A stretch of DNA of 46,856 nucleotides, taken from the sequence record PZ379178.1. The stretch is one strand, 5' to 3'. The stretch comes from a phage. The notes below the pieces were generated by a model, which saw only the letters and a program-made list of their open reading frames with translations, ran no database searches and was not told the DNA's origin. Shown piece by piece: positions 1 to 46,856 of this stretch. The position numbers and the translations under genes were made by a program. How positions within the stretch are numbered: the stretch's first letter is position 1; each line of letters opens with the position of its first letter.

Positions 1-390
1 CCGGCTGTTATCGCGATAGATGAGTGCTTAACTGGAGACACGATGATAACCACCGATTCAGGGATGATGAGGATTGATAGCGAAGACCTTATCAATCATA
101 AAATAAAATGCATAAACGAAAGCACTGGTGATTACTTCTATCATAAGCCAAAAAGAGTTTTTACTAATGGTGTAAGACATGTATCATCAATTAAATTAGA
201 AAGCGGAGAGGAAATAAAATGCACGAGTACACACAAACTTTATTCGAACGGCTGCTGGGTAGGAGCGGGAAAACTTCGTATTGGGATGAATCTGTCGCTA
301 GACGGCTCGCAGGACAAATTTACGAAAAAGCTCCTGCGTGCAAGTGTGGCTGTGGTGAAAAAGTTATGCCGCATTCAAGCAAGGGGTTAG
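1..390 (+). CDS. Helicase N-fragment (3-prime end, continues from window end) fused to split-intein N-half
   Basis: Frame-1 ORF open from nt 1 to stop 388-390; PAVIAIDE (helicase motif II) then Cys codon 25-27 starting intein block A CLTGDT and block B GEEIKCTSTH; joins in frame with ORF 46437..46856. Confidence 0.6.
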   Translation, partial: PAVIAIDECLTGDTMITTDSGMMRIDSEDLINHKIKCINESTGDYFYHKPKRVFTNGVRHVSSIKLESGEEIKCTSTHKLYSNGCWVGAGKLRIGMNLSLDGSQDKFTKKLLRASVAVVKKLCRIQARG

Positions 391-1073
391 GCGTACTTCT
401 TAAGAACCCTTTCGATTTCTATTTGGATTACAGAACGGGCCATCATAATTCAACCGTCAACCCATCAATGGAGGTTGATGACTTTTTACATCAAAACATT
501 CTTGCGGCAATGGCTGGTGATGGTTGCTTGATTAAAAATACAGAAAAAGGAACGCATAGGCTATCTTGGAATATGGGAAATAAGGAGCACGCACTAAGCA
601 AGGTTGAAAGGTTTGCAAAACTAAACCCTAGATACAGGGAGAAGAAAAACCCTGGATTTGGCGACAACTGGTTTTGCGTATCAACATCATGTACGAAAGT
701 TCTGGATTCATATGCTGATAAGTACGGAAATTCTAAGGATGGTTACGATATTGGAAAGATATGCAGAGAGCTTAATCCAGTTGGTTGGGCTGCTTACTTT
801 GGTGATGATGGTCATTGCACTGTAAGCTCAGGGAAGAGGGTTGTAGAAATCCACACCGAATCATTTAGCAGGCGTGAAGTTCAATCAGTAGTTGATGCGC
901 TAATAGCATTTATTGCTAATGACGGAGTTAAGGTTAGAAGCTATATTGGCGGCAAGAAAAAGAGAGAGCTTTACTCAGTATCAATAACAACGAGGTCGGC
1001 ACAAGATGAGTTTTTTAAGAGAATTAGTAAGCACATGGAAAATGGCGTGGAATACAAAATCAAGCAAAATTAA
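366..1073 (+). CDS. LAGLIDADG-family homing endonuclease, free-standing ORF between intein halves
   Basis: Frame-0 ORF 219..1073 with two LAGLIDADG-like motifs (LAAMAGDGCL and AAYFGDDGHC); start 366 is first ATG with GGTGA-like SD, 219 is an alternative; overlaps both intein-half ORFs in a different frame. Confidence 0.55.
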   Translation: MPHSSKGLGVLLKNPFDFYLDYRTGHHNSTVNPSMEVDDFLHQNILAAMAGDGCLIKNTEKGTHRLSWNMGNKEHALSKVERFAKLNPRYREKKNPGFGDNWFCVSTSCTKVLDSYADKYGNSKDGYDIGKICRELNPVGWAAYFGDDGHCTVSSGKRVVEIHTESFSRREVQSVVDALIAFIANDGVKVRSYIGGKKKRELYSVSITTRSAQDEFFKRISKHMENGVEYKIKQN

Positions 1074-2715
1074 AGACATCTCACCCATTGGCAAGGAACT
1101 TGTTTGGGATATAGAGATGCCTGAGCACCATAATTTCATTGCTGACGGGGTCGTGGCACATAATTGCCACATGGTGGACCATATGGATATCGTAGAAGCT
1201 GAAGAGAATGAGGAAACATTCGAGCAGATGAGCACGAAGAAGGGTGAGATGGTCTTTAAGGATGGTGTGAATACCGGGCTTCTTGGCACTGGTCGCGCGC
1301 AATACACGTTAATCATTACCGAAATGAAGCGTCGATGCAAGGAGAAGTACGGTCGCGAACTTCGTATCTTTGGGTTAACTGGTAGCCCGTACCGTAACAA
1401 CGACCACATTGTAGTTAGTAACCCAAATGTCCGTGGATTCTGGCGCAAAACTGTAATGCAAGTGCCAACCAGCTACCTTGTTGACTTGGGGTTTGTTGTT
1501 CCTACTGTCTACGGTGAAGTTGGTGATTTGGGCTACGACCTTAGTGAGTTCACTCCTGATGGAAGTGATGGGGTTAAGGACTTCAGCAAGAAAGAAATGG
1601 ATGCGATGGCTGCAAAGATTCACGAAAACCAAACGATGACACAAAAGATAATGGGATTTGCTGCTAAGTTTATGGAAACAAGGAATGCTGCATTGGTAAC
1701 TTGCGCTGGCAAACAGCATTGCGAGGAGGCGGCAGCCGCACTTCCAGAAGGTGTTACTTGGGCGATAGTTACCAACTCCACTGGTGAGAAGAAGCGTAGA
1801 GAGATACTTGAGAAGGCAGCCAACGGAGAATATAAGTTCATATTTCAGATTGGTTGCCTCACAACTGGCGTAAACTGCCCCCCGTGGGATACAAGCATTA
1901 TCCTGAGGAAGGTTGGTAGCATTACTCTACTCATTCAGTTGCTTGGTCGTGGTATGCGTATCCTTAAGAAGAAGCACAAAGAAGCTGGAATGGTAAAAGA
2001 TGACCATGTTGTTCTTGATTTTGCTGGAACGCTTGATGATATGGCTGAACTTTACTTCGACCCAATTATAGAAGAGGTACAAGACCAGAAATTTAGGTCA
2101 GCAAGAAAGCGTGGTGATGAGCCAAGAATCTGTCCGGTATGCTCTTATGGGAACTCTCCATTCGCCAGGCGCTGCAATAACGTAATTGACGGGAAGCGCT
2201 GTGAGCACTTCTTTCAGTTTAGACTGTGTGAAGATATAGCGGACCCACAGACCAAAGCTATCATCAAGAAAGGATGCGGTGAGAAGAATGATATTGCAGC
2301 TAAGAATTGCAGATGCTGTGGTGAGATGCTCATAGACCCGAATGCTAAGTTATCAGGAAAAATGTATCGTAAGGGGGACTGGTTGCGAGTTTATGACTTC
2401 AAGATTGGGTTAACAAAGAACCAGTCAGGGATTGTTGCTTCATATGAGGTAATGGCTCATAGTGGAGATAAGTTCCGAGCTTATGAAACATTCTTCCCGG
2501 AGTCAGACCATCGTGTTTGTTCTGTCAAATGGAAGGCGTTTTGCTCAACTCACATCGAGAACAGGACTGAGGCTTTTAGGATTGGCAGATTGCGTAATGC
2601 TAAAATGATTATGACAAATGCACATCTTTTCCGTGCGCCGCTAAGGATTACGCACCGCAAGAATCAGAAGTCGCAAGATATTATCGCCAACAAATCATTT
2701 ACGATGGAGGATTGA
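1006..2715 (+). CDS. Split-intein C-half fused to helicase C-terminal fragment (SF2 DExH helicase with Cys-rich tail)
   Basis: N-terminus KELVWDIEMPEHHNFIADGVVAHN then C-H (intein blocks F/G, HN ending at 1164, +1 Cys at 1165-1167); downstream QLLGRGMR (helicase motif VI) and CxxC clusters; alternative start ATG 1042. Confidence 0.6.
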   Translation: MSFLRELVSTWKMAWNTKSSKIKDISPIGKELVWDIEMPEHHNFIADGVVAHNCHMVDHMDIVEAEENEETFEQMSTKKGEMVFKDGVNTGLLGTGRAQYTLIITEMKRRCKEKYGRELRIFGLTGSPYRNNDHIVVSNPNVRGFWRKTVMQVPTSYLVDLGFVVPTVYGEVGDLGYDLSEFTPDGSDGVKDFSKKEMDAMAAKIHENQTMTQKIMGFAAKFMETRNAALVTCAGKQHCEEAAAALPEGVTWAIVTNSTGEKKRREILEKAANGEYKFIFQIGCLTTGVNCPPWDTSIILRKVGSITLLIQLLGRGMRILKKKHKEAGMVKDDHVVLDFAGTLDDMAELYFDPIIEEVQDQKFRSARKRGDEPRICPVCSYGNSPFARRCNNVIDGKRCEHFFQFRLCEDIADPQTKAIIKKGCGEKNDIAAKNCRCCGEMLIDPNAKLSGKMYRKGDWLRVYDFKIGLTKNQSGIVASYEVMAHSGDKFRAYETFFPESDHRVCSVKWKAFCSTHIENRTEAFRIGRLRNAKMIMTNAHLFRAPLRITHRKNQKSQDIIANKSFTMED

Positions 2716-2716
2716 T

Positions 2717-3136
2717 ATGAAAATCACAGACAAAGGTGATTACCTCGAGTTCTATGGCGGACCGGTGAAGTCATGCCCAAAGGAAGACGATGAACAAATC
2801 TTCTGCTCTGATTGGGTGAAATACAACTATCCGCAGATTGTTTACTGGCACACGATTAACGAAAATAAAAAGAGCATTGGTCAAGCAAGAAAAGACCAAG
2901 CCAAGGGGCTTCTCAAAGGTGTGTCAGACTGCTTATTTCTGATACCTGAGTCATTGCGTGGCGGTTATCCATTTGGCGCCATAGAGTTAAAGAGGGCTGG
3001 TAAAACGCAAGCAAGCCCAGTTAGCAATGAGCAAAAGTCATTCCTAAAAAGCGTAAGTGAATCAGGCGGTTTCGCAGCGGTGGCTTATGGAAGAGAGGGT
3101 TTTCTTGCGGCATTCGCAGAGATGATAAGAAAATAG
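2717..3136 (+). CDS. VRR-NUC-like PD-(D/E)XK nuclease
   Basis: 139 aa; GVSDCLFLIP ... FGAIELKRAGKTQ matches D...E-x-K nuclease core of VRR-NUC proteins; immediately follows helicase. Confidence 0.55.
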   Translation: MKITDKGDYLEFYGGPVKSCPKEDDEQIFCSDWVKYNYPQIVYWHTINENKKSIGQARKDQAKGLLKGVSDCLFLIPESLRGGYPFGAIELKRAGKTQASPVSNEQKSFLKSVSESGGFAAVAYGREGFLAAFAEMIRK

Positions 3137-3185
3137 CACGAATTGCTAAAGACGAATTGGTGAGTTGGTGTATTATCAACTCATC
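3134..3185 (+). promoter_or_regulatory. Box-hairpin-leader cassette (candidate phage promoter)
   Basis: Box TAGCACGAATTGCTAAA 3134-3150, hairpin GAGTTG/CAACTC, TATTAT 3171-3176, leader CATCGAAACG from 3182; ATG 3215. Confidence 0.5.
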
Positions 3186-3214
3186 GAAACGAAACACACA
3201 AAGAGAGAAAGAAA

Positions 3215-3409
3215 ATGGCTACTATCTATACTGGTAAATTCTACGAATCACGCAAGACTGGCTACATCTACGAGATGCAAGTAACTGAAGATGGTTATGT
3301 TTTGGTTGACATTGAAGACTGCACATATGCATTCGAAGTTAGCCCAACTTACAAATATGATCTGGAAACTGTTAAAAACGAATTCGGCGAAAAATTTGAT
3401 GAGGTATAA
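3215..3409 (+). CDS. Hypothetical small protein
   Basis: 64-aa ORF 81 nt downstream of promoter box 3134; AGAGAGAAAG purine run before ATG. Confidence 0.5.
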   Translation: MATIYTGKFYESRKTGYIYEMQVTEDGYVLVDIEDCTYAFEVSPTYKYDLETVKNEFGEKFDEV

Positions 3410-3414
3410 GAGTA

Positions 3415-3636
3415 ATGGCAATTTTAACATTTGACAAACAATGGGAACTATTTCAGGCAATGGTGGTTCAGGAATTACACAAGGCTGGATATAAAGGTGA
3501 TGTTTGGGATTTGGCCTGGTGCCTTGATTACAGTTTTGAGGAAGATTACTTGCGAACCGATATCGAAACGTGGCGCGACCGCATGGTTGCAGATATCGCA
3601 GATATGAAAAAAGATTGCCCGGAGGATTTTGAATAA
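3415..3636 (+). CDS. Hypothetical small protein
   Basis: 73-aa ORF, tightly packed after 3215..3409. Confidence 0.5.
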   Translation: MAILTFDKQWELFQAMVVQELHKAGYKGDVWDLAWCLDYSFEEDYLRTDIETWRDRMVADIADMKKDCPEDFE

Positions 3637-3761
3637 TGAAAATCGTAGATAAGGAGATGTTCGAGATTGCGCAAGTTTATGCGATTGATGCGGTTAAGAA
3701 TAAATCAGAGTGGTCATGGATGTGCGCTCGTGAATATCTGAAATTGGCATACGGCTTATGA
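3636..3761 (+). CDS. Hypothetical small protein (41 aa)
   Basis: ATG overlaps upstream stop (TAATG), ends in ATGA overlap with next ORF; below ORF-track size cutoff. Confidence 0.35.
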   Translation: MKIVDKEMFEIAQVYAIDAVKNKSEWSWMCAREYLKLAYGL

Positions 3762-4000
3762 TAGTTGAAACAGGACGGGCCGCAGTCTGGGCCCACTGCG
3801 CAGAGGCTGGCATTCAGGACGACATTAAGATGATATCTAAGTACTTCGATATAAAAGATATCAGTGTCATCTTCAACGGTAAGTTTACGTACATGGATGA
3901 AAGGCCGCGCAAGTATCTCAGGGTTAAACCTGGCGTCACGATAAACACGAATGAGTTCCTGAAAGAGAAGGGATTCAAATTTAAGATAACGAAGGGTTAA
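3758..4000 (+). CDS. Hypothetical protein
   Basis: 80-aa ORF translationally coupled to neighbours. Confidence 0.5.
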   Translation: MIVETGRAAVWAHCAEAGIQDDIKMISKYFDIKDISVIFNGKFTYMDERPRKYLRVKPGVTINTNEFLKEKGFKFKITKG

Positions 4001-4002
4001 TT

Positions 4003-4254
4003 ATGTTTGGATTAGATTTCCAGCCAAAGCATTATGATTTAGTGCATGGTAGTAGCGGAGCCAGGTTTAGAGCGATACCTATTGATGACTGGTTTCCACC
4101 TGACTATGTGGATGTTAACGCGAAGACGAAGGACGGTAAATGGGTACAGATTTACTACTCTCCAGCGTGCGGTAATCTGTGCATGACAGACATGGACCAA
4201 AAATTAGCAATTAGTGCTGATTTGTTGGATTTCTGGTTAAAAGAGGTTGAATGA
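4003..4254 (+). CDS. Hypothetical protein
   Basis: 83-aa ORF, 2 nt after previous stop. Confidence 0.5.
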   Translation: MFGLDFQPKHYDLVHGSSGARFRAIPIDDWFPPDYVDVNAKTKDGKWVQIYYSPACGNLCMTDMDQKLAISADLLDFWLKEVE

Positions 4255-4335
4255 GGTACGTAGCCCTAGTAGCATTAGCACCACTGGTTAGCTTTACTAT
4301 CTTATATTTTATCGTGATGAACTAAGGACTTAAAA

Positions 4336-5472
4336 ATGGCAGCAGCAAAGATTACCAACGAGCAATTAATCGAAGAACTGAAAAACGGCCTTACTAACAA
4401 GGCGATTGCAGAGAAGTATGGTATGAACATTCGTAACGTTGAGATTCGTCGCAGTAAGTTGGCTAAGAGTGGCTTGTTCGGGCATGGTAACGAAGGCATT
4501 AAGAAGCTAGTACCGGACGGATACTTGGTAAAAGGCACTTCGACCATGATTGATGCGGATGGGAATGAGAAGCTGCGTTGGGTTAAGACTTCAATTGATA
4601 ATGAGCGCCTTGAGATTCTGCTTGAGCAAGCACGAGAGGCATTTTGTTCTGACTTACCAAAGGCAGTTGCCAGTGAGTGCCCAGACATTGATTTTGATGA
4701 TGACACGATGGCTATGTATCCGGTTTTCGACCTTCACATTGGCGCAATGGCTCATAAGCATGAGTGCGGTGAAAACTACGACACTGCAACAGCAGAGAAG
4801 GTAATGAATAGCTTCTTTGATTATGCTGTAGATAAGGCTCCTAAATCAATAAATGCGACATTAGTTTTGGGGGGTGATTTTCTGCATTACGACTCTCTAG
4901 AGGCTAAAACACCAGCATCAGGACATATCTTAGACAGCGACAGTCGCTATGCTAAATTGGTTTACGTAGCAATCCGCTCAGTGCGTCGTGCGGTTTCAAG
5001 GATGCTTGAGAAGCACCAAATCATTGATATTAAAGTAATAAGTGGAAATCACGACGAAGCTGGGATGGTTTGGTTGCGTGCAGCATTGGCGGCATTCTAT
5101 GAAGACGAGGAGCGAATTACTGTCGACGTAAGCCCAGCAGCAATGCTGATGACAAGCTTCGGCTCAACATTGATTGGTTATACTCATGGTCACCAGATGC
5201 GAAAAGCTGAAACTCGACTTACAGTAATGGCTACAGACTTTCGTAAACTATTCGGTAACAGCGAATATGTCTATACACACTCGGGCCACTGGCATAGTCA
5301 GAAAATTACAGAAACAAACCTGGGTATCGATGAAGTTCATGGTCAGCTTGGCGCGCCAGATGCCTATTCAGCTAATGGAGGATGGCGCTCAATGCGTCAA
5401 GCAGCGGTAATCGTTTACCATAAGCGTTTTGGTGAGGTTGGTCGATTTATTTGTCGCCCTGAGATGTTCTAA
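4336..5472 (+). CDS. Calcineurin-like metallophosphoesterase with N-terminal HTH-like region
   Basis: Motifs DLHIG, GGDFLHYD, GNHDE, GHQM, GHWH in order typical of metallophosphoesterases; N-terminal LTNKAIAEKYGMNIRNVEIRR resembles a helix-turn-helix. Confidence 0.6.
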   Translation: MAAAKITNEQLIEELKNGLTNKAIAEKYGMNIRNVEIRRSKLAKSGLFGHGNEGIKKLVPDGYLVKGTSTMIDADGNEKLRWVKTSIDNERLEILLEQAREAFCSDLPKAVASECPDIDFDDDTMAMYPVFDLHIGAMAHKHECGENYDTATAEKVMNSFFDYAVDKAPKSINATLVLGGDFLHYDSLEAKTPASGHILDSDSRYAKLVYVAIRSVRRAVSRMLEKHQIIDIKVISGNHDEAGMVWLRAALAAFYEDEERITVDVSPAAMLMTSFGSTLIGYTHGHQMRKAETRLTVMATDFRKLFGNSEYVYTHSGHWHSQKITETNLGIDEVHGQLGAPDAYSANGGWRSMRQAAVIVYHKRFGEVGRFICRPEMF

Positions 5473-5473
5473 G

Positions 5474-5546
5474 TAGCACTTTTTGTTAATAAAGCCTCAA
5501 AGGATTGAGGCAAAATGAATAAACGATAACGAGATGAGGAGTTGTA
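5474..5546 (+). promoter_or_regulatory. Box-hairpin-leader cassette, variant box
   Basis: Box TAGCACTTTTTGTTAAT 5474-5490, hairpin GCCTCAA/TTGAGGC, leader AACGAGATGAGGAG; ATG 5547. Confidence 0.45.
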
Positions 5547-6020
5547 ATGATTTACGTGTTTGATATTGATGGAACTATTGCTAACAATGAACATAGAAGC
5601 CACCTCTTACCATCTAGTGACCTTCACTTGACTTCAAGTTGGAGTGATTACAATAGAGCCTGTTCTGGAGATTCACCGATAATTCCAATGATAAACATGA
5701 TGAATGCGTTAGCTGAGTTATCGCCAGTTTACATCATGACTTCAAGAAGTGACGAAGTCGAATGTATGACGCTTGAATGGCTTCAGTATAATAATATTAA
5801 TTATGATGGAATATATATGAGGAGTAGATTGGATAACAGAAATGACTATATCATTAAAGAGATGTGGCTAAATGATTTGTGTAATGGTGACAAAGCAAGT
5901 GTGATAATCTTTGAGGATAATCCTAATGTTATCAGTCACCTAAGGAATTGCGGATATACTGTAATGTCAGTTTGTGAATATAAAGAATTACCAAAAGACT
6001 GCGAATCTCACGGAGAATAA
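5547..6020 (+). CDS. HAD-superfamily phosphatase-like protein
   Basis: N-terminal FDIDGTIA (DxDGT HAD motif I); 73 nt downstream of promoter box 5474. Confidence 0.5.
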   Translation: MIYVFDIDGTIANNEHRSHLLPSSDLHLTSSWSDYNRACSGDSPIIPMINMMNALAELSPVYIMTSRSDEVECMTLEWLQYNNINYDGIYMRSRLDNRNDYIIKEMWLNDLCNGDKASVIIFEDNPNVISHLRNCGYTVMSVCEYKELPKDCESHGE

Positions 6021-6021
6021 A

Positions 6022-6576
6022 ATGAAAAAGTTAATCATCCTTAATGCACCCCCTGGTGCTGGAAAAGATACAGTTGCAGATATCATTGTTAATCTTGGAA
6101 TTTGCAAGGATAAGGTTTCATTCAAGTCACCAATGTTTAATGTTGCAAAAGGAATACTATCAAGCGATGAGTTTGATGAATTTATTAAGAATTACGATGA
6201 CCGAGAGTACAAAGAATCACCACATGAATTTCTTGGTGGAATGACGGTTCGTGAATTTATGATTTGGATTAGTGAGTCAGTTATGAAGCCAGTCTTTGGT
6301 GATGATGTTTTCGGTAAAAGGCTAGCGCAATCACTTGGTGATGGTTGCTATATCTGTGCTGATGGTGGCTTCGCTAGCGAGATTAATACTCTCATTGATT
6401 CAGGGGTTGAAGTTACTTTGATTAGACTTTTTAGGCCTGGCTATACTTTTGATGGAGATAGCCGCTCCTACATTCGCGGTGTCTGCGCAAGAGAAATTGA
6501 CGTTCATGTTGTAGATGGTGATATTGATGGAACCTCTGCTTTGGTAATGCACGTAATAAATAGCACGAATTGCTAA
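6022..6576 (+). CDS. P-loop kinase, dNMP-kinase-like
   Basis: N-terminal LNAPPGAGKDT P-loop and RPG motif as in phage deoxynucleoside-monophosphate kinases; start 6022 is ATG 1 nt after upstream stop (ORF track opens at 5974 in same frame); ends INSTNC* inside promoter box. Confidence 0.55.
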   Translation: MKKLIILNAPPGAGKDTVADIIVNLGICKDKVSFKSPMFNVAKGILSSDEFDEFIKNYDDREYKESPHEFLGGMTVREFMIWISESVMKPVFGDDVFGKRLAQSLGDGCYICADGGFASEINTLIDSGVEVTLIRLFRPGYTFDGDSRSYIRGVCAREIDVHVVDGDIDGTSALVMHVINSTNC

Positions 6577-6612
6577 ACAATCGCCGGAGTAATCCGGCAT
6601 AATTACTACATC
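6561..6612 (+). promoter_or_regulatory. Box-hairpin-leader cassette
   Basis: Box TAGCACGAATTGCTAAA 6561-6577, hairpin CCGGA/TCCGG, CATAAT 6598-6603 (22-nt gap from TTGCTA), leader CATCGAAAAC from 6609; ATG 6635. Confidence 0.5.
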
Positions 6613-6634
6613 GAAAACAACAGAGGATTCAAAA

Positions 6635-6808
6635 ATGACTAAATTATACTGCGTTAAAAACAACTCAAAGACACTGCCGTTCACCGAAAACCAGCCGTAC
6701 AGCGCAGAGTCTCTAGGTGACGGTTACTACAAAGTTTACGGTGACGATATGACTCACATCCTTGCGCCGATTGATGGCTCTTTGGTGGAATTTATTATCG
6801 CAGATTAA
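6635..6808 (+). CDS. Hypothetical small protein (57 aa)
   Basis: ATG 74 nt downstream of promoter box 6561 with AGAGGA SD; followed by terminator hairpin. Confidence 0.35.
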   Translation: MTKLYCVKNNSKTLPFTENQPYSAESLGDGYYKVYGDDMTHILAPIDGSLVEFIIAD

Positions 6809-6832
6809 CACATCAAAAACATAGATTTGCAT

Positions 6833-6862
6833 GCGGGGGGCCTTTTGGCTCCCCTTTTTTTT
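6833..6862 (+). terminator. Rho-independent terminator
   Basis: GC-rich hairpin GGGGGCC...GGCTCCCC followed by T8. Confidence 0.6.
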
Positions 6863-6936
6863 GCTTATAATTTGCCACCGCCTAATGTATGATATTTGCA
6901 CTATGTATTGACAAATTAGGATTTAAAGGTGATCAC

Positions 6937-7152
6937 ATGAGGGAAGTAATTAACGCCGCCACGGCATCAACCGGCGGAGCCGCTGTAACTGGTGCCGCAA
7001 CTGGTCAAATGACTATAGCAATAATCAGCCTTGTGGCTCTTGTTGTTTTCGGGCTGTGGGGAGCATATTGGAAGTTTAAGGACAGTCAGGCAATCAGGAA
7101 GGCTCTAGAGTCGGGTGATTTAAAGACAGCTATCAATATTAGGAGTAAGTAA
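6937..7152 (+). CDS. Holin (putative)
   Basis: 72 aa with one strongly hydrophobic segment IAIISLVALVVFGLWGAYW and charged C-terminus; directly precedes endolysin; AAAGGTGA SD before ATG 6937. Confidence 0.5.
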   Translation: MREVINAATASTGGAAVTGAATGQMTIAIISLVALVVFGLWGAYWKFKDSQAIRKALESGDLKTAINIRSK

Positions 7153-7637
7153 TGAAGCAGAAGCTGGTAATTAGTGCAGCGACGGCTGTGGCAATATACA
7201 TCGCAGCGCCGATTATTGAGCTAGTAGAAGGTGTGGAATACAAGCCTTACATGGACATTGCAGGCATTCCTACGGTTTGTTCAGGTATCACTGGTCCTGA
7301 TGTGGTGTGGGGTAAAAAGTACAGTGCAAGGGAGTGCAGGAACTTACTGGAGAAACACATCCAGATTCATGGAAAGTATGTGCAGGATGCAGTAACTTAC
7401 CCAATCTCTCCACAGACAAGGGCGGCGTTAATCAGCTTTAGCTACAACGTTGGTGGCGCTGCAATGAGGAAGTCAACGGCAGTAAGGCTGATTAATCAGG
7501 GCAAGATTGAAGAGGGTTGTAATGCTCTCGCCTCCTGGAATAAAGCTCGAGTAAATGGCAAGCTAAAAGTTGTTAAAGGCCTCGTTAACAGGCGCAACGA
7601 GGAGATTAAATTATGCTTAAGTGGGGTGGGTAAATGA
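7152..7637 (+). CDS. SAR endolysin (GH24 lysozyme-like)
   Basis: N-terminal hydrophobic SAR-like segment then E-x8-D-x5-T catalytic triad (ELVEGVEYKPYMDIAGIPT). Confidence 0.7.
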   Translation: MKQKLVISAATAVAIYIAAPIIELVEGVEYKPYMDIAGIPTVCSGITGPDVVWGKKYSARECRNLLEKHIQIHGKYVQDAVTYPISPQTRAALISFSYNVGGAAMRKSTAVRLINQGKIEEGCNALASWNKARVNGKLKVVKGLVNRRNEEIKLCLSGVGK

Positions 7638-8020
7638 AGGCTGCGTTAATTGCTGCGGTAATTATACTTTCTGGTTGCTCGGCAACATCTGCGCTGACCG
7701 GGTTGATTGGTAGTAAGCCAGAGATTAGCGCTCAAGCAGGTGCGGAGAATAACAAGGTTGGAGTAGGGCTAACTAATAAGGTTGATTCAAGTTCCAGCGC
7801 AAAGGCTGAAGTGAAGAACTCTAAGGTTGACACTCTTGATAGTTCAAGCGGTAAAAAGACTTCTGATAACTCAATCAAGGCATCAACAATCACGGCTGAG
7901 AAGATTGAAATCACCAACAATGATTCGTCTGCAATCCCGTGGATTGGGAGTGGAATCATGTTTTGCGTCATCATCATTCTGCTCTTAATGATATTCAGGA
8001 AAAACAAAAAAGCCCCGTAA
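7634..8020 (+). CDS. Unimolecular spanin (lipoprotein with C-terminal TMD)
   Basis: Lipobox LSGC after signal peptide, Ser/Thr-rich middle, C-terminal TMD IMFCVIIILLLMIF; position after endolysin as in T1-type lysis cassettes. Confidence 0.6.
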   Translation: MKAALIAAVIILSGCSATSALTGLIGSKPEISAQAGAENNKVGVGLTNKVDSSSSAKAEVKNSKVDTLDSSSGKKTSDNSIKASTITAEKIEITNNDSSAIPWIGSGIMFCVIIILLLMIFRKNKKAP

Positions 8021-8036
8021 TGGGGCTATTTTTATG
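8000..8036. terminator. Bidirectional terminator between convergent blocks
   Basis: Hairpin AGCCCC-GTAAT-GGGGCT flanked by A-run upstream and T-run downstream. Confidence 0.6.
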
Positions 8037-8367
8037 CAAACAATTCGTCATCACTCATGTTGGCTATGTTCATCATCTCACTGACGTAATCACTGGACCT
8101 ACCTTCAAGGCTCATGAATTCAAACTGAAATGGTCGCTTAATTGAACCCTTACACCAGTACACTCCATTAACTCCATCAAGATACCCAGCCGTAAGCATT
8201 CTCGCCATAAACTCCTTCGAGCAACTTGAGGCAAAATACCTTTCATCAACCCCGGCAGCCTTGGCCATCCTTGCGCAATCCTTGTGCTTATAGATGAATC
8301 TTGCCAGGTGCTGGCGGTTGAAGTTCTTGTATCCTTCGCAGAAATTATACAGGTCGAGCAGGTACAT
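8032..8367 (-). CDS. Hypothetical protein
   Basis: 111-aa ORF, last gene of minus-strand block, converges on bidirectional terminator at 8000-8036. Confidence 0.45.
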   Translation of the reverse strand: MYLLDLYNFCEGYKNFNRQHLARFIYKHKDCARMAKAAGVDERYFASSCSKEFMARMLTAGYLDGVNGVYWCKGSIKRPFQFEFMSLEGRSSDYVSEMMNIANMSDDELFA

Positions 8368-8370
8368 AAA

Positions 8371-9954
8371 TTACCCCAGCAATCGTGGATTAATGTAAAT
8401 TTTATCACCAATCAGGCATGTGTAGTTTTTCTCATCAAGCATAGGAATCAAGTGGTCCTTAATGCGAGTCATAATTCCAGCCTGAGCTTCAAAAGGTTTA
8501 ACCTTGCGTGCAGCCTCATACAACGAGCGAACACCAACAACACCTTTACCATTCTTGCCTTGCTTAATCAGGATATCAACCAGCTTGTTCATCTCGGCAT
8601 TGTCACCAGCATGACCAGCAGCACTAGCGGATGATAAATAAGTCTTGCTTAGTTCGTTGAAAATCATAACCGCTTCCTGCATTGTATCCAGTTCAATCTC
8701 TCTTGACTTTTGAGGGCTGGATCCGGCTGGTGAGAACCAGTTACGAATTACGTGCAGAACAGAAGCGATGCGGATTGCTTGCTTATCAAACTTACCAAGA
8801 GCACCGCGCAACATTGTGTGAGAATACTTGCCACCATCACCAAGATGAGGCTCCATCTCTTGACGAGCGCGGTTAAGGTAACGCATTGATGACGCGCTTA
8901 CAGTAAGTTTCGCTTCAACTTCATTCATAATCTCATGAACAAGACGGAAATAGTCTGCTTTCAGGCCGCCATCAATAGCCTCATAGGTTGAATCACCATT
9001 CTCATCAACAAATACGCGCTCACCAAGAAATGACTTCTCACGCACCAGAAGGAAGCGCTCAGATACACCGATACCACGCGCACCGGCATTCATAATGGCG
9101 TTAATTGTTTCATCCTGCGCAATTACAGAGATACAACCCATAGCCACGAAACTCATGTTGTTTTCTGCATTCGCGCGCGCAATAGATACATTACCCGCAT
9201 CCCACGCCTTAAGCACAAGTTCGCTGTTCGTTTTCTTCGAGCCATCACCGTAAGTCATGCCTAACAGTGAGTTGACGCTAGTAGCCTCATCAGAGATTAC
9301 CGCAAAATTACCCTGGCGATTGTTGATTCGCGCAAGACCTTCCGGTGTAGTATCGGAGACAGGGAATACTATATCGCATAGCTTCTCGAGCTTCTCCTCT
9401 AAATCCTCCTTCTCCTCAAAAAGTGAAGCCATTTCAGAAGGTGATTTCTCCTGCTTCATCTCTTTAGCCAGAGCGGACAGTTTAGCCATAATCTTTTTTC
9501 GATCACGTTTACGTACTTCATTCAACCGCTCAGTCTCAGCAATCATCGGCGCAATTGATAGCGAGTTAATGGCTGATTTACCAGTTGAAGGCGGCTGACT
9601 TGTTACCACGTACAAAGATGTTGGCTGTTGGGTTCCATGATACTCGACAGTAAAACGCCCAAGCATTGCAGCAGAAACACAACCAAGAAAGTGCATGTAA
9701 GCTGACGACTCAGGGAACTGAACCGAGCGAGCGATATTAGCCGATAGCTTACCAACAACATCAATATCATTACCGAGTGAGATTACTGGATACTTATCAT
9801 TACCTGTATCAATCTCGACAGGTGCTTTCCAGAACGATTGAGACTGTCGATAGCCATTGGCATTAATAGCCACGCGAAGCGGTGGTAGGTTGTCATTGGC
9901 AGCGATTGCCATAACCTGCTCAACAGATAGTTTATCTTCGTTGAAATCAAACAT
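8371..9954 (-). CDS. P-loop NTPase-like protein of unknown function
   Basis: 527 aa; Walker A-like PPSTGKS and Walker B-like FAVISDEA; promoter box cassette immediately upstream (10011-10026, minus orientation). Confidence 0.5.
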   Translation of the reverse strand: MFDFNEDKLSVEQVMAIAANDNLPPLRVAINANGYRQSQSFWKAPVEIDTGNDKYPVISLGNDIDVVGKLSANIARSVQFPESSAYMHFLGCVSAAMLGRFTVEYHGTQQPTSLYVVTSQPPSTGKSAINSLSIAPMIAETERLNEVRKRDRKKIMAKLSALAKEMKQEKSPSEMASLFEEKEDLEEKLEKLCDIVFPVSDTTPEGLARINNRQGNFAVISDEATSVNSLLGMTYGDGSKKTNSELVLKAWDAGNVSIARANAENNMSFVAMGCISVIAQDETINAIMNAGARGIGVSERFLLVREKSFLGERVFVDENGDSTYEAIDGGLKADYFRLVHEIMNEVEAKLTVSASSMRYLNRARQEMEPHLGDGGKYSHTMLRGALGKFDKQAIRIASVLHVIRNWFSPAGSSPQKSREIELDTMQEAVMIFNELSKTYLSSASAAGHAGDNAEMNKLVDILIKQGKNGKGVVGVRSLYEAARKVKPFEAQAGIMTRIKDHLIPMLDEKNYTCLIGDKIYINPRLLG

Positions 9955-10029
9955 TACTTCTCTCCGTGTTGTTCTGAGCGGCCATTATATCAATAGCCGC
10001 TTATAATGCATTATCAATTAGTGCTATTT
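9955..10029 (-). promoter_or_regulatory. Box-hairpin-leader cassette (minus orientation)
   Basis: Reverse-complement box TAGCACTAATTGATAA (plus coords 10011-10026), hairpin GCGGCT.../...GGCCGC, TATAAT, leader ACGGAGAGAAG; precedes ATG 9954. Confidence 0.5.
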
Positions 10030-10184
10030 AGTAAGATGCAATCTATCTTGTAGTAGTCAAAGTGATTTTCTGAAGATGTTTCTTTGTTATATTTAAACTC
10101 CTGTGCTTTGAATTCTTCATCGAAAGCGGCAATCACTTCGCTTCCATCATAGTGTGTGCAACCACTTACAATGTATAATTTCAT
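10014..10184 (-). CDS. Hypothetical small protein (56 aa)
   Basis: ATG overlaps upstream stop (ATGA); ORF ends NSTN* inside promoter box; below ORF-track cutoff. Confidence 0.3.
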   Translation of the reverse strand: MKLYIVSGCTHYDGSEVIAAFDEEFKAQEFKYNKETSSENHFDYYKIDCILLNSTN

Positions 10185-10570
10185 TTGTATTGAGCCTCAA
10201 AGTGGTAAGTTTCACACAACGTATAAAAGCCAACATCTTCGCTGCGATATAGCTGCCAGGCGTTGCCATCTTCATCGTAAATGTATCCAGCTGACTGACC
10301 AAGTCCGCTATGCATGTTGACCTGGTATCGCTTACCTTCTTTGAAGTCTTTCTTAACGCCAGACTTATGGTTAACCTTTGTGCAGTAAAGAGTTTTGGTT
10401 TTAATGTATTTTCCACGTTCTTCCAGGTTGATCCATTTGCCGTCTTTTTTGATTTGCTCAAATTCAACTTCCTCAGCGACACCGTTAACCCACTGGTGAA
10501 TCTTTTTAACGCGAGCTTTAAATAGCTTGTTGTCGTTGCTAATGAAATTTTTGGTTATCGTAGTAGTCAT
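10181..10570 (-). CDS. Hypothetical protein
   Basis: 129-aa ORF, Lys-rich. Confidence 0.5.
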   Translation of the reverse strand: MTTTITKNFISNDNKLFKARVKKIHQWVNGVAEEVEFEQIKKDGKWINLEERGKYIKTKTLYCTKVNHKSGVKKDFKEGKRYQVNMHSGLGQSAGYIYDEDGNAWQLYRSEDVGFYTLCETYHFEAQYK

Positions 10571-10731
10571 TATTTTAATCTCTTAGTTGTCCACATGAAT
10601 TTGTTTGGTACTGATTTGCGCACAATACGCACAACAATCTTATCAAACTTCTGAACTAAACCGTAAATCTTACCATCTAGCGACGCCCTGAGAACCGCCT
10701 CTTCCATCTCGTCATAAAAGTTGTCGAACAT
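10570..10731 (-). CDS. Hypothetical small protein (53 aa)
   Basis: ORF track extends through promoter box via TTG; ATG at 10731 lies after leader CATCGAAACGAAAGAGAG and is preferred. Confidence 0.4.
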   Translation of the reverse strand: MFDNFYDEMEEAVLRASLDGKIYGLVQKFDKIVVRIVRKSVPNKFMWTTKRLK

Positions 10732-10806
10732 GATCTCTTGCTCTCTTTCGTTTCGATGGAGTAAATATACGCCATCCGTGGCGGTGAGTTTTAGCAATTA
10801 GTGCTA
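10732..10806 (-). promoter_or_regulatory. Box-hairpin-leader cassette (minus orientation)
   Basis: Reverse-complement box TAGCACTAATTGCTAAA (10790-10806), hairpin CGCCACGGATGGCG, leader CATCGAAACGAAAGAGAG; precedes ATG 10731. Confidence 0.5.
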
Positions 10807-10955
10807 TTTTTTCTGGCCTTCTCAATTGCCTTCAACATAATCTCGTGAGACTCAAGCAGGTCCTCGTTAAACCAGTCCCCGCAAGGCCAACCCTTTCCGC
10901 TGTAAGCACTAATTATTTCCAGATCGAAATAGTTTATCTCAGATGGTAAAAGCAT
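10791..10955 (-). CDS. Hypothetical small protein (54 aa)
   Basis: Start overlaps upstream stop (TAATG); ends KNSTNC* inside promoter box 10790-10806. Confidence 0.3.
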   Translation of the reverse strand: MLLPSEINYFDLEIISAYSGKGWPCGDWFNEDLLESHEIMLKAIEKARKNSTNC

Positions 10956-11158
10956 TATTCAATCACCTTAAAAGTTGCGATGCCGTGGATGATTACGTAA
11001 TCAAGGCATTTAAGCGCCTGGAACGTGTCGTGATGCTTGTGTGGACGTTCGCCGGTAACAAGGCACACGTCATCTTTAAACTCGGTAGCGTTGTATTCAG
11101 AACCCTTATTGAAGGCATCGTTAAAGTCTTTAATTACGTTCGTGCAAATTAGCTTCAT
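10955..11158 (-). CDS. Hypothetical protein (67 aa)
   Basis: ATG 11158 with AAGGA SD; longer ORF-track start 11212 overlaps upstream gene. Confidence 0.45.
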   Translation of the reverse strand: MKLICTNVIKDFNDAFNKGSEYNATEFKDDVCLVTGERPHKHHDTFQALKCLDYVIIHGIATFKVIE

Positions 11159-11169
11159 TATCTCATTCC

Positions 11170-11355
11170 TTACCAGGGTAAACATTCGTCGCAGCCGAGG
11201 CCATCGCAGCACAGATATTCATCATCTGACTGGAATTGCTTAGCAAGGTCGATATCGATGCGTCCGCGTAAAACCATATCAGTATAGTCACTGTTCAATC
11301 CAATCAGCGCACATTCCTGCTTTAATTGCTCAAATGCTTCGTCTTTAAGTTTCAT
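11170..11355 (-). CDS. Hypothetical Cys-rich small protein
   Basis: 61 aa with CCDGLGCDEC cluster; first gene after promoter box 11411-11426 at edge of long intergenic region. Confidence 0.45.
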   Translation of the reverse strand: MKLKDEAFEQLKQECALIGLNSDYTDMVLRGRIDIDLAKQFQSDDEYLCCDGLGCDECLPW

Positions 11356-11426
11356 ATCTCTCTCCTCGTTGTTGATGGATTCATTATGGTATCGTCGCCA
11401 GTTTTTGTCATTAGCAAAAAGTGCTA
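11356..11426 (-). promoter_or_regulatory. Box-hairpin-leader cassette (minus orientation)
   Basis: Reverse-complement box TAGCACTTTTTGCTAA (11411-11426), CATAAT, leader CATCAACAACGAGGAGAGAG; precedes ATG 11355. Confidence 0.5.
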
Positions 11427-11440
11427 TTCGTTGGATTTAT

Positions 11441-11548
11441 CTATTGTTGCAGCTATTGCAATGATTATCATGATTATTGCACATATAGCAATATTGCATG
11501 GAATGCAATGATGTTTTTGATTGTTGCAGAATTTGCAATGATTGATGT
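11441..11548. repeat. Iteron-like TTGCA repeat array
   Basis: ATTGTTGCAG-N-TTGCAATGATT at 11443-11467 and 11519-11543, plus inverted repeats ATTGC...GCAAT (11476-11492) and TTGCAT-GGA-ATGCAA (11494-11508). Confidence 0.6.
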
Positions 11549-11705
11549 GGGGTGAATGAATGGTGGATGAACTACCATACAAGTTGATTTTGATTCTTGC
11601 TGAGCCAATTTGGATATACACGTTATCGAAGTTATGGTGTGTATATGAGGTGCGCTTCCGAAGAATCATACACGCCTACCACGCTAGATTACGCAATGGT
11701 TACAT

Positions 11706-11762
11706 AATAATATCTATATATATCAACCTTTTACTATATTATTATTATTATTATATATATGT
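11706..11762. repeat. AT-rich (TTA)n element, copy A
   Basis: TAATATCTATATATATCAACCTTTTACT-ATATTATTATTATTATTATATATAT; near-identical copy at 39501-39556. Confidence 0.8.
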
Positions 11763-12027
11763 ATGTATATGGTGTAGATTGGTCGTATGGATGGGTCGAT
11801 AGTTTTTCTATGAAAACTACTAATTTTATCTATATAGATACATATGCATATCCCCGGCGAATCCGCGTAAAATCTTACACAGGGTAATTACACCAGCTAT
11901 AGCTGGGCTGAGAGGTCAAAAAGCGTAACCAATGCAGATATAAACACAACATAACACTTGATAACGCGTATATTCATGATACCATGGTTTCATCTTAACG
12001 AAGAGCAACCAATCAGGAGTAACGAAT

Positions 12028-12549
12028 ATGTCAGAACATAAAGAAGCAGTAAGTTTGGGTGAAATCATTCGATACATGGCGAGTCAGGCGCTCAAGTCAG
12101 AAGACAAAGTGTGCACAGTCCCTGTGACCATGATTGCTCGTCAATACTTCGGCATGAGTCGTGAGACGTTCGTATCGCTAAGTGGTGAGGAGGTTCTACC
12201 TGGTGGTGAATACCACATGCCAAAACTAAAAGCGTCATACGTTTCAAACACCGTAAGCCGAATGCCTGAGATTAAGGCGGCTGACGTGCGCTCAAGGTTC
12301 TCACTTAGTTTTACCGACTTTGAGGGCGAGAGTGAGACATACTGCGCATCACTTAGCCTGGTTCCTGGCGCTGTAAAATCCGGCTCAAGAAGCAAAGCAG
12401 AGCAAGAGAAGGAGGCGGCTACCATTGAAAGGTTCAAGGCTCGATTGTTGAAACTATCACCAAGCGTCGCTGGTCTTGAAGGTGATGAACTTAAGGGTGC
12501 AGTATCAATGATTAACGCATACCAAGAAATGATTAAGGAGACTAAATAG
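12028..12549 (+). CDS. Hypothetical protein
   Basis: 173-aa ORF, first plus-strand gene after divergent intergenic region A; AGGAG SD. Confidence 0.55.
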   Translation: MSEHKEAVSLGEIIRYMASQALKSEDKVCTVPVTMIARQYFGMSRETFVSLSGEEVLPGGEYHMPKLKASYVSNTVSRMPEIKAADVRSRFSLSFTDFEGESETYCASLSLVPGAVKSGSRSKAEQEKEAATIERFKARLLKLSPSVAGLEGDELKGAVSMINAYQEMIKETK

Positions 12550-12657
12550 TGGGTATGGTAGTCTACTACCATACCATCCGCGGTACAGTGAGGATGAGGA
12601 TGAGGTTGAGGTGGCTATGGATTTATATCGGAAAGCTAAATTACTACTGAATGGAAA

Positions 12658-12737
12658 TAGCACTTTTTGCCTAACGCAATAATGCCATGGATGGCATAAT
12701 TATCTCATCGAAACGAGAGGCACAAAGGAAAACGAAA
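12658..12737 (+). promoter_or_regulatory. Box-hairpin-leader cassette, variant box
   Basis: Box TAGCACTTTTTGCCTAA 12658-12674, hairpin GCCAT/ATGGC, CATAAT 12695-12700, leader CATCGAAACGAGAGG from 12706. Confidence 0.5.
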
Positions 12738-12926
12738 ATGGCTAAGCGCATCACTAAAGAACTTAAAGTCCTGAATAAAGAAAACGTAATCACCATCCTG
12801 ACAATGTTCGGATACAACGAAGAGTCAGCGATTGCAAAGGTTGAGGCTGGTTACGATGTTGCAGTACGTAGTATGCCGGAAGCAACCTCAAAAGGTATCG
12901 CCGACTTCCTGGCTACCTGCTACTGA
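12738..12926 (+). CDS. Hypothetical small protein
   Basis: ATG 80 nt downstream of promoter box 12658, after leader CATCGAAACGAGAGG. Confidence 0.45.
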   Translation: MAKRITKELKVLNKENVITILTMFGYNEESAIAKVEAGYDVAVRSMPEATSKGIADFLATCY

Positions 12927-12981
12927 GTTATCTTACAAGGCATCTCGCGGGGTGCCTCAATAAGACAACTGGAGAAACAGC

Positions 12982-13167
12982 ATGAAAACTAAAATGGTAC
13001 ATAAGAGCGAAGTTAAGATTGGCGATACTGTTATCCATCGTGGCTATCTTAGAACTGTAAATGCCAACACTTTTAGTAAGGATGAGTTTATGGGACTACT
13101 TCTTTGGGGCGACTCCTACCGGCTTGGGCAGGAGATGGTTGAAGTCATAATTGATGTTAAGTTTTGA
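12982..13167 (+). CDS. Hypothetical small protein
   Basis: 61-aa ORF; stop immediately precedes promoter box 13169. Confidence 0.45.
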   Translation: MKTKMVHKSEVKIGDTVIHRGYLRTVNANTFSKDEFMGLLLWGDSYRLGQEMVEVIIDVKF

Positions 13168-13168
13168 A

Positions 13169-13243
13169 TAGCACGAATTGCTAAACCTTCCGCAAGGCCA
13201 TTTGATATAGTGGCCTTATTGAAGCAAAGCAAAAGAGGATGTG
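13169..13243 (+). promoter_or_regulatory. Box-hairpin cassette
   Basis: Box TAGCACGAATTGCTAAA 13169-13185, hairpin AAGGCCA.../...TGGCCTT, TATAGT; leader diverged (AAGAGGA SD). Confidence 0.45.
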
Positions 13244-13474
13244 ATGGAAAGGAGCAAATATGAAAGAGAGATTATCGGGCTTAATGGCGAGCGTGCTATT
13301 GTTGATGTGTATCGCACGCTATCAGCGTTCAACGTTACAGACCCGGCGTGTCAGCATGCAATTAAAAAGCTTCTATGCATGGGTTTGCGAGGCCACAAGG
13401 ACGTAATTACTGACCTTGATGACGCAATAGACTCACTGAACAAGATGAAAACTTACCTGGAACAAACGAAATGA
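13244..13474 (+). CDS. Hypothetical small protein
   Basis: ATG 13244 (GTG 13241 possible) with AAGAGGA SD; 75 nt downstream of box. Confidence 0.45.
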   Translation: MERSKYEREIIGLNGERAIVDVYRTLSAFNVTDPACQHAIKKLLCMGLRGHKDVITDLDDAIDSLNKMKTYLEQTK

Positions 13475-13704
13475 TTACAATTAACCTGTCAGAGAAAAAT
13501 GCAGCAATCCTTAAATCGATCATAATGAAGCCGATGCACTCTACGCTAACATTTGAGCAGATGCGTGTCGTGAAAGAGACTGGAGCACAAATCAACAATC
13601 AGCAGTTCGACGTATCAGACTTCGAGTCATCGCGCCAGTATGAGGCATTAAGCATTCAGAACGCTGGCTACCTAACTAACTGGGATAAGGCGACTAAGAA
13701 ATGA
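13471..13704 (+). CDS. Hypothetical small protein
   Basis: 77-aa ORF overlapping upstream stop (ATGA). Confidence 0.45.
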   Translation: MITINLSEKNAAILKSIIMKPMHSTLTFEQMRVVKETGAQINNQQFDVSDFESSRQYEALSIQNAGYLTNWDKATKK

Positions 13705-13851
13705 TTTTATATATCCATGAGTACTGGACTGGGAAGTTTAACACCGTTCGACATGTTAGAGTTTATGAAGATTATGTGAGTGCTTTCAATCAACAGAAGG
13801 TACTTGGTGGCACTGTCAAGGTTTGCGATGTTATAGATGAGATTTACTAAA

Positions 13852-13925
13852 TAGCATGAATTGCTAAACAATTGCCGGAGAAATCCGGCATAATTACCAC
13901 ATCGACAACGAGATGGAGTATAGAT
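13852..13925 (+). promoter_or_regulatory. Box-hairpin-leader cassette
   Basis: Box TAGCATGAATTGCTAAA 13852-13868, hairpin GCCGGA/TCCGGC, CATAAT, leader CATCGACAACGAGATGG from 13900; near-duplicate of cassette 6561. Confidence 0.5.
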
Positions 13926-14138
13926 ATGAAAATTAAAATTATCGACGTGAACTACATACCAGAAGAAGGCGTTCTGACACTTGAAGAATGCGGGTTTAAG
14001 GTTGGTGACGTATTAGAAGTAACCGGTCGGTTCGGGTGTGGTAGCTTATCAGCTCGAGCGATTCGTGATACTGAGTTAGTATCAATAGGACAGATGGTTA
14101 GTTTTGAAGAAGGCGAGTACAAGGTGGTCGAAGAATGA
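13926..14138 (+). CDS. Hypothetical small protein
   Basis: ATG 13926, 74 nt downstream of box 13852. Confidence 0.45.
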   Translation: MKIKIIDVNYIPEEGVLTLEECGFKVGDVLEVTGRFGCGSLSARAIRDTELVSIGQMVSFEEGEYKVVEE

Positions 14139-14314
14139 AATTCCAGCAAAGTAACCCTAAGCTCCAGGCTAACAACTTCGATGGTTACACAACATTTATC
14201 ATCGCCCAGGCTTTCGGTTTGCATGATGAACCTAAGGTTCATACTATCCACTTAAATGAAGAGCAAGCTCGAGAACTGGCTTTCGAGATTCTTGATCAAT
14301 TGAATAAAATTTAA
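14135..14314 (+). CDS. Hypothetical small protein (59 aa)
   Basis: ATGA overlap with upstream stop; below ORF-track cutoff. Confidence 0.35.
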   Translation: MKFQQSNPKLQANNFDGYTTFIIAQAFGLHDEPKVHTIHLNEEQARELAFEILDQLNKI

Positions 14315-14324
14315 GGTTTATAAA

Positions 14325-14747
14325 ATGAAATTAAGCAAATCTCAAAGGGAAGAGTTGAAGGGCAAGTTCGGTGGTCGCTGCGCTTATTGTGGGTGTGAAC
14401 TACCTGAGAAAGGCTGGCATGCTGACCATGTTGAACCGGTGCTACGTAAATCTGAGGTATGCATGAAGGCAGCGGAGAAAGGAACTTTCAAGCTGAAGGC
14501 GACAGGTGAGTTTAATCGACCACAAGCTGATCGAATGGAAAACCTTTACCCTGCATGTGCTCCATGCAACCTCATGAAAACTTGCTATTCCCTTGAAATG
14601 TTCAGGGAACAGGTGTCTCTTCAAGTCGCTCGCGGGCGTAAGAGCAGCATGAATTTTCGCACGGCAGAGCGGTTCGGCCTCATCTCCATAGTGGAGGATC
14701 CAGTTGTTTTCTGGTTTGAGAAGTTTGAGCAAATTAACAAAATCTGA
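14325..14747 (+). CDS. HNH endonuclease
   Basis: CAYCGC ... HADHVEP ... CAPCN motif arrangement typical of HNH nucleases. Confidence 0.6.
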   Translation: MKLSKSQREELKGKFGGRCAYCGCELPEKGWHADHVEPVLRKSEVCMKAAEKGTFKLKATGEFNRPQADRMENLYPACAPCNLMKTCYSLEMFREQVSLQVARGRKSSMNFRTAERFGLISIVEDPVVFWFEKFEQINKI

Positions 14748-14910
14748 GGATAGAGAAATGAATACTGGGTTAATGATGGATGAAGTTCTGGTTTAAGCAT
14801 TGCCATGGTTACTCTGGTTATTGGGCTTCATGATTATTTACATGATTTCAGCAGCCGTAGATGACGCTAAAAGCGATTCTAACGAACTATAATTTAAGTG
14901 AGGTGATTGC

Positions 14911-15072
14911 ATGATTAAGATCGTATATATTGGTGAGGATGATTATATGGCGCGCTTAAAGCATGGCGACGTATTCTATGCAGAGCCTAGCGAAGATGGC
15001 AATGGGTACTTCATTAAAAACAAGCACGATGAGGAGCTTTACATAGCAAACCACGAGGCTCTTGTTTACTAA
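14911..15072 (+). CDS. Hypothetical small protein (53 aa)
   Basis: ATG with GTGAGGTGA SD; below ORF-track cutoff. Confidence 0.35.
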   Translation: MIKIVYIGEDDYMARLKHGDVFYAEPSEDGNGYFIKNKHDEELYIANHEALVY

Positions 15073-15212
15073 TGGATAACTACGAAACACCAAGCCAGTG
15101 GGCTAAACGGATGATGGATGAGGCTAAGACTGGCGAGGTTGCCATGATGTACTTCGAGCTGATGAATCTATGGAAGGAGCGTGAAGATAAAATAAACAGC
15201 ACGAATAGCTAA
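15072..15212 (+). CDS. Hypothetical small protein (46 aa)
   Basis: TAATG overlap with upstream gene; ends INSTNS* inside promoter box 15197. Confidence 0.3.
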   Translation: MDNYETPSQWAKRMMDEAKTGEVAMMYFELMNLWKEREDKINSTNS

Positions 15213-15268
15213 ACACCAAAGGCATGGATGCCATATAATTTATATATCAAACAGCGAGAGGTTAGAAA
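15197..15268 (+). promoter_or_regulatory. Box-hairpin-leader cassette
   Basis: Box CAGCACGAATAGCTAAA 15197-15213, hairpin GGCAT/ATGCC, TATAAT, leader TCAAACAGCGAGAGG. Confidence 0.5.
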
Positions 15269-15505
15269 ATGTTCGGGTTAGACGACGCATACTTTAACGC
15301 AGTTAAGCGACAGGCTGACAAGCTGAATGACGAATACGGCAAATTGGGCGCAAAAAAGAAAGATGATAAGGTTGTTGCGGCGCTTATCACTCAGATATGG
15401 GGGCCGGTATCCACGATAATCGCACGTGATAAGTTTGTGTGGATAGCGGGCTATCGTCGAGGGCGTGTGGGTCATGATGAGAATGGGAATAGCCTTTATG
15501 AGTGA
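15269..15505 (+). CDS. Hypothetical protein
   Basis: 78-aa ORF 72 nt downstream of box 15197. Confidence 0.45.
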   Translation: MFGLDDAYFNAVKRQADKLNDEYGKLGAKKKDDKVVAALITQIWGPVSTIIARDKFVWIAGYRRGRVGHDENGNSLYE

Positions 15506-15689
15506 TAACGACAATAATCACAAACATCATTACATTTACGTGTTCACATCAATCATTAACGATTTTGACATTAAGGCGATAAGCTCTGCATACCACGAGT
15601 CAACAAAACCAAGTGTATCAATAGGTGAAACATGTGCGTTCTACGAGTGCAAAGATTGTGGCAAGATGCTTATAACTGAGGAGTTTTGA
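15498..15689 (+). CDS. Hypothetical small protein with CxxC pair
   Basis: ATG 15498 overlapping upstream end; C-terminal CAFYECKDCGKM. Confidence 0.4.
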   Translation: MSDNDNNHKHHYIYVFTSIINDFDIKAISSAYHESTKPSVSIGETCAFYECKDCGKMLITEEF

Positions 15690-15886
15690 TGAATAAAATT
15701 ATTAAGAAAGGCGATGCTATCAAGTGCACAAAGGCGGCATCGGATGACTTCATGGATGGATGCGATTACCAGGTCGAAAAGGTATCGAAGACTGGCCACG
15801 TATTCTGCTACAGCGATAATGGCGAATTGGTGAGCATTGACTACCCGTATGACCAGAATTATGGGAAATTCGAAAGAGTAAGTTGA
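15686..15886 (+). CDS. Hypothetical small protein
   Basis: 66-aa ORF with ATGA overlap. Confidence 0.45.
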   Translation: MMNKIIKKGDAIKCTKAASDDFMDGCDYQVEKVSKTGHVFCYSDNGELVSIDYPYDQNYGKFERVS

Positions 15887-16074
15887 CACATCTAACCCTG
15901 ACTGGTACATTAACAACTGTAGACAGACGAGGCCACCAAGTGGCAACGGCGCACGGAGCGCAACACAAAGTCCATAGCTCACTAAGCAGCGTATATGGCG
16001 AAATCGGTCGAGAAACTCGACGCTGGAAGCGTAACCAGCAATCCTTCAATAGCGCAATCGCTACTCAAGGATTT

Positions 16075-16150
16075 GTTCTGCTGGCGTAACAGGATAACGC
16101 AAAGACCTCCTAAGTCTTAGTTACTGGTTCGAGTCCAGTGCGGAACACCA
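16075..16150 (+). tRNA. tRNA-Arg (anticodon CCU)
   Basis: Hand-folded cloverleaf: 7-bp acceptor stem (one G-U), U8, 4-bp D stem, 5-bp anticodon stem with loop CTCCTAA (U33, CCT, A37), T arm ACTGG-TTCGAGT-CCAGT, discriminator A and encoded CCA. Confidence 0.8.
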
Positions 16151-16181
16151 AATTAAGAAACCAATAATCCTGGGGGATTAA

Positions 16182-16394
16182 ATGAAAAAAGTAACAATCA
16201 TCGTAAAAGATATTGAAAGCGGCACTTCCCAAAAATTCAACGCAACACTTGACCGTGAACATAAATGCTTAAAGGGTGTGATTGGCGGGGTTTCAGTTAG
16301 CGCGGATATTAAAGGTTATCTCGAGCTTGAAAGAGAAACTCAAAACTATAGCAATCAGAGCGGGAAGATAAAAAATGCAGCTTTGGGATGTTAA
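16182..16394 (+). CDS. Hypothetical small protein
   Basis: 70-aa ORF downstream of tRNA. Confidence 0.45.
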   Translation: MKKVTIIVKDIESGTSQKFNATLDREHKCLKGVIGGVSVSADIKGYLELERETQNYSNQSGKIKNAALGC

Positions 16395-16563
16395 GCTTTC
16401 AATCCGATTAATGGGTCGTAGTTGCAAAAGTTGCACTCAAGAATTTATCGCGTCGGTTACTGCTAAGTCCTCAGAGGAAGCAGTAGCGAAAGTTAAGGTA
16501 ATGTCTGGTGCCGACCCGGATTACCACAAATTCCTAGTAGCTTACGTTCGTGAGCGAAAGTAA
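16375..16563 (+). CDS. Hypothetical small protein
   Basis: 62-aa ORF with CKSC motif; followed by terminator 16617-16640. Confidence 0.4.
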   Translation: MQLWDVKLSIRLMGRSCKSCTQEFIASVTAKSSEEAVAKVKVMSGADPDYHKFLVAYVRERK

Positions 16564-16616
16564 AAGAAGTTCTACTCTCTGTTTGTTTCATATCTCTCGT
16601 TGTTGTTCGATACTTC

Positions 16617-16640
16617 GCCCTCTTCTTGAGGGCTTTTTTT
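16617..16640 (+). terminator. Rho-independent terminator (end of early block)
   Basis: GCCCTC-TTCTT-GAGGGC followed by T7. Confidence 0.65.
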
Positions 16641-16651
16641 CGTTTGCTATA

Positions 16652-16660
16652 TGATATAAT
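16652..16660 (+). promoter_or_regulatory. Extended -10 promoter candidate upstream of terminase small subunit
   Basis: TGATATAAT (TGn-TATAAT) directly after terminator 16617-16640; similar ATGATAT motif after terminators at 6875, 23108 and 24178. Confidence 0.3.
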
Positions 16661-16687
16661 GCATCTCTAAACAAAGGAGGTAACAAA

Positions 16688-17212
16688 ATGAAAGACGAAA
16701 ACTTCACCAGTCAGGCGCAAGAAAAGGTCCGCTCTGGCAACTTTAAAGCCATGTACAATAAAAAGTACTCAGACATTACAACGCTAGCCAAAAACCGAAG
16801 CATGACACCCGAACAGCTATTTGAATTCGCCGTGAAATACTTCTCATGGGCTGAGGACCAGGCAATCAAGGCAATCGAGACAGCCAGCTTCCAGGGTGTG
16901 GTAAAAGAGAGCCTGGTGCACAAACCACGAGTCTTCACGCTAACCGGATTCTGCCTTTACTGCGGTGTCACCCATAGCGCCATCGAGAAATGGAGGAAGT
17001 CGGCTGGTTATGATGAGGTGATTGCGTTCATTGATTCCGTGATTCGCGAGCAGAAATACCAGCTTGCAGCATCTGGCATTGTTAACCCTGGCATGATTTC
17101 CAAGGAGCTTGGAATCGACAAACCGCAGGAGATCACTATAAGCAATAACTCTTCTGCTAACGACGTCGAAACGATGAAGGAAGCTCTGGAGTCTGTGATT
17201 AGTAAGCTGTAA
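16688..17212 (+). CDS. Terminase small subunit (putative)
   Basis: 174 aa directly upstream of terminase large subunit, first gene of late block after terminator; AAAGGAGG SD. Confidence 0.5.
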   Translation: MKDENFTSQAQEKVRSGNFKAMYNKKYSDITTLAKNRSMTPEQLFEFAVKYFSWAEDQAIKAIETASFQGVVKESLVHKPRVFTLTGFCLYCGVTHSAIEKWRKSAGYDEVIAFIDSVIREQKYQLAASGIVNPGMISKELGIDKPQEITISNNSSANDVETMKEALESVISKL

Positions 17213-17281
17213 TAACATGGGGTAGATTGGCGTGATCAAATTAATGAAGGCGTTATTGGTGTATTACATGATGGCAGCTAC

Positions 17282-18901
17282 ATGCTTCACAACTGGATTC
17301 TTAATTGGCGTGATGGTTGGATTGGTGAAATTATGGCTAATTTAGTTTGGGAGGAAATGACGCCAGCAGAAAAGATGGCGGTTAAGGCGATATCCACTCA
17401 TAGCTTCGAGGGTTTCTTACGAGTGTGGTTCCAGCTTACCCAGGGAGAGCGATACATACCTAACTGGCACCATAGATACCTTTGCAGAATTATCGATGAG
17501 ATTATTGCTGGTGAGCGTAAGGACACAATCATTAACATCGCTCCTGGCAGTGGGAAGACAGAGATTGCCTCAATTCACTTCCCAGCCTACTCAATGGTTA
17601 AGTTGAGAAAGGTAAGGAACCTGAATATATCGTATGCTGACTCACTGGTTAAGCGTAACTCCAAGCGTGTGCGCGACTTAATTAAGTCTGTTGAGTTCCA
17701 GGAGTTGTTCCCATGTAAGTTTGGTACGTGTAAGGATGATGAGCTACAGGTCCTGGATGACTATGGCAAGGTCAGGTTTGAGTCAATCTCTAAAGCCACT
17801 GGCGGCCAAATTACAGGCGCGAGGGGTGGATATATAACCGATTCGTATAGTGGTGCGGTACTGTTAGATGATTTTGACAAACCAGCCGACATGCTTTCTG
17901 CTGTTTTTCGCGCTAACAATCACGTGATGCTAAAGAATACAATACGCTCTCGTAGGGCGAGCTCCGTAAAAGGAAAGGCGACGCCGATTATCTCTATCCA
18001 ACAGCGCCTTCATGTGAACGATAGTACGTGGTTCATGATGAATGGCGGTATGGGTATTAGCTTCGACTTGATTAAAATACCGGCGCTCGTAACTGAGGAT
18101 TACGTCGACACGCTTCCTGACTGGATTAAGCAGCAATTCATTGATGACGTTCTATCAAGCGAATATATTGAGCGTGATGGTGTTAGGTACTATAGCTATT
18201 TCCCTGGCAAGGAATCTGTTCACGACCTAGTTGCAATGTGGGATTCTGATAGCTATACATTCCTTAGCCAGTATCAGCAAGAACCAGTAGCACTTGGCGG
18301 CAACCTGATTAACGTAGACTGGCTTCAACGCATTAGCGACACTCTGCGACCGCCAGCTAAGTACGATTACAGGTTTATGGTCCTTGATACTGCGATGACA
18401 ACCAAAAGTTACAGCGACTTTAGCGTCATGCAGCTATGGGGTTATAAGGATGGGAAGATTTATCTGCTTGACCAGCGGCGCGGTAAATTTGAAGCTCCTG
18501 AGCTCGAGGCTGAGTTATTGGATTTCGAGAAGATGGCTAGGGCATCCAATCAGATAGATGGCATCCTTCGTAAAATCATCATCGAGAAGAAAGCCTCTGG
18601 TATTGGCCTGATTCAATCAGCCGGAAGGGTTATGCGAACGCCTATCGAGCCGTACGTTCCGGATAACGATAAGCTGACTCGCGTAATGAGTGCATTGCCG
18701 CAGATTAAAGCTGGTAACGTAATCCTTCCGGAGTCTGCTACTTGGCTTAATGGCTTGCTAACGGAGATTGCGGCATTCACGGCAGATGATTCACATGTTC
18801 ACGATGACCAGATAGACTGTTTGACAATGGCTGTCAACCTGGTACTGAACATTGCAGAAGACCCTAAATCGAGGATGATGCGCCTCGCTGGCATCAAATA
18901 G
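17282..18901 (+). CDS. Terminase large subunit
   Basis: 539 aa; Walker A NIAPGSGKTE near N-terminus, acidic nuclease-type C-terminal half; position before portal; alternative start ATG 17336. Confidence 0.8.
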   Translation: MLHNWILNWRDGWIGEIMANLVWEEMTPAEKMAVKAISTHSFEGFLRVWFQLTQGERYIPNWHHRYLCRIIDEIIAGERKDTIINIAPGSGKTEIASIHFPAYSMVKLRKVRNLNISYADSLVKRNSKRVRDLIKSVEFQELFPCKFGTCKDDELQVLDDYGKVRFESISKATGGQITGARGGYITDSYSGAVLLDDFDKPADMLSAVFRANNHVMLKNTIRSRRASSVKGKATPIISIQQRLHVNDSTWFMMNGGMGISFDLIKIPALVTEDYVDTLPDWIKQQFIDDVLSSEYIERDGVRYYSYFPGKESVHDLVAMWDSDSYTFLSQYQQEPVALGGNLINVDWLQRISDTLRPPAKYDYRFMVLDTAMTTKSYSDFSVMQLWGYKDGKIYLLDQRRGKFEAPELEAELLDFEKMARASNQIDGILRKIIIEKKASGIGLIQSAGRVMRTPIEPYVPDNDKLTRVMSALPQIKAGNVILPESATWLNGLLTEIAAFTADDSHVHDDQIDCLTMAVNLVLNIAEDPKSRMMRLAGIK

Positions 18902-18970
18902 CACGTTTTGCTAAAGACGCGCCGCCAAGGATGGCTTATAGTTACTTCACGCAAACGAGAGGAGTAAAAA
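18899..18970 (+). promoter_or_regulatory. Box-hairpin-leader cassette
   Basis: Box TAGCACGTTTTGCTAAA 18899-18915, hairpin GCCA/TGGC, TTATAG, leader CACGCAAACGAGAGGAG; drives moron 18971. Confidence 0.5.
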
Positions 18971-19324
18971 ATGAAAGCAGTATTTAAAGGGTATAAAAAA
19001 GCTGGTTATTTTGATTTTACCGTTGGTAAGATTTATGACTTATCAAGAACGCCTGGAAGTAATAATGAATACGTCAAAGTTAAGGATGATAAAGGCTATT
19101 TGGGCGTAATTAATCTTAGTGTTTATGATTTCGAAGTTATAGAGCCTACCGATTTTGTCGTTAAAGGTGATAATTTTAAAGTTGAAAAGGCTGGGATTAA
19201 ATACTTCATCAACAAAGACATAGTAACTAAAGAGGCATTTTATGAAGTCAGAAGGGAGGTTCGCCAGTTAACACTTAATGGAGTGAAAACATCATCAATC
19301 AAGTTCGAAGTAAAATTCGAGTAA
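18971..19324 (+). CDS. Hypothetical Lys-rich protein (moron-like insert between terminase and portal)
   Basis: 117-aa ORF with own promoter box (18899) and own terminator (19347-19368); AT-rich codon usage. Confidence 0.5.
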   Translation: MKAVFKGYKKAGYFDFTVGKIYDLSRTPGSNNEYVKVKDDKGYLGVINLSVYDFEVIEPTDFVVKGDNFKVEKAGIKYFINKDIVTKEAFYEVRREVRQLTLNGVKTSSIKFEVKFE

Positions 19325-19346
19325 CCATAAAAGCTATGCTAAACTA

Positions 19347-19368
19347 AGCCCCTAAATGGGGCTTTTTA
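19347..19368 (+). terminator. Rho-independent terminator
   Basis: AGCCCC-TAAAT-GGGGCT followed by T5. Confidence 0.6.
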
Positions 19369-19382
19369 TTGGAGCAAATAAA

Positions 19383-20660
19383 ATGGTAAAAGCAGATTCA
19401 TACGCCACGCAATTTCTTGGTGGCCCCAGTGATGGTAGCGAGATTTACGGGCACTTTGGCAACACGTATCTTACACCTCCTTTCGCTGATTCACTGTACG
19501 CATCAAACTCAATTGTACGCCGCATCGTCGACACCATACCGGAGACAGCAATCGCCGCAGGTTTCCATATCGATGGTATTGATGACGAAGGTGAATTCTG
19601 GTCCAGGTGGGATTACCTGAAGGTTAACGAGTCAATCTCTGACGCATGGTCATGGGCGAGGTTATTTGGCGGCTCTGCAATTGTGGCTATCGTTAAGGAC
19701 AATCGTGCGCTAACTAGCCCGGTACGTGAAGGCGCGGAACTTGAATCACTTCGCGTTTATGAGCGTAGCCAGGTAAGAGTTCAGACTAAGGAGGAAAACC
19801 CTCGCAATGTGCGATTCGGTAAGCCATTAACGTACCGCATCACGCCAGAAGGTGGCGCCATGTTTTATGATGTGCACTACTCGCGAGTTCACATTATGGA
19901 TGGCGAGAAGATTCCTAGTTCATTGCGTCGCGGTAATGACGGGTGGGGTGCTAGCGTTCTGGTTCCTGACCTGCTTGAATCAATCAAGGATTATCAGACG
20001 TGTGAGAAACTGGCAACTCAGTTATTGCGCCGCAAGCAGCAGGCGGTGTGGAAGGCTAAAGGCCTTGCTGAACTGTGTGACGACGCGGAAGGTTTTGGTG
20101 CGGCCAGGTTGAGGCTTGCTCAGGTTGATGATAACTCTGGCGTTGGTCGCGCGATTGGTATCGACGCTGAAGCTGAAGAGTACAGCGTTCTTAACTCGGA
20201 TATTGGTGGGATTGATGGATTCCTCGATAAGAAGTTCGACAGAATTGTTGCTCTGAGCGGTATCCATGAAATCATTCTCAAAGGTCGTAACGTTGGCGGG
20301 TTATCATCTAGCCAAAACACAGCGCTAGAGACATTCCATAAGTTGATTGACCGCAAGCGTAACGAAGAGCTACTTCCAGTTCTTGGGTTCTTAATCCCGT
20401 TCATCACAACCGAGCAAGAATGGTCAGTTGAGTTTAACCCTCTAGCTCAGGAATCGAAGAAAGACCGCGCTGAAATACTGAAGAATAACGTTGATTCAAT
20501 TACTGCTCTTATCACTAACGGCGTGATGGATGCAGACGAAGCACGAGATACCTTGCGCGCATTAGCCCCTGAGGTTAAGATTGGTGAAGGTTCAATTGAG
20601 ACAGAGGTAACAATCAATGAAACCAGTGAAGACCCGCTGGAAGTACCCGCAGACAATTGA
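19383..20660 (+). CDS. Portal protein (putative)
   Basis: About 426 aa, immediately downstream of terminase region and upstream of head-morphogenesis gene; start 19383 chosen because 19356 overlaps terminator. Confidence 0.7.
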   Translation: MVKADSYATQFLGGPSDGSEIYGHFGNTYLTPPFADSLYASNSIVRRIVDTIPETAIAAGFHIDGIDDEGEFWSRWDYLKVNESISDAWSWARLFGGSAIVAIVKDNRALTSPVREGAELESLRVYERSQVRVQTKEENPRNVRFGKPLTYRITPEGGAMFYDVHYSRVHIMDGEKIPSSLRRGNDGWGASVLVPDLLESIKDYQTCEKLATQLLRRKQQAVWKAKGLAELCDDAEGFGAARLRLAQVDDNSGVGRAIGIDAEAEEYSVLNSDIGGIDGFLDKKFDRIVALSGIHEIILKGRNVGGLSSSQNTALETFHKLIDRKRNEELLPVLGFLIPFITTEQEWSVEFNPLAQESKKDRAEILKNNVDSITALITNGVMDADEARDTLRALAPEVKIGEGSIETEVTINETSEDPLEVPADN

Positions 20661-21345
20661 GAATCAGGTAAACCGCAACCTTAGCGTTGCGGTAACTGAG
20701 CTAATATCTGCAATGAAAGAATCAGCTACGCGGCTTAAGATTGACACTGCCGAGGAGCTAGAGCAGGAAGATAATTATCTCGACGCAATCATAGCAGCGC
20801 TTATAGCTTCTGTTGTAGCTACACTTCCGGCAATTGGAGCGTCAATATACAGGTATAATTCATCGCAGTTTCTTGTGCTGGCAATCAAGACTGGTGGCGG
20901 CTCGGTTCAGTCAGTTATGGACTTGAGACTTAACGGTATAAATGGAGATGAAGATTGGTATCAGCCGGATTTAAACCAGTGGCTTTACACATCAAATAAG
21001 TCCGTTGAAAAGTTACTCAACAATATCAAGGACGACTTTATTCAGTCTGCATCAATCATACAGAGTGGTGACTACCTTAAGATTAACGAAAGGTACAAGA
21101 TTTACCGCAAGAGAACTGCTAATATAGCCTCAGGCATCACGTCCAGTATTAACTCTACGTTCATGCGCAGGAGGCTAGAGGATGCTGGTGTTACCCATTA
21201 CATTTGGCACGGCATGCTTGATGAAAGGGAGCGAATGACCCATTTCAAGAAAGAGGGCCTAAGCTTCAGGTTGAGCGGTAACGATCTCTTCCCTGGTCAG
21301 GAATACGGCTGTCGTTGTTGGGCTGTGCCGGATTGGGAGTCATAA
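20617..21345 (+). CDS. Head morphogenesis / minor capsid protein (putative)
   Basis: 242 aa overlapping portal 3-prime end; C-terminal YIWHGMLDERERMTHF resembles conserved core of phage head-morphogenesis proteins. Confidence 0.5.
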   Translation: MKPVKTRWKYPQTIENQVNRNLSVAVTELISAMKESATRLKIDTAEELEQEDNYLDAIIAALIASVVATLPAIGASIYRYNSSQFLVLAIKTGGGSVQSVMDLRLNGINGDEDWYQPDLNQWLYTSNKSVEKLLNNIKDDFIQSASIIQSGDYLKINERYKIYRKRTANIASGITSSINSTFMRRRLEDAGVTHYIWHGMLDERERMTHFKKEGLSFRLSGNDLFPGQEYGCRCWAVPDWES

Positions 21346-21393
21346 CATGAGGATGAAAGATGAATTCGATGGATTTTAGTGAGGAGAATTGGG

Positions 21394-22500
21394 ATGTATA
21401 AGAATCGCTTTGATACAGCAACATTCAAAGCCACCATTGACGAGAATGGTTTTCTCGTCGATACGCCAGTAGTAGCAAGGGTTGGTGTGCAGGTTTATTT
21501 CACAGAGGACGGTTCGACTGTTCGAGAGTTCAGGCCAGCAGAAGAAGTCTTCAAAGAGGAGTCGCTAGCCAGTTACCAGGGTAAGCCAATGACTCTTGAC
21601 CACGTCTTTGTAAACTCCGATAACGCTAAAGACGTAGTGGTCGGCTCGGTAACTGGTAAAGCTGAGGCTCTAGGAAGTACGGTAATTGCGCCAATTGTCG
21701 TATACTCTCAAGAAGCTATTGACGAGGCTCGCTCAGGTAACGCTAAGGAATTATCTGTAGGTTACTCGGCAGTTCTTGATGAAACTCCAGGTTGGGGCGA
21801 CCCGGCAACTGGTAAGTACATTCTTAGGACTGACAACACGCAGGGTTTGGATATACCCCCTGACTGGCAAGAGTTCGACGCAATCCAGAGAGACATTAAG
21901 GTAAACCATTTAGCTATGGTCTTCAGGGGTAGGGCTGGAATTGCTAAGCTAAATATGGACGGGCAGCAAGAAAACCCGTATACTGACAACGTTGATTTAA
22001 ATACTAAGGAAAACAAAATGACAGTTAAGATTAAGATTGACTCTGTTGAAGTTGAGGTGTCTAAAGAGGTTGCAGACCACATCTCCAAAATTAACTCCGC
22101 TGTTGAAGCACAGGAAGCTAAGGTTGATTCCATCGAAGCTGAGCGTGACGCACTGAAAGCCAAAGTAGACGCAATGCCCGCTGAAATCGAGAAAGCAGTC
22201 AAAGCTGCCAAAGCTGACGCTGAAGCACTTGCCGCTCTGGTTACTGTAGCCACTGAAGCTGGTGTTAAGACTGATGGCCTGGATGCTAAAGGCATTAAGG
22301 TATTATACGTTAAAGAAGTTTCCGGCCTTGATGTTTCCGAGAAGTCCGACGCATACATCGATGCAGCGTTCGACATTGCCAAAGATTCTGATAAAATGGC
22401 TGAAGTTCGCAAGGCAACCGCAGCTTCCGACAAATCTGATGCTGCCGACGCACCTAAGAAATTAGACCCGCGCACTCGTTTAGCAAAAATTAAAAAGTAA
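21394..22500 (+). CDS. Capsid scaffolding protein (putative)
   Basis: C-terminal half is Ala/Lys/Glu-rich predicted coiled coil typical of scaffolds; located before capsid genes; ATG 21394 follows GAGGAG SD. Confidence 0.5.
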   Translation: MYKNRFDTATFKATIDENGFLVDTPVVARVGVQVYFTEDGSTVREFRPAEEVFKEESLASYQGKPMTLDHVFVNSDNAKDVVVGSVTGKAEALGSTVIAPIVVYSQEAIDEARSGNAKELSVGYSAVLDETPGWGDPATGKYILRTDNTQGLDIPPDWQEFDAIQRDIKVNHLAMVFRGRAGIAKLNMDGQQENPYTDNVDLNTKENKMTVKIKIDSVEVEVSKEVADHISKINSAVEAQEAKVDSIEAERDALKAKVDAMPAEIEKAVKAAKADAEALAALVTVATEAGVKTDGLDAKGIKVLYVKEVSGLDVSEKSDAYIDAAFDIAKDSDKMAEVRKATAASDKSDAADAPKKLDPRTRLAKIKK

Positions 22501-22511
22501 GGAGATAGATA

Positions 22512-23042
22512 ATGGCAATTCGTTCTGTAGCACTGGCAGGTATGGTGGCTGATACTTCCCTGTACAATATCGATGGCGCTTGTGTAGTTGGCGGTACTGC
22601 CGCCACACGTATCCCTGTTGGCACATTCGTGGGTGTTAGCACCGCTCAGCCTGTAGATGGTCACAAGGTTGTCGCCCTTCCAGCCGTATCAGGGACTGCA
22701 ATTAAACCTTACGGTGTTGTTGTTCGTTCTCACTACGAGACTCCGGATGGTCAGGCTCGCGGCCTTGAAGCAGTTAACGTCATGACCTCTGGCCGTATTT
22801 GGGTTCGCACCACTCTGTCTGCGGCTCCGGCATTTGGCGATAAAGTTTACGTAAATGCTTCTGGTGTTGTGACAGCTAAAGCAGCTACTACAACTTGGGA
22901 AACTGGTTACAGGTTCGCTGGTGGTTTCCTTTCTGGTTACGTTCCCGGAAGCGACCATATCAAGCAAGGTGAGAGCTACGACGGCGCTCTGGTTGAAGTT
23001 CAATTGATTCAATCCGCAGATTCGGTATTAGCTACTGCTTAA
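22512..23042 (+). CDS. Capsid-associated protein (decoration-like, putative)
   Basis: 176-aa Gly/Ala/Val-rich ORF between scaffold and major capsid gene. Confidence 0.4.
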   Translation: MAIRSVALAGMVADTSLYNIDGACVVGGTAATRIPVGTFVGVSTAQPVDGHKVVALPAVSGTAIKPYGVVVRSHYETPDGQARGLEAVNVMTSGRIWVRTTLSAAPAFGDKVYVNASGVVTAKAATTTWETGYRFAGGFLSGYVPGSDHIKQGESYDGALVEVQLIQSADSVLATA

Positions 23043-23063
23043 CAATATTTGAATGCACGAATA

Positions 23064-23086
23064 AGCCTCCTTCGGGAGGTTTTTTG
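23064..23086 (+). terminator. Rho-independent terminator
   Basis: CCTCC-TTCG-GGAGG followed by T6. Confidence 0.65.
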
Positions 23087-23127
23087 TGTCTTTTGCCATC
23101 CAGATTTAAGCCTCATGTATGATGCTA

Positions 23128-23155
23128 TTGTAACAACCACAAAGTCGTGTATAAT
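23128..23155 (+). promoter_or_regulatory. Sigma70-like promoter candidate upstream of major capsid gene
   Basis: TTGTAA (23128-23133), 16-nt spacer, TATAAT (23150-23155); follows terminator 23064-23086. Confidence 0.4.
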
Positions 23156-23193
23156 TGACTCGTACATACCTAACTGAAAAGGAATAAACAAGA

Positions 23194-24135
23194 ATGGCCA
23201 TTAAATTTGATGCAGAACAAGCAAAAATCACCGCTCACCTTGAGCAAATGGGTGTAGATAAAGCTGATGCTGCTGGTATCTGGACCGTCAAGCAGTTGAC
23301 CGCCAACCTGGCGCGTGCGTACGAAGCAGAATATCCGGAAAACTCCGTAGTTAATATCTTCCCAGTAACTAACGAAATCCCGGCCCATGCAAAGTATTTT
23401 GAGTACCCTGAGTTTGACGGAACGGCAATCGCACAGATTATCGCTGATTACTCTGATGACCTTCCGCTGGTTGATGCGTTCATGACCGAGAAGCAAGGCA
23501 AAGTTTTCCGTTTTGGTAACGCGTTCCTGATTTCCACCGACGAAATCAAAGCTGGCGCAGCAACTAGTCAGTCACTGTCAGCTCGTAAACAGGCTTTGGC
23601 TTTTGAAGCTCATGACAACCTGCTCGATAAACTGGTATGGTCTGGCTCTGCACCGCACGGCATTCCTGGCGTATTCAATGCGCCGAACGTTAACCAGGTT
23701 GTTGCTGGTACTTGGAACTCCGCGGCTGCTGCTATGACTGATATCACAGCGCTTATCGATGCTATCGAAACAGCTACCAATGGTGCTCACACCGCGACTG
23801 ATATCCTGCTGCCTGCTTCCGCTCGCCGCCTGATGCAAGAACTGGTGCCGAACACCTCTATCAGCTACGCGCAGTTGTTTGCAACCAATAACTCCGGCAT
23901 CACTCTGCGTTATCTGCAATTCCTGGATAACTACGACGGTGCTGGTGGCAAAGCTGCACTGGCATTTGAAAAAAATCCGCTCAACCTGAGTATTGAGATT
24001 CCGGAAGTGACGAACGTGCTACCTGGCCAGCCGAAGGATTTGCATTTCAAGTACCCGGTAACCTCTAAAGCGACGGGCTTGATCATCTATAGGCCGCTAA
24101 CTGTATCAGTACTGAAGGGCATTACCTACGCCTAA
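23194..24135 (+). CDS. Major capsid protein (putative)
   Basis: 313 aa, strong AGGAATAAACAAG SD, own sigma70-like promoter and flanking terminators, position in head module. Confidence 0.65.
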   Translation: MAIKFDAEQAKITAHLEQMGVDKADAAGIWTVKQLTANLARAYEAEYPENSVVNIFPVTNEIPAHAKYFEYPEFDGTAIAQIIADYSDDLPLVDAFMTEKQGKVFRFGNAFLISTDEIKAGAATSQSLSARKQALAFEAHDNLLDKLVWSGSAPHGIPGVFNAPNVNQVVAGTWNSAAAAMTDITALIDAIETATNGAHTATDILLPASARRLMQELVPNTSISYAQLFATNNSGITLRYLQFLDNYDGAGGKAALAFEKNPLNLSIEIPEVTNVLPGQPKDLHFKYPVTSKATGLIIYRPLTVSVLKGITYA

Positions 24136-24141
24136 TAAATC

Positions 24142-24167
24142 GCCCTCTACGGAGGGCTTTTTTTCGC
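24142..24167 (+). terminator. Rho-independent terminator after capsid gene
   Basis: GCCCTC-TACG-GAGGGC followed by T7. Confidence 0.65.
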
Positions 24168-24228
24168 CTGTACCAAAATGATATGATGGGTTATAATCAA
24201 CCATCAATTAATAAAAGGAGAGCAATAA

Positions 24229-24474
24229 ATGATTCGTTTAGAACACACTGGCGCGTGCATGATTACCTTTCGTGGAGTGAATTACATGCCAGGTGAATTC
24301 ATTGAGGTTGAGGAAATCAACGCTGGACTTAAAAGCCTCATTGCAGAAGGTCGCTTGCAGGTTGATGGAGACGCGAAGGCAACCAAAGAGATTATCGCAG
24401 AGGTTAAATCAAAATCTAAGCGCAAAGAACCGAAGACCATTGACGAAGCTCAGACTGGTCAGGAATATAAATAA
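24229..24474 (+). CDS. Hypothetical protein
   Basis: 81-aa ORF between terminators after capsid gene; AAAGGAGAG SD. Confidence 0.4.
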   Translation: MIRLEHTGACMITFRGVNYMPGEFIEVEEINAGLKSLIAEGRLQVDGDAKATKEIIAEVKSKSKRKEPKTIDEAQTGQEYK

Positions 24475-24515
24475 CCAAATGGGCGCTTAGGCGTCCGTTT
24501 TTGTATGGAGGTTTT

Positions 24516-24911
24516 ATGAACGAACAAGCATTAGCCTTTATGAAGTCGCTGGTTCCTGCTCTTAAGAATATTCCAGATGAAACGCTGGACGTATGGCTTG
24601 AGTTAGCTAAGCTATACATCTGCACCAGTAAGTTTGGTGATGATGCTTATAAAGCGCTGTCGCTATACACTCTGCACATTGCCTTTCTTGATGGCGCGCT
24701 TAAGCAGAATGAGTCGCTGGATGATTATGGCAAGAAGGTGGCAAGTTACTCCCTGAGCGGTGAATTTTCTATCAGCTATGAATCCACCTCGCAAACTCAA
24801 TCATCATTGACAGCTACGCCGTGGGGCCGACTTTACTGGAATCTCCTGCGCAAGAAAGGCGGCGGATTTGGCTTGATTACGTCCGCTGGGCGTGAGTGCG
24901 GTTGCCAATGA
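24516..24911 (+). CDS. Head-tail connector/adaptor protein (putative)
   Basis: About 131 aa, first of four consecutive small head-tail joining ORFs; ATG 24516 follows GGAGG. Confidence 0.45.
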   Translation: MNEQALAFMKSLVPALKNIPDETLDVWLELAKLYICTSKFGDDAYKALSLYTLHIAFLDGALKQNESLDDYGKKVASYSLSGEFSISYESTSQTQSSLTATPWGRLYWNLLRKKGGGFGLITSAGRECGCQ

Positions 24912-25279
24912 ATTACTCCCAAGTAGAATCATTAATGCGCACGGGCATCAATATCTTTAGTGATGGCGATGGTACATTCACGATGAATACTGGTAAAGGT
25001 GGTGTCGAAATTGTTGACGGCGTTGAGGTTCCTGTAGCTGGCGGCACTGCATTAATCAATGGGCTGGTGAGGGAGATTAAAACCAGAGATATTGATGGCG
25101 AATATATCCAGTTTGGTGACAAGCGTGGAATTTTCACTTCTGAAGTCCCAATCTTGCAGGGCTACAGGATTATAGTTGACGATGAAACTTACACTGTAGT
25201 CGACCCGAGGCCAGTCAAACCAACAGGAACTATAGTGGCTTACAGACCAATTCTAAGGAGGGTTGCTACCTATGGCTAG
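24896..25279 (+). CDS. Head-tail joining protein (putative)
   Basis: 127-aa ORF in connector region, overlapping neighbours. Confidence 0.4.
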   Translation: MRLPMNYSQVESLMRTGINIFSDGDGTFTMNTGKGGVEIVDGVEVPVAGGTALINGLVREIKTRDIDGEYIQFGDKRGIFTSEVPILQGYRIIVDDETYTVVDPRPVKPTGTIVAYRPILRRVATYG

Positions 25280-25709
25280 AAATATTGGTGGGTTGGCTAC
25301 ATTTACGAATAGTATTGCTGATTGGATTGATAGAGCTGATGATAACTTCTCTGATATTGTTTCTGGCACTGTAATTAAGGCTGCTAACGCCATCGTTGAT
25401 TTATCGCCTGTTGATACTGGTAGGTTTAAGGCTAACTGGCAGATTACAGCGAACTCCCCAGCCGCTCAGTCTCTGAATGATTACGACAAAACAGGTGGAG
25501 ATACAAAAAGGTATCTGGCAAGGCAAGCTCGAGCTGTGGCTAATTCACCAGCGACAAAGGTTATCTACATAACTAACAGGCTTGATTACGCCTCTGACCT
25601 TGAGTATGGATCGTCACAACAAGCGCCAGCAGGTGTACTTGGTGTAGTCAATATCCGGCTTGGGCGTTACTTCGAAGAAGCCGTAGCTGAAGCAAGGAGT
25701 AAACGATAA
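25263..25709 (+). CDS. Neck/tail completion protein (putative)
   Basis: 148-aa ORF in connector region. Confidence 0.4.
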   Translation: MLPMARNIGGLATFTNSIADWIDRADDNFSDIVSGTVIKAANAIVDLSPVDTGRFKANWQITANSPAAQSLNDYDKTGGDTKRYLARQARAVANSPATKVIYITNRLDYASDLEYGSSQQAPAGVLGVVNIRLGRYFEEAVAEARSKR

Positions 25710-26107
25710 TGCAGTATGAATTATCTTTGGCGGCAAGGAGGTTTGTGACTGATTTGGTTAAAACGTTTCCAGTCAGGTATCCAATCTCCTATGAAAACGT
25801 AGCCTTTTCCCCTCCAAGAAATGGCGGCATGTGGCTGAAGTACGATTATACCGAGGCTGACACAGTAACCTATAGCTTGAGTCGCAAGTGTAAGTATTAT
25901 GTTGGCATGGTTCAGGTATCTGTCTTTTTCTCACCAGGTGATGGTGTTGATAGTGCGAGGAGAATTGCTAATCAATTGGCAGAATCAATGCTTGATGGTA
26001 CAATGCTTGACACAGGCTACATTTATGAGGGCGGAGTAGTTCACCCGGTAGTGAAGTCAAAATCTGGCTGGTTTATTCCAGTTCGTTTCTATGTTCGTCT
26101 TGACTAA
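25709..26107 (+). CDS. Tail terminator-like protein (putative)
   Basis: 132-aa ORF preceding major tail gene. Confidence 0.4.
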   Translation: MQYELSLAARRFVTDLVKTFPVRYPISYENVAFSPPRNGGMWLKYDYTEADTVTYSLSRKCKYYVGMVQVSVFFSPGDGVDSARRIANQLAESMLDGTMLDTGYIYEGGVVHPVVKSKSGWFIPVRFYVRLD

Positions 26108-26117
26108 AAGGTTGCAA

Positions 26118-26603
26118 ATGAAAGAGTTCTTAAATTCTCTTTACGATTATCGCGATGGTCAAATCTTTCATAAAGGAGGTTCAAAGCCATGTGGGTATGG
26201 AAAGCCTAACGGATACATTCAAACTTACGTCTCAAAGACTGGTAAGAAGTATGTTCACAGGATTATTTGGACAATGCATAATGGAGACATCCCAGAAGGC
26301 ATGCAAATTGACCATTTAAATGGCAATAGGAGCGACAACCGCATTGAGAATTTAAGGTGCGCATCAGTAACTGAAAATAGAAGAAATTCAGGAACGAAAT
26401 ATAGGTATCGTAGATTCCCTGGTGTTAATGGTGTAAACTACAATAAGCGCGATAATCTTTGGCATGCAATGATTTCTGATAATGGCGTAGCTAAGAGCCT
26501 TGGTCATTACAAGTCATTTGTTAGTGCATGTGAAGCTAGAATTATCGCAGAAGTAAATCTTGGATACCACGTAAATCACGCGATGCGTGATAGCGTATAT
26601 TAA
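26118..26603 (+). CDS. HNH homing endonuclease (HNH_3-like)
   Basis: MQIDHLNGNRSDNRIENLR motif typical of phage HNH endonucleases; inserted between tail terminator and major tail genes; start 26118 preferred over 26091. Confidence 0.55.
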   Translation: MKEFLNSLYDYRDGQIFHKGGSKPCGYGKPNGYIQTYVSKTGKKYVHRIIWTMHNGDIPEGMQIDHLNGNRSDNRIENLRCASVTENRRNSGTKYRYRRFPGVNGVNYNKRDNLWHAMISDNGVAKSLGHYKSFVSACEARIIAEVNLGYHVNHAMRDSVY

Positions 26604-26612
26604 CTTAACTCT

Positions 26613-27290
26613 TTGAATTGGAGGTGTATTATTGCCCATCTCAGCAATGGCACTCAGGTCTTCGTAGAAGGCACTAGGGGAGCTGCTATCGACGTAACCG
26701 CAATTTCCAACGCGGTTAATCCTGTTTTAACTTTGTCCAGCGTTGCAGATATTGCACGCGGTGACTACCTGTTGTTTACCAGCTCCGCTTCAACTCTGCT
26801 GGCTGATAAGCAAGTTCGCGTTACCGCAGTGTCTGGTTCAACCGTAACTGTTGAAGGTATTGACACCTCCAGCACCACCAAGTTCCCGGCCGGTTTAACT
26901 GGTGAAGTGGTTAAGATTCTTAGCTGGTTTGAGGTTCCTTGCGTTCAGGACGTATCCACTGACGGCGGCGAACAGCAGTTCGTTAACTTCCAGTGTTTAT
27001 CCGATGACCGTGAGCAACAGATTCCAACTTATAAATCTGCGGTAACTAATACCTACACTTTCGCGCACGAATACACCAACCCGATATATCCGATTCTGCG
27101 TAACTATGACGAAGCTGGTACTGTTGTTGCTATCCGTCTGTTCGTACCTCGCGCTAGTGAGATGCGTCTTCAGTCTGGCACTATCGCTTTCAACGACACG
27201 CCGAGCATTGGTGTTAACGAAATCGAAACGGTATCCATTGCGGTATCTATTCGCGGCAGGCTGAGTTCTGTAGCTTCTGAACTGGCATAA
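26613..27290 (+). CDS. Major tail protein (putative)
   Basis: 225 aa, position between connector genes and tail chaperones, followed by strong terminator; start may be ATG 26646. Confidence 0.55.
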   Translation: MNWRCIIAHLSNGTQVFVEGTRGAAIDVTAISNAVNPVLTLSSVADIARGDYLLFTSSASTLLADKQVRVTAVSGSTVTVEGIDTSSTTKFPAGLTGEVVKILSWFEVPCVQDVSTDGGEQQFVNFQCLSDDREQQIPTYKSAVTNTYTFAHEYTNPIYPILRNYDEAGTVVAIRLFVPRASEMRLQSGTIAFNDTPSIGVNEIETVSIAVSIRGRLSSVASELA

Positions 27291-27297
27291 AAATTAA

Positions 27298-27317
27298 CCC
27301 TCTTCGGAGGGTTTTTT
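27298..27317 (+). terminator. Rho-independent terminator after major tail gene
   Basis: CCCTC-TTCG-GAGGG followed by T6. Confidence 0.65.
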
Positions 27318-27322
27318 ATTGA

Positions 27323-27398
27323 TAGCACTTTTTGTTAAAGGCTAAGTCGCGGATTGCTGTATAGTTCATTCATCGAAAAGAAATGAGAGATTAATGAA
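27323..27398 (+). promoter_or_regulatory. Box-hairpin-leader cassette, variant box
   Basis: Box TAGCACTTTTTGTTAAA 27323-27339, TATAGT, leader CATCGAAAAGAAATGAGAG from 27371; drives moron 27399. Confidence 0.5.
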
Positions 27399-27647
27399 AT
27401 GAACAACGTTAAAAATATCATCAAACTTGCTGCTGCTCTTGGTGCTTTCTACCTGGCAATTCAGATTGTCAACCCAACTGGTGGCGCAACCGCTAACTCT
27501 GATGCAATAAAGTATGAACATGAATTTAATAGTGCATATTCTCATTGTGAAAAAGTAGCTGGCGATAAGACAAATCAGATTCTGCATTATGGTCGCGAGG
27601 TGTGCACCGAAGTTGCTCACAACATTGTAAAAAACGAATCAAAGTAA
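27399..27647 (+). CDS. Small protein with N-terminal signal/TM segment (moron-like)
   Basis: 82 aa; N-terminal IIKLAAALGAFYLAIQIV; own promoter box 27323; sits between major tail and chaperone genes. Confidence 0.45.
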   Translation: MNNVKNIIKLAAALGAFYLAIQIVNPTGGATANSDAIKYEHEFNSAYSHCEKVAGDKTNQILHYGREVCTEVAHNIVKNESK

Positions 27648-27682
27648 TATAATCATTCAACACAAACAAAGGAGATAACGAG

Positions 27683-27997
27683 ATGGCAAAATTTAAACTT
27701 TCACTTAAGGCGCTGCCTGACTTTAAACTTCCGGTTAAGTTTCAGTTAGCGAATGGTGAAGATGCAGAGGTGGTACTAACAGTTAAGCACAAGAAATCAT
27801 CTGAACTTCAGGAGATTCTTAATCGTGAAAACTTCAGCACTAAAGAATTGATTAACGAAATCTGCTCTGACTGGGATTTAGAAGAACCATTTAACGATGA
27901 GAACGTCGATGAGTTTGCAAACCTATTCCCAGGTGCAGTTCCATCATTGATGGATAGCTACATGAAAGCGCTGGCTGGGCAGCGAGTAAAAAACTAA
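27683..27997 (+). CDS. Tail assembly chaperone (gpG-like)
   Basis: 104-aa acidic ORF immediately upstream of tape measure region; slippery heptamer at its 3-prime end. Confidence 0.55.
   Translation: MAKFKLSLKALPDFKLPVKFQLANGEDAEVVLTVKHKKSSELQEILNRENFSTKELINEICSDWDLEEPFNDENVDEFANLFPGAVPSLMDSYMKALAGQRVKN
27988..27994 (+). other. -1 programmed ribosomal frameshift slippery site A_AAA_AAC
   Basis: Heptamer in phase with gpG-like frame 3 codons before its stop; -1 frame open from 27958 to 28311. Confidence 0.5.
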
Positions 27998-28311
27998 AAC
28001 GCGCAGTATACTTACAATACCAGTCACCACCAACGGATGCCGAACTCGAAGCTATCGGAATGAAACGTTCCGATTATGAAGGTGATGAGCCTGAAGAGTT
28101 ATACTTCGATGAAACAATGATGCAAAGCTGGGATGTGTACTGTGCCATGTCAACTCAATGGCGAGTAGGGGCTTGCGGTGCCACAGGCCTTGATTATAAT
28201 TGCCTTCCATTCTTGTTCAAAGTCTATAAAATAGATGATGACGAAATGGTACTTAACGACATCAGAATACTTGAGGCTAAAGCCTTAGATATGATGAACG
28301 CCAAGAAATAG
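27988..28311 (+). CDS. Tail assembly chaperone frameshift extension (gpGT-like, via -1 frameshift)
   Basis: -1 frame opens only 10 codons before slippery A_AAA_AAC (27988-27994) and runs to 28311, ending just before tape measure gene. Confidence 0.45.
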   Translation, partial: KKLKRAVYLQYQSPPTDAELEAIGMKRSDYEGDEPEELYFDETMMQSWDVYCAMSTQWRVGACGATGLDYNCLPFLFKVYKIDDDEMVLNDIRILEAKALDMMNAKK

Positions 28312-28335
28312 CCATCCTTCGGGGTGGCTTTTTTA
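28311..28335 (+). terminator. Terminator/attenuator hairpin before tape measure gene
   Basis: GCCATCC-TTC-GGGGTGGC (imperfect) followed by T6. Confidence 0.45.
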
Positions 28336-28348
28336 TTATGGAGACAAC

Positions 28349-31330
28349 ATGGCAACTAACGAAATTGCTGGTATCACGCTAGCCGTCGACGTAGCTCAGG
28401 TCGATAAGGGTACGCAATCCTTACAGAAATTCAGGCAAGCAAACGAGCAAGCTGCAACAGGCATTAATAGCTTCGTCAACGCCGAACTTGTAGCCAAGAC
28501 TCAAGCAAGGGACACTGCAAGGCAGCTTGAGGAGCAGCGCAAATCTTTCGCATCACTTCAGCAAGCCATAGACCCAACCGCTGCTAAATTCCTGAAGTTG
28601 CAGAAAGCAGCAACAGATTTGGACAAAGCATTTGAATCCGGGATAGTTCCTGATGATGAATTCTTCAGGCTTGGCTCTGTTATTGAAACTCAAATCAATA
28701 AGCTAAACAGGTCTAAAGCCGCTCTTAGCGAAGAAGGCAGGGCTGCACTACAGGCATCAATAGATAAAGAGAAAGCAACAACAGCAGCACAAAAGTTCAT
28801 TCAATCTCTTGAGAACGAGGCGAATGCAGCAAGCCTGACAAGGACTGAACTTCTTCAGCTTAAGGCTGCTCAGCTAGGAGTTAGTGACCAGGCTGCACCG
28901 ATTATCGACAGGATTGGAAAGGCTGCCGAGGCATCTGCGGTACAATTGCAGAAGCAAAGCTCCGCTTTTGTTAAGTCTGGGCTTAGTGCCGGTCAATACA
29001 AGCAAGCAATTCGACAGCTTCCAGCGCAGATTACAGATATCGGAACCTCTCTAGCTGGTGGTATCCCAATCTGGCTAATTGCAATTCAGCAGGGTGGGCA
29101 GATTAAGGATAGCTTTGGTGGTATTGCTAACACCGCAAGGTTCGCACTGGCAGCCATTAACCCATTAACGGCAGTTGTTGGGACTTTGGGCTTGGCCCTC
29201 GGCGCTCTTGGTGTTGCTGCTTATCAGGCTGACAAGAACACTCGCGGACTAGCATCAACGATAACATTGGTTGGCAACTCAACTATCACGTCGACAGCGC
29301 AGATAAATCAGGTTGTTGATGGAATTGAGAGTTCAACACTAGCCACGCGCGGACTTATCCAGGAGATAGCTAACAGCCTGGTAGCAAACGGTAATCTGAC
29401 TCTTACGCAGATAGATAAGATAACCAAGGCGACAGCACAATGGGCAACTGTAACATCAACAGACTCGAAAACTATTCTTGGATACTTTGATCAGATTACA
29501 AAGGACCCAATTCAAGGTCTGATTGCACTCGATAAGCAGTTCAACTTCCTTCAGTCTGGGCAATTGAAATACATTGAGAATATCAGGAAGACGGCTGGAG
29601 AAACAGAGGCTGTAACCGCAGCTACTGAGCTATTCGCTAACGTTATGGAAAACAGGCTAGCAGACGTAGCACTAAGCCTTAACCCTCTTGAGAGCGCATG
29701 GAATAGCTTCAGGAAGTTTGTAAGTGAGATTTGGGATGATATAAGCAAAAGGACGCTTGGGGCGCTTAACTTAATAACTGACGTTGTTGCTGGGACTATT
29801 GAGCAGATAAGGTCGTTAATAAACTCCGGTGATATCCTATTGGGCGAGTTTGCAATAGCAGCAACCAAGACACTTCAGTCAATACCTGGACTTGGCGATT
29901 TAGGCAATGAAGCAATCGCTGAGCAGCAAAAGATTGTTGATGCAGCTAAGAAGCAAAATGAGGAGTTAGCAAAAAGCATAGCTGAGCGAGATGCGAGAAT
30001 CAGGAAGGGTGAGCTTGGTTATGTCGAGAACAACAATAACACCAACCTTAGCGGAAATAATGCATCAACCGATAAGGAGTTTGCAGCAAGGAAGAAGGCT
30101 CTTGCCGATGAGTATGATGCGATAAAGAAAGCAGGGAGTGAGAGGAAAAAGGCTGTAAAAGAAGAAAGGGATTTAACTTTATCTTATGAATCTGGCGTTC
30201 TTGCACTTCAGGCTCAGTTAAAGGTCTTACAAGAGCACAGAACGATAAATGATGTAATAAGCAATGAAAGAAAGCAGTTATTCCAGGAAGAAGCGAAGTT
30301 TGCAATACTTGAACAAAGACAAGCGGATGGTACGCTTACAAAATCACAGGCTAAGCTACTTGCGCAGAAGAATATCATTCTTGAACAGGCTAAACAGAAG
30401 GCTGAACTTGGTGACCAGATTGTGCTTCAGGAGAGGTCAAACAAGTTACTTGATGACAACCTTAAGAAGACAATACAGATTACCAATGAGGCGAAGAATG
30501 TTTCACTTGCTGCGGGTCTATCAGAAAGGGAGCGGCAAAGGGCAGGAGAACTTCAGGCGCTAGAGTCCAATCAGGTAAACAAGGGTGGCTCTGTAGATGA
30601 TGTTGATTTCCAAAATCTGCTGGAAGCAAGAAAAGAATACTACAGGCAGGAAGATAACCTAAGGTCAGACTGGCAAGCTGGTGTAACTTCAACGCTTGCT
30701 GACTTAACTGAGAAGTACACTGACTTCAACCAAATTGCTAAGGATTTGACTGTCGCAGCTTTTGATGGAATTACCGACCAGATTACAAACCTTGTAACCA
30801 CTGGAGAGACTAATTTCAGGGAGTTCACGGCAAACATACTGAAAATGATTGCGAAAATTGCAACTCAGCTACTTTTGGTAAAGGCTATTGAATCTACAAT
30901 TAAGAGCTTTGGTGGTGACACTGGAGCAGGTAGTGCCTTTGAGTCAATAAAGTCAGCAATTGGCTTTGCTGGCGGCGGTTATACTGGTGATGGTGGGAAG
31001 TATCAACCTGCCGGAACTGTGCACCGCGGTGAGTTTGTATTCACAAAAGAAGCAACAAGCAGAATTGGCGTTAAGAATCTGTATAAGCTAATGCGAGGTT
31101 ATGCAAATGGCGGTGCTGTTGGTGGGCCTTCTGGATATGCTAATGGTGGAGTTGTTGGCGGTACTAATGTCAGTGTTGGTGGTGTGACGGTTAACGTAAG
31201 CTCTGGATTTAGTAGCGGTAATGATGCTAAGGCGATAGAATCTGGAGTCAAGGTTATCGTTGCTGAGGAAATCAGCAAGTCATTCCAGCAGGGCGGAAGA
31301 GCCTTTGCTTATCTGAGGGGTTACAACTAA
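28349..31330 (+). CDS. Tail tape measure protein
   Basis: 993 aa, largely alpha-helical/coiled-coil composition, Gly-rich C-terminus, follows G/GT chaperone pair. Confidence 0.85.
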   Translation: MATNEIAGITLAVDVAQVDKGTQSLQKFRQANEQAATGINSFVNAELVAKTQARDTARQLEEQRKSFASLQQAIDPTAAKFLKLQKAATDLDKAFESGIVPDDEFFRLGSVIETQINKLNRSKAALSEEGRAALQASIDKEKATTAAQKFIQSLENEANAASLTRTELLQLKAAQLGVSDQAAPIIDRIGKAAEASAVQLQKQSSAFVKSGLSAGQYKQAIRQLPAQITDIGTSLAGGIPIWLIAIQQGGQIKDSFGGIANTARFALAAINPLTAVVGTLGLALGALGVAAYQADKNTRGLASTITLVGNSTITSTAQINQVVDGIESSTLATRGLIQEIANSLVANGNLTLTQIDKITKATAQWATVTSTDSKTILGYFDQITKDPIQGLIALDKQFNFLQSGQLKYIENIRKTAGETEAVTAATELFANVMENRLADVALSLNPLESAWNSFRKFVSEIWDDISKRTLGALNLITDVVAGTIEQIRSLINSGDILLGEFAIAATKTLQSIPGLGDLGNEAIAEQQKIVDAAKKQNEELAKSIAERDARIRKGELGYVENNNNTNLSGNNASTDKEFAARKKALADEYDAIKKAGSERKKAVKEERDLTLSYESGVLALQAQLKVLQEHRTINDVISNERKQLFQEEAKFAILEQRQADGTLTKSQAKLLAQKNIILEQAKQKAELGDQIVLQERSNKLLDDNLKKTIQITNEAKNVSLAAGLSERERQRAGELQALESNQVNKGGSVDDVDFQNLLEARKEYYRQEDNLRSDWQAGVTSTLADLTEKYTDFNQIAKDLTVAAFDGITDQITNLVTTGETNFREFTANILKMIAKIATQLLLVKAIESTIKSFGGDTGAGSAFESIKSAIGFAGGGYTGDGGKYQPAGTVHRGEFVFTKEATSRIGVKNLYKLMRGYANGGAVGGPSGYANGGVVGGTNVSVGGVTVNVSSGFSSGNDAKAIESGVKVIVAEEISKSFQQGGRAFAYLRGYN

Positions 31331-31361
31331 TTAACGGGGCTTCGGCCCCTAAGGATTTTAA

Positions 31362-31712
31362 ATGGCATTGCAAACATTTAACTGGTGCTTGAACGTTCTC
31401 AACGGTGGATCATTATTTAGTAACAAGAACAACGTTAGAATTGTATCCTTTGGCAACGGCTTTGAACAAAGGGGTACTGGAGGATACAGGACAAACAAAA
31501 GGACGTATACGGTTAGCTACGTTGGTCGTGAGTGGGAGGCAGTAATGAACTTCTGCTTTGATCACATTGTAAAACCTTTCGCATGGACTACGCCACAGGG
31601 TGAATTAAAGCTGTTTGTTATTCAGCAGGATAGTATCAGCGTCACTCCTAGCACAAAAGAAGTCCAGACTGTTAGCATGCAATTTACTGAAGTTTTTACT
31701 TCAATGAGTTAA
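31362..31712 (+). CDS. Minor tail protein (gpM-like)
   Basis: 116 aa directly after tape measure, as in lambda-like tail tip order. Confidence 0.5.
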   Translation: MALQTFNWCLNVLNGGSLFSNKNNVRIVSFGNGFEQRGTGGYRTNKRTYTVSYVGREWEAVMNFCFDHIVKPFAWTTPQGELKLFVIQQDSISVTPSTKEVQTVSMQFTEVFTSMS

Positions 31713-31715
31713 ACT

Positions 31716-31739
31716 AAGGCCCATAGAGGGCCTTTTTTA
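31716..31739 (+). terminator. Rho-independent terminator
   Basis: GGCCC-ATAGA-GGGCC followed by T6. Confidence 0.5.
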
Positions 31740-31750
31740 TTGGAGAGAAT

Positions 31751-32506
31751 ATGGCAAGTTTAAAGTTTGAAAACCATCTTCAATCACTTTTTCCTGGTGA
31801 AGTGGTTACGCTTATTGAGGTTGACGGAAGTAAATTCGGGGCAAGGGTTTACAGGTTTCATGGGGAGAACATCTCATACACGCCTGAAGAAATCATGCAA
31901 GCCCAAGCGTCCGGCCAGCCACTACCATCCAAGACAATCACTTTCCGTGGAGAAGAGTATGGAGCCAGGCCTTTCGGTATTAGCGGCATTAATCTTACTT
32001 CTGACGGCAAAGCAAACAAGCTCACGCTAATTTTATCAAACGTAGACCAGGCTGTTTCCGCGCTAATACGTCAGTATAATGGCATGGTTCAGGCTAAGGT
32101 GACAATTTGGGTTACTATCAGGGATAATATCAATGAGGACGGCAGCATTGCAGATGGTGATTATCGTAAGATGGTTTACTTTATTGAGCGTCCAAAGCAG
32201 GTTGACTACAAAACTGCCTCTTTTGAGTTATCTAGCCCAATTGATATGGATGGCATTTATATTCCAGCGAGGTTAGTCCAGTCAGTATGCTACTTCGCTT
32301 CCCGTGGCTGGTATCGTAGTGGTAACGGTTGTGATTATGCCGGGAATCGATACTTTGATAAAGACAATAATCCGGTTGATGACCCTGGCCTGGATTTCTG
32401 CGCCGGAACTGTTGATGCATGTAAGTTAAGGTTTGGTGAAAACAACCAGCTATCATTTGGAGGTTGTGCCTCTGCTAGCTTGCAAGCCAAGAATAACCAG
32501 AACTAA
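31751..32506 (+). CDS. Minor tail protein (gpL-like)
   Basis: 251 aa with C-terminal Cys cluster (CDYAGN...CAGTVDACKL...GGCASA) as in gpL Fe-S proteins; position after M-like gene. Confidence 0.6.
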   Translation: MASLKFENHLQSLFPGEVVTLIEVDGSKFGARVYRFHGENISYTPEEIMQAQASGQPLPSKTITFRGEEYGARPFGISGINLTSDGKANKLTLILSNVDQAVSALIRQYNGMVQAKVTIWVTIRDNINEDGSIADGDYRKMVYFIERPKQVDYKTASFELSSPIDMDGIYIPARLVQSVCYFASRGWYRSGNGCDYAGNRYFDKDNNPVDDPGLDFCAGTVDACKLRFGENNQLSFGGCASASLQAKNNQN

Positions 32507-32516
32507 GGAGTCTAAA

Positions 32517-33275
32517 ATGCTTACACCAAAAGTTAAACTAGAAATCATGCGCCACGCAAAAGAGGATTACCCAAACGAGTGCTGCGGCGTAGTCACCCAA
32601 AAAGGCATGGCACAAAAATACCATAGAATCACCAACGCATCGAAAGACCCTGAAAATGAGTTCATTCTTGACGCCAGTGAGTACATGAATATTGTCTTTA
32701 ATCTTGGCTACAGCGAGTCAATTGTTTACGTAGCTCACTCACACACTGGAGATGGTGCAACTACAAGGCCTAGCCCGGCAGACATATGCAGTTGCAATGA
32801 GTGCGAGATTCCATATGTCATCGTTAGTTACCCGGAAGGAGATCTGCGAATCCTTGAACCAGTTGATATGCCGCTAGCAGGAAGACCGTGGGGTTTGGGT
32901 AGCTTCGATTGCTGGGGATTGATAATGTCATTCCACGCAAAGCACGGCGTCAAACTGGCTGACTACCGCGTTAATTACCCATGGTGGAACAAGGAGTATG
33001 GAGAAAATATCTATGATGACAACTGGATTAAGGAAGGATTTGAGCTAGTCGAAACTGATGATATTCCAGTTGGCTCCATGATTATGATGCAGATTCAAAG
33101 TGAGGCCACAAACCACGCAGGAATCTACATTGGAGACAATAAGTTCTTGCACCATCTTTACGGCAAGATGAGTAAAGTGGATACCTATAGTGATTACTGG
33201 CGTGAGCGTACCGTTCGAATCGTTCGCCACAAAGATTTACCAGAAGGAGCAAATTACAATGCAGAGACTGATTAA
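32517..33275 (+). CDS. Tail assembly protein (gpK-like, JAB/MPN plus NlpC/P60)
   Basis: JAMM-like HSHTGDGATTRPSPAD motif, then Cys/His (CWGLI ... HAGIY) peptidase-like region; ATG 32517 with AGGAG SD. Confidence 0.6.
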   Translation: MLTPKVKLEIMRHAKEDYPNECCGVVTQKGMAQKYHRITNASKDPENEFILDASEYMNIVFNLGYSESIVYVAHSHTGDGATTRPSPADICSCNECEIPYVIVSYPEGDLRILEPVDMPLAGRPWGLGSFDCWGLIMSFHAKHGVKLADYRVNYPWWNKEYGENIYDDNWIKEGFELVETDDIPVGSMIMMQIQSEATNHAGIYIGDNKFLHHLYGKMSKVDTYSDYWRERTVRIVRHKDLPEGANYNAETD

Positions 33276-33834
33276 GGTTAAGCTGGGCTTGTCACTTGGC
33301 AGAAGGTACGGGAAAGTCCATGAGTTGTGCGTGGAGTCTGTACCGGAAGCACTTCGAGCATTATCGGTAAACATTCCAGCATTTAAAGAGTTCATGCAAA
33401 GCCATGCTGGACAAAGGACTAGGTTCGCAATATTTGCTGACGGGAAGAACCTTAATGAACATCGTATCAAGGATTTTAAGGCAGTTGGTGAGATTCGTAT
33501 TATGCCAATACCTCAAGGAAGAAAAAGCGGAGGGTTATTCCAGACAGTACTAGGTGCGGCGCTCATTGGTGCTAGCTTCTTCCTTACTGGTGGTATTGCA
33601 ACCGCTGTTCTTGGTGCTGGTATCTCACTAGCTGCTGGCGGTGTAGCTCAGTTACTTTCCCCACAAGCAACTGGATTAAAGACGCAGGAGTCTGCGCAAA
33701 ACAGGGCTTCATACGCATTCGGGTCGGCTGTTAACACTGTAGCTGCTGGATACCCAATATGTTTGCCATACGGTTATCGAAGTGTTGGCGGCTCTGTATT
33801 TAGTGCTGGGAGTTACTCAGAAGATATCGCTTAA
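33259..33834 (+). CDS. Tail assembly protein (gpI-like)
   Basis: C-terminal Gly/Ala-rich hydrophobic stretch typical of gpI; overlaps K-like gene end. Confidence 0.5.
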   Translation: MQRLIKVKLGLSLGRRYGKVHELCVESVPEALRALSVNIPAFKEFMQSHAGQRTRFAIFADGKNLNEHRIKDFKAVGEIRIMPIPQGRKSGGLFQTVLGAALIGASFFLTGGIATAVLGAGISLAAGGVAQLLSPQATGLKTQESAQNRASYAFGSAVNTVAAGYPICLPYGYRSVGGSVFSAGSYSEDIA

Positions 33835-33840
33835 ATTAAG

Positions 33841-33863
33841 ACCCGCCTAGTGCGGGTTTTTTA
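33841..33863 (+). terminator. Rho-independent terminator before J-like gene
   Basis: ACCCGC-CTAGT-GCGGGT followed by T6. Confidence 0.6.
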
Positions 33864-33874
33864 TTTAGTGTAGA

Positions 33875-36800
33875 ATGGCACAAATGGTCAAAACAAATGC
33901 GGAGCTATGTGATATGGCGGAAGAAATTAAGATTTATGGAAGTAAGGGCGGACAGCCAAAGCAGCACCAACCTGTAGAGCAGCCTGATAACCTGATATCC
34001 GTAAACAAGGTTAAGGTTTTGCTAGCTGTTTCTGATGGTGAGGTTGATAGCTCATTCTCCCTAAAGGACCTTTACCTTGCTGACGTTCCTGTACAGAACC
34101 AGAATGGCACATACAACTACGAGGGTGTAACGGCAGAGTTTCGCCCTGGCACACAGAGTCAGGATTACATTGCCGGGCTAGAGGGTGCTAACTCGGAAGT
34201 GCAAGTGAACAGGGAGATTAAAAACTCAACTCCTTACATCATTGCTGTTAATAACACCCAGCTATCAGCGATTAGGGTTAAGCTGTTTTGGCCTCGTCTG
34301 ATTAATCAGGAAAGTAACGGAGATCTTAACGGTACCACTTGCGAGTATGCGATTGACCTGTCCGTTGATGGCGCTACATACACTGAGTACACGCGCGGAG
34401 TAGCTAATGGCAAGACAACTAGCGGGTACGACAGAAGTATCAGGGTTAACCTTCCTGCTGAGTTCTCGAGTGCGTTGGTGAGGGTTCGTAAGATCACGGC
34501 AGATTCAGAAAGTTCGACGCTGGTTAACGACATGCAAATTACGACCTATCAGGAAGTAATTGATGCTAAATTCCGCTACCCACTTACAGCGCTGGTTTAC
34601 GTTGAGTTCAGTTCTGACCTCTTCCCTAACGGAATCCCGACGATTTCAATCAAGAAGAAGTGGAAGTTGATTCGCGTTCCGACTAACTACAACCCAGAGA
34701 CAAGGACTTACAGCGGAACCTGGAACGGCACCTTTAAGATGGCGTATTCCAATAACCCGGCGTGGGTTCTTTACGACTTGGTGACGAATCAGCGTTACGG
34801 ACTTGACCAGCGAGAGCTTGGCATTACTATTGATAAGTGGGGTCTGTATGAGGCGGCGCAATTCTGTGACCAGATGGTTCCAGATGGTAAGGGTGGAGTT
34901 GAGCCGCGCTACCTGTGTGATGTTGTCATTCAGCAGAAAGTTGAAGCATATCAGGTAATCCGTGATATTTGCTCTATCTTCCGTGGGCTGACATTCTATG
35001 ACGGCGAGCAGATAGGGATTGTTGTCGATAAGCCGCGTCAACCATCGTACGTATTCACCAATGACAACGTTGTTGATGGATTGTTCAACCGTACATTTGG
35101 TAGCGATAAGTCACTTTACACGGTTGCCAACGTTCAGTTTGATGACGTTGAAAACTCATACCAACAGGATGTTGAGCCAGTATTCGAGTTAGAGGCAACA
35201 AGGCGTTTTGGTTACAACCCGGTCGACCTTACAGCTATTGGATGTACTCGCAGGAGTGAGGCAAACCGCCGCGGGCGCTGGTTATTAAAGACGAACATTC
35301 GCAGCGAGACTATTAGTTTCACTACTGGTCTGGAAGGTATGATTCCAATGATTGGTGAGGTTATTGCAGTTAATGACCAGGCATGGTCTAGCAACTACAC
35401 CCTTAACCTTTCTGGTCGTATCGAGTCAGTAAGTGGGTTGCAAGTTTTTGTGCCATTTAAGATTGATGCTACTGCTGGCGACAGGATTCTAATAAACAAG
35501 CCTGATGGAATGCCAGAGTACAGGACCATTGCATCTGTATCTGAAGATGGTATGACGCTGCAACTTAATACAGCGTTTAGCTTTACTCCTCAGCCTGACA
35601 CAGTATTTGCGATTGATAAGGAAAATCTTGCTCTTCAGCAATATGTTGTGACCGGTATTCAAAAAGCAGACAGCGATGGAGATGATGCGTTTGGTTACAC
35701 GATTACCGCAGTTGAGTACGACCCGAACAAATACGACGAGATTGATTACGGCGTAAACATTCAGGACAGGCCAACTTCAATCGTGGAGCCAGATACATTA
35801 CTGGCACCCGAGAATGTTCAGGTTAGCAGTTACAGTAAGGTTGTTCAGGGTTTATCAGTTGAGACAATGGTAATCACGTGGGACAAGGTTCAGTACGCGA
35901 AAACCTACACGGTCCAGTGGCGCAAGGAGAACGGAAACTGGATTAACGTGCCGCGCACAGCAAGCACAGAGGTTGATATTGAAGGTATCTATGCCGGAAT
36001 TTACCAGGTTCGCGTAAGGGCCGTTTCTGATACTGAAAACGTATCCGCATGGTCTGACATTGTTTCAGTAAGCCTCACAGGCAAGATTGGGACCCCTTCT
36101 TCACCTACAGTAATCACCGCTTCAGATGATGAAATATTCGGCATTAGGGTTAAGTGGGGATTTCCTGAAAACTCAGCCGATACGTCATACACTGAATTGC
36201 AGCAAGTAGCCGACAATGGTGATGGTACTTATACACCAGAGAATGCTAGCCTTCTGACTCTGGTGCCTTACCCGAGTTACGAGTACTGGCATACTACACT
36301 TCCTGCTGGAAAGGTCATCTGGTACAGGGCGCGACTGATTGACAAGATTGGTAACGTCTCACCATGGACTGATTTTGTAAGGGGTATGGCAAGCGATGAT
36401 GTGTCGTCAATCATTGGTGATATTAAGGTTGATATAGAAAACTCAGATGGGTTCAAGTATCTCCAACAGAATGCCATTGAGTCAAACGGAGCTATTCAGG
36501 CGCAAGCGGAATCAATAATTGAGAACGCCCTGGCTAATGATGGTGACGTGCGTAGAATGACGAAGGAAAACGGCAAGAGGAAGGCCGAATTTGTTCAGGC
36601 TGTGAATCTTATCGCCGATGAAGAAAGGGCTCGCGTAGAGGCTCTGACGCAGCTTAAGGCGCAGATTGATGATGAGATTGTAGCTTCATTGACAAGGATT
36701 GATACGGCGCTAGCGGAAGAGACGCAAGCAAGGACCACTGCGGACACTGCTTTATCTGCAAGGCTAGGTGATAATGAGGCTGCGTTAAATGAGAAGTTGG

Positions 36801-37300
36801 ACACTTACGTTACTGCCGATTCAATTGGTGCTCAGTACGGGATTAAACTTGGCCTCAAATACAATGGCGTTGAGTACAGTTCTGGCATGAGTATGGAGCT
36901 AACTGGTTCTGATGGCAATGTTCGTAGTCAGGTCATCTTTGATGCTAACAGGTTAGCAATCAGTAACGGCATTAGCTCTGGATCCGGTCAGTGGTCATTG
37001 CCTTTCGTAGTTGAAGGTAATCAGGTATTCATTCAAAGCGCAGTGATTCAGGATGGTTCAATCACTAACGCGAAGATTGGTAACCGGATTCAATCTAATA
37101 ACTACGTGGCTGGTTCTCAGGGTTGGGCCATTGATAAGTCAGGCAGTGCGGAACTTAACAATGCAACTGTAAGGGGTAGTCTGTACGCAAGTAACGGCAA
37201 CTTTGCGTTTAACGGAACCAACAACACTGTTCAGATTAACAATAATGGAATTACAGTTAATTTACCGAATGGTGGAAGGGTTGTAGTTGGAGTGTGGTAA
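33875..37300 (+). CDS. Host specificity / central tail fiber protein (gpJ-like)
   Basis: 1141 aa, last and largest gene of tail-tip cluster after I-like gene. Confidence 0.75.
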   Translation: MAQMVKTNAELCDMAEEIKIYGSKGGQPKQHQPVEQPDNLISVNKVKVLLAVSDGEVDSSFSLKDLYLADVPVQNQNGTYNYEGVTAEFRPGTQSQDYIAGLEGANSEVQVNREIKNSTPYIIAVNNTQLSAIRVKLFWPRLINQESNGDLNGTTCEYAIDLSVDGATYTEYTRGVANGKTTSGYDRSIRVNLPAEFSSALVRVRKITADSESSTLVNDMQITTYQEVIDAKFRYPLTALVYVEFSSDLFPNGIPTISIKKKWKLIRVPTNYNPETRTYSGTWNGTFKMAYSNNPAWVLYDLVTNQRYGLDQRELGITIDKWGLYEAAQFCDQMVPDGKGGVEPRYLCDVVIQQKVEAYQVIRDICSIFRGLTFYDGEQIGIVVDKPRQPSYVFTNDNVVDGLFNRTFGSDKSLYTVANVQFDDVENSYQQDVEPVFELEATRRFGYNPVDLTAIGCTRRSEANRRGRWLLKTNIRSETISFTTGLEGMIPMIGEVIAVNDQAWSSNYTLNLSGRIESVSGLQVFVPFKIDATAGDRILINKPDGMPEYRTIASVSEDGMTLQLNTAFSFTPQPDTVFAIDKENLALQQYVVTGIQKADSDGDDAFGYTITAVEYDPNKYDEIDYGVNIQDRPTSIVEPDTLLAPENVQVSSYSKVVQGLSVETMVITWDKVQYAKTYTVQWRKENGNWINVPRTASTEVDIEGIYAGIYQVRVRAVSDTENVSAWSDIVSVSLTGKIGTPSSPTVITASDDEIFGIRVKWGFPENSADTSYTELQQVADNGDGTYTPENASLLTLVPYPSYEYWHTTLPAGKVIWYRARLIDKIGNVSPWTDFVRGMASDDVSSIIGDIKVDIENSDGFKYLQQNAIESNGAIQAQAESIIENALANDGDVRRMTKENGKRKAEFVQAVNLIADEERARVEALTQLKAQIDDEIVASLTRIDTALAEETQARTTADTALSARLGDNEAALNEKLDTYVTADSIGAQYGIKLGLKYNGVEYSSGMSMELTGSDGNVRSQVIFDANRLAISNGISSGSGQWSLPFVVEGNQVFIQSAVIQDGSITNAKIGNRIQSNNYVAGSQGWAIDKSGSAELNNATVRGSLYASNGNFAFNGTNNTVQINNNGITVNLPNGGRVVVGVW

Positions 37301-37306
37301 ATGATT

Positions 37307-37330
37307 AGGCCCCTTTCGGGGCCTTTTCTT
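37307..37330. terminator. Bidirectional terminator between J-like gene and minus-strand operon
   Basis: AGGCCCC-TTTC-GGGGCCT followed by TTTTCTTTT; convergent genes end at 37300 and 37331. Confidence 0.65.
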
Positions 37331-38302
37331 TTAGTAGAAGTTTGGTATGAATGGTAGAGCCATTGATATGTTTGTGTCGAATGGGAATTGGGCTCCCGTC
37401 TGCGTTGAGTAGTTCCCTATCACAGTGCCTGGAACTGCCCTTACGGCACCACCAGACATGCATATTCCCTTGTACCTTAAGTTGTTATACCCTCCAGTAA
37501 CTCTTGTTGTAGCGCCGCACCTGAGCAGTGGGAAGAACCCTCCATTTATTGACTGGAAACCATTGGTTATTTGTATAAAGCCACCAAGCACGAACGGTCG
37601 CCTGACGCTTGAAAAAACAATCTGTCCAGAACTATTAGACATTGTGAGTCCTGGGCCAGCTACTGGAGGGTCATTCCTGAATATCACTAACTGTACGTAA
37701 GTACTTGCTGCAACGTCATCTATGCCGCTGTAGTTTATGTTGCGGCACCAAATTGTATTACCGTCGCTCTCCAGAGAAACGTTTGGGTTATCCCATTTAC
37801 CAAATGGAATCCCACTGACTGGTAGTGAGGCGGCGCCGTTAACCTGTATTCCACCAACCCATGCCGCAGACATTAACCGCGAATTGCTTGAAATTGCCAA
37901 AAAGTCAGTTGAGTTCTCAACCAGTATTCCTGGGCTTGATGAAGACGAGGCTGGGAGTATTTCAAAGCAATTTCCAGCAAAGTCAATTATACGACCTCTT
38001 GCGCCATTGAAGTCACTAAGCGTTATCCTGCCAGTTCCGTCATTTACCTTCTGGAACCCGTTCATATAATAAACTTCAGGTACAACATCATAAGCGTCAA
38101 CGTGCACAGCCTTTGTTGGAAGGCAGAATGCTGTTGAGCCTGTGGACATGGTTAAACCAAAATCCCATGATGATGCTGGCGTCGAAAGTCCATTGGTATT
38201 TATTGAGCCAGTCACAGCGGGCGCTCTTAATCCTGCCGTTATTTCCATAGGTGGCCTTCCGTCGTTGAGGTCTATCAATATACCCTGTGGCATTATTTCC
38301 AC
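37331..38302 (-). CDS. Hypothetical Gly/Ser/Asn-rich protein, cotranscribed with lipoprotein gene
   Basis: 323-aa ORF overlapping 3-prime end of 38293..38538 by 10 nt; convergent with J-like gene at bidirectional terminator. Confidence 0.5.
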
Positions 38303-38538
38303 TCCTTAGACCCGTGATCTGCAACTGAACCGCCATAACCTCCACCAGCCTTGCTCTCAATACCAGCGTAGCGCACATCAACTTCACCAGCCGGTACAAT
38401 CACACCATCTTTCCATTTAGCCACGCACACGCCGTTTGCTTGCGTTGCACACCAACCGTCTGGTCGCGGACTAGAAGAGCAACCTACCATCATGATTGCT
38501 GCTGCGGCGATGATTGAAAGTTTGATTAAGTTAGTCAT
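38293..38538 (-). CDS. Small lipoprotein, Cor/Llp-like superinfection-exclusion candidate
   Basis: 81 aa; signal peptide with lipobox MVGC, short mature domain; own promoter box (38606-38622); located next to tail fiber locus. Confidence 0.4.
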
Positions 38539-38622
38539 TTTAGTATTCCCTAGAATGTGTGTTTCGTTTCAATGGAGTAATGATATCTCATCATTGAGAT
38601 TTGTCTTTAGCTATTCGTGCTA
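38539..38622 (-). promoter_or_regulatory. Box-hairpin-leader cassette (minus orientation)
   Basis: Reverse-complement box TAGCACGAATAGCTAAA (38606-38622), hairpin, leader CATTGAAACGAAACACAC; precedes lipoprotein gene ATG 38538. Confidence 0.5.
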
Positions 38623-39291
38623 TTTACTTTCCAGTAACAGCTTAATGTCGATACCAAGTTTATTCTCGATCAATCCGGTCAGTGCGTCCGTCTTTTCTTT
38701 AAGAGCAAAGCATTGCGTTTCATACTTAAACCTTGCTTCCATTTCATCGGAACGTGATGCCCAAGACTGCCGAGCCTCGCAAGCAAGCATATCTAGTTTT
38801 TCATCTGTATTCTTATCCATGAGAAGGATTTCATTGATTCGCTGCTCAGCAACGATTCGCTGACTAAGGTGAGCGTTCTGCGCATTAGCCACACCAAGCA
38901 TCATGCGTGCCTCTTTTAGCTCATCAATACTAACCATCTTGCTGATTACTTCCTGTTGAGTGTTAATGGTTTGCTGCATCTCTTTTAGCTTGTTTAGAAC
39001 CGAACGACGAACAGACTTTGACTCACGCATTCCGACAAGAAGCATTTGCTCCATATTAAGCACTGGTGAGTTGATCGACTTTCTATAACCACCTCTTCCC
39101 TCACTTTTGATTACGAAACTTTCGTAGTCAAACTCAAACCCCTCAATCTCATCCTCTATCCTCTCAACAAAGTCATTGTGTCGAACATCAGATTCACCAG
39201 CAACTAACCTCGCTGGGTTGATAACTTCATTCAAAAACTGATAACTGTTCATTTTCACATCTTCATTTAGTAGAGCTAGGTTCATTTTCAT
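38620..39291 (-). CDS. Rha-like phage regulatory protein (putative)
   Basis: N-terminal SYQFLNEVINPARLVAGESDVRHNDFVERI resembles Rha-family N-domain, coiled-coil C-terminus; start 39291 after AGAGAG SD. Confidence 0.4.
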   Translation of the reverse strand: MKMNLALLNEDVKMNSYQFLNEVINPARLVAGESDVRHNDFVERIEDEIEGFEFDYESFVIKSEGRGGYRKSINSPVLNMEQMLLVGMRESKSVRRSVLNKLKEMQQTINTQQEVISKMVSIDELKEARMMLGVANAQNAHLSQRIVAEQRINEILLMDKNTDEKLDMLACEARQSWASRSDEMEARFKYETQCFALKEKTDALTGLIENKLGIDIKLLLESK

Positions 39292-39380
39292 CTCTCTTTT
39301 TTTATTCTGGCTAAGCACCATTGCCGCCATGCGCACAAATATACCCAAATACTGCATCTTGTCTTTAGCAAATCGTGCTA
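39292..39380 (-). promoter_or_regulatory. Box cassette (minus orientation)
   Basis: Reverse-complement box TAGCACGATTTGCTAAA (39364-39380), TATATT, AAAAAAAGAGAG SD; precedes Rha-like gene. Confidence 0.45.
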
Positions 39381-39500
39381 TTTATCGCAAATTTACCCAT
39401 AAATCATGGTTACGCGTAATCGATGTAACTCGATGTATACCATATGCATCCGCGGGAAATCGTATACGCCTAGTTACGCCAGTTTACGCCATAGTTACAC

Positions 39501-39556
39501 TATAATATCTATATATATCAACCTTTTACTCTTATTATTATTATTATATATATTAC
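39501..39556. repeat. AT-rich (TTA)n element, copy B
   Basis: TAATATCTATATATATCAACCTTTTACT-CTTATTATTATTATTATATATAT; 28-nt core identical to 11708-11735. Confidence 0.8.
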
Positions 39557-39871
39557 TGTGTATATCATGTAACTACTGTTCTGGAGTGTTCCGGTTATAA
39601 TTTTTATATCATGTGATTTTATACAGTATTGCGCAGCACCTATACCTATGCACCCTCCGCTAAAATCGGTATACACGGTATACTCACTATTTACATTGAG
39701 CTATAGCTTGGCTTAAGTGGCGAAAAACGTAACTCATGCCAATGTCTACACGTAGTTACAAAATTATACGCGTATACTTGATTAATTAATAGGTGATACC
39801 AATTGGACTATGCGTTGTGCGTACGGCATCATTAACTCATCGAAAGCACGCAACAATAGAGAGATAGAGAA

Positions 39872-40066
39872 ATGCCATACTTCATTATTAAAGAGAAAAA
39901 CAACGCACTGTTCGGCGATTGCTACTTTGGTGGCCCCGCTGGATATACAGTTCACAAATCTGAAGCGGACCGATTCGATAGCAAGGAAGAGGCAAAATCT
40001 ATTCTGACAGGATATTTCACTGAGGAAGATTTGAAAGCTGTTAAGATTGTTAAAATTAAGGATTGA
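39872..40066 (+). CDS. Hypothetical small protein
   Basis: 64-aa ORF, first plus-strand gene after divergent region B, preceded by leader CATCGAAAGCACG...AGAGAG. Confidence 0.45.
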   Translation: MPYFIIKEKNNALFGDCYFGGPAGYTVHKSEADRFDSKEEAKSILTGYFTEEDLKAVKIVKIKD

Positions 40067-40069
40067 GCC

Positions 40070-41041
40070 ATGACATTTAAAGTTTATACGAACGACGAGC
40101 TAACCAATGAAGCCTATCACGAAGAGAAAGACCATATCTCTGGCTCTTCGCTGGCTGAGATTCTTGCTACTTCTCCAGCAAAATGGAAATTTAAGCAGCG
40201 CAGCAACTCAAGTGCAGCACTAAAGTTTGGCACTTTGAGCCATACGATGATGCTAGAACGTGAAGTGTTCGATTCCACTTACATGCGAGCTACTGACTTT
40301 GACGAAGTGGAAGGATTGATTACTAGCCAAACAGCTTTATCGGCAGCGCTTAAAAAAGTTGGCGTTTCCGGCACGTCAGGGAAGGGTTATAACGAGCTTG
40401 TGGAGATGATGTATAAGTCTGGCGAGGATTGGCCGGTTAAATGGTTAATTGAGCAGCAGGAGAGCGCTGAGGCGTTAATTAGTGGCAAGGAGCTGGTTAG
40501 TGCTAAAGATTACGACAAGGTAATCGCAATGCGAGAAGTTCTGACCAATATTCCGGCTTACGATGCGGTAATTAATTCACCAACAGCACAGAAAGAGCTG
40601 TCAATCTTTGGTGAGATTCTCGGCTGCGGCGTTAAGGTTCGGCTTGACCACGTGGATGTTGTTAATGGAGTGGTTTACATTACTGACTATAAAACAACAG
40701 CAGACGCAAGCCCGAGAGGATTTGGTAAGTCAGCTTATGACCATGGTTACCTGTGTAAGATGGCACTTCAGCGCGATTTGTTTGTTAAAGCATTCAACGA
40801 AAAGCGTAAGGTTGTGGTTCGACTTCTGGCTCAGGAGAAAACAGAGCCCTACTTACCTATGTGCTACACACTTACAGATGAGCAGCTTCGCATTGGGCGC
40901 TTACAATATTTAGAGGCTCTGGCTGTTTACAAGCAGTGCAAGGAACTTGATGATTGGCCTGGATACAGTAATGGGATTACAGAGCAAGATTTGATGATTC
41001 CTGAGTGGGTAAATAAGCAGTATCAAGAATTACTAAAATAG
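40070..41041 (+). CDS. PD-(D/E)XK-type exonuclease (putative recombination exonuclease)
   Basis: VRLDHVDV ... VYITDYKTT matches D...D/E-x-K nuclease core; directly upstream of annealase and SSB. Confidence 0.5.
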   Translation: MTFKVYTNDELTNEAYHEEKDHISGSSLAEILATSPAKWKFKQRSNSSAALKFGTLSHTMMLEREVFDSTYMRATDFDEVEGLITSQTALSAALKKVGVSGTSGKGYNELVEMMYKSGEDWPVKWLIEQQESAEALISGKELVSAKDYDKVIAMREVLTNIPAYDAVINSPTAQKELSIFGEILGCGVKVRLDHVDVVNGVVYITDYKTTADASPRGFGKSAYDHGYLCKMALQRDLFVKAFNEKRKVVVRLLAQEKTEPYLPMCYTLTDEQLRIGRLQYLEALAVYKQCKELDDWPGYSNGITEQDLMIPEWVNKQYQELLK

Positions 41042-41111
41042 CACGAATTGCTAAAGACAAAATTAACTGGTGGGGTATCATTACCCCATCGAAACGAAAG
41101 AGAGATGTGGA
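41039..41111 (+). promoter_or_regulatory. Box-hairpin-leader cassette
   Basis: Box TAGCACGAATTGCTAAA 41039-41055, hairpin GGGGTA/TACCCC, leader CATCGAAACGAAAGAGAG from 41087. Confidence 0.5.
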
Positions 41112-41762
41112 ATGAAAACTTCTGAGCAAAACAAGCAAGTATTGAAGGCGTTATTCGAGGCTAAATCAAAGTTTGCTAAGGCTGAAAAGTCTAAGCAGAA
41201 CTCACACCTCAAGAATAAGTACGCTACTTTAGATGATGTTTTAGCAGCTGTAGAGCCAGGATTGGCTGATAGCGGACTGGTGATGTTTCAGTCGATGATT
41301 GATGATGATGTAAGCACTCGTATTAAGGTTGAAACAACAGTTTACCATGCAGAATCTGGAGAGTGGGTTAGTTTCCTGACCATAGTCCCAATCAGTAAGC
41401 AAGATGCTCAAGGTTATGGGTCATCACTTACATACGCTCGCCGTTACGCAATCACAGCGGCGTTAGGTTTAAGCCAGGCAGATGATGATGGTCAGTTAGC
41501 AGTTAAAGGCATCAACTCATTCAAGAAAGACTTGGCTAAGTGCAGTACTCTTGATGACCTCCGTGATGTTTACAAAGAGGCGAAGCAGTCACTTGATTCA
41601 GCCGGCTGGTTAGTGCTTGAGCCTCACATTATCGAGCGCAAGGTAGAGATTCAGGCCAATGCAACTAGCGGCTTTAACCCAGCAAAACCTAAGCAGGTTG
41701 CACAAAAGCCTGTTCAAGAAGAAAAAGTTGAAGTACAATCTCAAGAAATCGATACATTCTAA
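41112..41762 (+). CDS. Single-strand annealing protein, Erf-family-like
   Basis: KNKYATLDDVLAAV ... SSLTYARRYAITAALGL resembles conserved ERF core; ATG 41112 is 73 nt downstream of promoter box 41039. Confidence 0.55.
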   Translation: MKTSEQNKQVLKALFEAKSKFAKAEKSKQNSHLKNKYATLDDVLAAVEPGLADSGLVMFQSMIDDDVSTRIKVETTVYHAESGEWVSFLTIVPISKQDAQGYGSSLTYARRYAITAALGLSQADDDGQLAVKGINSFKKDLAKCSTLDDLRDVYKEAKQSLDSAGWLVLEPHIIERKVEIQANATSGFNPAKPKQVAQKPVQEEKVEVQSQEIDTF

Positions 41763-41802
41763 TTTAACGGGGCTTCGGCCACAGCATTAAGAGAGAAATA
41801 AA

Positions 41803-42219
<417 letters not shown>

Positions 42220-42229
42220 TAAAAGATAA

Positions 42230-42252
42230 AGCCCCTTTCGGGGCTTTTTTTA
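42230..42252. terminator. Bidirectional terminator between SSB and tail fiber genes
   Basis: AGCCCC-TTTC-GGGGCT followed by T7; convergent gene ends 42219 and 42250. Confidence 0.65.
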
Positions 42253-44778
42253 TTGAAGCGCCATCCTTGAGTTGGTAAATATTAAAGCGTCTCTTTGGTT
42301 ATCGAACTCTACAACGAAGTAATCAGCAAGACTTAATACCATACCAGGTAGCCCATTAAGGTTGATATGCAGGTTTGCAGTGCCAGAGACTGAAGCCTGA
42401 GCAACTCCAAATGTGTGAACCCACTTACCGCCCTCAGTGAATACCTTCCCTAAAGATGCACTACCAAAAATACTGATAACACCATCAGCACCACCTTGAA
42501 TTCTGTTTGCAGAGATACCCCAAACATACCATTTGCCAGCGGTTATATTAAAGACACCATTTATCAATTCGTACTGAGCCGCACCACCCAATTCGTAGTA
42601 TCCAGATGATTGCGAGTGTATACCCCTTGTATCAGAACCTTCACTTGCCGACCCTGTTCCACCAAAGTTGTTCCCACCAGTACCAAAAGGCTTCCTGACT
42701 AAAACAGTTCCGGAATCAGGGTTAAAAACTCGACCTTTAGTAACATATCCTCTAACAGATAAGTCAGATGTACCCGTTATCTTGGCTGTCTGTGATACCA
42801 GTGACTCAACTATAACGTTTGATGTTGAAGAGCCATTCAGGTATGCATCCTTAGCAAAAATAATACTGTTTGAATCAAGAGAGAAACTTTGATGCCCGTC
42901 AGCGTTATCAAACCTGCAACCGTAAGTAATAAGGTTTGAGTTCGACAACTCAATGTTATTAATGTAGGAATGCTCAGCAAAGAAAACAGACGTATCGATG
43001 AGCTTCAAAACCCTTGGGAGTTCAGCTCCCTCACCTACGTTAATTGCCCCACCAGTTGCTATCGCTTCAAACCATACGTTAGACAATCCGCAAGGTGATG
43101 TTGGGCAATCTCCAGGTTTATTCTTTAACCTTATACCGCCGCCAGCAGAGGCCTCCATTATTGAATCCCTAATCCACCACCCACCAATTCCTCCAGCGCC
43201 AGGGTTCGTTGCGCTACTTGTGCTTGTCGCATCTAGCATTACTGAATATTGAGAGATTGTATCTGAGTGGTATCCGTATAAAGTGTCCGCTCCTATATGC
43301 ATTTCGTCATGAGCTTTTGCTCGATACCCGTAATTCGCATTTCTAATACTTACGTTTCTGTAGGTATTTCCAATGTTGCCAGCATTTTTCCTTATACCAA
43401 CATCCAGGTCATTGAAGTAAAGCCTATCCAATACAACCCTTCCAGCATAAGGGCCATCCGGGAATTGAAAGCCGTTATTACCTTGTATTGCAGTACCTGT
43501 AAACTGCAAATCCGATAAATGCTTTTGCCTCCAGTGCGGAACCGATAGCGTTGAGGTGAGTCCGGTTTCAAAAGGTTTAACACTTATTACGGTATTATAT
43601 CCAGAGCCTGATATGTTCCTGCCAGCAAAGGAGTAGTTATTACTCTCATAAGTTCCCGGGCTTATAACTACCGACCCGCCATCGCCAGCGGCTTCTATTG
43701 CTGAAGATATTGAGCCGCTATAGCTTGATGTGCTTTTTGAATCTGTATTTAAAATTGATGATAATTCGCTCTTTGAGTAAACATCAAGGTTGGTTCTTGC
43801 TTCTGCTTTATCTGCAACATCAGATAAATTCAATGATTTTTGAAAAGTCTCATTTTTTGAGTAAACATCAAGCAAGCCTCTTACTCGCTGGGCGCTAGCG
43901 CCGCCAACCTTACTTCCTGATGCGACATAAAGAGCCTCTCTTGAATAGTAAGTTTTGTTTGGTGCCGTGCCAGTCTGAGTTAAATCAATCAACCTGTACG
44001 TATTATCGGATCCGGTTGATGCTGACACTTGTATGTTCTTAACACCAGTAATCCCCCTTGATGACTTAACCTCAATCGCACAAAGCGTGCTATCGGAGTA
44101 GGTTATATTTATCACCTCTGGAGCGTTGATCATTGCTGACTTTTGGCATAGGTATCTAGCTCCTGATTTGAAATCAAACGTATTCCAGTCAAGTTCTGTC
44201 AACTGAGGTGTAAACGAGCCACCGATACCCATATTGGCAAGAGTTACCATTGTGCCAGCATCACCAGCACTATTAATTGCCTCAATAGTAGCATCTCTCG
44301 CTGATGTGGTTGTATCCCTTGCGCTAACGGCAGTAGCGGCGCTCTCTGCGGCAGCAATCTGGCTAGCTAAAGACTCGGCAGCCCCTGTTACTGATTGGTT
44401 TGCTAATTGCTCGAAGCGAGGCCAATCGAAATTATCTTGCCCGATAAATTGCAGCAAACTTTCAATAGAAGTCTCCTTTGACTGATAGTAACGCAGAGTC
44501 TCAGCAACATCCTGAGCTAAACCCTGAACGGTAATGCCATCGTGAGCAAGAATCGCGTAACCAGTTCCGGCAGGAACAGTTTCAGAATTAGGGTTGTAAA
44601 CATTAATCTGAGTGTCGCTGATGATTTCAGAGATGGTATAAATTTTAAGTGGACTGGTTTTAAAAATAATGGTTGCACCTACACGAATAAGTGTAAGTGG
44701 TGCTTTCCATGTTGTCCGGACGCCAGTAACCTCGCCATTTGCGGCTAGCGACGCTGTTCCTAAGTCATAAATTGCCAT
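42250..44778 (-). CDS. Tail fiber / tailspike-like protein
   Basis: About 842 aa; central region with repetitive Asn/Gly/Ser-rich beta-helix-like segments; start ATG 44778 preferred over GTG 44808. Confidence 0.6.
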   Translation of the reverse strand: MAIYDLGTASLAANGEVTGVRTTWKAPLTLIRVGATIIFKTSPLKIYTISEIISDTQINVYNPNSETVPAGTGYAILAHDGITVQGLAQDVAETLRYYQSKETSIESLLQFIGQDNFDWPRFEQLANQSVTGAAESLASQIAAAESAATAVSARDTTTSARDATIEAINSAGDAGTMVTLANMGIGGSFTPQLTELDWNTFDFKSGARYLCQKSAMINAPEVINITYSDSTLCAIEVKSSRGITGVKNIQVSASTGSDNTYRLIDLTQTGTAPNKTYYSREALYVASGSKVGGASAQRVRGLLDVYSKNETFQKSLNLSDVADKAEARTNLDVYSKSELSSILNTDSKSTSSYSGSISSAIEAAGDGGSVVISPGTYESNNYSFAGRNISGSGYNTVISVKPFETGLTSTLSVPHWRQKHLSDLQFTGTAIQGNNGFQFPDGPYAGRVVLDRLYFNDLDVGIRKNAGNIGNTYRNVSIRNANYGYRAKAHDEMHIGADTLYGYHSDTISQYSVMLDATSTSSATNPGAGGIGGWWIRDSIMEASAGGGIRLKNKPGDCPTSPCGLSNVWFEAIATGGAINVGEGAELPRVLKLIDTSVFFAEHSYINNIELSNSNLITYGCRFDNADGHQSFSLDSNSIIFAKDAYLNGSSTSNVIVESLVSQTAKITGTSDLSVRGYVTKGRVFNPDSGTVLVRKPFGTGGNNFGGTGSASEGSDTRGIHSQSSGYYELGGAAQYELINGVFNITAGKWYVWGISANRIQGGADGVISIFGSASLGKVFTEGGKWVHTFGVAQASVSGTANLHINLNGLPGMVLSLADYFVVEFDNQRDALIFTNSRMALQ

Positions 44779-44802
44779 TGTGTAAAGTCTCCATTTGTAA
44801 AG

Positions 44803-44819
44803 TAGCACTAATTGCTAAA
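44803..44819. promoter_or_regulatory. Isolated box copy TAGCACTAATTGCTAAA with ambiguous orientation
   Basis: Box overlaps tail fiber 5-prime region (start 44778, minus) and lies beside primase terminator hairpin 44853-44866; no downstream leader on plus strand. Confidence 0.35.
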
Positions 44820-44843
44820 GTGGATTGTATCATCTTTCAGGTA

Positions 44844-44866
44844 TAAAAAAACCTCCCGAAGGAGGT
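44844..44866 (-). terminator. Rho-independent terminator after primase gene (minus strand)
   Basis: CCTCC-CGAA-GGAGG with A7 on plus strand (T-run on minus). Confidence 0.55.
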
Positions 44867-45792
44867 TAGTCTAGTAATTCGTTTGCCTTGTATATTCTCT
44901 TTCTTATGCCTGACTTGAAAAAATTACCATCATTTGGAATTACAATATCAAGATTGCGATCGTCAGCAACGGCAAGTAAATCAAAAGAGTTGCGAGTACA
45001 AGCGACGCGTAACTTGTAGTTCCTAAGCGCATAAGCAACCATTTCCATGTTGTAGCTGGAGTGGCAAACAAGCACGCAGCGATTTCCAGTAGCAAGATGA
45101 ACGCGAACACCATCAATCCAATTATCGACCAGATAAGCGTACTCATCATCTTTAAAGGTGCCAATAATAGAAACAGACTGGCGAGTATAATCTTTTGCAG
45201 CATAGCTAACATCTCCATCTTCATTGATAAACATTACATTGCACATATCATCTGATATGCCGTCACTATAAGCCATAAAGCACGGTACTGCGTGTATTAG
45301 TTCGCCTGATTTCGTCCTGCCAACATCAAAACCAAATTCGCTATAGATACCCTCGTATGTACTTAGCGGAGTTAATTCTACTCTTTCCGTCCTTTCCATT
45401 ATCTCTAAGCATCTTTCGTGATCAATCTTGGCGCCCATTTTGTATGGTGATGTACGAGATGCTCTTTTGTTTGCTTTTGATATAACCTCTACTGGAACGA
45501 GATTCAGCCAATCACCAAGCGTATCTATTGTTTCGCTATAACTCATTCCCGAGCATTTCATAACCCAGCCAACACCAGAATCATTTCCGCACTGGTTGCA
45601 TATTGCTGCGCCATTTCCCTTTTCCTGACCTAACTCATCAGTGAAGCGAAACCTATCCCTGCCAAAGCAGTAAGGGCACGGACCATGTTTCTTGCTGAGA
45701 TTCTCCTTTGTCCATCCAAGGTTCGATGAGTAGAATTCGCCCCACATTCCCTTCATTTTTGCTATCACTTCGCTCTTATCATGGTGACTCAT
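44866..45792 (-). CDS. DNA primase-like protein (zinc-binding domain)
   Basis: N-terminal CPYC-x17-CNQC zinc-ribbon; start 45792 with GGAGG SD; promoter box upstream (45844-45860). Confidence 0.5.
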   Translation of the reverse strand: MSHHDKSEVIAKMKGMWGEFYSSNLGWTKENLSKKHGPCPYCFGRDRFRFTDELGQEKGNGAAICNQCGNDSGVGWVMKCSGMSYSETIDTLGDWLNLVPVEVISKANKRASRTSPYKMGAKIDHERCLEIMERTERVELTPLSTYEGIYSEFGFDVGRTKSGELIHAVPCFMAYSDGISDDMCNVMFINEDGDVSYAAKDYTRQSVSIIGTFKDDEYAYLVDNWIDGVRVHLATGNRCVLVCHSSYNMEMVAYALRNYKLRVACTRNSFDLLAVADDRNLDIVIPNDGNFFKSGIRKRIYKANELLD

Positions 45793-45860
45793 AGTTACCT
45801 CCATAAACAATAAAGGCACTATACACAATGTATAGCGCCACTGTTTATCAATTCGTGCTA
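45793..45860 (-). promoter_or_regulatory. Box-hairpin-leader cassette (minus orientation)
   Basis: Reverse-complement box TAGCACGAATTGATAAA (45844-45860), palindrome CTATACATTGTGTATAG, GGAGG SD; precedes primase ATG 45792. Confidence 0.5.
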
Positions 45861-46340
45861 TTTCCCTTGCTCTTTATCTTTTCGTGCTGCTTCGTTAGCG
45901 GCCTTAATCTTGCGCCATGAGCGACACTCTGGTTTAGTTGCTAGCTCAGCCTCAGTAACAACACGCAGCATATGACGCTTCTTGCAACGTAGAGTTAGCG
46001 GTTTCCCGTTACCGTCGAATTGCAGATCTGGTCGGCAGAATGTAGCGCGAAAACCTTCTCCATTTCGCTTATAGTAGTTGTGCGACAACTGAGCGCCACG
46101 CGCAGAAATCATCCCGCGATCAAACCATTGCTCTACAGTCTGGTGAGATACATTTAACTGCTTGGCGATATTGGCCTTCGTGCCGTAGAAATCAAGAACC
46201 ATCTCCAGACGAGCTCGTAGCCCAGCCTTTACTTCATCTTTCAATACGTAGTAGCCTGACGGTCGTTTGCGCTGTTTCTTGTCTTGCGTGCGGATGGTTC
46301 CGTTATTGCCGTTGATAGTTCGCTTGTCAATTTCACACAT
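45858..46340 (-). CDS. HTH-type DNA-binding protein (putative regulator)
   Basis: 160 aa, basic; TKANIAKQLNVSHQTVEQW resembles helix-turn-helix. Confidence 0.45.
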   Translation of the reverse strand: MCEIDKRTINGNNGTIRTQDKKQRKRPSGYYVLKDEVKAGLRARLEMVLDFYGTKANIAKQLNVSHQTVEQWFDRGMISARGAQLSHNYYKRNGEGFRATFCRPDLQFDGNGKPLTLRCKKRHMLRVVTEAELATKPECRSWRKIKAANEAARKDKEQGK

Positions 46341-46363
46341 CTCATTACCTCAATAGCACTTTT

Positions 46364-46436
46364 TGTTAAACAATAGGTTCGATAATTGCTATTATACAGC
46401 AATGCAACGAACTAACAAACTGTAAGGGTATTTAAA
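46364..46436 (+). promoter_or_regulatory. Box cassette, variant box
   Basis: Box TAGCACTTTTTGTTAAA 46364-46380, TATTAT, leader CAATGCAACGAAC; precedes helicase ATG 46437. Confidence 0.45.
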
Positions 46437-46856
46437 ATGCTTCCAGTAGAGCGCTTAGTGGCGAACTTTGATAAAGAGAAAATTAAACAGATTCAGAAAG
46501 ATTACCAGTTTGGAGACATAACGCCTTACGAATTCCAGTGCGTGACATTTGACGCAATCGGTAAGGCTATTGGCAAGTACGAAGCGCCATTCATCGCAGA
46601 CCTGTCGGTGTCTGCTGGTAAGACAATTATACTCGCCATGATTGGGAAACGAATGGAACAGCTTGGCCTTCCTTACATGGTCCTATCTCGCCAGTCAGAG
46701 ATTATCAGCCAGAACGCAGAGGAACTTCGTAATTTCGGCATCCGTAATAGCGTCTATTGCGCTGGCCTTAACGTTAAATCAGTTTACTACCCAACCATAG
46801 TGGCTAGCGAGGGTACGGCTGCCAACGGCTTATTTAAGGGGCTTGGTGACTATGTT
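46437..46856 (+). CDS. Helicase N-fragment, 5-prime part (runs off window end, continues at nt 1)
   Basis: ATG 46437 is 73 nt downstream of promoter box 46364; Walker A SVSAGKT; 140 complete codons to window end, in frame with nt 1 ORF. Confidence 0.6.
   Translation, partial: MLPVERLVANFDKEKIKQIQKDYQFGDITPYEFQCVTFDAIGKAIGKYEAPFIADLSVSAGKTIILAMIGKRMEQLGLPYMVLSRQSEIISQNAEELRNFGIRNSVYCAGLNVKSVYYPTIVASEGTAANGLFKGLGDYV

Follow-up and report, generated by a model that had tools for sequence, protein, structure and literature searches.

Fractured genes, in which split inteins are accompanied by free-standing endonuclease genes, were described by Dassa et al. 2009 (PMC2677866), with gp41-1, gp41-8, NrdJ-1, IMPDH-1 and others as examples. 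Non-canonical inteins of actinobacteriophages, with endonuclease genes that are out-of-frame or antisense, were reported by Gosselin, Arsenault and Gogarten (bioRxiv 10.1101/2025.01.02.630785). For coliphages, it was stated in a 2024 paper (PMC11162368) that inteins were unreported. We describe here an SF2 helicase gene of a coliphage which is, with a probability of roughly 0.85, a fractured gene made up of a split intein and a separate, overlapping LAGLIDADG gene, and for which trans-splicing and homing are to be expected. In the literature searched, nothing specific was found on this intein/endonuclease family, nor any experimental splicing or DNA cleavage for it; the paper on the Ymer genus mentions neither intein nor endonuclease.

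Results

Organization of the interrupted helicase gene

The window (the whole stretch of 46,856 nt that was analysed) is a circularly permuted genome of a Drexlerviridae coliphage. Its end can be joined to its start because phages ES and AN_ECEAS are collinear with it across the junction, with 0 indels over 3135 nt. The gene of an SF2 (DExH) helicase is broken here in its Walker B codons, at AIDE|CHMV, by an element of 1140 nt or 380 codons (25..1164), and the locus is read as three overlapping ORFs, all on the + strand. The first ORF (46437..46856 joined to 1..390) carries the N-extein and the intein half IntN. The N-extein starts at ATG 46437 with helicase codons 1-140 (46437..46856), for which a weak ResIII match was obtained, and its final 8 codons (PAVIAIDE, 1..24) end in the D-E of Walker B/motif II. 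Frame 1 then passes into IntN (25..390, 121 aa and the stop at 388-390), reading from Cys1 (25-27) in CLTGDT to GEEIKCTSTH, in which TSTH is block B. IntN matches Pfam Intein_splicing in part; its core extends to about 324, and a helical tail lies at about 319-372. Across 388-987 there are 10 stop codons in the helicase frame. It reopens at 988, and the third ORF (1006..2715) starts at ATG 1006, with a Shine-Dalgarno motif GAGG (992..995) 10 nt 5' of it. IntC (1006..1164, 53 aa) comprises a helical head (about 1006-1053), block F and block G VVAHN; the frame reads VWDIEMPEHHNFIADGVVAHN|CH, and the HN codons end at 1164. The C-extein (1165..2715, 516 aa and stop) has the +1 Cys of DE|CH as its first residue, and holds Helicase_C and Cys-rich segments resembling zinc ribbons.

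Between the two intein halves lies the putative LAGLIDADG homing endonuclease gene (219..1073, 284 aa), which is in frame 3, the -1 frame relative to the helicase; this frame is stop-free over 195-1070. Its ATG at 219 spans the Cys codon of block B (aaA TGc), and a Shine-Dalgarno-like GGAGAGG (205..211) is found 7 nt 5' of this ATG, inside the block B codons of IntN. The two LAGLIDADG motifs are ILAAMAGDGCL (495..530) and WAAYFGDDGH (786..815). Two stretches are dual-coding. In the 5' overlap of 172 nt (219..390), frame 1 encodes the C-terminal part of IntN and frame 3 the N-terminus of the endonuclease; in the 3' overlap of 68 nt (1006..1073), frame 3 encodes the C-terminus of the endonuclease and frame 1 the IntC head. 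Within the former, the endonuclease codons for CKCGCG (339..356) provide, in frame 1, the conserved IntN tail RASVAVV.

When reading frames, stops and motifs were re-derived from the window, the coordinates of a first-pass annotation all held, and frame analysis confirmed its count of 380 codons with an endonuclease out of frame with both halves. Profile alignment put both the endonuclease (30.3 bits on Pfam LAGLIDADG_2, PF03161; cut-off 25) and the fused intein halves (48.6 bits on Pfam Intein_splicing; cut-off 35.8) above the Pfam cut-offs, which bears out the two LAGLIDADG-like motifs that had been seen in the middle ORF. Internal promoters or terminators setting the ORFs apart were looked for and rejected: promoter-like sites were at chance level, and terminator-like sites were only slightly above it. 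The current GenBank labels of these ORFs are "minor tail protein", "ssDNA binding protein" and "hypothetical protein".

Occurrence in other phages

The identical frame layout, without indels, is present in the GenBank coliphages ES and AN_ECEAS. Five Pectobacterium phages (Ymer, Amona, Abuela, Koroua and Sabo) have the same layout, and so have the metagenomic phage contigs L006-L017, L019 and L020. Ten lineages, with endonuclease identities of 39-86%, were compared in detail. The D-E|C-H/Q junction is present in 10/10 of them. The element is 1140-1158 nt long, and in all lineages in which it was measured its length is divisible by 3; the helicase frame contains 7-14 stops across the endonuclease region in the other lineages. 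Across the ten aligned lineages the 5' overlap measures 166-187 nt and the 3' overlap 68-95 nt (two of the latter values come from an earlier in-frame ATG). Some of the conservation in the overlaps, such as that of Met-His where the endonuclease begins, is in part a consequence of the conserved block B codons.

The endonuclease is carried by only 7 of 50,697 phage records. Among 5.8 billion proteins 20 homologues of it were found, all of 167-294 aa, and none was embedded in a longer protein. An exhaustive search with IntN gave as closest relatives about 25 cluster representatives, nearly all of 236-313 aa and ending directly after IntN; at least 24 clusters (50% identity) of N-terminal ORFs terminate just past IntN. 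Sequencing or assembly error is rejected as the source of the three-ORF layout, since ES and AN_ECEAS show 0 indels over the 3135 nt and the frames are common to many independent metagenome assemblies; recent indels are rejected likewise.

One may still suppose that two compensating indels, or assembly errors, have disrupted an intein which was once contiguous, with LAGLIDADG in frame, so that the helicase would be a pseudogene or the frames artefacts. Such an origin could account for IntN and IntC lying in the same frame and for the divisibility of all measured element lengths by 3, and the closest contiguous relatives, the DnaX inteins, do consist of a single ORF. However, the length would be held to a multiple of 3 anyway, because every base lies within at least one ORF. 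Moreover, independent assemblies, and lineages whose endonucleases are as little as 39% identical, have the identical layout, with 7-14 helicase-frame stops in every lineage and with conserved start codons and Shine-Dalgarno motifs; purifying selection on both exteins, the two intein halves and the endonuclease, and an endonuclease fold closest to intron-type I-SceI/I-WcaI instead of PI-SceI/PI-PfuI (both below), also speak against it. Decay of a contiguous intein thus appears extremely improbable. An ancient frameshift at the origin of the locus is possible, and the present nature of the locus would be unchanged by it.

Translation starts and selective constraint

The endonuclease ATG stands at the block B Cys codon in every lineage (as TTG in L020), and a GGAG-type, purine-rich Shine-Dalgarno motif is located 7-8 nt 5' of the start in 10/10 lineages and in L020. 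For the IntC ORF, a conserved ATG and an upstream Shine-Dalgarno-like motif were seen in 10/10 aligned lineages; L019 has no ATG at the usual position. The starts given by GenBank or gene callers, ATG 366 for the endonuclease and ATG 1042 for IntC, were considered and rejected: Met is conserved at neither, and a start at 366 would leave out the invariant CKCGCG motif, which is encoded further upstream. The first-pass annotation had given the endonuclease ORF as 219/366..1073; of these two starts ATG 219 was retained and ATG 366 dropped, Met being absent there in 4/10 lineages. The endonuclease frame is open back to the conserved ATG and Shine-Dalgarno motif, and is closed a few codons before the ATG. 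These sequence features support the notion that the endonuclease and IntC ORFs are translated separately.

Programmed ribosomal frameshifting (-1 near 267-363 and +1 near 1006-1073) might instead yield one polypeptide, which would be a cis-splicing intein with an embedded endonuclease. In all lineages the offset of the endonuclease frame from the helicase frame is indeed exactly -1, and slippery-like in-frame heptamers occur in the window, namely G GGA AAA (267-273) and G AAA AAG (324-330 and 357-363). But slippery heptamers are present only in the window and its near relatives, and 5 of 10 lineages have none in the overlap; neither was a recoding signal for the return +1 shift identified. Searches of 1-1400 for a group I/II intron or other RNA element gave no Rfam match up to E = 1. 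Furthermore, frameshifting would not need an endonuclease frame that is open just as far as a conserved ATG with its Shine-Dalgarno motif, and IntC has a conserved ATG and Shine-Dalgarno motif of its own. We therefore consider frameshifting highly improbable, and keep to separate translation of the three ORFs.

Substitutions were also sorted by codon position. The pattern was 0.24/0.17/0.43 in IntN, 0.23/0.17/0.52 in the endonuclease in its own frame, and 0.24/0.10/0.60 in the non-overlapping part of IntC. In the 5' overlap the rates were down to 0.07/0.18/0.17, the third position of the helicase frame being no longer free, and in the 3' overlap they were 0.13/0.05/0.14. It can be seen that the freedom of the third position is gone in both overlaps, while the non-overlapping parts follow their own frame. 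This fits purifying selection acting on each ORF in its own frame, and a dual constraint in both overlaps. Compared with ES, the N-extein shows 31 synonymous and 1 non-synonymous codon differences, and the C-extein 56 and 12, respectively.

Structure of the intein halves and the endonuclease

IntN and IntC taken together matched the Spl DnaX mini-intein 7cfv over the full length (6e-17). The AF2 model of the fused halves reached a pLDDT of 91.9 and a pTM of 0.83, and in Foldseek they gave target-normalised TM-scores of up to 0.87 with mini-inteins, the matches including the split inteins gp41-1, NrdJ-1 and Npu DnaE. When the artificial IntN+IntC fusion was used as query in a word-index protein search, there was no match. 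The hallmarks of a class-1 intein are present, i.e. Cys at position 1, T-x-x-H in block B (TSTH), blocks F/G as VWDIEMPEHHNF...VVAHN|C with His-Asn followed by the +1 Cys, and a complete HINT fold and profile match of the fused halves; the single ORF leading from N-extein to C-extein, which is characteristic of a canonical contiguous intein, is absent. The splicing residues C1, T67, H70, D156, H173, N174 and C+1 (C175) are invariant in 10 lineages. From the sequence we infer that the helicase halves would be joined by trans-splicing. In a model of the halves fused into one chain, for which just 10 sequences were used, the helices of the IntN tail and the IntC head are paired at the split site, where they possibly help the halves to associate and may act as a clasp.

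Alternatively, the helicase halves may form a non-covalent, two-subunit enzyme, splicing having been lost and the intein halves serving only as a dimerisation module. For such an arrangement there is a precedent in Aeh1 NrdA (PMC3045599), which is encoded by a split phage gene and assembled without splicing, and the helices predicted to pair where the intein is split could be purely an association device. However, C1, the T and H of block B, the D of block F, the terminal H-N and the +1 C are invariant in the ten lineages; they would not be maintained otherwise, and a binding-only role is therefore disfavoured. In addition, the break lies within the DE|CH of Walker B, where a covalent backbone likely matters. 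A purely non-covalent enzyme is accordingly improbable, and ligation of the two halves by the split intein is the preferred interpretation.

The AF2 model of the endonuclease has a pLDDT of 84, above 85 in nearly every block of the core; its first 20 residues are of low confidence (pLDDT 52-54). The predicted structure has the alpha-beta-beta-alpha-beta-beta-alpha double-domain LAGLIDADG fold. Foldseek placed it closest to I-WcaI and I-SceI (E about 8e-10 to 1e-8), so that the fold is nearer to these intron-type or free-standing enzymes than to the intein-embedded PI-SceI and PI-PfuI; no meaningful match came from a PDB sequence search with the endonuclease. Residues M1, C41, C43, C45, D101, D196 and D197 are invariant, and neither LAGLIDADG motif with its catalytic Asp (G100-D101-G102 and G195-D196-D197-G198) varies among 14 sequences. 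Near the N-terminus, CKCGCG and His75 (CxCxC...H) form a putative zinc knuckle. The protein is probably an active endonuclease, with the uninterrupted helicase site as its likely target.

Predicted helicase product and possible spread of the element

Splicing in silico gives a product of 664 aa, which aligns without gaps to the uninterrupted 664-aa P818 helicase at 92% identity. A second, intact helicase copy was not found in the window. The intein block differs from that of ES by 0.26%, and the adjoining N-extein by 7.4%; the edge of the block is at most 22 nt from the insertion site. In comparison with L008, the intein parts are 77-83% identical and the exteins 48-53%. These figures show that the histories of the element and of the host gene are decoupled. 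That the intein block is 99.7% identical to that of ES suggests recent homing but does not prove it, as these mosaic genomes also share other blocks of about 1 kb in which they are near-identical.

Discussion

Taken together, the conserved layout, the conserved starts and Shine-Dalgarno motifs, and the signs of selection in each ORF's own frame support the fractured gene, one of two readings offered by the first-pass annotation. The other, a contiguous intein with two compensating indels, is rejected for the present state of the locus, since the layout is common to diverged lineages.

A fractured gene of this form is expected to work as follows. ORF 1 would give the N-extein fused to IntN. ORF 2, from its own Shine-Dalgarno motif and ATG inside block B of IntN, would be translated in the -1 frame into a monomeric, I-SceI-like LAGLIDADG endonuclease with an N-terminal CxCxC...H knuckle. 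ORF 3, whose own Shine-Dalgarno motif and ATG lie within the final part of ORF 2, would give IntC fused to the C-extein. IntN and IntC would associate and complete the class-1 HINT fold, and protein trans-splicing would ligate the helicase halves into the 664-aa helicase with the junction AIDE-CHMV. During co-infection, the endonuclease would cut intein-less helicase alleles at the conserved DE|CH site, and the cut allele would receive a copy of the whole three-ORF element (homing).

LAGLIDADG is the endonuclease type which is normally fused in-frame within inteins, and the locus therefore bears directly on the origin of intein-endonuclease fusions. More tentatively, and with the odds somewhat against it, the element might represent a class of three-ORF inteins in its own right, old but still mobile, in which an I-SceI-type LAGLIDADG gene has co-evolved with a split intein to the point of having its ribosome-binding site and start codon within block B, and in which the two overlaps encode, in the helicase frame, the clasp helices of the IntN tail and the IntC head. 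If this were true, the three-ORF intein could be a living intermediate of LAGLIDADG genes becoming, or ceasing to be, in-frame intein domains; it would also add a new pair to the natural split inteins, equipped with an association module of its own, which could be tested in E. coli phages. As the carriers include plaque-forming phages of E. coli and Pectobacterium, ordinary phage genetics can be applied to trans-splicing, to homing and to the fitness cost that comes with splitting an essential gene. As an instance of overlapping genes, the 172-nt stretch, which codes for parts of two functional proteins, is unusually clear, and its conservation is deep. The uncharacterised family of natural split inteins, with its many diverged members, may find use in orthogonal protein ligation.

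The closest precedent, to which the first-pass annotation had rightly pointed, is the fractured genes of Dassa et al. 2009, from which the locus differs in the endonuclease type, the host enzyme and the 172-nt 5' overlap. In both cases, the phage gene of a DNA-metabolism enzyme is broken into ORFs on the same strand, one ending with IntN and one starting with IntC, and an endonuclease gene is placed between the halves, at the canonical endonuclease insertion point. Its 3' end overlaps the start of the IntC ORF in both, by 6-69 bp there and by 68 nt here. However, the endonucleases there are GIY-YIG or Vsr-like (the word "LAGLIDADG" is absent from PMC2677866), whereas the present one belongs to LAGLIDADG_2. 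A non-coding spacer of 27-51 nt lies 5' of the endonuclease there, while here the gene starts 172 nt inside IntN, in block B. The SF2 DExH helicase is outside the eight host enzyme types listed there, and those genes came from ocean metagenome reads only, in contrast to the cultured coliphages and Pectobacterium phages of this study.

With the inteins of Gosselin and co-workers, the locus shares an endonuclease frame that differs from the frame of the splicing domains, a proposed origin in which a free-standing endonuclease gene invades an intein, and the fact of being overlooked or mis-annotated by pipelines. According to the description given there, and in contrast to the present case, the endonuclease ORFs lie nested in inteins that are not said to be split by them; LAGLIDADG enzymes are encoded antisense, and the out-of-frame endonuclease on the same strand resembles EndoVII. 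In the present locus, a LAGLIDADG gene in the -1 frame of the same strand is combined with stops in the intein frame, and the intein is therefore split.

Among splicing domains with a solved structure, the closest relative is the cyanobacterial DnaX (pol III tau/gamma) intein, e.g. that of Spl (PDB 7cfv). It is likewise of class 1 and inserted at a Walker B ...IDE|CHM... junction, but it is a contiguous single ORF in a cellular clamp-loader gene, its middle region is different or degenerate, and it is no more than about 35-39% identical to IntN. The endonuclease, for its part, resembles I-SceI and I-WcaI (LAGLIDADG_2, from mitochondrial group I introns) in having two LAGLIDADG motifs per chain, with a target-normalised TM-score of 0.70. 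It differs from them in sequence (17-18% identity), in having about 85 additional aa at the N-terminus, which include the invariant CxCxC...H, and in that its gene resides inside a split intein and not in an intron.

Reading frames of the interrupted helicase

The first-pass annotation had described a helicase gene interrupted by a split intein, with a homing endonuclease gene between the intein halves. When the frames, stops, ATGs and motifs were read again in the window, this observation was confirmed with all of its coordinates correct. From its start at ATG 46437, the helicase ORF extends past the end of the window and resumes at position 1 in the same phase. ES and AN_ECEAS, two GenBank coliphages, are collinear with the window across this junction, with no indels in 3135 nt. 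In frame 1, PAVIAIDE is followed by a Cys (25-27), LTGDT and GEEIKCTSTH up to a stop at 388-390, and ten stops lie in this frame between 388 and 987. Frame 1 is open again from 988, with an ATG at 1006, and reads VWDIEMPEHHNFIADGVVAHN immediately before CH (HN ends at 1164), going on to 2715. The span from 25 to 1164 is 1140 nt long. Up to position 194, frame 3 contains eight stops; it is open from 195 to 1070, its first ATG being at 219. The site of insertion is the same in each of the ten lineages that were compared closely, between the D-E and C-H/Q of helicase motif II.

The genome is that of a T1-like coliphage (Drexlerviridae, Braunvirinae) and is circularly permuted. Directly downstream of the helicase 3' ORF lies a VRR-NUC nuclease gene (2717-3136, plus strand). 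Upstream and divergent, on the minus strand, are genes for a Cro/YdaS-like DNA-binding protein (45858-46340) and a primase zinc-ribbon protein (44866-45828); an 852-aa ORF on the same strand (42250-44808) has no match in Pfam. In P818, a phage with an uninterrupted homologue of the helicase, an HNH homing endonuclease gene lies between the primase and cro-like genes.

Occurrence of the three-ORF layout

ES and AN_ECEAS have one and the same sequence in the helicase-intein region; over 3135 nt it shows 109 differences from the window, with the three frames exactly alike. A tblastn search with the endonuclease found 7 of 50,697 phage records, namely ES, AN_ECEAS and five Pectobacterium phages, all from the Ymer genus. 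In these five the three ORFs overlap and keep their relative frames, with identities to the window of 42% in the endonuclease and 55-56% in the N-terminal intein half (IntN). In a collection of 5.8 billion proteins, homologues of the endonuclease formed 20 clusters, all of 167-294 aa, and in none of the 20 was the endonuclease inside a longer intein-containing protein. Every long-enough contig fetched carried an N-helicase-IntN ORF, a −1-frame endonuclease ORF and an ORF joining the C-terminal intein half (IntC) to the rest of the helicase. In an exhaustive HMMER search with IntN, the best ~25 cluster representatives at 50% identity were nearly all 236-313 aa long and ended just after IntN, and the two contigs checked among the more distant matches, L019 and L020, both had the −1-frame LAGLIDADG ORF and the IntC ORF. 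Members of the family in public data make up at least 24 clusters. The layout is not a peculiarity of a single genome.

In GenBank the three ORFs of ES (1081-4215) are labelled 'minor tail protein', 'hypothetical protein' and 'putative single-stranded DNA binding protein', and the annotation of AN_ECEAS omits the endonuclease ORF. These labels are misleading.

Start signals and selection

In each of the ten aligned lineages, the last stop before the endonuclease ORF lies a few codons 5' of an ATG placed across the block B Cys codon (xxA TGC), and a GGAG-type Shine-Dalgarno sequence lies 7-8 nt 5' of this ATG (GGAGAGG, 205-211, in the window). The residue preceding the Cys is K, T or R, and the third base of its codon is A in each of the ten. 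In L020, a GC-rich and distant contig, the endonuclease begins with TTG instead of ATG, and GGAG precedes it by 7 nt (L020 3535-3548). The start Met of the IntC ORF (MSFLRELV...TW; ATG 1006) is likewise conserved in 10/10 lineages and is preceded in each by a Shine-Dalgarno sequence (window, GAGG 992-995). Annotators and gene callers had picked ATG 366 for the endonuclease and ATG 1042 for IntC; Met is unconserved at both, and the endonuclease has its invariant CxCGCG motif 5' of 366. The IntC ORF of L019 (2754-2871) has no ATG where the start would normally be; it might begin at ATG 2763 or at TTG 2784 or 2859.

Substitution rates at codon positions 1/2/3, taken from closely related pairs, were 0.24/0.17/0.43 for the part coding IntN only and 0.24/0.10/0.60 for IntC only (helicase frame), and 0.23/0.17/0.52 for the endonuclease only (endonuclease frame). 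Each part carries the classical signature of purifying selection in its own frame. The rates were 0.07/0.18/0.17 in the 5' overlap (219-390, helicase frame) and 0.13/0.05/0.14 in the 3' overlap (1006-1073, endonuclease frame); this loss of wobble freedom is as expected from dual-frame constraint. In the exteins, synonymous versus non-synonymous codon differences from ES were 31 versus 1 (N-extein) and 56 versus 12 (C-extein). Since both differ almost only synonymously, the helicase is under selection in the intein-carrying phages.

Ribosomal frameshifting may yield a minor −1 product, an N-extein-IntN-endonuclease fusion, in the window and its nearest relatives, where slippery-like heptamers occur in the helicase frame within the 5' overlap (G GGA AAA at 267-273; G AAA AAG at 324-330 and 357-363). 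These three heptamers are confined to that group, and five of the ten lineages have no slippery heptamer in the overlap. The comparisons of sequence support separate translation of three ORFs, not one ORF that has been damaged or is recoded. No Rfam element matched in 1-1400 of the window; promoter-like sites within the region were at chance level, and terminator-like sites were few.

Splicing domain and helicase product

By Pfam, each of the two frame-1 pieces contains a partial intein-splicing match, and the 3' ORF also has Helicase_C. When the IntN core and IntC were joined, the Pfam intein score was 48.6 bits against a gathering score of 35.8, and the fusion aligned over the full length with the Spl DnaX mini-intein (structure 7cfv; 6e-17). 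AlphaFold modelled the complete IntN and IntC ORF parts with pLDDT 91.9 and pTM 0.83, and the model of the fused halves can be overlaid on mini-inteins as well as on three naturally split inteins, Npu DnaE, gp41-1 and NrdJ-1. The lineages show no variation at C1, the T and H of block B, the D of block F, the terminal H-N or the +1 C. If 25-1164 is deleted in silico, the helicase becomes a 664-aa protein whose alignment with the uninterrupted P818 helicase is gap-free, at 92% identity; no other copy of the helicase was found in the window. Taken together, the conserved three-frame layout, start signals, own-frame selection and complete intein profile support the proposal of a fractured gene with a trans-splicing split intein and a free-standing endonuclease gene.

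In an AF2 single-chain fusion with a shallow alignment, the IntN tail (aa 99-116; ~319-372) and the IntC head (aa 1-16; 1006-1053) form two helices at the split site, with pLDDT ~79-94, and both are encoded inside the dual-coding overlaps. In such a model this helix pair may act as an association clasp for the halves. One transcript probably carries all three ORFs; IntN and IntC would then come together to form the whole HINT fold and join the two halves by trans-splicing. The 664-aa helicase expected from this would have a mass of about 75 kDa and the junction AVIAIDE-CHMVDH. The endonuclease is expected to cut intein-less alleles, such as those of P818, TR1 and Rao1, in the conserved region GATGAG/TGCCA, after which the whole three-ORF element would be copied into the cut allele.

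Endonuclease

Pfam LAGLIDADG_2 was above cut-off in the frame-3 ORF. The closest folds to its model (pLDDT 84) are I-WcaI and I-SceI, with the intein-embedded PI-SceI, PI-PfuI and TliVMA ranking below them. Both LAGLIDADG acidic motifs are invariant, as is the set C41/C43/C45...H75 (C-x-C-x-C codons, 339-356; His75 codon, 441-443), which is probably a zinc knuckle. The ~85-aa N-terminal extension bearing this set is absent from I-SceI and I-WcaI, and C-x-C-x-C...H has no match in Pfam.

Mobility and history

Amino-acid identities to the window show that the history of the element is decoupled from that of its host gene. The metagenomic contigs L008 and L009 share 77-83% and 69-72% in the intein parts, against 48% and 36% in the N-extein and 53% and 46% in the C-extein; in L006 the values are 78-85%, 95% and 79%. 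Between window and ES, 3 of the 1140 positions of the element differ, as against 7.4% in the adjoining N-extein. The near-identical block has one edge at most 22 nt from the insertion site and runs ~860 nt into the C-extein, the pattern that homing with one-sided co-conversion would leave. This is suggestive only, because the genomes are mosaics with near-identical blocks elsewhere too. Median identity between window and ES is ~94% (1-kb windows), with blocks of 79-88% between perfectly identical stretches of up to ~1 kb (e.g. 6852-7923 and 34682-35655) and some segments without a match.

Among contiguous inteins, those of cyanobacterial DnaX (pol III tau/gamma; P0046, P0050, P0054, P0071) are closest to the splicing domain. 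These are inserted between IIDE and CHML, and the phage helicase intein between AIDE and CHMV, an equivalent Walker B junction. The likeness hints at a past jump between unrelated P-loop genes by way of the shared motif.

Comparison with known systems

No paper describing this helicase split-intein family was found in the literature searched, coverage of which was incomplete, and a 2024 paper (PMC11162368) states that inteins were so far unreported in coliphages. The helicase split intein is not categorically new, the basic fractured-gene organisation being already known. The actinophage inteins of Gosselin et al. (bioRxiv 10.1101/2025.01.02.630785) have nested out-of-frame or antisense endonuclease genes; splitting is not described there, whereas the present intein is split, so that the two represent a related idea in a different state. 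The fractured genes of Dassa et al. 2009 (PMC2677866) share the same-strand order of three ORFs and a 3' overlap that supplies the IntC start. In contrast to that set, the host enzyme here is an SF2 DExH helicase, the endonuclease is LAGLIDADG rather than GIY-YIG or Vsr-like, the 5' side is a coding overlap of 166-187 nt in place of a spacer of 27-51 nt, and the intein is also present in cultured phages. The element is conserved across many lineages and open to experiment; among its unusual features are, above all, the deep dual coding and the presence of an I-SceI-like LAGLIDADG gene within a split intein.

Follow-up and report, generated by a model that had tools for sequence, protein, structure and literature searches.

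The elements studied here have a described counterpart in a repeat of T1-like phages. When phage TLS was re-annotated in 2024, a direct repeat of 21 nt (aaATAGCACnnnTTGnTAAAA) was reported in 21 copies, of which 18 are intergenic; it points in the direction of transcription, lies about 76 nt ahead of start codons and was also found in T1, Rtp and Rogue1 (PMC11447400). Only three ordinary sigma70 promoters were found in TLS, and its authors suggested that the repeats are stoperators, enhancer sites or UP elements and treated their function as an open question (PMC11447400). On the host side, the published soxbox/marbox consensus of Escherichia coli is AYNGCACNNWNNRYYAAAYN (PMC2064960), and a later definition of the marbox reads gcannwwntgnnaaa (PMC12052159). 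Rob, MarA, SoxS and RamA all recognise this site, and enterobacterial hosts have such proteins (PMC12052159). At the class II promoters of these activators, a forward marbox overlaps the -35 position and is clustered near -41, the -10 element is canonical and a -35 element is not recognisable (PMC10268841, PMC8811837).

The window analysed here, i.e., the whole stretch of 46,856 nt in record PZ379178.1, was identified by megablast as a T1-like siphophage (Drexlerviridae, Braunvirinae). The closest records were Escherichia phages ES and AN_ECEAS, which are about 94% identical to it over 71% of its first 20 kb; TR2, Rtp-like phages and many Klebsiella phages come next. A helicase ORF starting at 46437 exits the window at its end and resumes in frame at base 1, indicating that the window is a complete, circularly permuted genome. 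The term "genome-wide", which the preliminary description had applied to a repeated cassette in this DNA, is therefore literally true. In total, we found 19 strong cassettes, each consisting of a box TAGCAC-N3-TTGCTAAA, a TATAAT-like hexamer, a CATCGAAACGA leader, a Shine-Dalgarno sequence and a start codon. The box together with its flanks reads ATAGCACGAATTGCTAAAC. The cassettes and the features next to them are as follows, beginning with the focal cassette.

6022..6576: gene upstream of the focal cassette, whose TAA stop codon (6574-6576) lies within the focal box
6560..6579, + strand: focal box ATAGCACGAATTGCTAAACA, 20 bp, marbox-like, agreeing with 14/14 specified consensus positions
6583..6598, + strand: focal hairpin GCCGGA-gtaa-TCCGGC with a GNRA loop, occupying the 18-bp spacer between box and -10
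6598..6603, + strand: focal -10 hexamer CATAAT, 18 bp past the 20-bp box
6610..6634, + strand: focal leader of 25 nt with the Shine-Dalgarno sequence AGAGGA, followed by ATG at 6635; the transcript start, A6610 of CATCGAAAAC, is predicted from the position of the -10
903..1005, + strand: cassette within a LAGLIDADG ORF, preceding the C-terminal half of a fractured helicase gene; this half comprises an intein C-part and Helicase_C
3133..3214, + strand: cassette in which the stem TGAGTTG/CAACTCA encloses the -10 TATTAT and 2717..3136 ends with the box TAG as its stop codon
5473..5546, + strand: cassette with the variant TAGCACTTTTTGTTAAT and a weak -10 CAAAAT, preceding a polynucleotide kinase/phosphatase-like gene
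9955..10027, - strand: cassette preceding the DUF3987 gene (8371..9954), with the stem AGCGGC/GCCGCT enclosing the -10 TATAAT
10732..10807, - strand: cassette in which the hairpin CGCCA-cgga-TGGCG abuts the -10 TATATT
11356..11427, - strand: cassette with 19-bp spacing and without a strong hairpin
12657..12737, + strand: cassette with the TTGCCTAA variant and the hairpin ATGCCA-tgga-TGGCAT
13168..13240, + strand: cassette with a 14/14 marbox match, in which the stem AAGGCCA/TGGCCTT encloses the -10 TATAGT
13851..13925, + strand: cassette, near-identical paralogue of the focal one
15196..15268, + strand: cassette with ACAGCACGAATAGCTAAACA, a 14/14 match, and the -10 TATAAT
18898..18970, + strand: cassette in which the large terminase gene ends, its stop codon being the box TAG
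27322..27398, + strand: cassette in the late region that follows directly on a canonical terminator (27296-27313 and a T run) and has no more than a weak internal hairpin
38539..38623, - strand: cassette preceding a lipoprotein (Cor-like) gene
39286..39381, - strand: cassette in a divergent intergenic region, without an upstream gene and without a hairpin
41038..41111, + strand: cassette preceding the ERF recombinase gene, with the stem TGGGGTA/TACCCCA including the -10 and a degenerate second box 18 bp upstream (41021)
44802..44860, + strand: orphan cassette with 20-bp spacing, without a same-strand downstream ORF and running antisense into the primase gene
45793..45861, - strand: cassette preceding the primase gene, with a weak second box at 45871-45890 and a hairpin (11 pairs) whose T-rich tail makes it score as an intrinsic terminator of the upstream regulator gene
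45858..46340, - strand: gene for a conserved Cro-like HTH regulator, homologue of T1 gp23 and Rtp52
46353..46436, + strand: cassette preceding the helicase gene, with a 14/14 match and 17-bp spacing, whose -10 region is shared, back-to-back, with a boxless sigma70-like promoter of the regulator gene

All 18 copies listed in the preliminary description exist, and most of their coordinates were right, but 46364 is 46354, 10011 is 10010 and 11411 is 11410. A further good copy, absent from that list, lies at 904(+), weaker box copies occur at 45889(-) and 41021(+), and one copy within an ORF, at 4219(-), is probably due to chance. The box had been titled TAGCAC-N4; this spacing gave 0 matches, and the correct one is N3. 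At no more than three mismatches, TAGCAC-N3-TTGCTAAA matched the genome 23 times, compared to 6.06 +/- 2.36 times in dinucleotide shuffles, and none of 100 shuffles reached 23. Similarly, a position weight matrix at a threshold of at least 12 bits detected 21 sites in the genome and 0 in a shuffle. The box is thus enriched in the genome.

The arrangement within the cassettes was largely constant. In 14 of the 19 copies the hexamer begins 37 nt past the box start, i.e., 22 nt past TTGCTA, and in the other five it begins 21 to 24 nt past TTGCTA, where about 21 to 23 nt had been estimated before. Measured from the 20-bp box, the gap to the -10 is 18 bp, the exceptions including 11356(-) with 19, 44802(+) with 20 and 46353(+) with 17. 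The constancy of the 22-nt gap supports the earlier view that TTGCTA is not a -35 element. Moreover, the best -35-like hexamers are poor, matching TTGACA at only 3 to 4 of 6 positions, and the -35 position itself is poorly conserved. The leader, C-ATCGAAAC, begins at offset 48 or 49 from the box start, where 48 had been counted. The start codon mostly lies 71 to 84 nt from the box start, close to the 72 to 81 nt reported previously, but the full range is wider (68 to 102 nt). The box is oriented forward relative to the -10 in 19/19 strong copies, and 18/19 cassettes are co-oriented with the next gene, as would be expected of the promoter modules that had been proposed. The cassettes appear to drive nearly every transcription unit of this virulent phage genome.

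A motif search across related phages, also suggested beforehand, yielded 172 cassettes in 11 Drexlerviridae genomes, and the geometry of box and -10 holds across all of them. In a set of 144 cassettes from seven Drexlerviridae genomes, a TATAAT match of at least 5/6 is found at offset 37 in 88 cassettes, at offset 38 in 14 and at offset 36 in 5, and almost nowhere else, with A2 and T6 of the hexamer near-invariant. The consensus of the 106 cassettes with an offset-37 hexamer reads aaATAGCACgAATTGcTAAA-N17-g.TATaaT...c.cAtcgAaac.a.a.g. The box itself is the TLS-type repeat, sharing with it the aaATAGCACnnnTTGnTAAAA consensus, the direction of transcription and the distance of about 76 nt to the start codon. 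The repeat is thus already published, whereas a fixed -10, a hairpin and a marbox identity are not described in the accessible part of the TLS paper (PMC11447400). What is new here is the identification of the box with its flanks as a marbox. The preliminary description had missed both this identity and the report of the repeat for TLS, T1 and Rtp (PMC11447400).

The box consensus with its flanks, ATAGCACGAATTGCTAAAC, fits the published AYNGCACNNWNNRYYAAAYN at every specified position and also fits gcannwwntgnnaaa. When the published consensus was used on its own, with no training on phage sequences, 17 sites of at least 13/14 were found in the window compared to 0.77 expected (maximum 3 in 30 resamples), and 4 sites matched at 14/14 compared to 0 expected. 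At the level of the family, 129 of the 144 cassettes match AYNGCACNNWNNRYYAAAYN at 12/14 or better (14/14 in 25, 13/14 in 73 and 12/14 in 31), and gcannwwntgnnaaa is matched at 10/10 in 91 cassettes and at 9/10 or better in 139. The box at 18899, ATAGCACGTTTTGCTAAAGA, shares 16/20 positions with the E. coli mar promoter marbox (ATGCCACGTTTTGCTAAATC), 14 of these identities being consecutive. Conservation along the box is asymmetric and correlates with how the marbox positions are specified (Spearman 0.62, p = 0.011). The same architecture was observed in T1, Rtp, Klebsiella phage GH-K3 and Cronobacter phage CS01. Indeed, GH-K3 (Webervirus) carries 12 consensus matches, 10 of them with a -10 at 18 bp, and CS01 carries 9, of which 8 have a -10 at this distance, compared to 0 to 2 matches in the shuffled GH-K3 and CS01 genomes.

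We also compared the geometry with that of a host promoter. In E. coli micF, we measured 18 bp between the marbox ACAGCACTGAATGTCAAAAC and the -10 TAGAAT (marbox at 54-73, -10 at 92-97 and annotated RNA start at 105 of the micF sequence used). The phage cassettes have the distance and orientation of micF, which confirms the earlier placement of the box at the position used by class II activators. If transcription starts at the A of CATCGA, the box would span about -50 to -31 and be centred near -41 (about -40.5). As judged from sequence, the box is thus best read as a marbox and the cassettes as a known promoter class in an unexpected place; that they are promoters of the class II type is a conclusion in which we have high confidence. 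Other identities were rejected. The superficial likeness of TAGCAC-N3-TTGCT to a sigma54 promoter (TGGCAC-N5-TTGCW) does not hold, since the box has AG where the -24/-12 promoter requires an invariant GG, leaves only 8 nt to the GC where 10 are required (2 bp short), gives 0 matches with the N4-spaced pattern and is instead followed by a sigma70-type -10 at fixed distance. Among other known motifs, the T4 MotA box lies at the wrong position (-30), Lrp (YAGHAWATTWTDCTR) matches the flanks only, and IHF, Fis, CRP and FNR do not fit.

The hairpin noted in the preliminary description is real. Perfect stems of at least 6 bp occur in 60/144 cassettes compared to 9.45 expected, with a mean MFE z-score of -1.87. 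Two forms were observed, in which the hairpin either fills the spacer and abuts the -10, as in the focal GCCGGA-gtaa-TCCGGC, or encloses the -10 between its arms. In orthologous cassettes the pairing is kept by compensatory changes; across relatives, the stems of the DUF3987-gene cassette read AGCGGC/GCCGCT, AGAGG/CCTCT, GACGG/CCGTC and ATGCCGC/GCGGCAT. Selection for the hairpin is thus shown, as are the sequence, geometry and conservation of the cassettes, whereas we infer its role. In the 11 genomes, the upstream ORF ends at or near the box in 136/172 cassettes, and its stop codon lies within the box in 85/172 (TAG of the box in 58, TAA of the box in 27). With an upstream ORF ending at the box, hairpins are more stable than without one (-10.8 vs -8.5 kcal/mol, p = 0.008). 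All 8 GNRA tetraloops that were found lie on the sense strand, and the antisense strand has none. The sense strand folds with an energy lower by 0.97 kcal/mol (p = 0.013), but G-U counts are alike on both strands.

T-rich tails give a few hairpins the look of intrinsic terminators, among them that at 45860(-) and two in T1 cassettes that carry this annotation. Behind most stems comes the A/T-mixed -10 region or ATCGAAAC, and the following 8 nt contain 2.7 T on average; lacking a U tract, most hairpins are not canonical terminators. If the -10 is real, the hairpin lies outside the transcript of its own cassette and seems to belong to the 3' end of the upstream gene. On our reading, the stem-loop would serve the upstream cistron, in whose RNA it would be an attenuator or a 3' stabiliser; it may also play a part at the DNA level.

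These observations suggest a model in which each cassette would be a sigma70 promoter of the class II activator type, with a 20-bp marbox (ATAGCAC-N3-TTGCTAAA-C) in place of the -35 element. From this arrangement we infer which protein binds, that it activates and where transcription begins, the predicted start being the A of CATCGAAACGA. The box would be bound by a monomeric activator of the MarA/SoxS/Rob family, which could be host Rob, constitutively present, MarA or SoxS when induced by stress or, in Klebsiella and related hosts, RamA. Through contacts with sigma region 4 and the alpha C-terminal domain, the bound activator would recruit RNA polymerase, as at micF. Since a class II marbox promoter needs no -35 sequence, the 18-bp spacer would be free for a hairpin, so that spacer and -10 region could encode a stem-loop by which the RNA of the upstream gene is partly terminated or is stabilised at its 3' end. 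With moderate confidence, we favour class II marbox promoters under host MarA, SoxS or Rob as the best explanation of the cassettes, and among the three options offered previously, an activator-dependent promoter is the best one. The option of a modified host RNA polymerase found no sign in its favour, as no sigma, AsiA/MotA-like or AraC-like gene was detected in the phage.

We searched for the protein that might bind the box. MarA and SoxS used in tblastn and phmmer searches of the six-frame translation revealed no AraC-family protein in the phage (best E = 0.8), and neither HTH_18 nor HTH_AraC was detected by Pfam in 48 non-structural ORFs. Together with the Cro-like fold of the one HTH protein, these searches argue against a phage-encoded MarA-like activator. 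Because the phage encodes no AraC-family protein, host Rob, MarA or SoxS, or RamA in Klebsiella, would be the likeliest activators. Our search of the literature revealed no paper linking T1-like phages to the marbox, MarA, SoxS or Rob, and for no T1-like phage did the searchable literature yield results on binding, transcript starts or host mutants. Ordinary broth without known inducers supports good growth of T1, and the classical mutants resistant to T1 are altered in tonA (fhuA) and tonB, genes for receptor and transport, and are not known to map to rob, marA or soxS. Against a host factor also speaks that Rob is reported to be largely sequestered in the absence of inducers (PMC12052159). 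In addition, the same boxes are present, with 9 and 16 matches, respectively, in the Drexlerviridae Vc1, recorded on Vibrio cholerae, and Motto, recorded on Pseudomonas aeruginosa, which counts against strict host dependence. Either these hosts have an equivalent factor, or the host labels are wrong, or the factor is encoded by the phage; the labels are doubtful, since both genomes have 45% G+C.

The main rival candidate for the trans-factor is the Cro-like regulator encoded at 45858..46340(-), whose 160-aa product is the sole recognisable DNA-binding protein of the phage. Its confidently predicted structure (pLDDT 88) is Cro-like with a single HTH and does not have the dual-HTH MarA fold. The box could be the operator of this conserved Cro/cI-like protein (T1 gp23), a possibility that we regard as somewhat unlikely. 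Bound as a dimer to the partial palindrome TAGCA-N5-TGCTA, whose centre lies at about -42, the regulator would activate transcription in the manner of lambda cI at PRM, and it would also repress its own boxless promoter in the divergent region between regulator and helicase; the likeness to a marbox would then be coincidence or mimicry. The modelled Cro-like fold would suit such a role, and the regulator is a core gene, confined to T1-like phages, with an HTH conserved in T1, Rtp and the Klebsiella and Cronobacter phages. Its promoter, TTGTTA-16-TATAAT, looks like an activator-independent sigma70 promoter and overlaps the helicase cassette like a genetic switch. Consistent with this idea, the palindrome is centred at -42, given a transcription start at offset 49, and Vc1 and Motto retain both the boxes and the regulator. 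However, the box is not conserved as a palindrome: G2 is invariant while its mirror C12 is weakly conserved, and A-1, C5, T9, A15 and A16 are conserved yet break the symmetry. The partial palindrome is largely owed to the GCA...TGC symmetry that is inherent in the marbox, and the box stands strictly in a single orientation relative to the -10. Moreover, the probability that a 14/14 match to a 22-bit host consensus would arise by chance, together with the orientation and 18-bp spacing of micF, was estimated at 1e-3 to 1e-5 after allowing for multiple comparisons. As the HTH of the regulator is conserved across the family, the invariance of the box agrees with either binding protein.

Two further explanations dispense with an activator. 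The cassettes might be activator-independent sigma70 promoters involving no dedicated protein, in which the box is a UP-like element or a weak hexamer, AAGACA/TAAACA, at 16 to 18 bp serves as the -35. Such promoters would agree with the growth of T1 without known inducers, with the MarA-independent basal activity of the class II marbox promoters lpxC, lpxL and rfaY (PMC12052159) and with the UP elements suggested by the TLS authors (PMC11447400), and a consensus scan revealed several cassettes with 4/6 -35-like hexamers at 16 to 18 bp. We nevertheless consider this explanation very unlikely, as the box is not an A/T tract as UP elements are, its strongest conservation falls on GCAC and TG..AAA, upstream of any -35 position, and the sequence at the -35 position is poorly conserved. 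We give still less credit to the notion that box and hairpin act in RNA (3'-UTR, processing or stability) or as repressor or "stoperator" sites, with the hexamer being incidental. The upstream stop codon does lie inside the box in about half of the cassettes, the hairpin correlates with the upstream ORF, the GNRA loops are on the sense strand, two T1 cassette hairpins carry a terminator annotation, and stoperators were proposed for TLS (PMC11447400). An RNA signal, however, would not be expected to have a TATAAT hexamer with conserved A2 and T6 at a fixed 18 bp in more than 100 cassettes or a fixed purine start site, and some cassettes exist without an upstream gene (39380 and 46354).

If the cassettes are marbox promoters, the question left open for the TLS-type repeat would be answered, and it would be explained why only three ordinary sigma70 promoters could be predicted in TLS. 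Host MarA, SoxS or Rob would then probably drive most genes of the phage, and it would be unusual for a lytic phage to depend at most of its promoters on a stress-response activator of its host. The productivity of the phage would be tied to bile, oxidative stress and multidrug-resistance mutations, with a bearing on phage therapy, as many Drexlerviridae are used against E. coli and Klebsiella. Only tentatively do we extend this to the Drexlerviridae as a whole, a virulent enterobacterial family in which nearly all transcription units might be wired to the mar/sox/rob stress regulon of the host. In that case, phage expression should increase with bile salts, salicylate, oxidants and marR, soxR or ramR multidrug-resistance mutations, and hundreds of replicating genomes with some 20 consensus marboxes each would, by titration, draw the activators off the defence genes of the host. 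T1-like phages would then find unusually good hosts in antibiotic-resistant "mar" strains. The packing of a promoter within a terminator, where the activator site contains a stop codon and the spacer a hairpin, would also be an example of genome compaction.

Among known systems, the PeSL cassettes of T4-type phages are likewise repeated modules of promoter and stem-loop between small genes, and both kinds of cassette are possible substrates for modular shuffling. The cassettes at 6561 and 13852 are paralogous and nearly identical, and some cassettes adjoin genes that differ between relatives. The preliminary comparison with PeSLs as mobile modules is thus a plausible analogy, although PeSLs are composites of an early promoter and a terminator and, to our knowledge, lack an activator box. 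At lambda cI-activated PRM and in Mu Mor/C activation, the activator site replaces or overlaps the -35 and is centred near -42, as in the cassettes; at the middle promoters of T4, which depend on MotA/AsiA, it also replaces or overlaps the -35, with the MotA box at -30. Unlike the cassette boxes, these sites have other sequences and are recognised by phage proteins, and homologues of MotA, AsiA and Mor were not found in the phage genome. With the class II promoters of MarA/SoxS/Rob (RamA), such as micF, lpxC P2, lpxL P1 and rfaY P1, the cassettes have in common the 20-bp asymmetric marbox, which points forward and overlaps the -35 position, as well as a canonical -10, at 18 bp as in micF, and a poor -35 element. 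They differ from these host promoters in their number, with about 19 near-consensus copies in 47 kb of a virulent phage, and in combining the marbox with a stem-loop in the spacer or -10 region, a conserved leader and a box that doubles as the stop codon of the upstream gene.

The cassette box can also mark the end of the preceding gene: about half of the cassettes (85/172, counted in 11 genomes) were found to have a box in which translation of the upstream gene stops, either at a TAG at box position +1 or at a TAA at position +14. Examples were observed in the window:

3134-3136, 18899-18901 and 41039-41041: TAG stop codons in the box
6574-6576: TAA stop codon in the box

In the divergent region between the genes for the Cro-like regulator and the helicase (46341-46436), the regulator gene is preceded by a sigma70-like promoter that lacks the box:

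46418..46391, minus strand: boxless sigma70-like promoter of the Cro-like regulator gene, TTGTTA-16-TATAAT

The -10 elements of this promoter and of the helicase cassette overlap back-to-back, and the leader of the regulator gene contains the marbox of the helicase cassette. The overlapping -10s lie at the centre of a 19-bp palindrome, ATTGCT-ATTATAC-AGCAAT (46384-46402).

The helicase gene itself was found to be fractured into separate ORFs:

46437-46856 joined to 1-390: helicase N-terminal part and intein N-splicing region (AIDEC/LTGDT) in a single ORF
219-1073: LAGLIDADG endonuclease ORF in a different frame
1006-2715: third ORF, with the intein C-splicing region and Helicase_C, and with its own cassette (904)

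This arrangement, which among the genomes compared was common only to the window and phage ES, resembles a split intein whose homing endonuclease is free-standing.

One cassette was an orphan:

44802-44860, plus strand: cassette without a same-strand ORF

Its direction is antisense to the primase gene, into which it points, and it overlaps both the primase terminator and the region where the tail-fibre gene starts on the minus strand. It could produce an antisense RNA, or a factor bound to it could repress the tail-fibre promoter.

The two largest intergenic regions of the window, both divergent, are occupied by the copies of a direct repeat of approximately 100 nt (11664-11765 and 39456-39556; ~90% identical). 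In each, a long AT-rich run (TATAATATCTATATATATCAACCTTTTAC...TTATTATTATTATTATATATAT) comes after iteron-like TTACGC repeats, and the repeat could represent an origin of replication or a region of early promoters.

The same enterobacterial-style cassettes were also observed in Drexlerviridae records labelled with other hosts:

MG065688.1: Campylobacter
NC_054898.2: Vibrio cholerae (phage Vc1)
ON843697.1: Pseudomonas aeruginosa (phage Motto)

The G+C content of Vc1 and Motto is ~45%. These labels may reflect wrong host assignments or an unexpectedly wide phage host range.

Second, degenerate boxes accompany two cassettes, perhaps as tandem sites or as duplicates that have decayed:

45871-45890, minus strand: 29 bp upstream of the primase cassette
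41020-41039, plus strand: 18 bp upstream of the recombinase cassette

Moreover, the cassettes at 6561-6625 and 13852-13916 are almost identical across ~60 nt, hairpin included, and this sequence similarity suggests a recent duplication or recombination between cassettes. Such behaviour would resemble that of PeSLs, the promoter/stem-loop cassettes of T4-type phages.

Follow-up and report, generated by a model that had tools for sequence, protein, structure and literature searches.

We find that a short DNA box, aaATAGCACnnnTTGCTAAA, recurs in about 18 copies across the 46,856-nucleotide phage sequence PZ379178.1 (the window, meaning this whole stretch of DNA), with 17 copies oriented toward the downstream gene. 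In the reading that we consider likely, the box belongs to a repeated promoter cassette whose overlap with stop codons results from genome packing, whose translation as C-terminal tails is accidental, and whose copies act as recombination joints. The phage itself is a T1-like siphophage (Drexlerviridae, Braunvirinae), with ES and AN_ECEAS (Braunvirinae) as its nearest relatives (91-94% identity). At the focal copy, the final five codons and the TAA (6574-6576) of a dNMP-kinase-like gene are box sequence, and the open reading frame (5974..6576) ends in VMHVINSTNC*. The 24-mer spanning this junction, AATAAATAGCACGAATTGCTAAAC, lies at 6555-6578; the sequence-only reading of this DNA had recognized the element correctly but placed it at 6556-6579, displaced by 1 nt.

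The 24-mer had eight matches at three or fewer mismatches in the window against 0.00 expected, whilst the 17-nt box core had 23 matches against 6.1 expected, of which about 18 were convincing (Table 1). Box-like matches inside genes at 904(+) and 4219(-) carried two mismatches each and lacked the conserved cassette sequence downstream, and were treated as non-functional for these reasons. The structural gene block holds a single box (27321..27339), and the one copy opposed to both flanking genes (44801..44819) is matched by boxes in corresponding locations of Rtp (33762) and T1 (34902). The cassette of the box at 13850..13868 is 91% identical to the focal cassette at 6554-6618. Copy numbers ranged from 16 to 22 per genome across the 12 genomes compared (window included), and nearly all IMG/VR contigs with the box were 41-53 kb. 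An Rfam search of the window returned tRNA only, and the box string was not found in any paper in a literature search.

Table 1. Boxes, focal cassette elements and regulator features in the window
Feature	Position	Strand	Context
Box	3132..3150	+	VRR-NUC gene 2717..3136 ends on the box TAG (3134-3136); next gene start 3215
Box, TTT class	5472..5490	+	TAA of exonuclease gene 4336..5472 one base upstream; PNK phosphatase gene starts at 5547
dNMP-kinase-like gene	6022..6576	+	longest ORF from 5974; phrog_139 match
Focal box AATAGCACGAATTGCTAAA	6559..6577	+	T of TAGCAC at 6561; upstream gene reads N-S-T-N-C-stop, frame +1
Spacer stem-loop CGCCGGAgtaaTCCGGCA	6582..6599	+	between focal box and -10 hexamer
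-10-like hexamer CATAAT	6598..6603	+	37 nt past box T
Predicted start, focal cassette	A at 6610	+	cAtcgaaa
Focal ribosome binding site	~6622-6627	+	next-gene ATG at 6635
Box variant TTGATA	10010..10028	-	DUF7336 gene 10014..10184 ends LLNSTN, TGA within box; helicase gene start 9954
Box	10790..10808	-	gene 10791..10955 (phrog_4548) ends KNSTNC, box TAA
Box	11410..11428	-	TAG is the stop of 11424..11669
Box variant TTGCCTAA	12656..12674	+	no upstream gene contact; nearest same-strand stop 111 nt upstream
Box	13167..13185	+	TGA of gene 12982..13167 one base upstream
Box, TAGCAT variant	13850..13868	+	TAA of gene 13701..13850 one base upstream
Box variant CAGCAC..ATAGCTAAA	15195..15213	+	gene 15072..15212 (phrog_1312) ends INSTNS, box TAA
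Box	18897..18915	+	large terminase gene 17282..18901 ends on the box TAG
Box	27321..27339	+	preceded by terminator-like hairpin with T run; upstream gene ends 33 nt earlier
Box	38606..38624	-	anti-repressor-like gene 38620..39357 ends on the box TAG
Box	39364..39382	-	divergent region; no same-strand gene upstream
Box	41037..41055	+	RecE-like exonuclease gene 40070..41041 ends on the box TAG
Box	44801..44819	+	opposite to both flanking genes; just upstream of tail-fibre gene start; no gene's stop
Box, TTGATA variant	45844..45862	-	HTH regulator gene ends on the box TAG; primase gene next
Cro/cI-type HTH regulator	45858..46340	-	T1 gp23 / Rtp52 homologue; candidate box-binding protein
Box of helicase promoter	46352..46370	+	back-to-back with regulator's own promoter
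Regulator's own canonical promoter TTGTTA-16-TATAAT	46418..46391	-	box-independent

The box is the repeat already published for TLS, T1 and Rtp. The available text of PMC11447400 describes direct repeats of 21 nt (aaATAGCACnnnTTGnTAAAA) in TLS and mentions them in T1, Rtp and Rogue1; its authors left their function open between a stoperator, an enhancer and an UP-like element. The window boxes match that consensus and share with the TLS repeats, as the available text gives them, a copy number of about 20 per genome, orientation with transcription, a position about 76 nt before start codons and division into A, T and G subclasses, in a host that is likewise a T1-like siphovirus. The same text places the repeats between genes, and the available part does not report the stop overlap, the tails, the -10/CA geometry, the link between stem-loops and gene ends, or the recombination junctions described here.

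All gene ends quoted in the sequence-only reading for the window were verified, both those in which the box is translated (the kinase-like gene at 6576, 15072..15212, 10014..10184 and 10791..10955) and those in which the TAG of the box is itself the stop (3136, 18901 and 41041). Its count of stop-touching boxes was an undercount: box TAGs also end three further minus-strand genes (11424..11669, 38620..39357 and 45858..46340), and three genes (4336..5472, 12982..13167 and 13701..13850) end in TAA or TGA one base before the box (TAAaTAGCAC). Thirteen of the 18 window copies thus touch an upstream stop, through the box TAG (n = 6), a TAA or TGA at the 3' end of the box (n = 4) or a stop 1 nt upstream (n = 3), and about half of all TAG stops in the window are box TAGs. 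The claim that regulatory element and coding 3' ends are physically fused is borne out by these contacts, as is that of very tight packing, the cassette being the whole intergenic space. Together with the common TAAA flank, the box holds stops in all three frames. Frame 0 is closed by the TAG after box-encoded AAA (Lys), frame +1 by the TAA of CTAAA after N-S-T-N-C, and frame +2 by the common TAAA or TGAA flank, so that any incoming open reading frame is terminated at the box.

The same arrangement was found well beyond the window. In four independently annotated reference genomes, an annotated stop lay at -4 to +15 of the box T (the T of TAGCAC) in 49 of 80 boxes, whereas only eight of the 80 had a stop 5-60 nt upstream; the 49 thus belong to the ~57 boxes that follow a gene closely, with its stop at the box or no more than 60 nt before it. 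Across 12 genomes (the window and 11 other Drexlerviridae), 152 of 225 boxes touched a stop against 16, and in 120 IMG/VR loci, 344 of 456 distinct junctions did so, compared with 22 whose stop lay 13-60 nt before the box; these counts take in related genomes and are not fully independent. Overall, about 70% of boxes touched a stop in the 11 other Drexlerviridae genomes and IMG/VR. That the overlap is mere coincidence, the box happening to hold a TAG and a TAA, is extremely improbable: two of three frames do meet a stop inside the core box, and open reading frames that reach it usually end there, but this does not explain why they reach it, why the stops concentrate at the box rather than upstream, or why the pattern repeats in 12 genomes and IMG/VR, and the use of frames is far from uniform. 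Packing would account for the contact, because a cassette that fills the entire intergenic region in these phages would leave the preceding gene running right to the box; same-strand junctions lacking a box have a median gap of ~10 nt. Compact phage genomes commonly carry overlapping stop/start junctions (ATGA, TAATG) and morons, which likewise leave no spare bases and make promoter-plus-gene the unit of gain and loss, although the box overlap joins a coding end to a transcription signal rather than two coding regions.

Against this account, the TAG frame was used at 61-73% of stop-touching junctions, and at 61% once related junctions were collapsed (p 2e-18), a preference that simple packing does not predict.

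The sequence-only reading was also right that upstream genes read the box as the C-terminal tails of their proteins. In the six families examined for orthologues (dNMP kinase, orf10791, orf15072, VRR-NUC, RecE and the HTH regulator), tails were present only where a box follows in frame +1; orthologues elsewhere ended at the box TAG, 1 nt before the box, or lacked both box and tail, the latter including orthologues of gene 15072..15212 in five box-less phages. Variant tails in frame +1 were YGTNS in RecE of mtp10 and JYSS2 and NSIFS in T1 gp23. When the search was instead started from the tails, all 87 of 87 distinct open reading frames proved to carry box DNA, leaving no example of the tail without the box that the sequence-only reading had named as counter-evidence. 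It had also called the tails conserved, and they do recur; the conservation is only that of the DNA box, as their codons are fixed and follow the box variant.

Could the tails nevertheless be selected protein features, such as a C-terminal tag, a degron or an interaction peptide, with the DNA similarity secondary? The occurrence of the same pentapeptide on four unrelated window proteins, and on dozens in related phages, would fit this, but we regard it as very improbable. Synonymous codon variation was absent among the 87 open reading frames (Ser was always AGC and the stop nearly always TAA), the same DNA is equally conserved when untranslated or read in another frame, and frame-shifted or box-less orthologues lacked the tail in every family tested. 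Moreover, the tail sequence tracks the box variant (NSIFS, DSTDC, ESTNC, DSTKS, YGTNS), 26 C-terminus clusters use more than one stop offset, and family profiles from PHROG and Pfam end before the tails. The phrog_139 match to the kinase-like protein (E 6e-42), for instance, is confined to residues 1-179 of 184, which places its NSTNC tail outside the family match. The tails are thus conserved because the DNA box is conserved; they are incidental and constitute no new protein feature. Mechanistically, NSTNC-type tails would be untranslated-region DNA read accidentally after small junction indels. When T1-like phages are annotated, a protein end in ...NSTNC or ...NSTFC, or in ...K before a TAG stop, should be taken as box sequence and kept out of the definition of the protein family.

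Downstream of the box, the cassette follows a fixed order of box, 20-nt spacer (usually a stem-loop), G at -14, -10 hexamer, CA start, short purine-rich leader and start codon. Counted from the box T, 14 of the 18 window copies have the -10 hexamer at +37; a conserved CA, taken as the predicted start, follows at +48/49, and start codons fall between about +68 and +83, the start codon for box 45860 (boxes being named here by their T) having been taken from the printed sequence. The consensus of 658 distinct cassettes was AATAGCACgaATTGCTAAAac-N16-G-n-TATAAT-N5-CA..AAAC, and in the reference genomes with annotation the majority of downstream genes begin 70-84 nt past the box T. Spacing was unchanged at boxes in divergent regions without an upstream gene (12658, 39380 and 46354), placing the constraint on DNA rather than on an upstream message or protein. 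Relative to the predicted start, the box occupies about -51 to -33. The midpoint of its near-palindrome, TAGCA-N5-TGCTA, falls 7 nt past the box T, which is about -42 when counted from the CA. No -35 element was detected at a spacing of 16-18 nt except weak TAAACA or AAGACA, and TTGCTA was rejected as a canonical sigma-70 -35 as it lies 22 nt from the -10. Generic promoter scans showed no enrichment (45 sites against 44.6 expected, and 19 against 19.8 in a second scan), and literature searches turned up neither transcription start, binding or reporter data for the boxes nor transcript mapping for Drexlerviridae.

From this geometry we infer a promoter, probably of the sigma-70 type, at which a dimeric factor probably occupies the box and gives class-II-type activation: measured from the predicted start, the dyad falls near -42, where promoters of this class have it near -41.5, a -10 is present and the -35 is absent or poor. 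Lambda cI bound at OR2 activates P_RM in the class-II manner as a dimer of the Cro/cI fold, and the resemblance extends to a near-palindrome of ~15 bp, centred at about -42, whose half-sites are spaced by one helical turn, a -10 with a poor -35, and a Cro/cI-type HTH protein whose promoter faces the box promoter. In contrast to the one operator region of lambda, there are about 18 target sites here, the regulator carries an extra conserved C-terminal domain, and activation at the box is predicted only. The middle and late promoters of phage Mu, activated by Mor and C, similarly combine an activator dyad at about -43 and a -10 with no -35, although a Pfam search of the regulator here gave no Mor-family match.

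Other known elements fitted less well. The box location agrees with that of an UP element (about -38 to -59), but the A/T-tract consensus of UP elements (nnAAAWWTWTTTTnnnAAAnnn) is at odds with the most invariant box positions, G, C, A, C and TTG. Sigma-54 promoters have TGGCAC-N5-TTGC (GG-N10-GC), whereas the box reads TAGCAC-N3-TTGC (AG-N8-GC) and is followed by a sigma-70-type -10 at a fixed distance. The MotA box of T4, (a/t)(a/t)(a/t)TGCTTtA, is centred at -30, whilst the TGCT of our box lies at about -39 to -36 and is followed by AAA, not TtA.

The most likely box-binding factor would be the phage's own Cro/cI-type HTH regulator, working by analogy as lambda cI does at P_RM; it is a candidate linked to the box by co-occurrence and layout. 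A box lies in the regulator's leader, and TLS shows the same layout in the material available. We retrieved 114 homologues, all of at least 45% identity, whose long contigs were mostly 41-53 kb and whose named members were mostly enterobacterial or Vibrio phages. The extra C-terminal domain contains an FCRPD motif and two invariant Cys. PDB entry 1rio was among the fold matches of the regulator, and a sequence search against PDB gave nothing significant.

The box might instead be a repressor or roadblock site of stoperator type, or a host-factor site, with the stop overlap still a by-product of packing. We judge this rather unlikely, though it was a reading proposed by the TLS authors in the available text, a box does lie within the leader of the regulator's own transcript, and some late genes are closely preceded by inverted boxes (window 44803; T1 15069 and 18833). 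L5-type stoperators, which are asymmetric repressor sites in transcribed regions of a temperate phage, obey an orientation rule that, in the part of the source available, matches the box. The box copies, however, nearly all face the downstream gene at a single fixed distance upstream of a -10 hexamer, and a site centred at about -42 with a -10 and no -35 is the usual geometry of an activator. These phages also belong to a family that we take to be virulent, and no immunity repressor is evident in annotated relatives. The promoter reading offers a concrete model for a classical phage group with uncharacterised transcription signals, with a predicted start ~49 nt past the box T and a candidate Cro/cI-type activator, and in annotation the box would serve to mark the edge of a transcription unit.

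Spacer stem-loops were more stable than background in the window (mean MFE -10.4 against -6.65, p 4e-4). Among 591 cassettes, those whose box terminates a gene had a mean MFE of -13.2 and those lacking an upstream gene one of -8.2, and 88% of gene-following cassettes had an MFE of -8 or lower. Where the stop lies at +13, stems begin slightly further downstream (median +22 against +19, p 0.004). A T run follows only ~3% of the spacer stems, so they are not canonical intrinsic terminators, with stem-plus-T-run versions in a few relatives (ES, Msk and Rogue1). The stem-loop probably attenuates transcription or stabilizes the 3' end of the upstream message. These differences in stem strength and position, together with the three-frame stops and the annotation of several such stems as terminators in T1, could indicate that the box mainly serves the upstream gene end, as a stop and stem-loop module for termination, 3'-end stabilization or processing to which the -10-like hexamer is secondary. 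Such a role as the main one is quite unlikely, as boxes with no same-strand upstream gene are fully conserved and keep the +37 distance to the -10, the distances from box to -10, CA and start codon are fixed whilst that to the stem-loop varies, T runs are rare, and conservation of the box TAG and TAAA does not depend on their use as stops.

An unlikely extension of the promoter-cassette reading is that the box has been selected as a universal joint, in which three-frame stops let recombination place any gene upstream without read-through fusions and the position of the stopping ribosome relative to the stem-loop tunes transcription into the next unit. If true, it would account for the preference for the TAG frame, for the greater strength of stems at boxes on which a gene ends, and for the weaker, more distal stems that go with a stop at +13. 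The end of translation, the formation of transcript 3' ends and re-initiation would then be coupled within ~50 nt.

Recombination at the cassettes is recorded in comparisons between relatives. Of 143 BLAST alignment endpoints, 14 fell at -8 to +20 of the box T against 1.6 expected (p ~1e-9), and two clean one-gene indels had their crossovers within cassettes. Homology with ES stops at 38624 (box 38606..38624), and homology with both ES and Rtp stops at 10028/10029 (box 10010..10028). The box at 39364..39382 and the gene 38620..39357 form a one-gene unit absent from ES. Box 22852 of ES is preceded by the sequence that lies upstream of window box 39380 and followed by that downstream of window box 38622. 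The window cassette at 3134 is chimeric, combining parts of two ES cassettes that lie next to each other. The presence of about 18 repeats per genome would make the cassettes act also as homologous-recombination joints that add, remove and swap single-gene units. Cassette insertion immediately after or into genes had been suggested from the sequence alone; junctions do lie at cassettes, but recombination between cassettes describes them better.

The closest analogue of the cassette is the promoter-early stem-loop (PeSL) of T4-like phages (PMC2839356, PMC4122927). Both run from an upstream stop codon through a promoter with a stem-loop within or adjoining it to a ribosome binding site and the next start codon, and each recurs in many copies beside small non-essential genes and supplies the crossover points for single-gene indels and replacements between close relatives. 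PeSLs differ in having consensus sigma-70 -35 and -10 elements with an AT-rich upstream region, whilst the box cassette, in another phage family, lacks a -35 and carries its near-palindromic box 5 bp further upstream. Terminator activity and mini-circles have been shown experimentally for PeSLs, whereas the box cassette is known from sequence. This likeness suggests that the promoter/stem-loop shuffling of single genes seen in T4-like phages also operates in unrelated small siphoviruses, with a different construction in which a specific upstream box takes the place of the -35. At the junctions themselves, the loss of C-terminal codons amounted to a few at most, as in RecE of Rogue1.

The window covers most of a T1-like siphophage genome (Drexlerviridae, Braunvirinae), with Escherichia phages ES and AN_ECEAS as its nearest records (91-94% identity, 60-88% of the query covered) and the same gene order as T1, Rtp, TLS and Rogue1. 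A 24-mer at 6555-6578 had eight matches with three or fewer mismatches where none were expected, whilst the core TAGCACnnnTTGCTAAA had 23 against six expected, about 18 of which, with both strands represented, were convincing copies of a conserved repeat (the box). According to the sequence-only reading, upstream ORFs end inside or at this box, which supplies their stop codons or NSTNC-type tails; all the ORF ends it gave were correct, and it overlooked further stops at the box TAG (11424..11669, 38620..39357 and 45858..46340, all minus strand) and stops one base ahead of the box, TAAaTAG or TGAaTAG (4336..5472, 12982..13167 and 13701..13850). The preceding gene's stop touches the box in 13 of 18 window copies; the median gap at same-strand junctions without a box is about 10 nt. 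Frame 0 of the box reads AAA-TAG (Lys, stop) and frame +1 AAT-AGC-ACN-AAT-TGC-TAA (NSTNC, stop), the stop in frame +2 coming from the common TAAA flank, and box TAGs provide 6 of the roughly 13 TAG stops in the window. The small ORFs upstream of boxes are, by their profile matches, real genes, and the earlier label of kinase was right; the matches of all four tabulated genes end short of the box-encoded residues.

Genes ending at boxes in the window and their profile matches
Feature	Coordinates	Match
dNMP kinase gene	6022..6576	phrog_139, E 6e-42
Small gene	10014..10184	Pfam DUF7336
Small gene	10791..10955	phrog_4548
Small gene	15072..15212	phrog_1312

Overlap between stops and boxes is general and beyond chance. 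In the published annotation of T1, Rtp, TLS and Rogue1 (80 boxes), upstream stops fell at offset 0 from the box T (the T of TAGCAC) in 24 cases, +13 in 10, -4 in 9, -3 in 5 and -1 in 1, and only 8 of the 80 boxes had a stop 5-60 nt upstream. An annotation-free count across 12 genomes found 152 of 225 boxes touching a stop, compared with 16 in which it lay 13-60 nt upstream. A single exact box variant, scanned against IMG/VR, hit 120 loci, almost all of them on contigs of 41-53 kb, and among 456 distinct IMG/VR junctions the stop was at the TAG in 212, at +13 in 38, at -4 in 32 and at -3 in 27. When junctions were collapsed to 203 clusters of upstream C-termini, frame use remained skewed (142:47:43, p 2e-18), with more than one stop offset used within 26 clusters; the TAG frame accounted for 61% of box-ending genes after collapsing and 73% in the raw IMG/VR data, against the one third predicted by simple packing. 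The +13 frame was rare in boxes with a TTT centre (1/93 in the 12 genomes, 7/171 in IMG/VR) and commoner in those with a GAA centre (16/75 and 23/208). The overlap is real, general and slightly richer than first noted, but reflects tight packing together with known cassette logic.

Alignment of orthologues, which the sequence-only reading had proposed as a check on the tails, was run on several families, and tails switched with the presence and frame of the box. In the window and ES the dNMP kinase finishes with ...INSTNC and in Msk with ...VINSTN; it terminates at the box TAG in TLS, E6 and T1, and has neither box nor tail in BHUENT2, JYSS2 and mtp10. INSTNS on the 15072 ORF is confined to the window and ES, with ...EKK or similar in five box-less phages, and the VRR-NUC gene has the TAG as its stop in eleven genomes and an NSTNC tail in Rogue1. 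RecE, depending on the phage, stops at offset 0, -4 or +13 or lacks a box, an 11-nt deletion in Rogue1 having joined gene to box to give the tail DSTNS. Tails of the Cro/cI-type HTH gene 45858..46340 (-), hereafter the regulator, include NSIFS, DSTDC, ESTNC and DSTKS, each matching the local box variant. Across 1.5 Mb of T1-like DNA, a search for ORFs ending xST[NKDF][CS] or NSTN yielded 87 distinct ORFs, and all 87 tails were box DNA. Their Ser codon was always AGC, so that nothing points to protein-level selection; NSTNC-type tails are, on this evidence, incidental.

Each box opens a cassette that continues through a spacer usually holding a stem-loop, a -10 hexamer, a CA predicted as the start and a leader up to the next start codon. 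The consensus of 658 distinct aligned copies is AATAGCACgaATTGCTAAAac-N16-G-n-TATAAT-N5-CA-..-AAAC; of the 18 window copies, 14 have their -10 hexamer at +37 from the box T, and the start codon lies at about +68 to +83 (the 45860 start being taken from the printed sequence). Taking CA as the start places G at -14, TTGCTA at -40 to -35 and the near-palindrome TAGCA-N5-TGCTA centred at -42. TTGCTA was rejected as a -35, its 22 nt from the -10 being too far, and no true -35 was present. This geometry is retained by boxes that lie in divergent regions and have no gene upstream, so that the constraint is on the DNA and tied to the downstream gene. We infer a sigma-70 promoter dependent on an activator or upstream element; the box matched none of a sigma-54 promoter, a MotA box and the UP consensus when tested against each. 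Two box-like matches inside genes, 904-920 (+), found at the same place in ES, and 4203-4219 (-), carry two mismatches each with no conserved cassette sequence downstream, and are probably not functional cassettes. A perfect box at 44801-44819 (+), just upstream of the tail-fibre gene start, is directed away from both flanking genes, and Rtp (33762) and T1 (34902) have boxes at the corresponding position; in T1 and TLS, inverted boxes also lie just before late genes, the major head gene among them, where the box may have a second role.

The only evident candidate reader of the box is the regulator, which matches phrog_2856 and is homologous to T1 gp23 and Rtp52. The 114 homologues retrieved all shared at least 45% identity, their long contigs were mostly 41-53 kb, and named matches were mostly enterobacterial or Vibrio phages. 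Lambda cI activates P_RM as a Cro/cI-fold dimer centred at -42, and a regulator dimer at the box, centred at the same position, would activate the cassette promoter likewise. The regulator's own promoter is a good canonical TTGTTA-16-TATAAT (46391-46418, minus), back-to-back with the helicase box promoter (46352-46395, plus), and a box lies in the regulator leader, a layout that TLS shares. In the window the two -10 hexamers are adjacent, one on each strand (46391-46396 minus, 46390-46395 plus), and the whole arrangement would suit autoregulation. Beyond the HTH, the regulator family conserves a further domain (residues ~95-140), which carries the motif GFRAsFCRPDLxFDxNGK and two Cys that do not vary; top structural matches spanned only ~60-70 residues, in keeping with coverage of just the HTH region.

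The 20-nt spacer usually contains a stem-loop, with a mean MFE of -10.4 in the window against a background of -6.65 (p 4e-4). Among 591 cassettes, mean MFE was -13.2 in those whose box closes a gene, 88% of these being at or below -8, and -8.2 in those with no upstream same-strand gene, whilst stops at +13 went with weaker stems beginning slightly further downstream (median +22 vs +19, p 0.004). This pattern suggests that the stem-loop may act on the upstream transcript, for instance by attenuating it or stabilising its 3' end. The stems are seldom followed by T runs and are therefore not canonical terminators. Read on the minus strand, the stems at 6582-6599, 13873-13890 and 5494-5511 are followed by the T-rich box complement ATTGTTTAGC with a terminator-like score, and might stop antisense transcription.

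Cassettes also mark sites of exchange. When the window was aligned to five relatives by BLAST, 14 of 143 endpoints lay between -8 and +20 relative to a box T, where 1.6 were expected; most were 1-5 nt before the T. Window cassette 3134 equals ES cassette 33925 through CATCGAAAC and ES cassette 34179 thereafter, and the difference between the two phages here is therefore a single complete unit, made up of a ribosome binding site, a gene, a box and a spacer. Similarly, ES box 22852 has the upstream flank of window box 39380 and the downstream flank of box 38622, leaving one extra unit in the window, the anti-repressor-like gene 38620..39357. Of the earlier proposal that cassettes insert after or into genes, the cassette idea is supported by the endpoint pile-up and these two clean cases, whilst insertion into genes gives way to crossover between repeated cassettes. 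In AN_ECEAS an HNH endonuclease gene replaces the DUF7336 gene, one boundary of the replacement (window 10030-10179) lying at the box edge (10029); ES has only an annotated hypothetical fragment there, and carries an HNH gene inserted just before the large terminase gene.

The closest described system is the PeSL of T4-like phages, a recombination joint in which a stop codon is followed by an AT-rich region, a promoter that contains a stem-loop, and the ribosome binding site and start codon of the next gene (PMC2839356, PMC4122927), from which the cassette differs in having no -35 and a specific upstream box. The box itself has been published as the 21-nt direct repeat of TLS, noted there also for T1, Rtp and Rogue1; the authors left its function open (stoperator, enhancer or UP-like), and the passages of the paper and supplement considered here make no mention of stop codons (PMC11447400).

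Elsewhere in the window, an AT-rich non-coding element of ~300 nt occurs twice, at 11660-11990 and 39440-39790, both at strand-switch regions, with 75% column identity and a near-identical core TATAATATCTATATATATCAACCTTTTAC..TTATTATTATTATTATATATAT; a related stretch lies near the start of the ES record, and the element may represent an origin or a group of clustered early promoters. The gene for a tRNA-Arg with anticodon CCT, at 16075-16150 (+), is 96% identical to the Rogue1 tRNA-Arg region.

Follow-up and report, generated by a model that had tools for sequence, protein, structure and literature searches.

The question raised by this locus is what a large P-loop protein, encoded in a minus-strand gene block of a T1-like coliphage, does for the phage. 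The stretch of DNA analysed here (the window, 46,856 nt, record PZ379178.1) is the complete, circularly permuted genome of a T1-like coliphage (Drexlerviridae, Braunvirinae). A first-pass annotation made from the sequence had listed the protein as being of unknown role, and had offered either a replication initiator or loader ATPase or an abortive-infection-like or anti-defence NTPase as possible identities. Our analysis places the protein in the DUF3987 family and leads us to propose, with a probability of about 0.7, that it serves the phage as its own replicative DNA helicase and belongs to the superfamily-6 AAA+ ATPases, with an MCM-like fold.

A syntenic core gene of T1-like phages

The open reading frame at 8371-9954 on the minus strand (coordinates including the stop codon) starts with ATG and encodes a DUF3987-family AAA+ ATPase and putative replicative helicase of 527 aa, with a calculated mass of 58 kDa and a pI of 6.0. 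That this is a real gene at exactly these coordinates is supported by its own ribosome-binding site, read from the sequence as GGAGAG at 9960-9965(-), 5 nt 5' of the ATG, and by homologues far beyond chance. We found 174 homologues of the protein in a set of 5.8 billion proteins, and 6083 cluster representatives at E<=0.001. A tblastn search with the protein returned 922 phage records, 899 of them with full-length matches, and the T1 orthologue, at 44517-46085 of MK213796, is 56.6% identical. Every T1-like coliphage has the gene, its position beside the spanin gene is syntenic, and it belongs to the syntenic core of this group rather than to the variable accessories.

Membership of the DUF3987 family

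The protein is a clear DUF3987 member. Its score with the Pfam DUF3987 profile (PF13148) is 139.2 bits (E 2.6e-40), where the cut-off is 27, with aa 81-433 aligned to positions 3-352 of the 364 in the profile, and it matches PHROG 2373, 'DNA helicase', over its full length at E 9e-255. All 23 family members gathered in our wider alignment (A2) likewise match DUF3987. NCBIfam holds no family for the protein and gave only a chance match to TtrS. Searches of the PDB with the single sequence and with profiles from alignments A1 and A2 gave only chance matches (6zsv at E 0.09; coiled coils), and therefore no solved relative, including any solved DUF3987 structure, is detectable by sequence or profile search.

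DUF3987 proteins were predicted in 2016 to serve phages as replicative helicases of superfamily 6, related to MCM and with a wHTH at the C-terminus (PMC4889955; PMC5862659), and they are frequently, though not obligatorily, fused to or encoded beside an AEP or DnaG primase (PMC4889955). One distant member, the PriCT-DUF3987 protein AgaPH of Seonamhaeicola sp. S2-3, unwinds DNA 5'-3' in a reaction that needs Walker A, Walker B and ATP, oligomerises, and binds its own primase-polymerase (PMC11724360). The label of unknown role accordingly gives way to membership of a predicted helicase family (PMC4889955) with an active distant member (PMC11724360), and the first-pass annotation had itself named clear homology to a standard replication ATPase as the finding that would overturn its reading, which is essentially what DUF3987 membership supplies.

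AgaPH belongs to the same Pfam family (PF13148) as the phage protein, as does YfjI of the E. coli CP4-57 prophage, and the phage protein shares with DUF3987 helicases the Walker A pattern GxxxxGK[ST], the acidic pair in Walker B and a small domain at the C-terminus. It differs from AgaPH in having neither a PriCT domain nor a primase fusion, and from DUF3987 helicases in its subfamily-specific N-terminus and in a helical insertion of ~65 residues after Walker A. Whereas AgaPH has an adjacent AEP PrimPol as its partner, the phage protein presumably works with a DnaG/T7-type primase whose gene lies elsewhere in the genome.

Domain architecture and conserved residues

The secondary structure of the model begins with a three-helix region at aa 1-45 (9820-9954(-)). 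Only the T1-like subfamily has this region: the alignment of distant relatives starts at profile position ~40-60, and in more distant homologues the DUF3987 domain is preceded instead by primase or DnaB_N domains. The region may bind a partner.

The ATPase core is marked by motifs that we located in alignments A1 and A2. Walker A, or the P-loop, reads QPPSTGKS at aa 120-127 (9574-9597(-)), with Q120, P121, P122, S123, G125, K126 and S127 invariant in A1 and Q120, P121 and K126 invariant in the wider A2. It is followed by an antiparallel helical, coiled-coil-like insertion at aa 127-192 (9379-9576(-); model helices 126-166 and 172-191), which varies in length across the family and is shorter in distant members; in a profile search with this stretch the PDB matches were coiled-coil chains only. 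Walker B, AVISDE at aa 218-223 (9286-9303(-)), coincides with model strand 217-221, and its Glu223 is invariant in both alignments, while Asp222 is replaced by Ala or Ser in some relatives. The Walker A/B-like motifs noticed in the first pass are thus present, with K126 and E223 invariant.

Between Walker B and sensor 1 lies a beta-hairpin at aa 253-271 (9142-9198(-)), formed by model strands 255-258 and 267-270 just before strand 273-279, and its Arg260 is invariant in A1 and A2. Sensor 1, VIAQDE at aa 277-282 (9109-9126(-)), falls at model strand 273-279; in A1, I278, A279, D281 and E282 do not vary and Q280 hardly does, and in A2 Q280 is invariant. A SERF motif at aa 298-301 (9052-9063(-)), just ahead of model strand 301-305, has E299 and R300 invariant in both alignments. 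In the lid, the sensor-2 region RGALGKFD at aa 383-390 (8785-8808(-); model helix 380-387) has R383 and K388 invariant in A2 and G384, G387 and D390 invariant in A1. The protein ends in a winged-helix domain at aa 447-527 (8374-8616(-)). Eight residues, K126, E223, R260, Q280, E299, R300, R383 and K388, show no variation even in relatives of 23% identity. The SF1/SF2 helicase motif set is absent from the protein because it belongs to the AAA+ ATPases, not to the RecA-type helicases, which confirms, for that motif set, the earlier remark that no helicase motifs could be recognised.

Comparison with MCM and other ATPases

In the structure model the AAA+ core plus lid is most similar to MCM, and the structural neighbours of the model include MCM8/9 and ComM; identity to MCM is only 11-17%. 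Pfam MCM (PF00493) had no match at E<=10 among the 23 family members, a lenient Pfam scan of the same 23 returned no MCM, Mg-chelatase or AAA_5 signal, and MCM chains in the PDB were matched neither by the single sequence nor by profiles (HMMER, even at E<=10). With no Pfam MCM signal, the MCM link therefore rests on the fold searches and on a published HHsearch that connects DUF3987 with MCM at 98% probability (PMC4889955), and the model suggests a relationship to MCM only at the level of the fold.

Compared with MCM proteins (archaeal MCM, eukaryotic MCM2-7, MCM8/9 and the B. cereus prophage BcMCM), the phage protein has the extra coiled-coil insertion and lacks the N-terminal OB-fold/zinc domain, model residues 1-97 being all helical with no Cys/His cluster. 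A helix-2 insert is not evident either, as the stretch from strand 2 to Walker B holds helix 204-214 with no insertion in the secondary-structure string. The hairpin with invariant R260 stands directly before the sensor-1 strand (aa 255-270, placed by secondary structure), and by analogy it is a candidate pre-sensor-1 beta-hairpin that would touch DNA in the central channel. MCM helicases carry an 'SRF' arginine-finger motif, to which SERF may correspond, making Arg300 a candidate arginine finger; in a model of the monomer, SERF with its invariant R300 is compatible with a finger acting in trans within a hexameric ring. MCM moves 3'-5'. The polarity of the assayed DUF3987 protein, AgaPH, is the opposite, 5'-3' (PMC11724360).

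The self-loading MGE helicases SaPI Rep/primase-helicase (DUF927) and SCCmec Cch belong to different Pfam families, and their structural similarity to the phage protein is clearly below that of MCM; they recognise their own origins, whereas none was found in or around the gene of the phage protein. DnaB and T7 gp4 (SF4) are its likely functional equivalents, as ring helicases with a DnaG/T7-type primase, but their RecA fold is unrelated to the AAA+ fold of the phage protein, and neither this protein nor any of the 23 members has a Pfam match to the DnaB_C RecA-fold domain with its motifs H1-H4. A further difference from T7 gp4 is that the T7-type zinc-ribbon primase of the phage has no helicase half and stands as a protein of its own.

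Primase linkage and replication gene content

The window encodes a DnaG/T7-type primase with a zinc ribbon at 44866-45828(-) (PHROG 510, 'DNA primase', E 5e-95; Pfam Zn_Ribbon_Prim), which is the presumed working partner of the 527-aa protein. The two genes are not adjacent in the window: they lie ~9.4 kb apart across the circular junction, separated by SF2 helicase, nucleotide-kinase and lysis genes. By host genus, the phage-record counts of the 527-aa gene track those of the primase.

Linkage to primases is found among more distant homologues. N-terminal fusions join the DUF3987 domain to a DnaG zinc ribbon (P0152), a BT4734-type AEP primase (P0239) or a DnaB N-terminal domain (P0187), and another homologue (P0263) matches the NrS-1 polymerase HBD below the threshold. 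On three of five phage contigs, which encode homologues of about 35-39% identity, a DnaG-type primase gene adjoins the DUF3987 gene or overlaps it by 4 nt (adjacent or overlapping primase genes occur in L006, L007, L008 and L009). The fourth contig has a 310-aa gene without assignment in the primase position, and the fifth is only 2.2 kb long. The DUF3987 cluster on the three contigs with a primase gene includes an SF2 helicase and a DUF3799 exonuclease, and L007 also has ERF and SSB.

Among the scanned ORFs of the window and in the annotation of the relative IME542, the replication genes are those for the primase, the SF2 helicase, the 527-aa protein, SSB, Erf and an exonuclease; no DNA polymerase, DnaB-type helicase or loader was found in the scanned window ORFs or the full IME542 annotation. 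The recombination set of the phage comprises a RecE-like exonuclease, Erf, SSB and a VRR-NUC nuclease. The SF2 helicase gene is split by an intein remnant in the window genome and in AN_ECEAS. Papers on T1-like phages use 'helicase' for the SF2 protein and leave the 527-aa-type gene as hypothetical or DUF3987 (PMC11447400, PMC10450929).

Promoter cassette and transcription unit

The gene is preceded by a predicted promoter cassette at 9978-10029(-), which combines a 19-nt box with an extended -10 held in a hairpin loop. The box, AAATAGCACTAATTGATAA, has a perfect copy at 10011-10029(-) and occurs 16 times in the window against 0.01 copies expected. The extended -10, TGATATAAT, lies 3' of the box at 9984-9992(-), inside the loop of a hairpin (GCGGC...GCCGC) at 9978-10000. 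The cassette is also found upstream of the orthologues in AugustePiccard, IME542 and T1, and the hairpin stem has compensatory changes at one position among these three relatives. The first-pass statement that a box cassette drives the gene holds to the extent that a perfect box and an extended -10 stand 5' of it as a putative promoter. A standard sigma-70 scan did not detect this promoter because its -35 is weak. The extended -10 was located by eye and pattern search, and its pattern alone is not enriched (2 matches, with 2.2 expected).

The gene belongs, as had been claimed, to a block of minus-strand genes, which extends from 8032 to ~11355, and the position of this block suggests that it is expressed early. 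Only 3 nt downstream, in the same transcription unit, a 111-aa gene (8032-8367(-)) encodes a small winged-helix protein whose C-terminus bears a conserved acidic motif, SD(D/E)ELF; it is possibly a DNA-binding or adaptor partner of the 527-aa protein. A bidirectional intrinsic-terminator-like hairpin at 8011-8027 ends both this unit and the convergent lysis genes. We found no iterons or origin in or around the 527-aa gene and no tandem arrays nearby, the repeat inside the ORF being one of 13 nt in two copies only. The divergent AT-rich region at 11356-12027 contains short inverted and direct repeats, with no clear iteron array.

A putative replicative helicase and its alternatives

Taken as a replicative helicase, the protein would work as follows. 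Early in infection the host RNA polymerase would transcribe the gene from its own cassette, and the product would form a ring, presumably a hexamer, in which each ATP site would combine Walker A and B of one subunit with Arg300 of the adjoining one. The Arg260 hairpin would line the central channel and pull single-stranded DNA through it, and the fork would thereby be unwound. Loading on DNA and contacts with partners may be tasks of the winged helix at the C-terminus and of the subfamily-specific N-terminus, and the 111-aa protein may assist. The working partners of the helicase would be the primase and SSB of the phage and, because the phage has no polymerase, the Pol III holoenzyme of the host; recombination-dependent steps and fork remodelling would fall to the Erf/RecE-type recombination genes and the SF2 helicase.

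T1 DNA synthesis reportedly requires host elongation genes, a result attributed to Bourque and Christensen in 1980. If dnaB were among the host genes needed by T1, the explanation as a replicative helicase would be weaker; our literature search returned nothing on T1 amber-mutant genetics or host dna-gene requirements. Classical amber mutants of T1 genes 1 and 2 are DNA-negative. We also suggest, tentatively, that the T1 family has a hybrid replisome, in which a fork helicase of archaeal/eukaryotic MCM-type fold, possibly with the 5'-3' polarity of bacterial DnaB, would load itself through its own winged helix and the co-transcribed 111-aa protein and couple a T7-type primase to host Pol III.

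An alternative that we regard as unlikely is that the protein is a helicase of recombination, repair or fork restart, like MCM8/9 or ComM, with bulk unwinding left to the SF2 helicase or to host DnaB. The presence of MCM8/9 and ComM among the structural neighbours would fit such a role, as would the full recombination set of the phage, the clustering of the DUF3987 gene with DUF3799 exonuclease, ERF and SSB on the homologous contigs, and the use of the name 'helicase' for the SF2 protein in the T1-like literature (PMC11447400). However, fusion or translational coupling with primases and the DnaB N-terminal domain points to a primosome-type helicase, the SF2 gene is interrupted by the intein remnant in the window genome and AN_ECEAS, and the phage encodes no second ring-helicase candidate. 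We know of no SF2 DEAD/ResIII helicase that acts as a ring-shaped fork helicase.

An origin-binding initiator or helicase-loader ATPase, which would melt the origin or deliver host DnaB and not travel with the fork, was one of the first-pass suggestions, and we consider it improbable. Its broader part stands, in that the protein is a P-loop ATPase and most probably acts in replication, but the combination of an initiator-clade core with a family HMM match that marks AAA+ initiators and loaders (DnaA, DnaC/IstB, ORC/Cdc6) was not found in it. Far less probable still is an abortive-infection-like, anti-defence or other accessory NTPase outside replication. Large P-loop proteins of phage early regions are sometimes of this kind, a prior expectation of the first pass with no tool result behind it. 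Against it, no relative of that kind was found, the best match in PADLOC-DB v2 being a spurious one to a coiled-coil segment of JetC (E 0.028, 10 bits); the gene belongs, in ~900 phage genomes, to the conserved syntenic core; and its product has the catalytic motifs, the fold and the link to primases of a helicase.

Two further connections with host defence were considered and rejected. The phage helicases named as retron triggers in the abstract of the source are UvsW (T4) and D10 (T5), not the 527-aa protein (PMC12746101), and the mutations that allow escape from Druantia and Zorya sit in virion proteins (PMC13192584).

The 527-aa ORF is an ordinary replication gene of an already known family and not a new kind of system, and nothing here should surprise a specialist; for the genome scan, one item listed as unknown is resolved as the conserved gene for the putative DUF3987/MCM-fold helicase of the Drexlerviridae. 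Since papers on T1-like phages give the name to the SF2 protein, no solved structure is detectable and the polarity of AgaPH is opposite to that of MCM, a T1-like orthologue would be a convenient system in which to study the cooperation of an MCM-fold motor with a bacterial primase and Pol III. The hybrid replisome, if true, would provide an accessible E. coli model for the DUF3987 helicase class. In RefSeq and PHROGs the T1-like gene is already annotated as 'DNA helicase'.

Genomic context of the putative DUF3987 helicase gene

By DNA similarity the window belongs to a T1-like coliphage (Drexlerviridae, Braunvirinae), and the closest records are Escherichia phages ES and AN_ECEAS, with approximately 91-94% identity over the common parts. 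Because the frame of an SF2 DEAD/ResIII-type helicase gene on the plus strand passes through the end of the window and resumes at its start (46437-46856, then 1-2715), the window is a circular permutation of the whole genome. PHROG and Pfam scans, together with the annotation of relatives, gave a typical T1-type gene set: terminase, head, tail and lysis genes, a RecE-like exonuclease (40070-41041), Erf (41070-41762), SSB (41803-42219), a DnaG/T7-type zinc-ribbon primase (44866-45828, minus strand), a Cro-like regulator (45858-46340), the SF2 helicase, a VRR-NUC nuclease, a polynucleotide kinase and a dNMP kinase. Neither the window ORFs that were scanned nor the full annotation of the relative IME542 includes a DNA polymerase, a DnaB-type helicase or a helicase loader.

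The first-pass annotation had placed a P-loop protein of unknown role at 8371-9954 on the minus strand, and these limits proved exact, giving a 527-aa ORF with an ATG start (predicted 58 kDa, pI 6.0) and a ribosome-binding site, GGAGAG, five bases 5’ of the ATG (9960-9965, minus strand). The gene lies in a minus-strand block (8032 to approximately 11355) closed by a bidirectional terminator at 8011-8027, which also serves the convergent holin-endolysin-spanin genes. Three nucleotides 3’ of the helicase gene is a co-transcribed gene for a 111-aa protein (8032-8367, minus strand), modelled as a winged helix and ending in a conserved acidic C-terminus, SD(D/E)ELF.

Near the helicase gene, ES and AN_ECEAS carry approximately 335 extra bases, the match comprising 2926 record against 2591 query bases in two pieces. 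AN_ECEAS has an annotated HNH endonuclease gene directly 5’ of the helicase gene (12351-12848 of its record, L011), where the window has only a 56-aa ORF and a promoter cassette (9955-10013).

Family assignment and distribution

The protein matches Pfam DUF3987 over aa 81-433 (139 bits against a cut-off of 27, E 2.6e-40) and PHROG 2373 ("DNA helicase") over its full length (E 9e-255), while NCBIfam and PADLOC scans returned nothing meaningful. Public records label its orthologues "DNA helicase", "putative helicase", "DUF3987 domain-containing protein" or "hypothetical protein". By tblastn it is present in 922 phage records, in 899 of them at full length, mostly from phages of Klebsiella, Escherichia, Salmonella and Shigella; the top match is phiA2-1 (97.7%), and identity to the phage T1 orthologue is 56.6%. 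Counts of phage records by host genus are nearly equal for this protein and the window primase (for example, Klebsiella, 420 versus 469; Escherichia, 295 versus 317; Shigella, 37 versus 37), and adjacency to the spanin gene is kept across relatives. The gene belongs to the core of the family and not to its accessory genes. Searching 1.84 billion cluster representatives with a profile yielded 6083 relatives at E<=0.001.

The P-loop seen in the first pass is QPPSTGKS (aa 120-127), accompanied by a Walker B motif, AVISDE (aa 218-223). Within a wide alignment of family members, residues Q120, P121 and K126 of Walker A, S221 and E223 of Walker B, R260 in a hairpin, Q280 of the sensor-1 strand, E299 and R300 in a SERF motif, and R383 and K388 in the sensor-2 region are invariant down to 23% identity. 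This set is the pattern expected of an AAA+ motor that, to judge from these residues, would be active and oligomeric. The SERF motif (E299/R300) is reminiscent of the MCM SRF arginine finger, and the conserved residues as a whole may correspond one by one to those of MCM.

Predicted structure and relation to MCM

An AlphaFold2 model built from 27 homologues was confident (mean pLDDT 89, pTM 0.87). It predicts a small N-terminal helical region (aa 1-97) and then a Rossmann-like ATPase core. Directly behind the Walker A helix comes a long antiparallel helical insertion (aa 127-192), and a beta-hairpin (aa 255-270) immediately precedes the sensor-1 strand (aa 273-279). The chain continues with a helical lid (approximately aa 329-446) and finishes in a C-terminal winged helix (aa 447-527). 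Foldseek against the PDB placed only MCM chains among the 50 matches listed (best E 1e-5), and structural matches to ORC/Cdc6 covered just 83-117 residues, less than a full AAA+ motor. Since sequence and profile searches of the PDB found no chain, and Pfam MCM signal was absent in all 23 family members scanned, the kinship with MCM is one of fold, in agreement with the published HHsearch link between DUF3987 and MCM at 98% probability (PMC4889955).

The protein is predicted to fold like an MCM motor and would work like one, but it falls outside the MCM family: no match is seen at the sequence level, the N-terminal OB/zinc domain is missing, a helix-2 insert is not evident, and there is an extra coiled-coil insertion. 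It is a bona fide DUF3987 member by its match to the family HMM, its Walker motifs and its C-terminal winged helix, although the primase adjacency seen in its relatives does not occur in the window genome.

Kazlauskas et al. (2016) described DUF3987 proteins as MCM-related superfamily-6 helicases, often found fused to primases or beside them and with a wHTH at the C-terminus, and predicted for them the role of phage replicative helicase (PMC4889955; PMC5862659). A PriCT-DUF3987 protein studied in 2025, AgaPH, oligomerises, binds its own primase-polymerase, and unwinds 5’-tailed and forked DNA with 5’-3’ polarity, dependent on ATP/dATP and on Walker A/B (PMC11724360).

Primase linkage in homologues

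Larger homologues outside the window carry further domains N-terminal of DUF3987. P0152 has a DnaG CHC2 zinc ribbon, P0239 a BT4734-type archaeo-eukaryotic primase domain and P0187 a DnaB N-terminal domain, while P0263 matches the NrS-1 polymerase helix-bundle domain below threshold (20.5 bits, cut-off 27.9, E 4e-4). P0187 (666 aa) joins the primase-binding DnaB N-terminal domain to the DUF3987 AAA+ domain, which replaces the RecA-type DnaB C-terminal domain, and is a natural domain swap between two helicase classes.

Gene neighbourhoods were examined in five contigs from other phages, with homologues 35-39% identical; one of these, L005, is only 2.2 kb and uninformative. A DnaG-type primase gene directly adjoins the DUF3987 gene in contigs L006, L007 and L009, the two genes overlapping by 4 nt in L007 and in the short contig L008, while L010 has a 310-aa gene without assignment where the primase would be. 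The pair shares its cluster with an SF2 helicase and a DUF3799 (RecE-like) exonuclease, joined in L007 by ERF and SSB; this is the T1-like gene set, but contiguous.

Probable role

The first-pass annotation was right in what it observed and partly right in how it read it: a replication ATPase is supported, and the "unknown role", loader and defence-related readings are not. The protein is most probably the ring-shaped fork helicase of the phage (probability roughly 0.7). Its own host-type promoter would drive early synthesis, and its partners would be the phage primase, the SSB and the host Pol III. ATP sites would lie between subunits, with Walker A and B in cis and R300 in trans, and the R260 hairpin would face the DNA channel. 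Loading or partner contacts may come from the C-terminal winged helix, the subfamily-specific N-terminus and the co-transcribed 111-aa protein. Recombination-dependent replication and fork processing would fall to the SF2 helicase and the VRR-NUC nuclease, together with Erf and the RecE-like exonuclease.

It is considerably less likely that the protein is a recombination or restart helicase and not the main fork helicase. Somewhat more doubtful still is an origin-binding initiator or a loader for host DnaB, a role that is partly shared with self-loading, which the protein may be capable of; its MCM-like motor argues against this reading, as does the lack of iterons near the gene, and a need for dnaB in T1 DNA synthesis would favour a loader. 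Host elongation genes are reportedly required for T1 DNA synthesis, and our literature search on this host-gene requirement found nothing. That the protein is an abortive-infection or anti-defence NTPase is very improbable, as PADLOC gave no supporting homology and core-gene status contradicts it.

Papers on T1-like phages either pass over the gene or give it as DUF3987 or "putative helicase", the helicase they name being the SF2 protein (PMC11447400, PMC10450929, PMC8004638), and we found no published experiments on any T1-like orthologue. Literature and database annotation already cover the gene, its family and the predicted role, and it is an ordinary, already-known feature; the promoter cassettes and the SF2 intein look more unusual.

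Promoter cassettes and candidate control regions

The "box cassette" reported as driving the gene is real. A 19-nt box with consensus AAATAGCACGAATTGCTAA, including the inverted repeat TAGCA/TGCTA, occurs in 16 copies in the window against 0.01 expected, 14 of them oriented with the downstream gene; examples are 3131-3149, 6558-6576, 13849-13867 and 41036-41054 on the plus strand and 10011-10029, 10791-10809 and 45845-45863 on the minus strand. Most boxes are followed by a -35-like AGACA, a short hairpin that varies from site to site and a -10-like hexamer in or beside the loop. At the helicase gene a perfect copy (10011-10029) stands 57 nt 5’ of the ATG, and an extended -10, TGATATAAT (9984-9992), lies in the loop of a GCGGC/GCCGC hairpin (9978-10000). 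This cassette is kept 5’ of the orthologues in AugustePiccard, IME542 and T1, with compensatory stem changes between phages (GCGGC/GCCGC, GCGGT/ACCGC, GCGGG/CCCGC) and, in T1, a different hairpin around TATCAT. The box may bind a regulator or act as an UP-like element. Possible roles for the hairpins are in the processing or stability of read-through RNA, or as hot-spots of recombination comparable to the T4 promoter stem-loops. ORFs 5974-6576, 10014-10184 and 10791-10955 encode unrelated proteins with identical ends, ...NSTN(C)*, because the box (6558-6576, 10011-10029, 10791-10809) overlaps the 3’ ends of these upstream genes.

The divergent intergenic region at 11356-12027 (670 bp, AT-rich), between the minus- and plus-strand blocks, holds (TAT)6, several A/T-rich inverted repeats, minus-strand promoter-like sites and two 46-nt direct repeats (11447-11539), with no clear iteron array; it may act as an early control region or as an origin. 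A regulatory or origin function is likewise conceivable for the repeat-rich stretch at 39416-39547 (GTAATCGAT x2.3, TACGCCTAGT x3.3, TTA x5), which separates an anti-repressor-like gene (38620-39357, minus strand) from the recombination genes.

Intein in the SF2 helicase gene

The SF2 helicase gene is split within its DECH box by an intein, with the N-splice site AIDE/CLTG at approximately 22-25 and the C-splice site AHN/CHMV at approximately 1162-1167. A stop at 388-390 breaks the intein frame, a LAGLIDADG homing-endonuclease ORF (219-1073) lies out of that frame, and the C-terminal SF2 part restarts at 1006. The closest relative, AN_ECEAS, has the same annotation, with a 270-aa N-part, an unannotated gap and a 558-aa "DNA helicase". 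Either the intein is split (a "fractured gene") and its endonuclease free-standing, or it has decayed and inactivates the helicase.

What the first reader, a model, noticed from the sequence alone, without database searches (positions are those of the whole stretch)
11356..12027. Long divergent intergenic region A with TTGCA iteron array and AT-rich unwinding-like element: origin or bidirectional control region candidate
A 670-bp non-coding region separates the minus-strand block (8032..11355) from the plus-strand block (12028 onward). It contains direct repeats ATTGTTGCAG...TTGCAATGATT about 76 bp apart, inverted TTGCA/TGCAA repeats, a perfect palindrome TATCTATATAGATA, and a (TTA)n/TA-rich stretch at 11706-11762. 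Iterons plus an AT-rich DNA-unwinding element is the classical layout of replication origins; the same features could instead serve divergent early promoters and operators.
Basis: partly seen in the sequence, partly recalled or inferred. Interest (0 to 1): 0.65.

Follow-up and report, generated by a model that had tools for sequence, protein, structure and literature searches.

The report
T1-like phage packaging-start and control region
This 670-bp gap is the conserved "genome-end" junction of a T1-like coliphage: the TTGCA repeats most likely mark where DNA packaging starts rather than a replication origin, and the AT-rich half is a control module found twice in the genome that remains the better, untested origin candidate.

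Summary
The window is a T1-like phage (Drexlerviridae), 98.6% identical to phages ES and AN_ECEAS.

**The "TTGCA iterons".** They are four 15-bp palindromes, TTGC-N7-GCAA, at 11447, 11477, 11494 and 11524.
- They occur as a cluster nowhere else in the window.
- Across ten relatives the half-sites are invariant and the centres vary, which is a protein-binding signature.

**Genome ends of relatives map just to their right.**
- MSK PhageTerm forward terminus = window 11575.
- SU57 end = 11591/92, Rao1 = 11566/67, and CEB_EC3a and ZL19 = about 11610.
- T1's annotated terminal repeat and the restriction-mapped pac of TLS start in the same junction.

So the left third is best read as the pac (packaging initiation) site, with packaging running rightward towards terS/terL.

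**The edges.** They carry conserved outward sigma-70-type promoters. The left one sits beside a known T1-family 21-nt repeat.

**The AT-rich right part (about 11600-11990).**
- It holds the least stable DNA in the window.
- It has four 10-bp-phased ACGC repeats and an IHF-consensus site.
- It is paralogous to a second intergenic region (39385-39880).
- It is either an early control module or an origin; this is unresolved.

**Verdict.** This is a new member of a known kind, of moderate interest.

The parts
11383..11411 (-). Leftward sigma-70-type promoter (-35 ATGACA, 17-nt spacer, -10 CATAAT) for the 11355<- operon
   Evidence: Consensus scan scores 10 of 12. The GTCAT of the -35 is invariant in 10 relatives. 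Function is inferred.
11411..11427 (-). One copy of the T1-family oriented '21-nt repeat' (TTAGCAAAAAGTGCTAT, i.e. ATAGCACnnnTTGnTAA on the transcribed strand), lying directly upstream of the leftward -35
   Evidence: 15 copies in the window against 0.34 expected. It matches the TLS repeat aaATAGCACnnnTTGnTAAAA, whose function is unknown (PMC11447400). It is also present at the T1 and TLS junctions.
11433..11445 (+). GGATTTATCTATT: a 9/9 match to the P22 pac core GATTTATCT. GATTTAT is conserved in the 10 non-T1 relatives aligned (T1 lacks it)
   Evidence: Read directly from the sequence and the alignment. The P22 pac sequence is as quoted in PMC11447400. TerS here belongs to the P22 gp3 family. 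This is a weak lead with a chance probability of about 0.07-0.1.
11443..11545 (.). Array of four 15-bp palindromes TTGC-N7-GCAA (11447-61, 11477-91, 11494-508, 11524-38) in two 47-bp units. Proposed pac recognition element
   Evidence: Half-sites and inter-site spacers are invariant and the centres variable in 10 relatives. The cluster is unique in the window and, as a pair, in T1.
11567..11613 (+). Zone where virion or record DNA ends of relatives map. Proposed pac cleavage zone, with packaging proceeding rightward
   Evidence: MSK PhageTerm forward terminus 36,862 equals window 11575. SU57 end/start falls at 11591/92, supported by PhageTerm and a read-depth step. Rao1 falls at 11566/67. CEB_EC3a and ZL19 end at about 11610-13.
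11585..11603 (+). Degenerate copy (84%) of the spacer plus left half-site of palindrome 4, on the packaged side of the cut zone
   Evidence: family D6 (family D3). Conserved in most relatives.
11611..11646 (.). Left arm of a long-range inverted repeat (core ATACRCGTTAT...GTTAT). Its partner is 11940-11976
   Evidence: pairs I2 and I6. The same pair, 348 bp apart, flanks the module in region B (pair I2). Conserved in relatives.
11670..11704 (+). Four short repeats phased at about 10 bp (ACACGCC, CCACGC, TTACGC, TTACAT), abutting the AT-rich stretch. These are iteron-like
   Evidence: Read. Conserved in window A, window B, Rtp A and Rtp B and in 10 relatives. TTAC[AG]C is enriched: 10 of 54 genome copies fall in the two modules against 1.06 expected (a post hoc choice of motif).
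11704..11763 (.). AT-rich core (90% A+T): TAATAATATCTATATATATCAACCTTTTACT, then (TTA)n and (TA)n. It contains the IHF core consensus TATCAACCTTTTA at 11721-11733
   Evidence: It is the least stable 60 bp of the window. The IHF pattern occurs 4 times in the window, and two identical copies sit in modules A and B. The core is nearly identical at 39496-39560.
11750..11778 (-). Leftward promoter-like site inside the AT-rich module (TCTACA-17-TATAAT)
   Evidence: scores it 10 of 12. An equivalent TATACA-16-AATAAT exists in region B. Low-complexity context, so function is uncertain.
11827..11840 (.). Perfect palindrome TATCTATATAGATA. Not conserved and probably incidental
11940..11976 (.). Right arm of the long-range inverted repeat. 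It overlaps the -35 and spacer of the rightward promoter
   Evidence: pairs I2 and I6.
11958..11985 (+). Rightward early promoter: -35 TTGATA, 16-nt spacer, extended -10 TGnTACCAT. It is followed by the RBS AGGAG and the start codon at 12028
   Evidence: The -35, the TG and the -10 are conserved in relatives as TACTAT, TATTAT or TAATAT.
39385..39880 (.). Region B: a paralogous copy of the right-hand module (inverted-repeat arms, four 10-bp-phased TACGCC repeats, identical AT/IHF core, GCTATAGCT), lying upstream of the recE/erf/ssb block. It lacks the TTGC-N7-GCAA array
   Evidence: 76% column identity over about 430 bp. It is the second least stable DNA in the window. It is also present in Rtp, and more weakly in T1 and TLS.
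16688..17212 (+). Small terminase (TerS), P22 gp3 family. Candidate binder of the pac element
   Evidence: phrog_606 at 1.6e-57. PF16677 at 1.4e-12.
17282..18901 (+). Large terminase (TerL)
   Evidence: phrog_38 at 7e-107.
8371..9954 (-). DUF3987 helicase with a C-terminal winged-helix domain. Candidate origin or iteron binder

Best explanation
The region is the conserved genome-end junction of a T1-like, headful-packaging phage. It is composite, with three functional parts.

**1. Left third (about 11430-11613): the pac site.**
- Terminase, most likely through its P22-gp3-type small subunit, is proposed to recognise the unique array of four TTGC-N7-GCAA palindromes, possibly together with the adjacent GATTTATCT box.
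- It would make the first cut of the concatemer 30-75 bp to the right of the array.
- It would then package rightward, through the small early genes and terS/terL.

**2. The two edges: outward-facing host-RNA-polymerase promoters for the two divergent early operons.** The leftward promoter sits beside a copy of the family's 21-nt repeat.

**3. Right 400 bp: a module that occurs twice in the genome.**
- It consists of inverted-repeat arms, four 10-bp-phased ACGC repeats, an IHF-consensus site and the most easily melted DNA of the genome.
- It probably organises early divergent transcription, and it may also serve as a replication origin.

**What is shown and what is inferred.**
- Shown: the sequence features, their conservation, their uniqueness or duplication, and the mapping of relatives' published ends onto these coordinates.
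- Inferred: which protein binds which repeat, that cleavage in this particular phage occurs at the same place, and promoter activity.
For: **Identity of the phage.** The window is 98.6% identical to phages ES and AN_ECEAS and is related to Rtp and T1.

**Ends of relatives map here.**
- The T1 RefSeq record annotates a 2800-bp terminal repeat that starts at position 1, which lies in the homologous junction directly at T1's own pair of TTGC-N7-GCAA sites.
- The pac of TLS was restriction-mapped, via a submolar fragment, to the same junction.
- PhageTerm on MSK reports headful pac packaging in the forward direction starting at 36,862 (PMC8421802), which equals window 11575.
- The SU57 end was chosen from PhageTerm plus an abrupt read-depth change (PMC7718038) and equals window 11591/92.
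- Rao1 is opened at 11566/67. CEB_EC3a and ZL19 end at about 11610.

**The array behaves like a single-locus protein-binding element.**
- There are 7 sites in the window against 1.84 expected, four of them within 92 bp.
- Half-sites are invariant while the centres vary in 10 relatives from four subfamilies or genera.
- In TLS the same position holds two copies of a different palindrome, TAGACCGATTGGTCTA.
- Palindrome type follows TerS clade in 37 further loci.

**A headful-type terminase is present.** TerS belongs to the P22 gp3 family, and TerL is identified.

**Promoters.**

**Duplicated module.**

**Non-coding and not a known RNA.**
Against: - There are no read or terminus data for this phage itself. 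All termini are transferred from relatives that are 73-89% identical in this region.
- Several records (Rtp, OzMSK, IMM-001, and probably T1 and TLS at base-pair level) were opened here by convention or by similarity to P22 pac, so they are not independent.
- PhageTerm classed MSK as 'type unknown' and failed on OzMSK and KanT1.
- Palindromic 15-bp sites are more typical of dimeric HTH regulators than of the asymmetric pac site of P22. No result links TerS to the array.
- The TerS-versus-motif comparison does not discriminate between TerS and other proteins.
- The array lies on the non-packaged side of the cut.
- The function of the duplicated module is not resolved.
Confidence: 0.6

Rival explanations
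1. The TTGCA array is a set of replication iterons bound by a phage initiator. The AT-rich stretch at 11704-11763 is its DNA-unwinding element. The region would be the replication origin.
For: - The clustered repeats are real and conserved.
- The AT-rich stretch is the least stable DNA in the window.
- A helicase with a C-terminal winged helix is encoded 1.4 kb away.
- No origin is known for T1-like phages: searches for oriC-like or lambda-like origins found none in SU57 or TLS.
Against: - The sites are palindromes spaced 30/17/30, not same-orientation phased iterons.
- They are about 160 bp from the AT-rich stretch, with the conserved end-mapping zone in between.
- The AT-rich module also exists without any TTGC-N7-GCAA array at 39385-39880, so the two elements are separable.
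- The helicase and gp10-like protein are closer between this phage and TLS (71% and 68%) than between this phage and T1 (57% and 55%). Yet this phage shares the palindrome with T1, not with TLS. This is a weak argument.
Confidence: 0.1
2. The duplicated AT-rich module (A: about 11600-11990; B: 39385-39880) is the replication origin system, in two copies as in the ori/crr pair of satellite phage P4. The 10-bp-phased ACGC/TTACRC repeats would be iterons for the winged-helix domain of the DUF3987 helicase (or another phage protein). IHF would bend the DNA, and the (TTA)n/(TA)n stretch would melt. This reading is compatible with the pac interpretation of the left third.
For: - Four repeats phased at about 10 bp directly abut the least stable and second least stable DNA of the window. 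This arrangement is conserved in window A and B and Rtp A and B.
- Family-specific short motifs are concentrated in the two modules. The window has TTAC[AG]C in 10 of 54 copies against 1.06 expected. T1 has TGT[TA]ACA in 6 of 6 genome copies. TLS has GTGAACA in 4 of 8 copies.
- GTGAACA is the core of the annotated P4 type-1 ori repeat TGTTCACC, which occurs at both ori and crr.
- The primase shares the P4 alpha N-terminal zinc motif (E 5e-12).
Against: - The motifs were chosen post hoc.
- Both copies sit between divergent early operons, where shared promoter or regulatory architecture is expected anyway.
- The helicase shows no sequence similarity to P4 alpha, and the P4 origin-binding domain was not among the top 60 structural hits.
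- The IHF pattern is not enriched window-wide (4 found against 3.35 expected).
- GC skew only follows gene orientation.
Confidence: 0.25
3. The TTGC-N7-GCAA array is an operator or enhancer array for a dimeric phage or host transcription factor that controls the leftward promoter just beside it. The clustering of genome ends nearby would be coincidental, or governed by a different, nearby sequence such as the GATTTATCT box.
For: - The 15-bp palindromes have conserved half-sites 11 bp apart, the classic footprint of HTH dimers.
- The array begins 36 bp upstream of the -35 of the leftward promoter.
- Its shape, T-T-GCA-N5-TGC-A-A, resembles the genome-wide 21-nt repeat T-A-GCA-N5-TGC-T-A.
- The phage encodes a conserved HTH regulator (45858-46340).
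- A P22-pac-like GATTTATCT lies next to the array.
Against: - The array occurs at only one place in the genome, whereas promoters are many and the 21-nt repeat has 15 copies.
- Region B has the same leftward promoter arrangement without the array.
- The array lies upstream of -60, an odd place for repression.
- The ends map within 30-75 bp of it in several independently sequenced relatives.
Confidence: 0.15

Closest known systems
pac / left genome end of coliphage T1 (NC_005833) and of TLS (AY308796)
   Same: Same divergent junction, between the leftward small-ORF/helicase arm and the rightward small-ORF arm that leads to terS/terL. T1 carries two TTGC-N7-GCAA sites 30 bp apart at record position 1, where its 2800-bp terminal repeat is annotated. 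T1 also has the 21-nt box, an AT-rich (TA)n block and a rightward promoter. TLS has the same layout.
   Different: This phage has four palindromes instead of two. TLS uses a different palindrome (TAGACCGATTGGTCTA, two copies). In the papers I could search, the pac sequence of T1-like phages is not defined at nucleotide level. For TLS it was guessed from a 6-nt similarity to P22, and for SU57 it was 'not identified'.
pac sites built from clustered short repeats next to the cut (P1 pac hexamer repeats plus IHF; SPP1 pacL/pacC/pacR; lambda cosB R sites plus IHF). Recalled from memory, not tested here
   Same: Several copies of a short recognition motif lie within about 100 bp of the cleavage zone. 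A degenerate copy lies on the other side of the cut (11585-11603). An IHF-consensus site lies nearby. There is only one such locus per genome.
   Different: The motif here is a 15-bp palindrome. The IHF-like site is about 130-150 bp from the cut and belongs to a duplicated module. No biochemical data exist.
P22 / Sf6 pac sites (same TerS family, PF16677)
   Same: TerS is homologous. A 9-nt identity to the P22 pac core, GATTTATCT, lies at 11435-11443 (P22 sequence as quoted).
   Different: In P22 and Sf6 the pac site lies inside the terS gene and is a single asymmetric sequence (from memory). Here the ends map 5 kb upstream of terS, in an intergenic region beside a palindrome array.
Satellite phage P4 ori / crr (NC_001609)
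   Same: Two separated loci carry multiple short repeats next to AT-rich DNA. The TLS module motif GTGAACA equals the P4 type-1 repeat core. The primase has a P4-alpha-type zinc motif.
   Different: The window's motif is TTAC[AG]C, not TGTTCACC. The helicase is unrelated in sequence to P4 alpha. A winged helix is present, but only a generic one. Both modules are also promoter regions.
T1-family intergenic 21-nt repeat (aaATAGCACnnnTTGnTAAAA; TLS paper PMC11447400)
   Same: The copy at 11411-11427 is a member of this family. It is oriented with leftward transcription and lies about 60-70 nt upstream of the start codon.
   Different: None. It is a bystander to the array, although its palindromic shape resembles the array unit.

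Membership tests
pac (packaging initiation) site of a headful phage | First-headful virion DNA ends map at or next to the site, with one packaging direction | tested here: met
   Met by transfer from relatives only. MSK PhageTerm forward terminus equals window 11575. SU57 equals 11591/92. Rao1 equals 11566/67. The T1 terminal repeat starts in the junction. The TLS restriction-mapped pac lies in the junction. No data exist for this phage itself.
pac (packaging initiation) site of a headful phage | Single locus per genome | tested here: met
   The TTGC-N7-GCAA cluster occurs only at 11447-11538. The other three isolated sites in the window lie inside the tape-measure gene and are consistent with chance. 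T1 has one pair only.
pac (packaging initiation) site of a headful phage | The phage encodes a headful-type terminase (TerS and TerL) | tested here: met
   TerS matches phrog_606 and PF16677 (P22 gp3 family). TerL matches phrog_38.
pac (packaging initiation) site of a headful phage | Specific binding by TerS and cleavage by TerL at the site; the site is sufficient for packaging or transduction of a plasmid | not testable with these tools
   Requires EMSA or footprinting and a pac-plasmid transduction assay.
Iteron-type replication origin (lambda, plasmid or P4-like) | Several same-orientation repeats in helical phase that bind the initiator | tested here: not met
   This result is for the TTGCA array. 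Its units are palindromes, 3 of 4 extended sites are on one strand and one on the other, and the spacing is 30/17/30. A different set does meet the layout: the ACGC repeats at 11670-11704, phased at 9-10 bp.
Iteron-type replication origin (lambda, plasmid or P4-like) | Adjacent easily melted AT-rich element | tested here: met
   Positions 11704-11763 are 90% A+T and have the lowest duplex stability in 46.8 kb. This stretch abuts the ACGC repeats, not the TTGCA array.
Iteron-type replication origin (lambda, plasmid or P4-like) | Origin activity or an early copy-number peak; initiator binding | not testable with these tools
   Requires marker-frequency sequencing, 2D gels and binding assays. GC skew is uninformative because it follows gene orientation.
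P4-type ori/crr system | Alpha-type primase-helicase with a C-terminal origin-binding winged helix that recognises TGTTCACC repeats at two loci | tested here: inconclusive
   The primase shares the alpha zinc motif (E 5e-12). The helicase shows no similarity to alpha. The helicase C-terminus is a winged helix, but the hits are generic and the P4 domain is not in the top 60. The window motif is TTAC[AG]C, while TLS has GTGAACA.
Divergent early promoter / control region | Outward-facing promoters conserved at both edges, directly upstream of the first genes | tested here: met
   Searches give consensus matches that are conserved across relatives. No transcript data are available.
T1-family 21-nt intergenic repeat | Match to aaATAGCACnnnTTGnTAAAA, oriented with transcription, tens of nt upstream of a start codon | tested here: met
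   11411-11427 is an exact core match among 15 copies in the window.

The most novel reading that the evidence does not exclude
The junction would physically couple two genome-maintenance functions. The first is a palindrome-array pac site. Immediately beside it would be one of two copies of a bipartite, P4-like origin system (ori/crr analogue). In that system, 10-bp-phased TTACRC/GTGAACA-type iterons would be bound by the winged-helix domain of the DUF3987 helicase, with IHF bending and melting of the (TTA)n/(TA)n core. If so, this would locate the unknown replication origin of T1-like phages. It would also explain the stand-alone 'mini-helicase' paralogues (N-terminus plus winged helix) encoded next to the junction in other Drexlerviridae, as regulators of initiation.
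Probability: 0.2. Interest if true: 0.65.

Novelty: new member of a known kind. Interest (0 to 1): 0.42.

Why it matters
**pac site.**
- T1-like phages are classic headful packagers and generalized transducers, and notorious laboratory and fermenter contaminants.
- In the papers I could search, their pac site is placed only roughly and its sequence is guessed or 'not identified'. No origin has been found.
- A nucleotide-level candidate for pac recognition (four TTGC-N7-GCAA palindromes plus a cut zone 30-75 bp away) is directly testable.
- It would help genome-end annotation, phage engineering, and the design of packageable plasmids or transduction tools.

**Duplicated AT-rich module.** Recognising that this iteron-like module occurs twice per genome, and is conserved from Rtp-like phages to T1 and TLS, gives a concrete place to look for the origin. 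It also bears on the function of early control regions.

Tried and rejected
1. **Hidden small genes.** ORFs 11421-11555(+), 11560-11802(+) and 11424-11669(-) give cross-phage BLASTP matches in all frames. There is no third-position excess of substitutions, and ORF boundaries shift between phages. Rejected.
2. **Known RNA families.** Rfam with permissive thresholds gave only E values of about 0.65-1, far below the gathering scores. Rejected.
3. **Array as sigma-70 promoters.** The only candidate inside it (TTGCTA-16-GATAAT, minus strand) loses its -10 in relatives. Rejected.
4. **Sigma-54, Fur-box and CytR-octamer resemblances.** These were recalled from memory. Either the spacing does not fit or the resemblance is lost in relatives. 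Not pursued.
5. **Which protein co-varies with the palindrome type.**
   - TerS, TerL, the HTH regulator, the gp10-like protein, the helicase and the primase are all 45-71% identical among this phage, T1 and TLS.
   - TerS clade and motif type agree in 37 loci, but so would anything that is inherited vertically.
   - Result: inconclusive.
6. **Sequence search of the helicase, the gp10-like protein and the HTH regulator against PDB.** Nothing significant.
7. **Structural test for a P4-alpha-like origin-binding domain.** A winged helix was found, but only a generic one.
8. **Concerted evolution of modules A and B within a genome.** Not seen in Rtp.
9. **C-free tract as a family-wide marker of the cut zone.** It is clear in TLS (63 nt) but short here. 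Dropped.
10. **The Rtp genome paper.** It could not be retrieved. The T1 genome paper (Roberts et al. 2004) was not looked up. How T1 position 1 was fixed therefore remains unknown to me.
Full report
**What the window is.** The 1.4 kb around the finding is 98.6% identical to Escherichia phages ES and AN_ECEAS. It is related at 74-89% to many Drexlerviridae, including Rtp, IME542, MSK, SU57 and Sd1. Gene content agrees with this assignment:
- a DUF3987 helicase at 8371-9954 (-);
- a DUF7174 protein at 12028-12549 (+);
- tRNA-Arg at 16075;
- TerS of the P22 gp3 family at 16688-17212, and TerL at 17282-18901.

The finding therefore lies at the divergent junction that in T1, Rtp and TLS separates the leftward 'helicase arm' from the rightward small-ORF arm leading to the terminase genes.

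**Checking the observation.**
- The gap 11356-12027 is non-coding. Substitutions among ten relatives show no codon-phase bias in any of its ORFs. Cross-phage peptide matches occur in every frame. Rfam finds nothing.
- The repeats are real. Their unit is a 15-bp palindrome, TTGC-N7-GCAA, present four times (11447, 11477, 11494, 11524) as two 47-bp units.
- The window has 7 such sites against 1.84 expected, with four of them inside 92 bp.
- In ten relatives from several genera and subfamilies, including T1, the TTGC and GCAA half-sites and the spacers between sites are invariant, while the central 7 bp vary. This is the expected signature of a protein-binding array.
- The AT-rich stretch 11704-11763 is 90% A+T and is the least stable 60 bp of the whole window.
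- The palindrome TATCTATATAGATA (11827-11840) exists but is not conserved.

**Where the genome ends fall.** Many GenBank records of relatives begin or end inside this gap.

Some of these are conventions. Rtp, OzMSK and IMM-001 all open at window 11487, next to T1's position 1, which corresponds to about 11492.

Others rest on data:
- The MSK paper reports PhageTerm headful (pac) packaging in the forward direction from position 36,862 (PMC8421802). My alignment places this at window 11575.
- The SU57 authors chose their end from PhageTerm plus an abrupt change in read depth. They state that the pac site of T1-like phages lies in this region but was not identified (PMC7718038). Their end and start map to 11591/92.
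- Rao1 is opened at 11566/67. CEB_EC3a and ZL19 end at about 11610-11613.
- The T1 RefSeq record annotates a 2800-bp terminal repeat from position 1.
- The pac of TLS was mapped to this junction by a submolar restriction fragment. Its exact base was only guessed from a 6-nt similarity to P22 pac (PMC11447400).

The data-based ends thus cluster 29-75 bp to the right of the last palindrome. They sit in a highly conserved block (GGACTACCATACAAGTTGATTTTGATTCT) that is flanked on its right by a degenerate copy of the spacer plus left half-site (11585-11603; family D6, family D3).

**Interpretation of the left third.** Four features fit a pac site, with packaging running rightward towards terS/terL:
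- a single-locus array of binding sites;
- genome ends immediately beside it;
- one packaging direction;
- a headful-type terminase.

In TLS the same position holds two copies of a different palindrome (TAGACCGATTGGTCTA), followed by a C-free GATT-rich tract that contains the record start. Across 37 further loci the palindrome type follows the TerS clade. That agreement does not discriminate TerS from other vertically inherited proteins.

A 9-nt identity to the P22 pac core (GATTTATCT, 11435-11443) sits just left of the array. It is worth noting because TerS is of the P22 gp3 family, but it could be chance. Which protein binds the palindromes is therefore an inference. I estimate about 0.85 that packaging starts in this region and about 0.5 that the array itself is the terminase recognition element.

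**The edges.**
- On the right, TTGATA-16-TGnTACCAT (11958-11985) is a conserved extended -10 promoter upstream of the RBS and the start codon at 12028.
- On the left, ATGACA-17-CATAAT (11411-11383) faces the leftward operon.
- Directly upstream of the leftward -35 lies TTAGCAAAAAGTGCTAT (11411-11427). This is one of 15 oriented copies in the window against 0.34 expected.
- It corresponds to the '21-nt direct repeat' described for TLS, and said there to occur in T1, Rtp and Rogue1. Its function is listed there as an open question.

**The right 400 bp is a duplicated module.** The IHF core consensus TATCAACCTTTTA occurs identically at 11721 and at 39516. Alignment shows that 11596-12030 is paralogous to 39385-39880, the intergenic region upstream of the recE/erf/ssb block. 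Column identity is 76% and the core is nearly identical.

Both copies share:
- inverted-repeat arms ATACRCGTTAT / ATAACGCGTAT, 332 or 348 bp apart;
- four short ACGC/TTACRC repeats phased at about 10 bp;
- the AT/IHF core with (TTA)n and (TA)n;
- a GCTATAGCT palindrome;
- a leftward promoter-like site inside the AT-rich DNA.

Region B is the second least stable DNA in the window, and it lacks the TTGC-N7-GCAA array. Rtp has both copies with the same phased repeats. T1 and TLS show a weaker A/B similarity.

So the array-plus-cut-zone and the AT-rich module are separable units. It exists, but in the module, not in the TTGCA array.

**Is the module an origin?** Short G/C-containing motifs are concentrated in the two modules of each genome. 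These counts are post hoc:
- TTAC[AG]C in this window;
- TGT[TA]ACA in T1, where all six genome copies fall in the modules;
- GTGAACA in TLS.

GTGAACA is the core of the P4 type-1 ori repeat TGTTCACC, which is annotated at both ori and crr of P4. The primase here shares the N-terminal zinc motif of P4 alpha.

That C-terminal domain also occurs in 174-180-aa stand-alone proteins in other Drexlerviridae, such as phiEB49 gp73 and Sf12 gp74. These proteins consist of the helicase N-terminus plus the winged helix, and a gene of that size follows the DUF7174 gene next to the junction in P818 and JulesPiccard.

Against the origin reading: both modules sit between divergent early operons, where a shared regulatory architecture is expected. 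GC skew merely follows gene orientation. I give the origin reading of the module about 0.25. It is compatible with the pac reading of the left third.

**Comparison with known systems.**
- The region is a member of the T1-family genome-end/pac junction, with four palindromes where T1 has two.
- It works most like pac or cos recognition regions built from clustered short repeats near the cut, such as P1 pac, SPP1 pacL/pacR and lambda cosB with IHF. Those are recalled from memory and were not tested here.
- It differs from the P22 and Sf6 pac sites of the same TerS family, which lie inside terS.
- For the classical iteron origin, the TTGCA array fails the orientation and phasing feature.

**Verdict.**
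- Observation: confirmed and refined.
The control-region reading holds. The origin is unproven and was attached to the wrong repeats. The pac function was missed.
- Novelty: a new member of a known kind. It adds a nucleotide-level pac candidate and a duplicated origin-like module, neither of which I found described in the searchable literature.
- Interest: 0.42.

Noticed in passing
window 903, 3133, 5473, 6560, 10011, 10791, 11411, 12657, 13168, 18898, 27322, 39365, 41038, 44802, 46353: There are 15 oriented copies of TTAGCAAnnnGTGCTAT (0.34 expected), always pointing with local transcription. This is the T1-family '21-nt repeat' of unknown function (TLS paper). At 11411 and 39365 it lies directly upstream of a -35-like xxGACA hexamer, which suggests an activator or UP-type promoter element. 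Its shape T-A-GCA-N5-TGC-T-A resembles the pac-array unit T-T-GCA-N5-TGC-A-A.
   Followed up: partly
window 39385-39880: The second divergent intergenic region, upstream of recE/erf/ssb, is a paralogue of 11596-12030 (76% column identity). It has the same inverted-repeat arms, four 10-bp-phased TACGCC repeats and an identical AT/IHF core. It is the second least stable DNA in the window.
   Followed up: yes
window 8374-8600 (helicase C-terminus); proteins P0005, P0006, P0013, P0028, P0041: The C-terminal winged-helix domain of the DUF3987 helicase also exists as 174-180-aa stand-alone proteins in other Drexlerviridae (phiEB49 gp73, Sf12 gp74, BEK2/3, IME253 gp21, Opt-79). These consist of the helicase N-terminal ~45 residues plus the winged helix, without the ATPase core. 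A gene of that size is the second gene to the right of the junction in P818 and JulesPiccard. This window lacks one.
   Followed up: partly
window 38620-39357 (-): The mechanical ORF start at 39357 lies only 8 nt from the 21-nt box and inside the predicted promoter (AAGACA-16-TATATT, 39365-39338). The real start codon is therefore probably further downstream.
   Followed up: no
L001 (OR466728.1, phage ES): Product names in the ES record look shifted or mislabelled. Examples: 'DNA helicase' on 61-67-aa ORFs, 'endolysin' on a 162-bp CDS, and 'capsid maturation protease' on a 240-bp CDS. The real helicase is labelled hypothetical. The record's annotation should not be trusted.
   Followed up: no
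PHROGs identifies it as a DNA repair exonuclease (phrog_704, 4e-148), and Pfam gives no HTH hit.
   Followed up: yes
hits H8 (MG065688.1) and H208 (PQ433353.1): A record named 'Campylobacter phage A110b' carries 586 nt of this T1-like junction at 74% identity. An Enterococcus phage record matches 42 nt at 93%. The first looks like a mislabelled or contaminating coliphage, and the second may be chance or contamination.
   Followed up: no
window 11458-11480: The spacer between palindromes 1 and 2 (AATGATTATCATGATTATT) resembles a Fur box (consensus recalled from memory). Most relatives have TGATTCACATGATTA instead, so this is probably coincidental.
   Followed up: partly
L022 (TLS) positions -120 to +70 around record start: At the position of the TTGC-N7-GCAA array, TLS has two tandem TAGACCGATTGGTCTA palindromes followed by a 63-nt C-free GATT-rich tract. 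The published TLS pac assignment (AGATTT) lies in that tract. The palindromes are not mentioned in the passages of the TLS paper that my term searches returned (I did not read it in full).
   Followed up: partly
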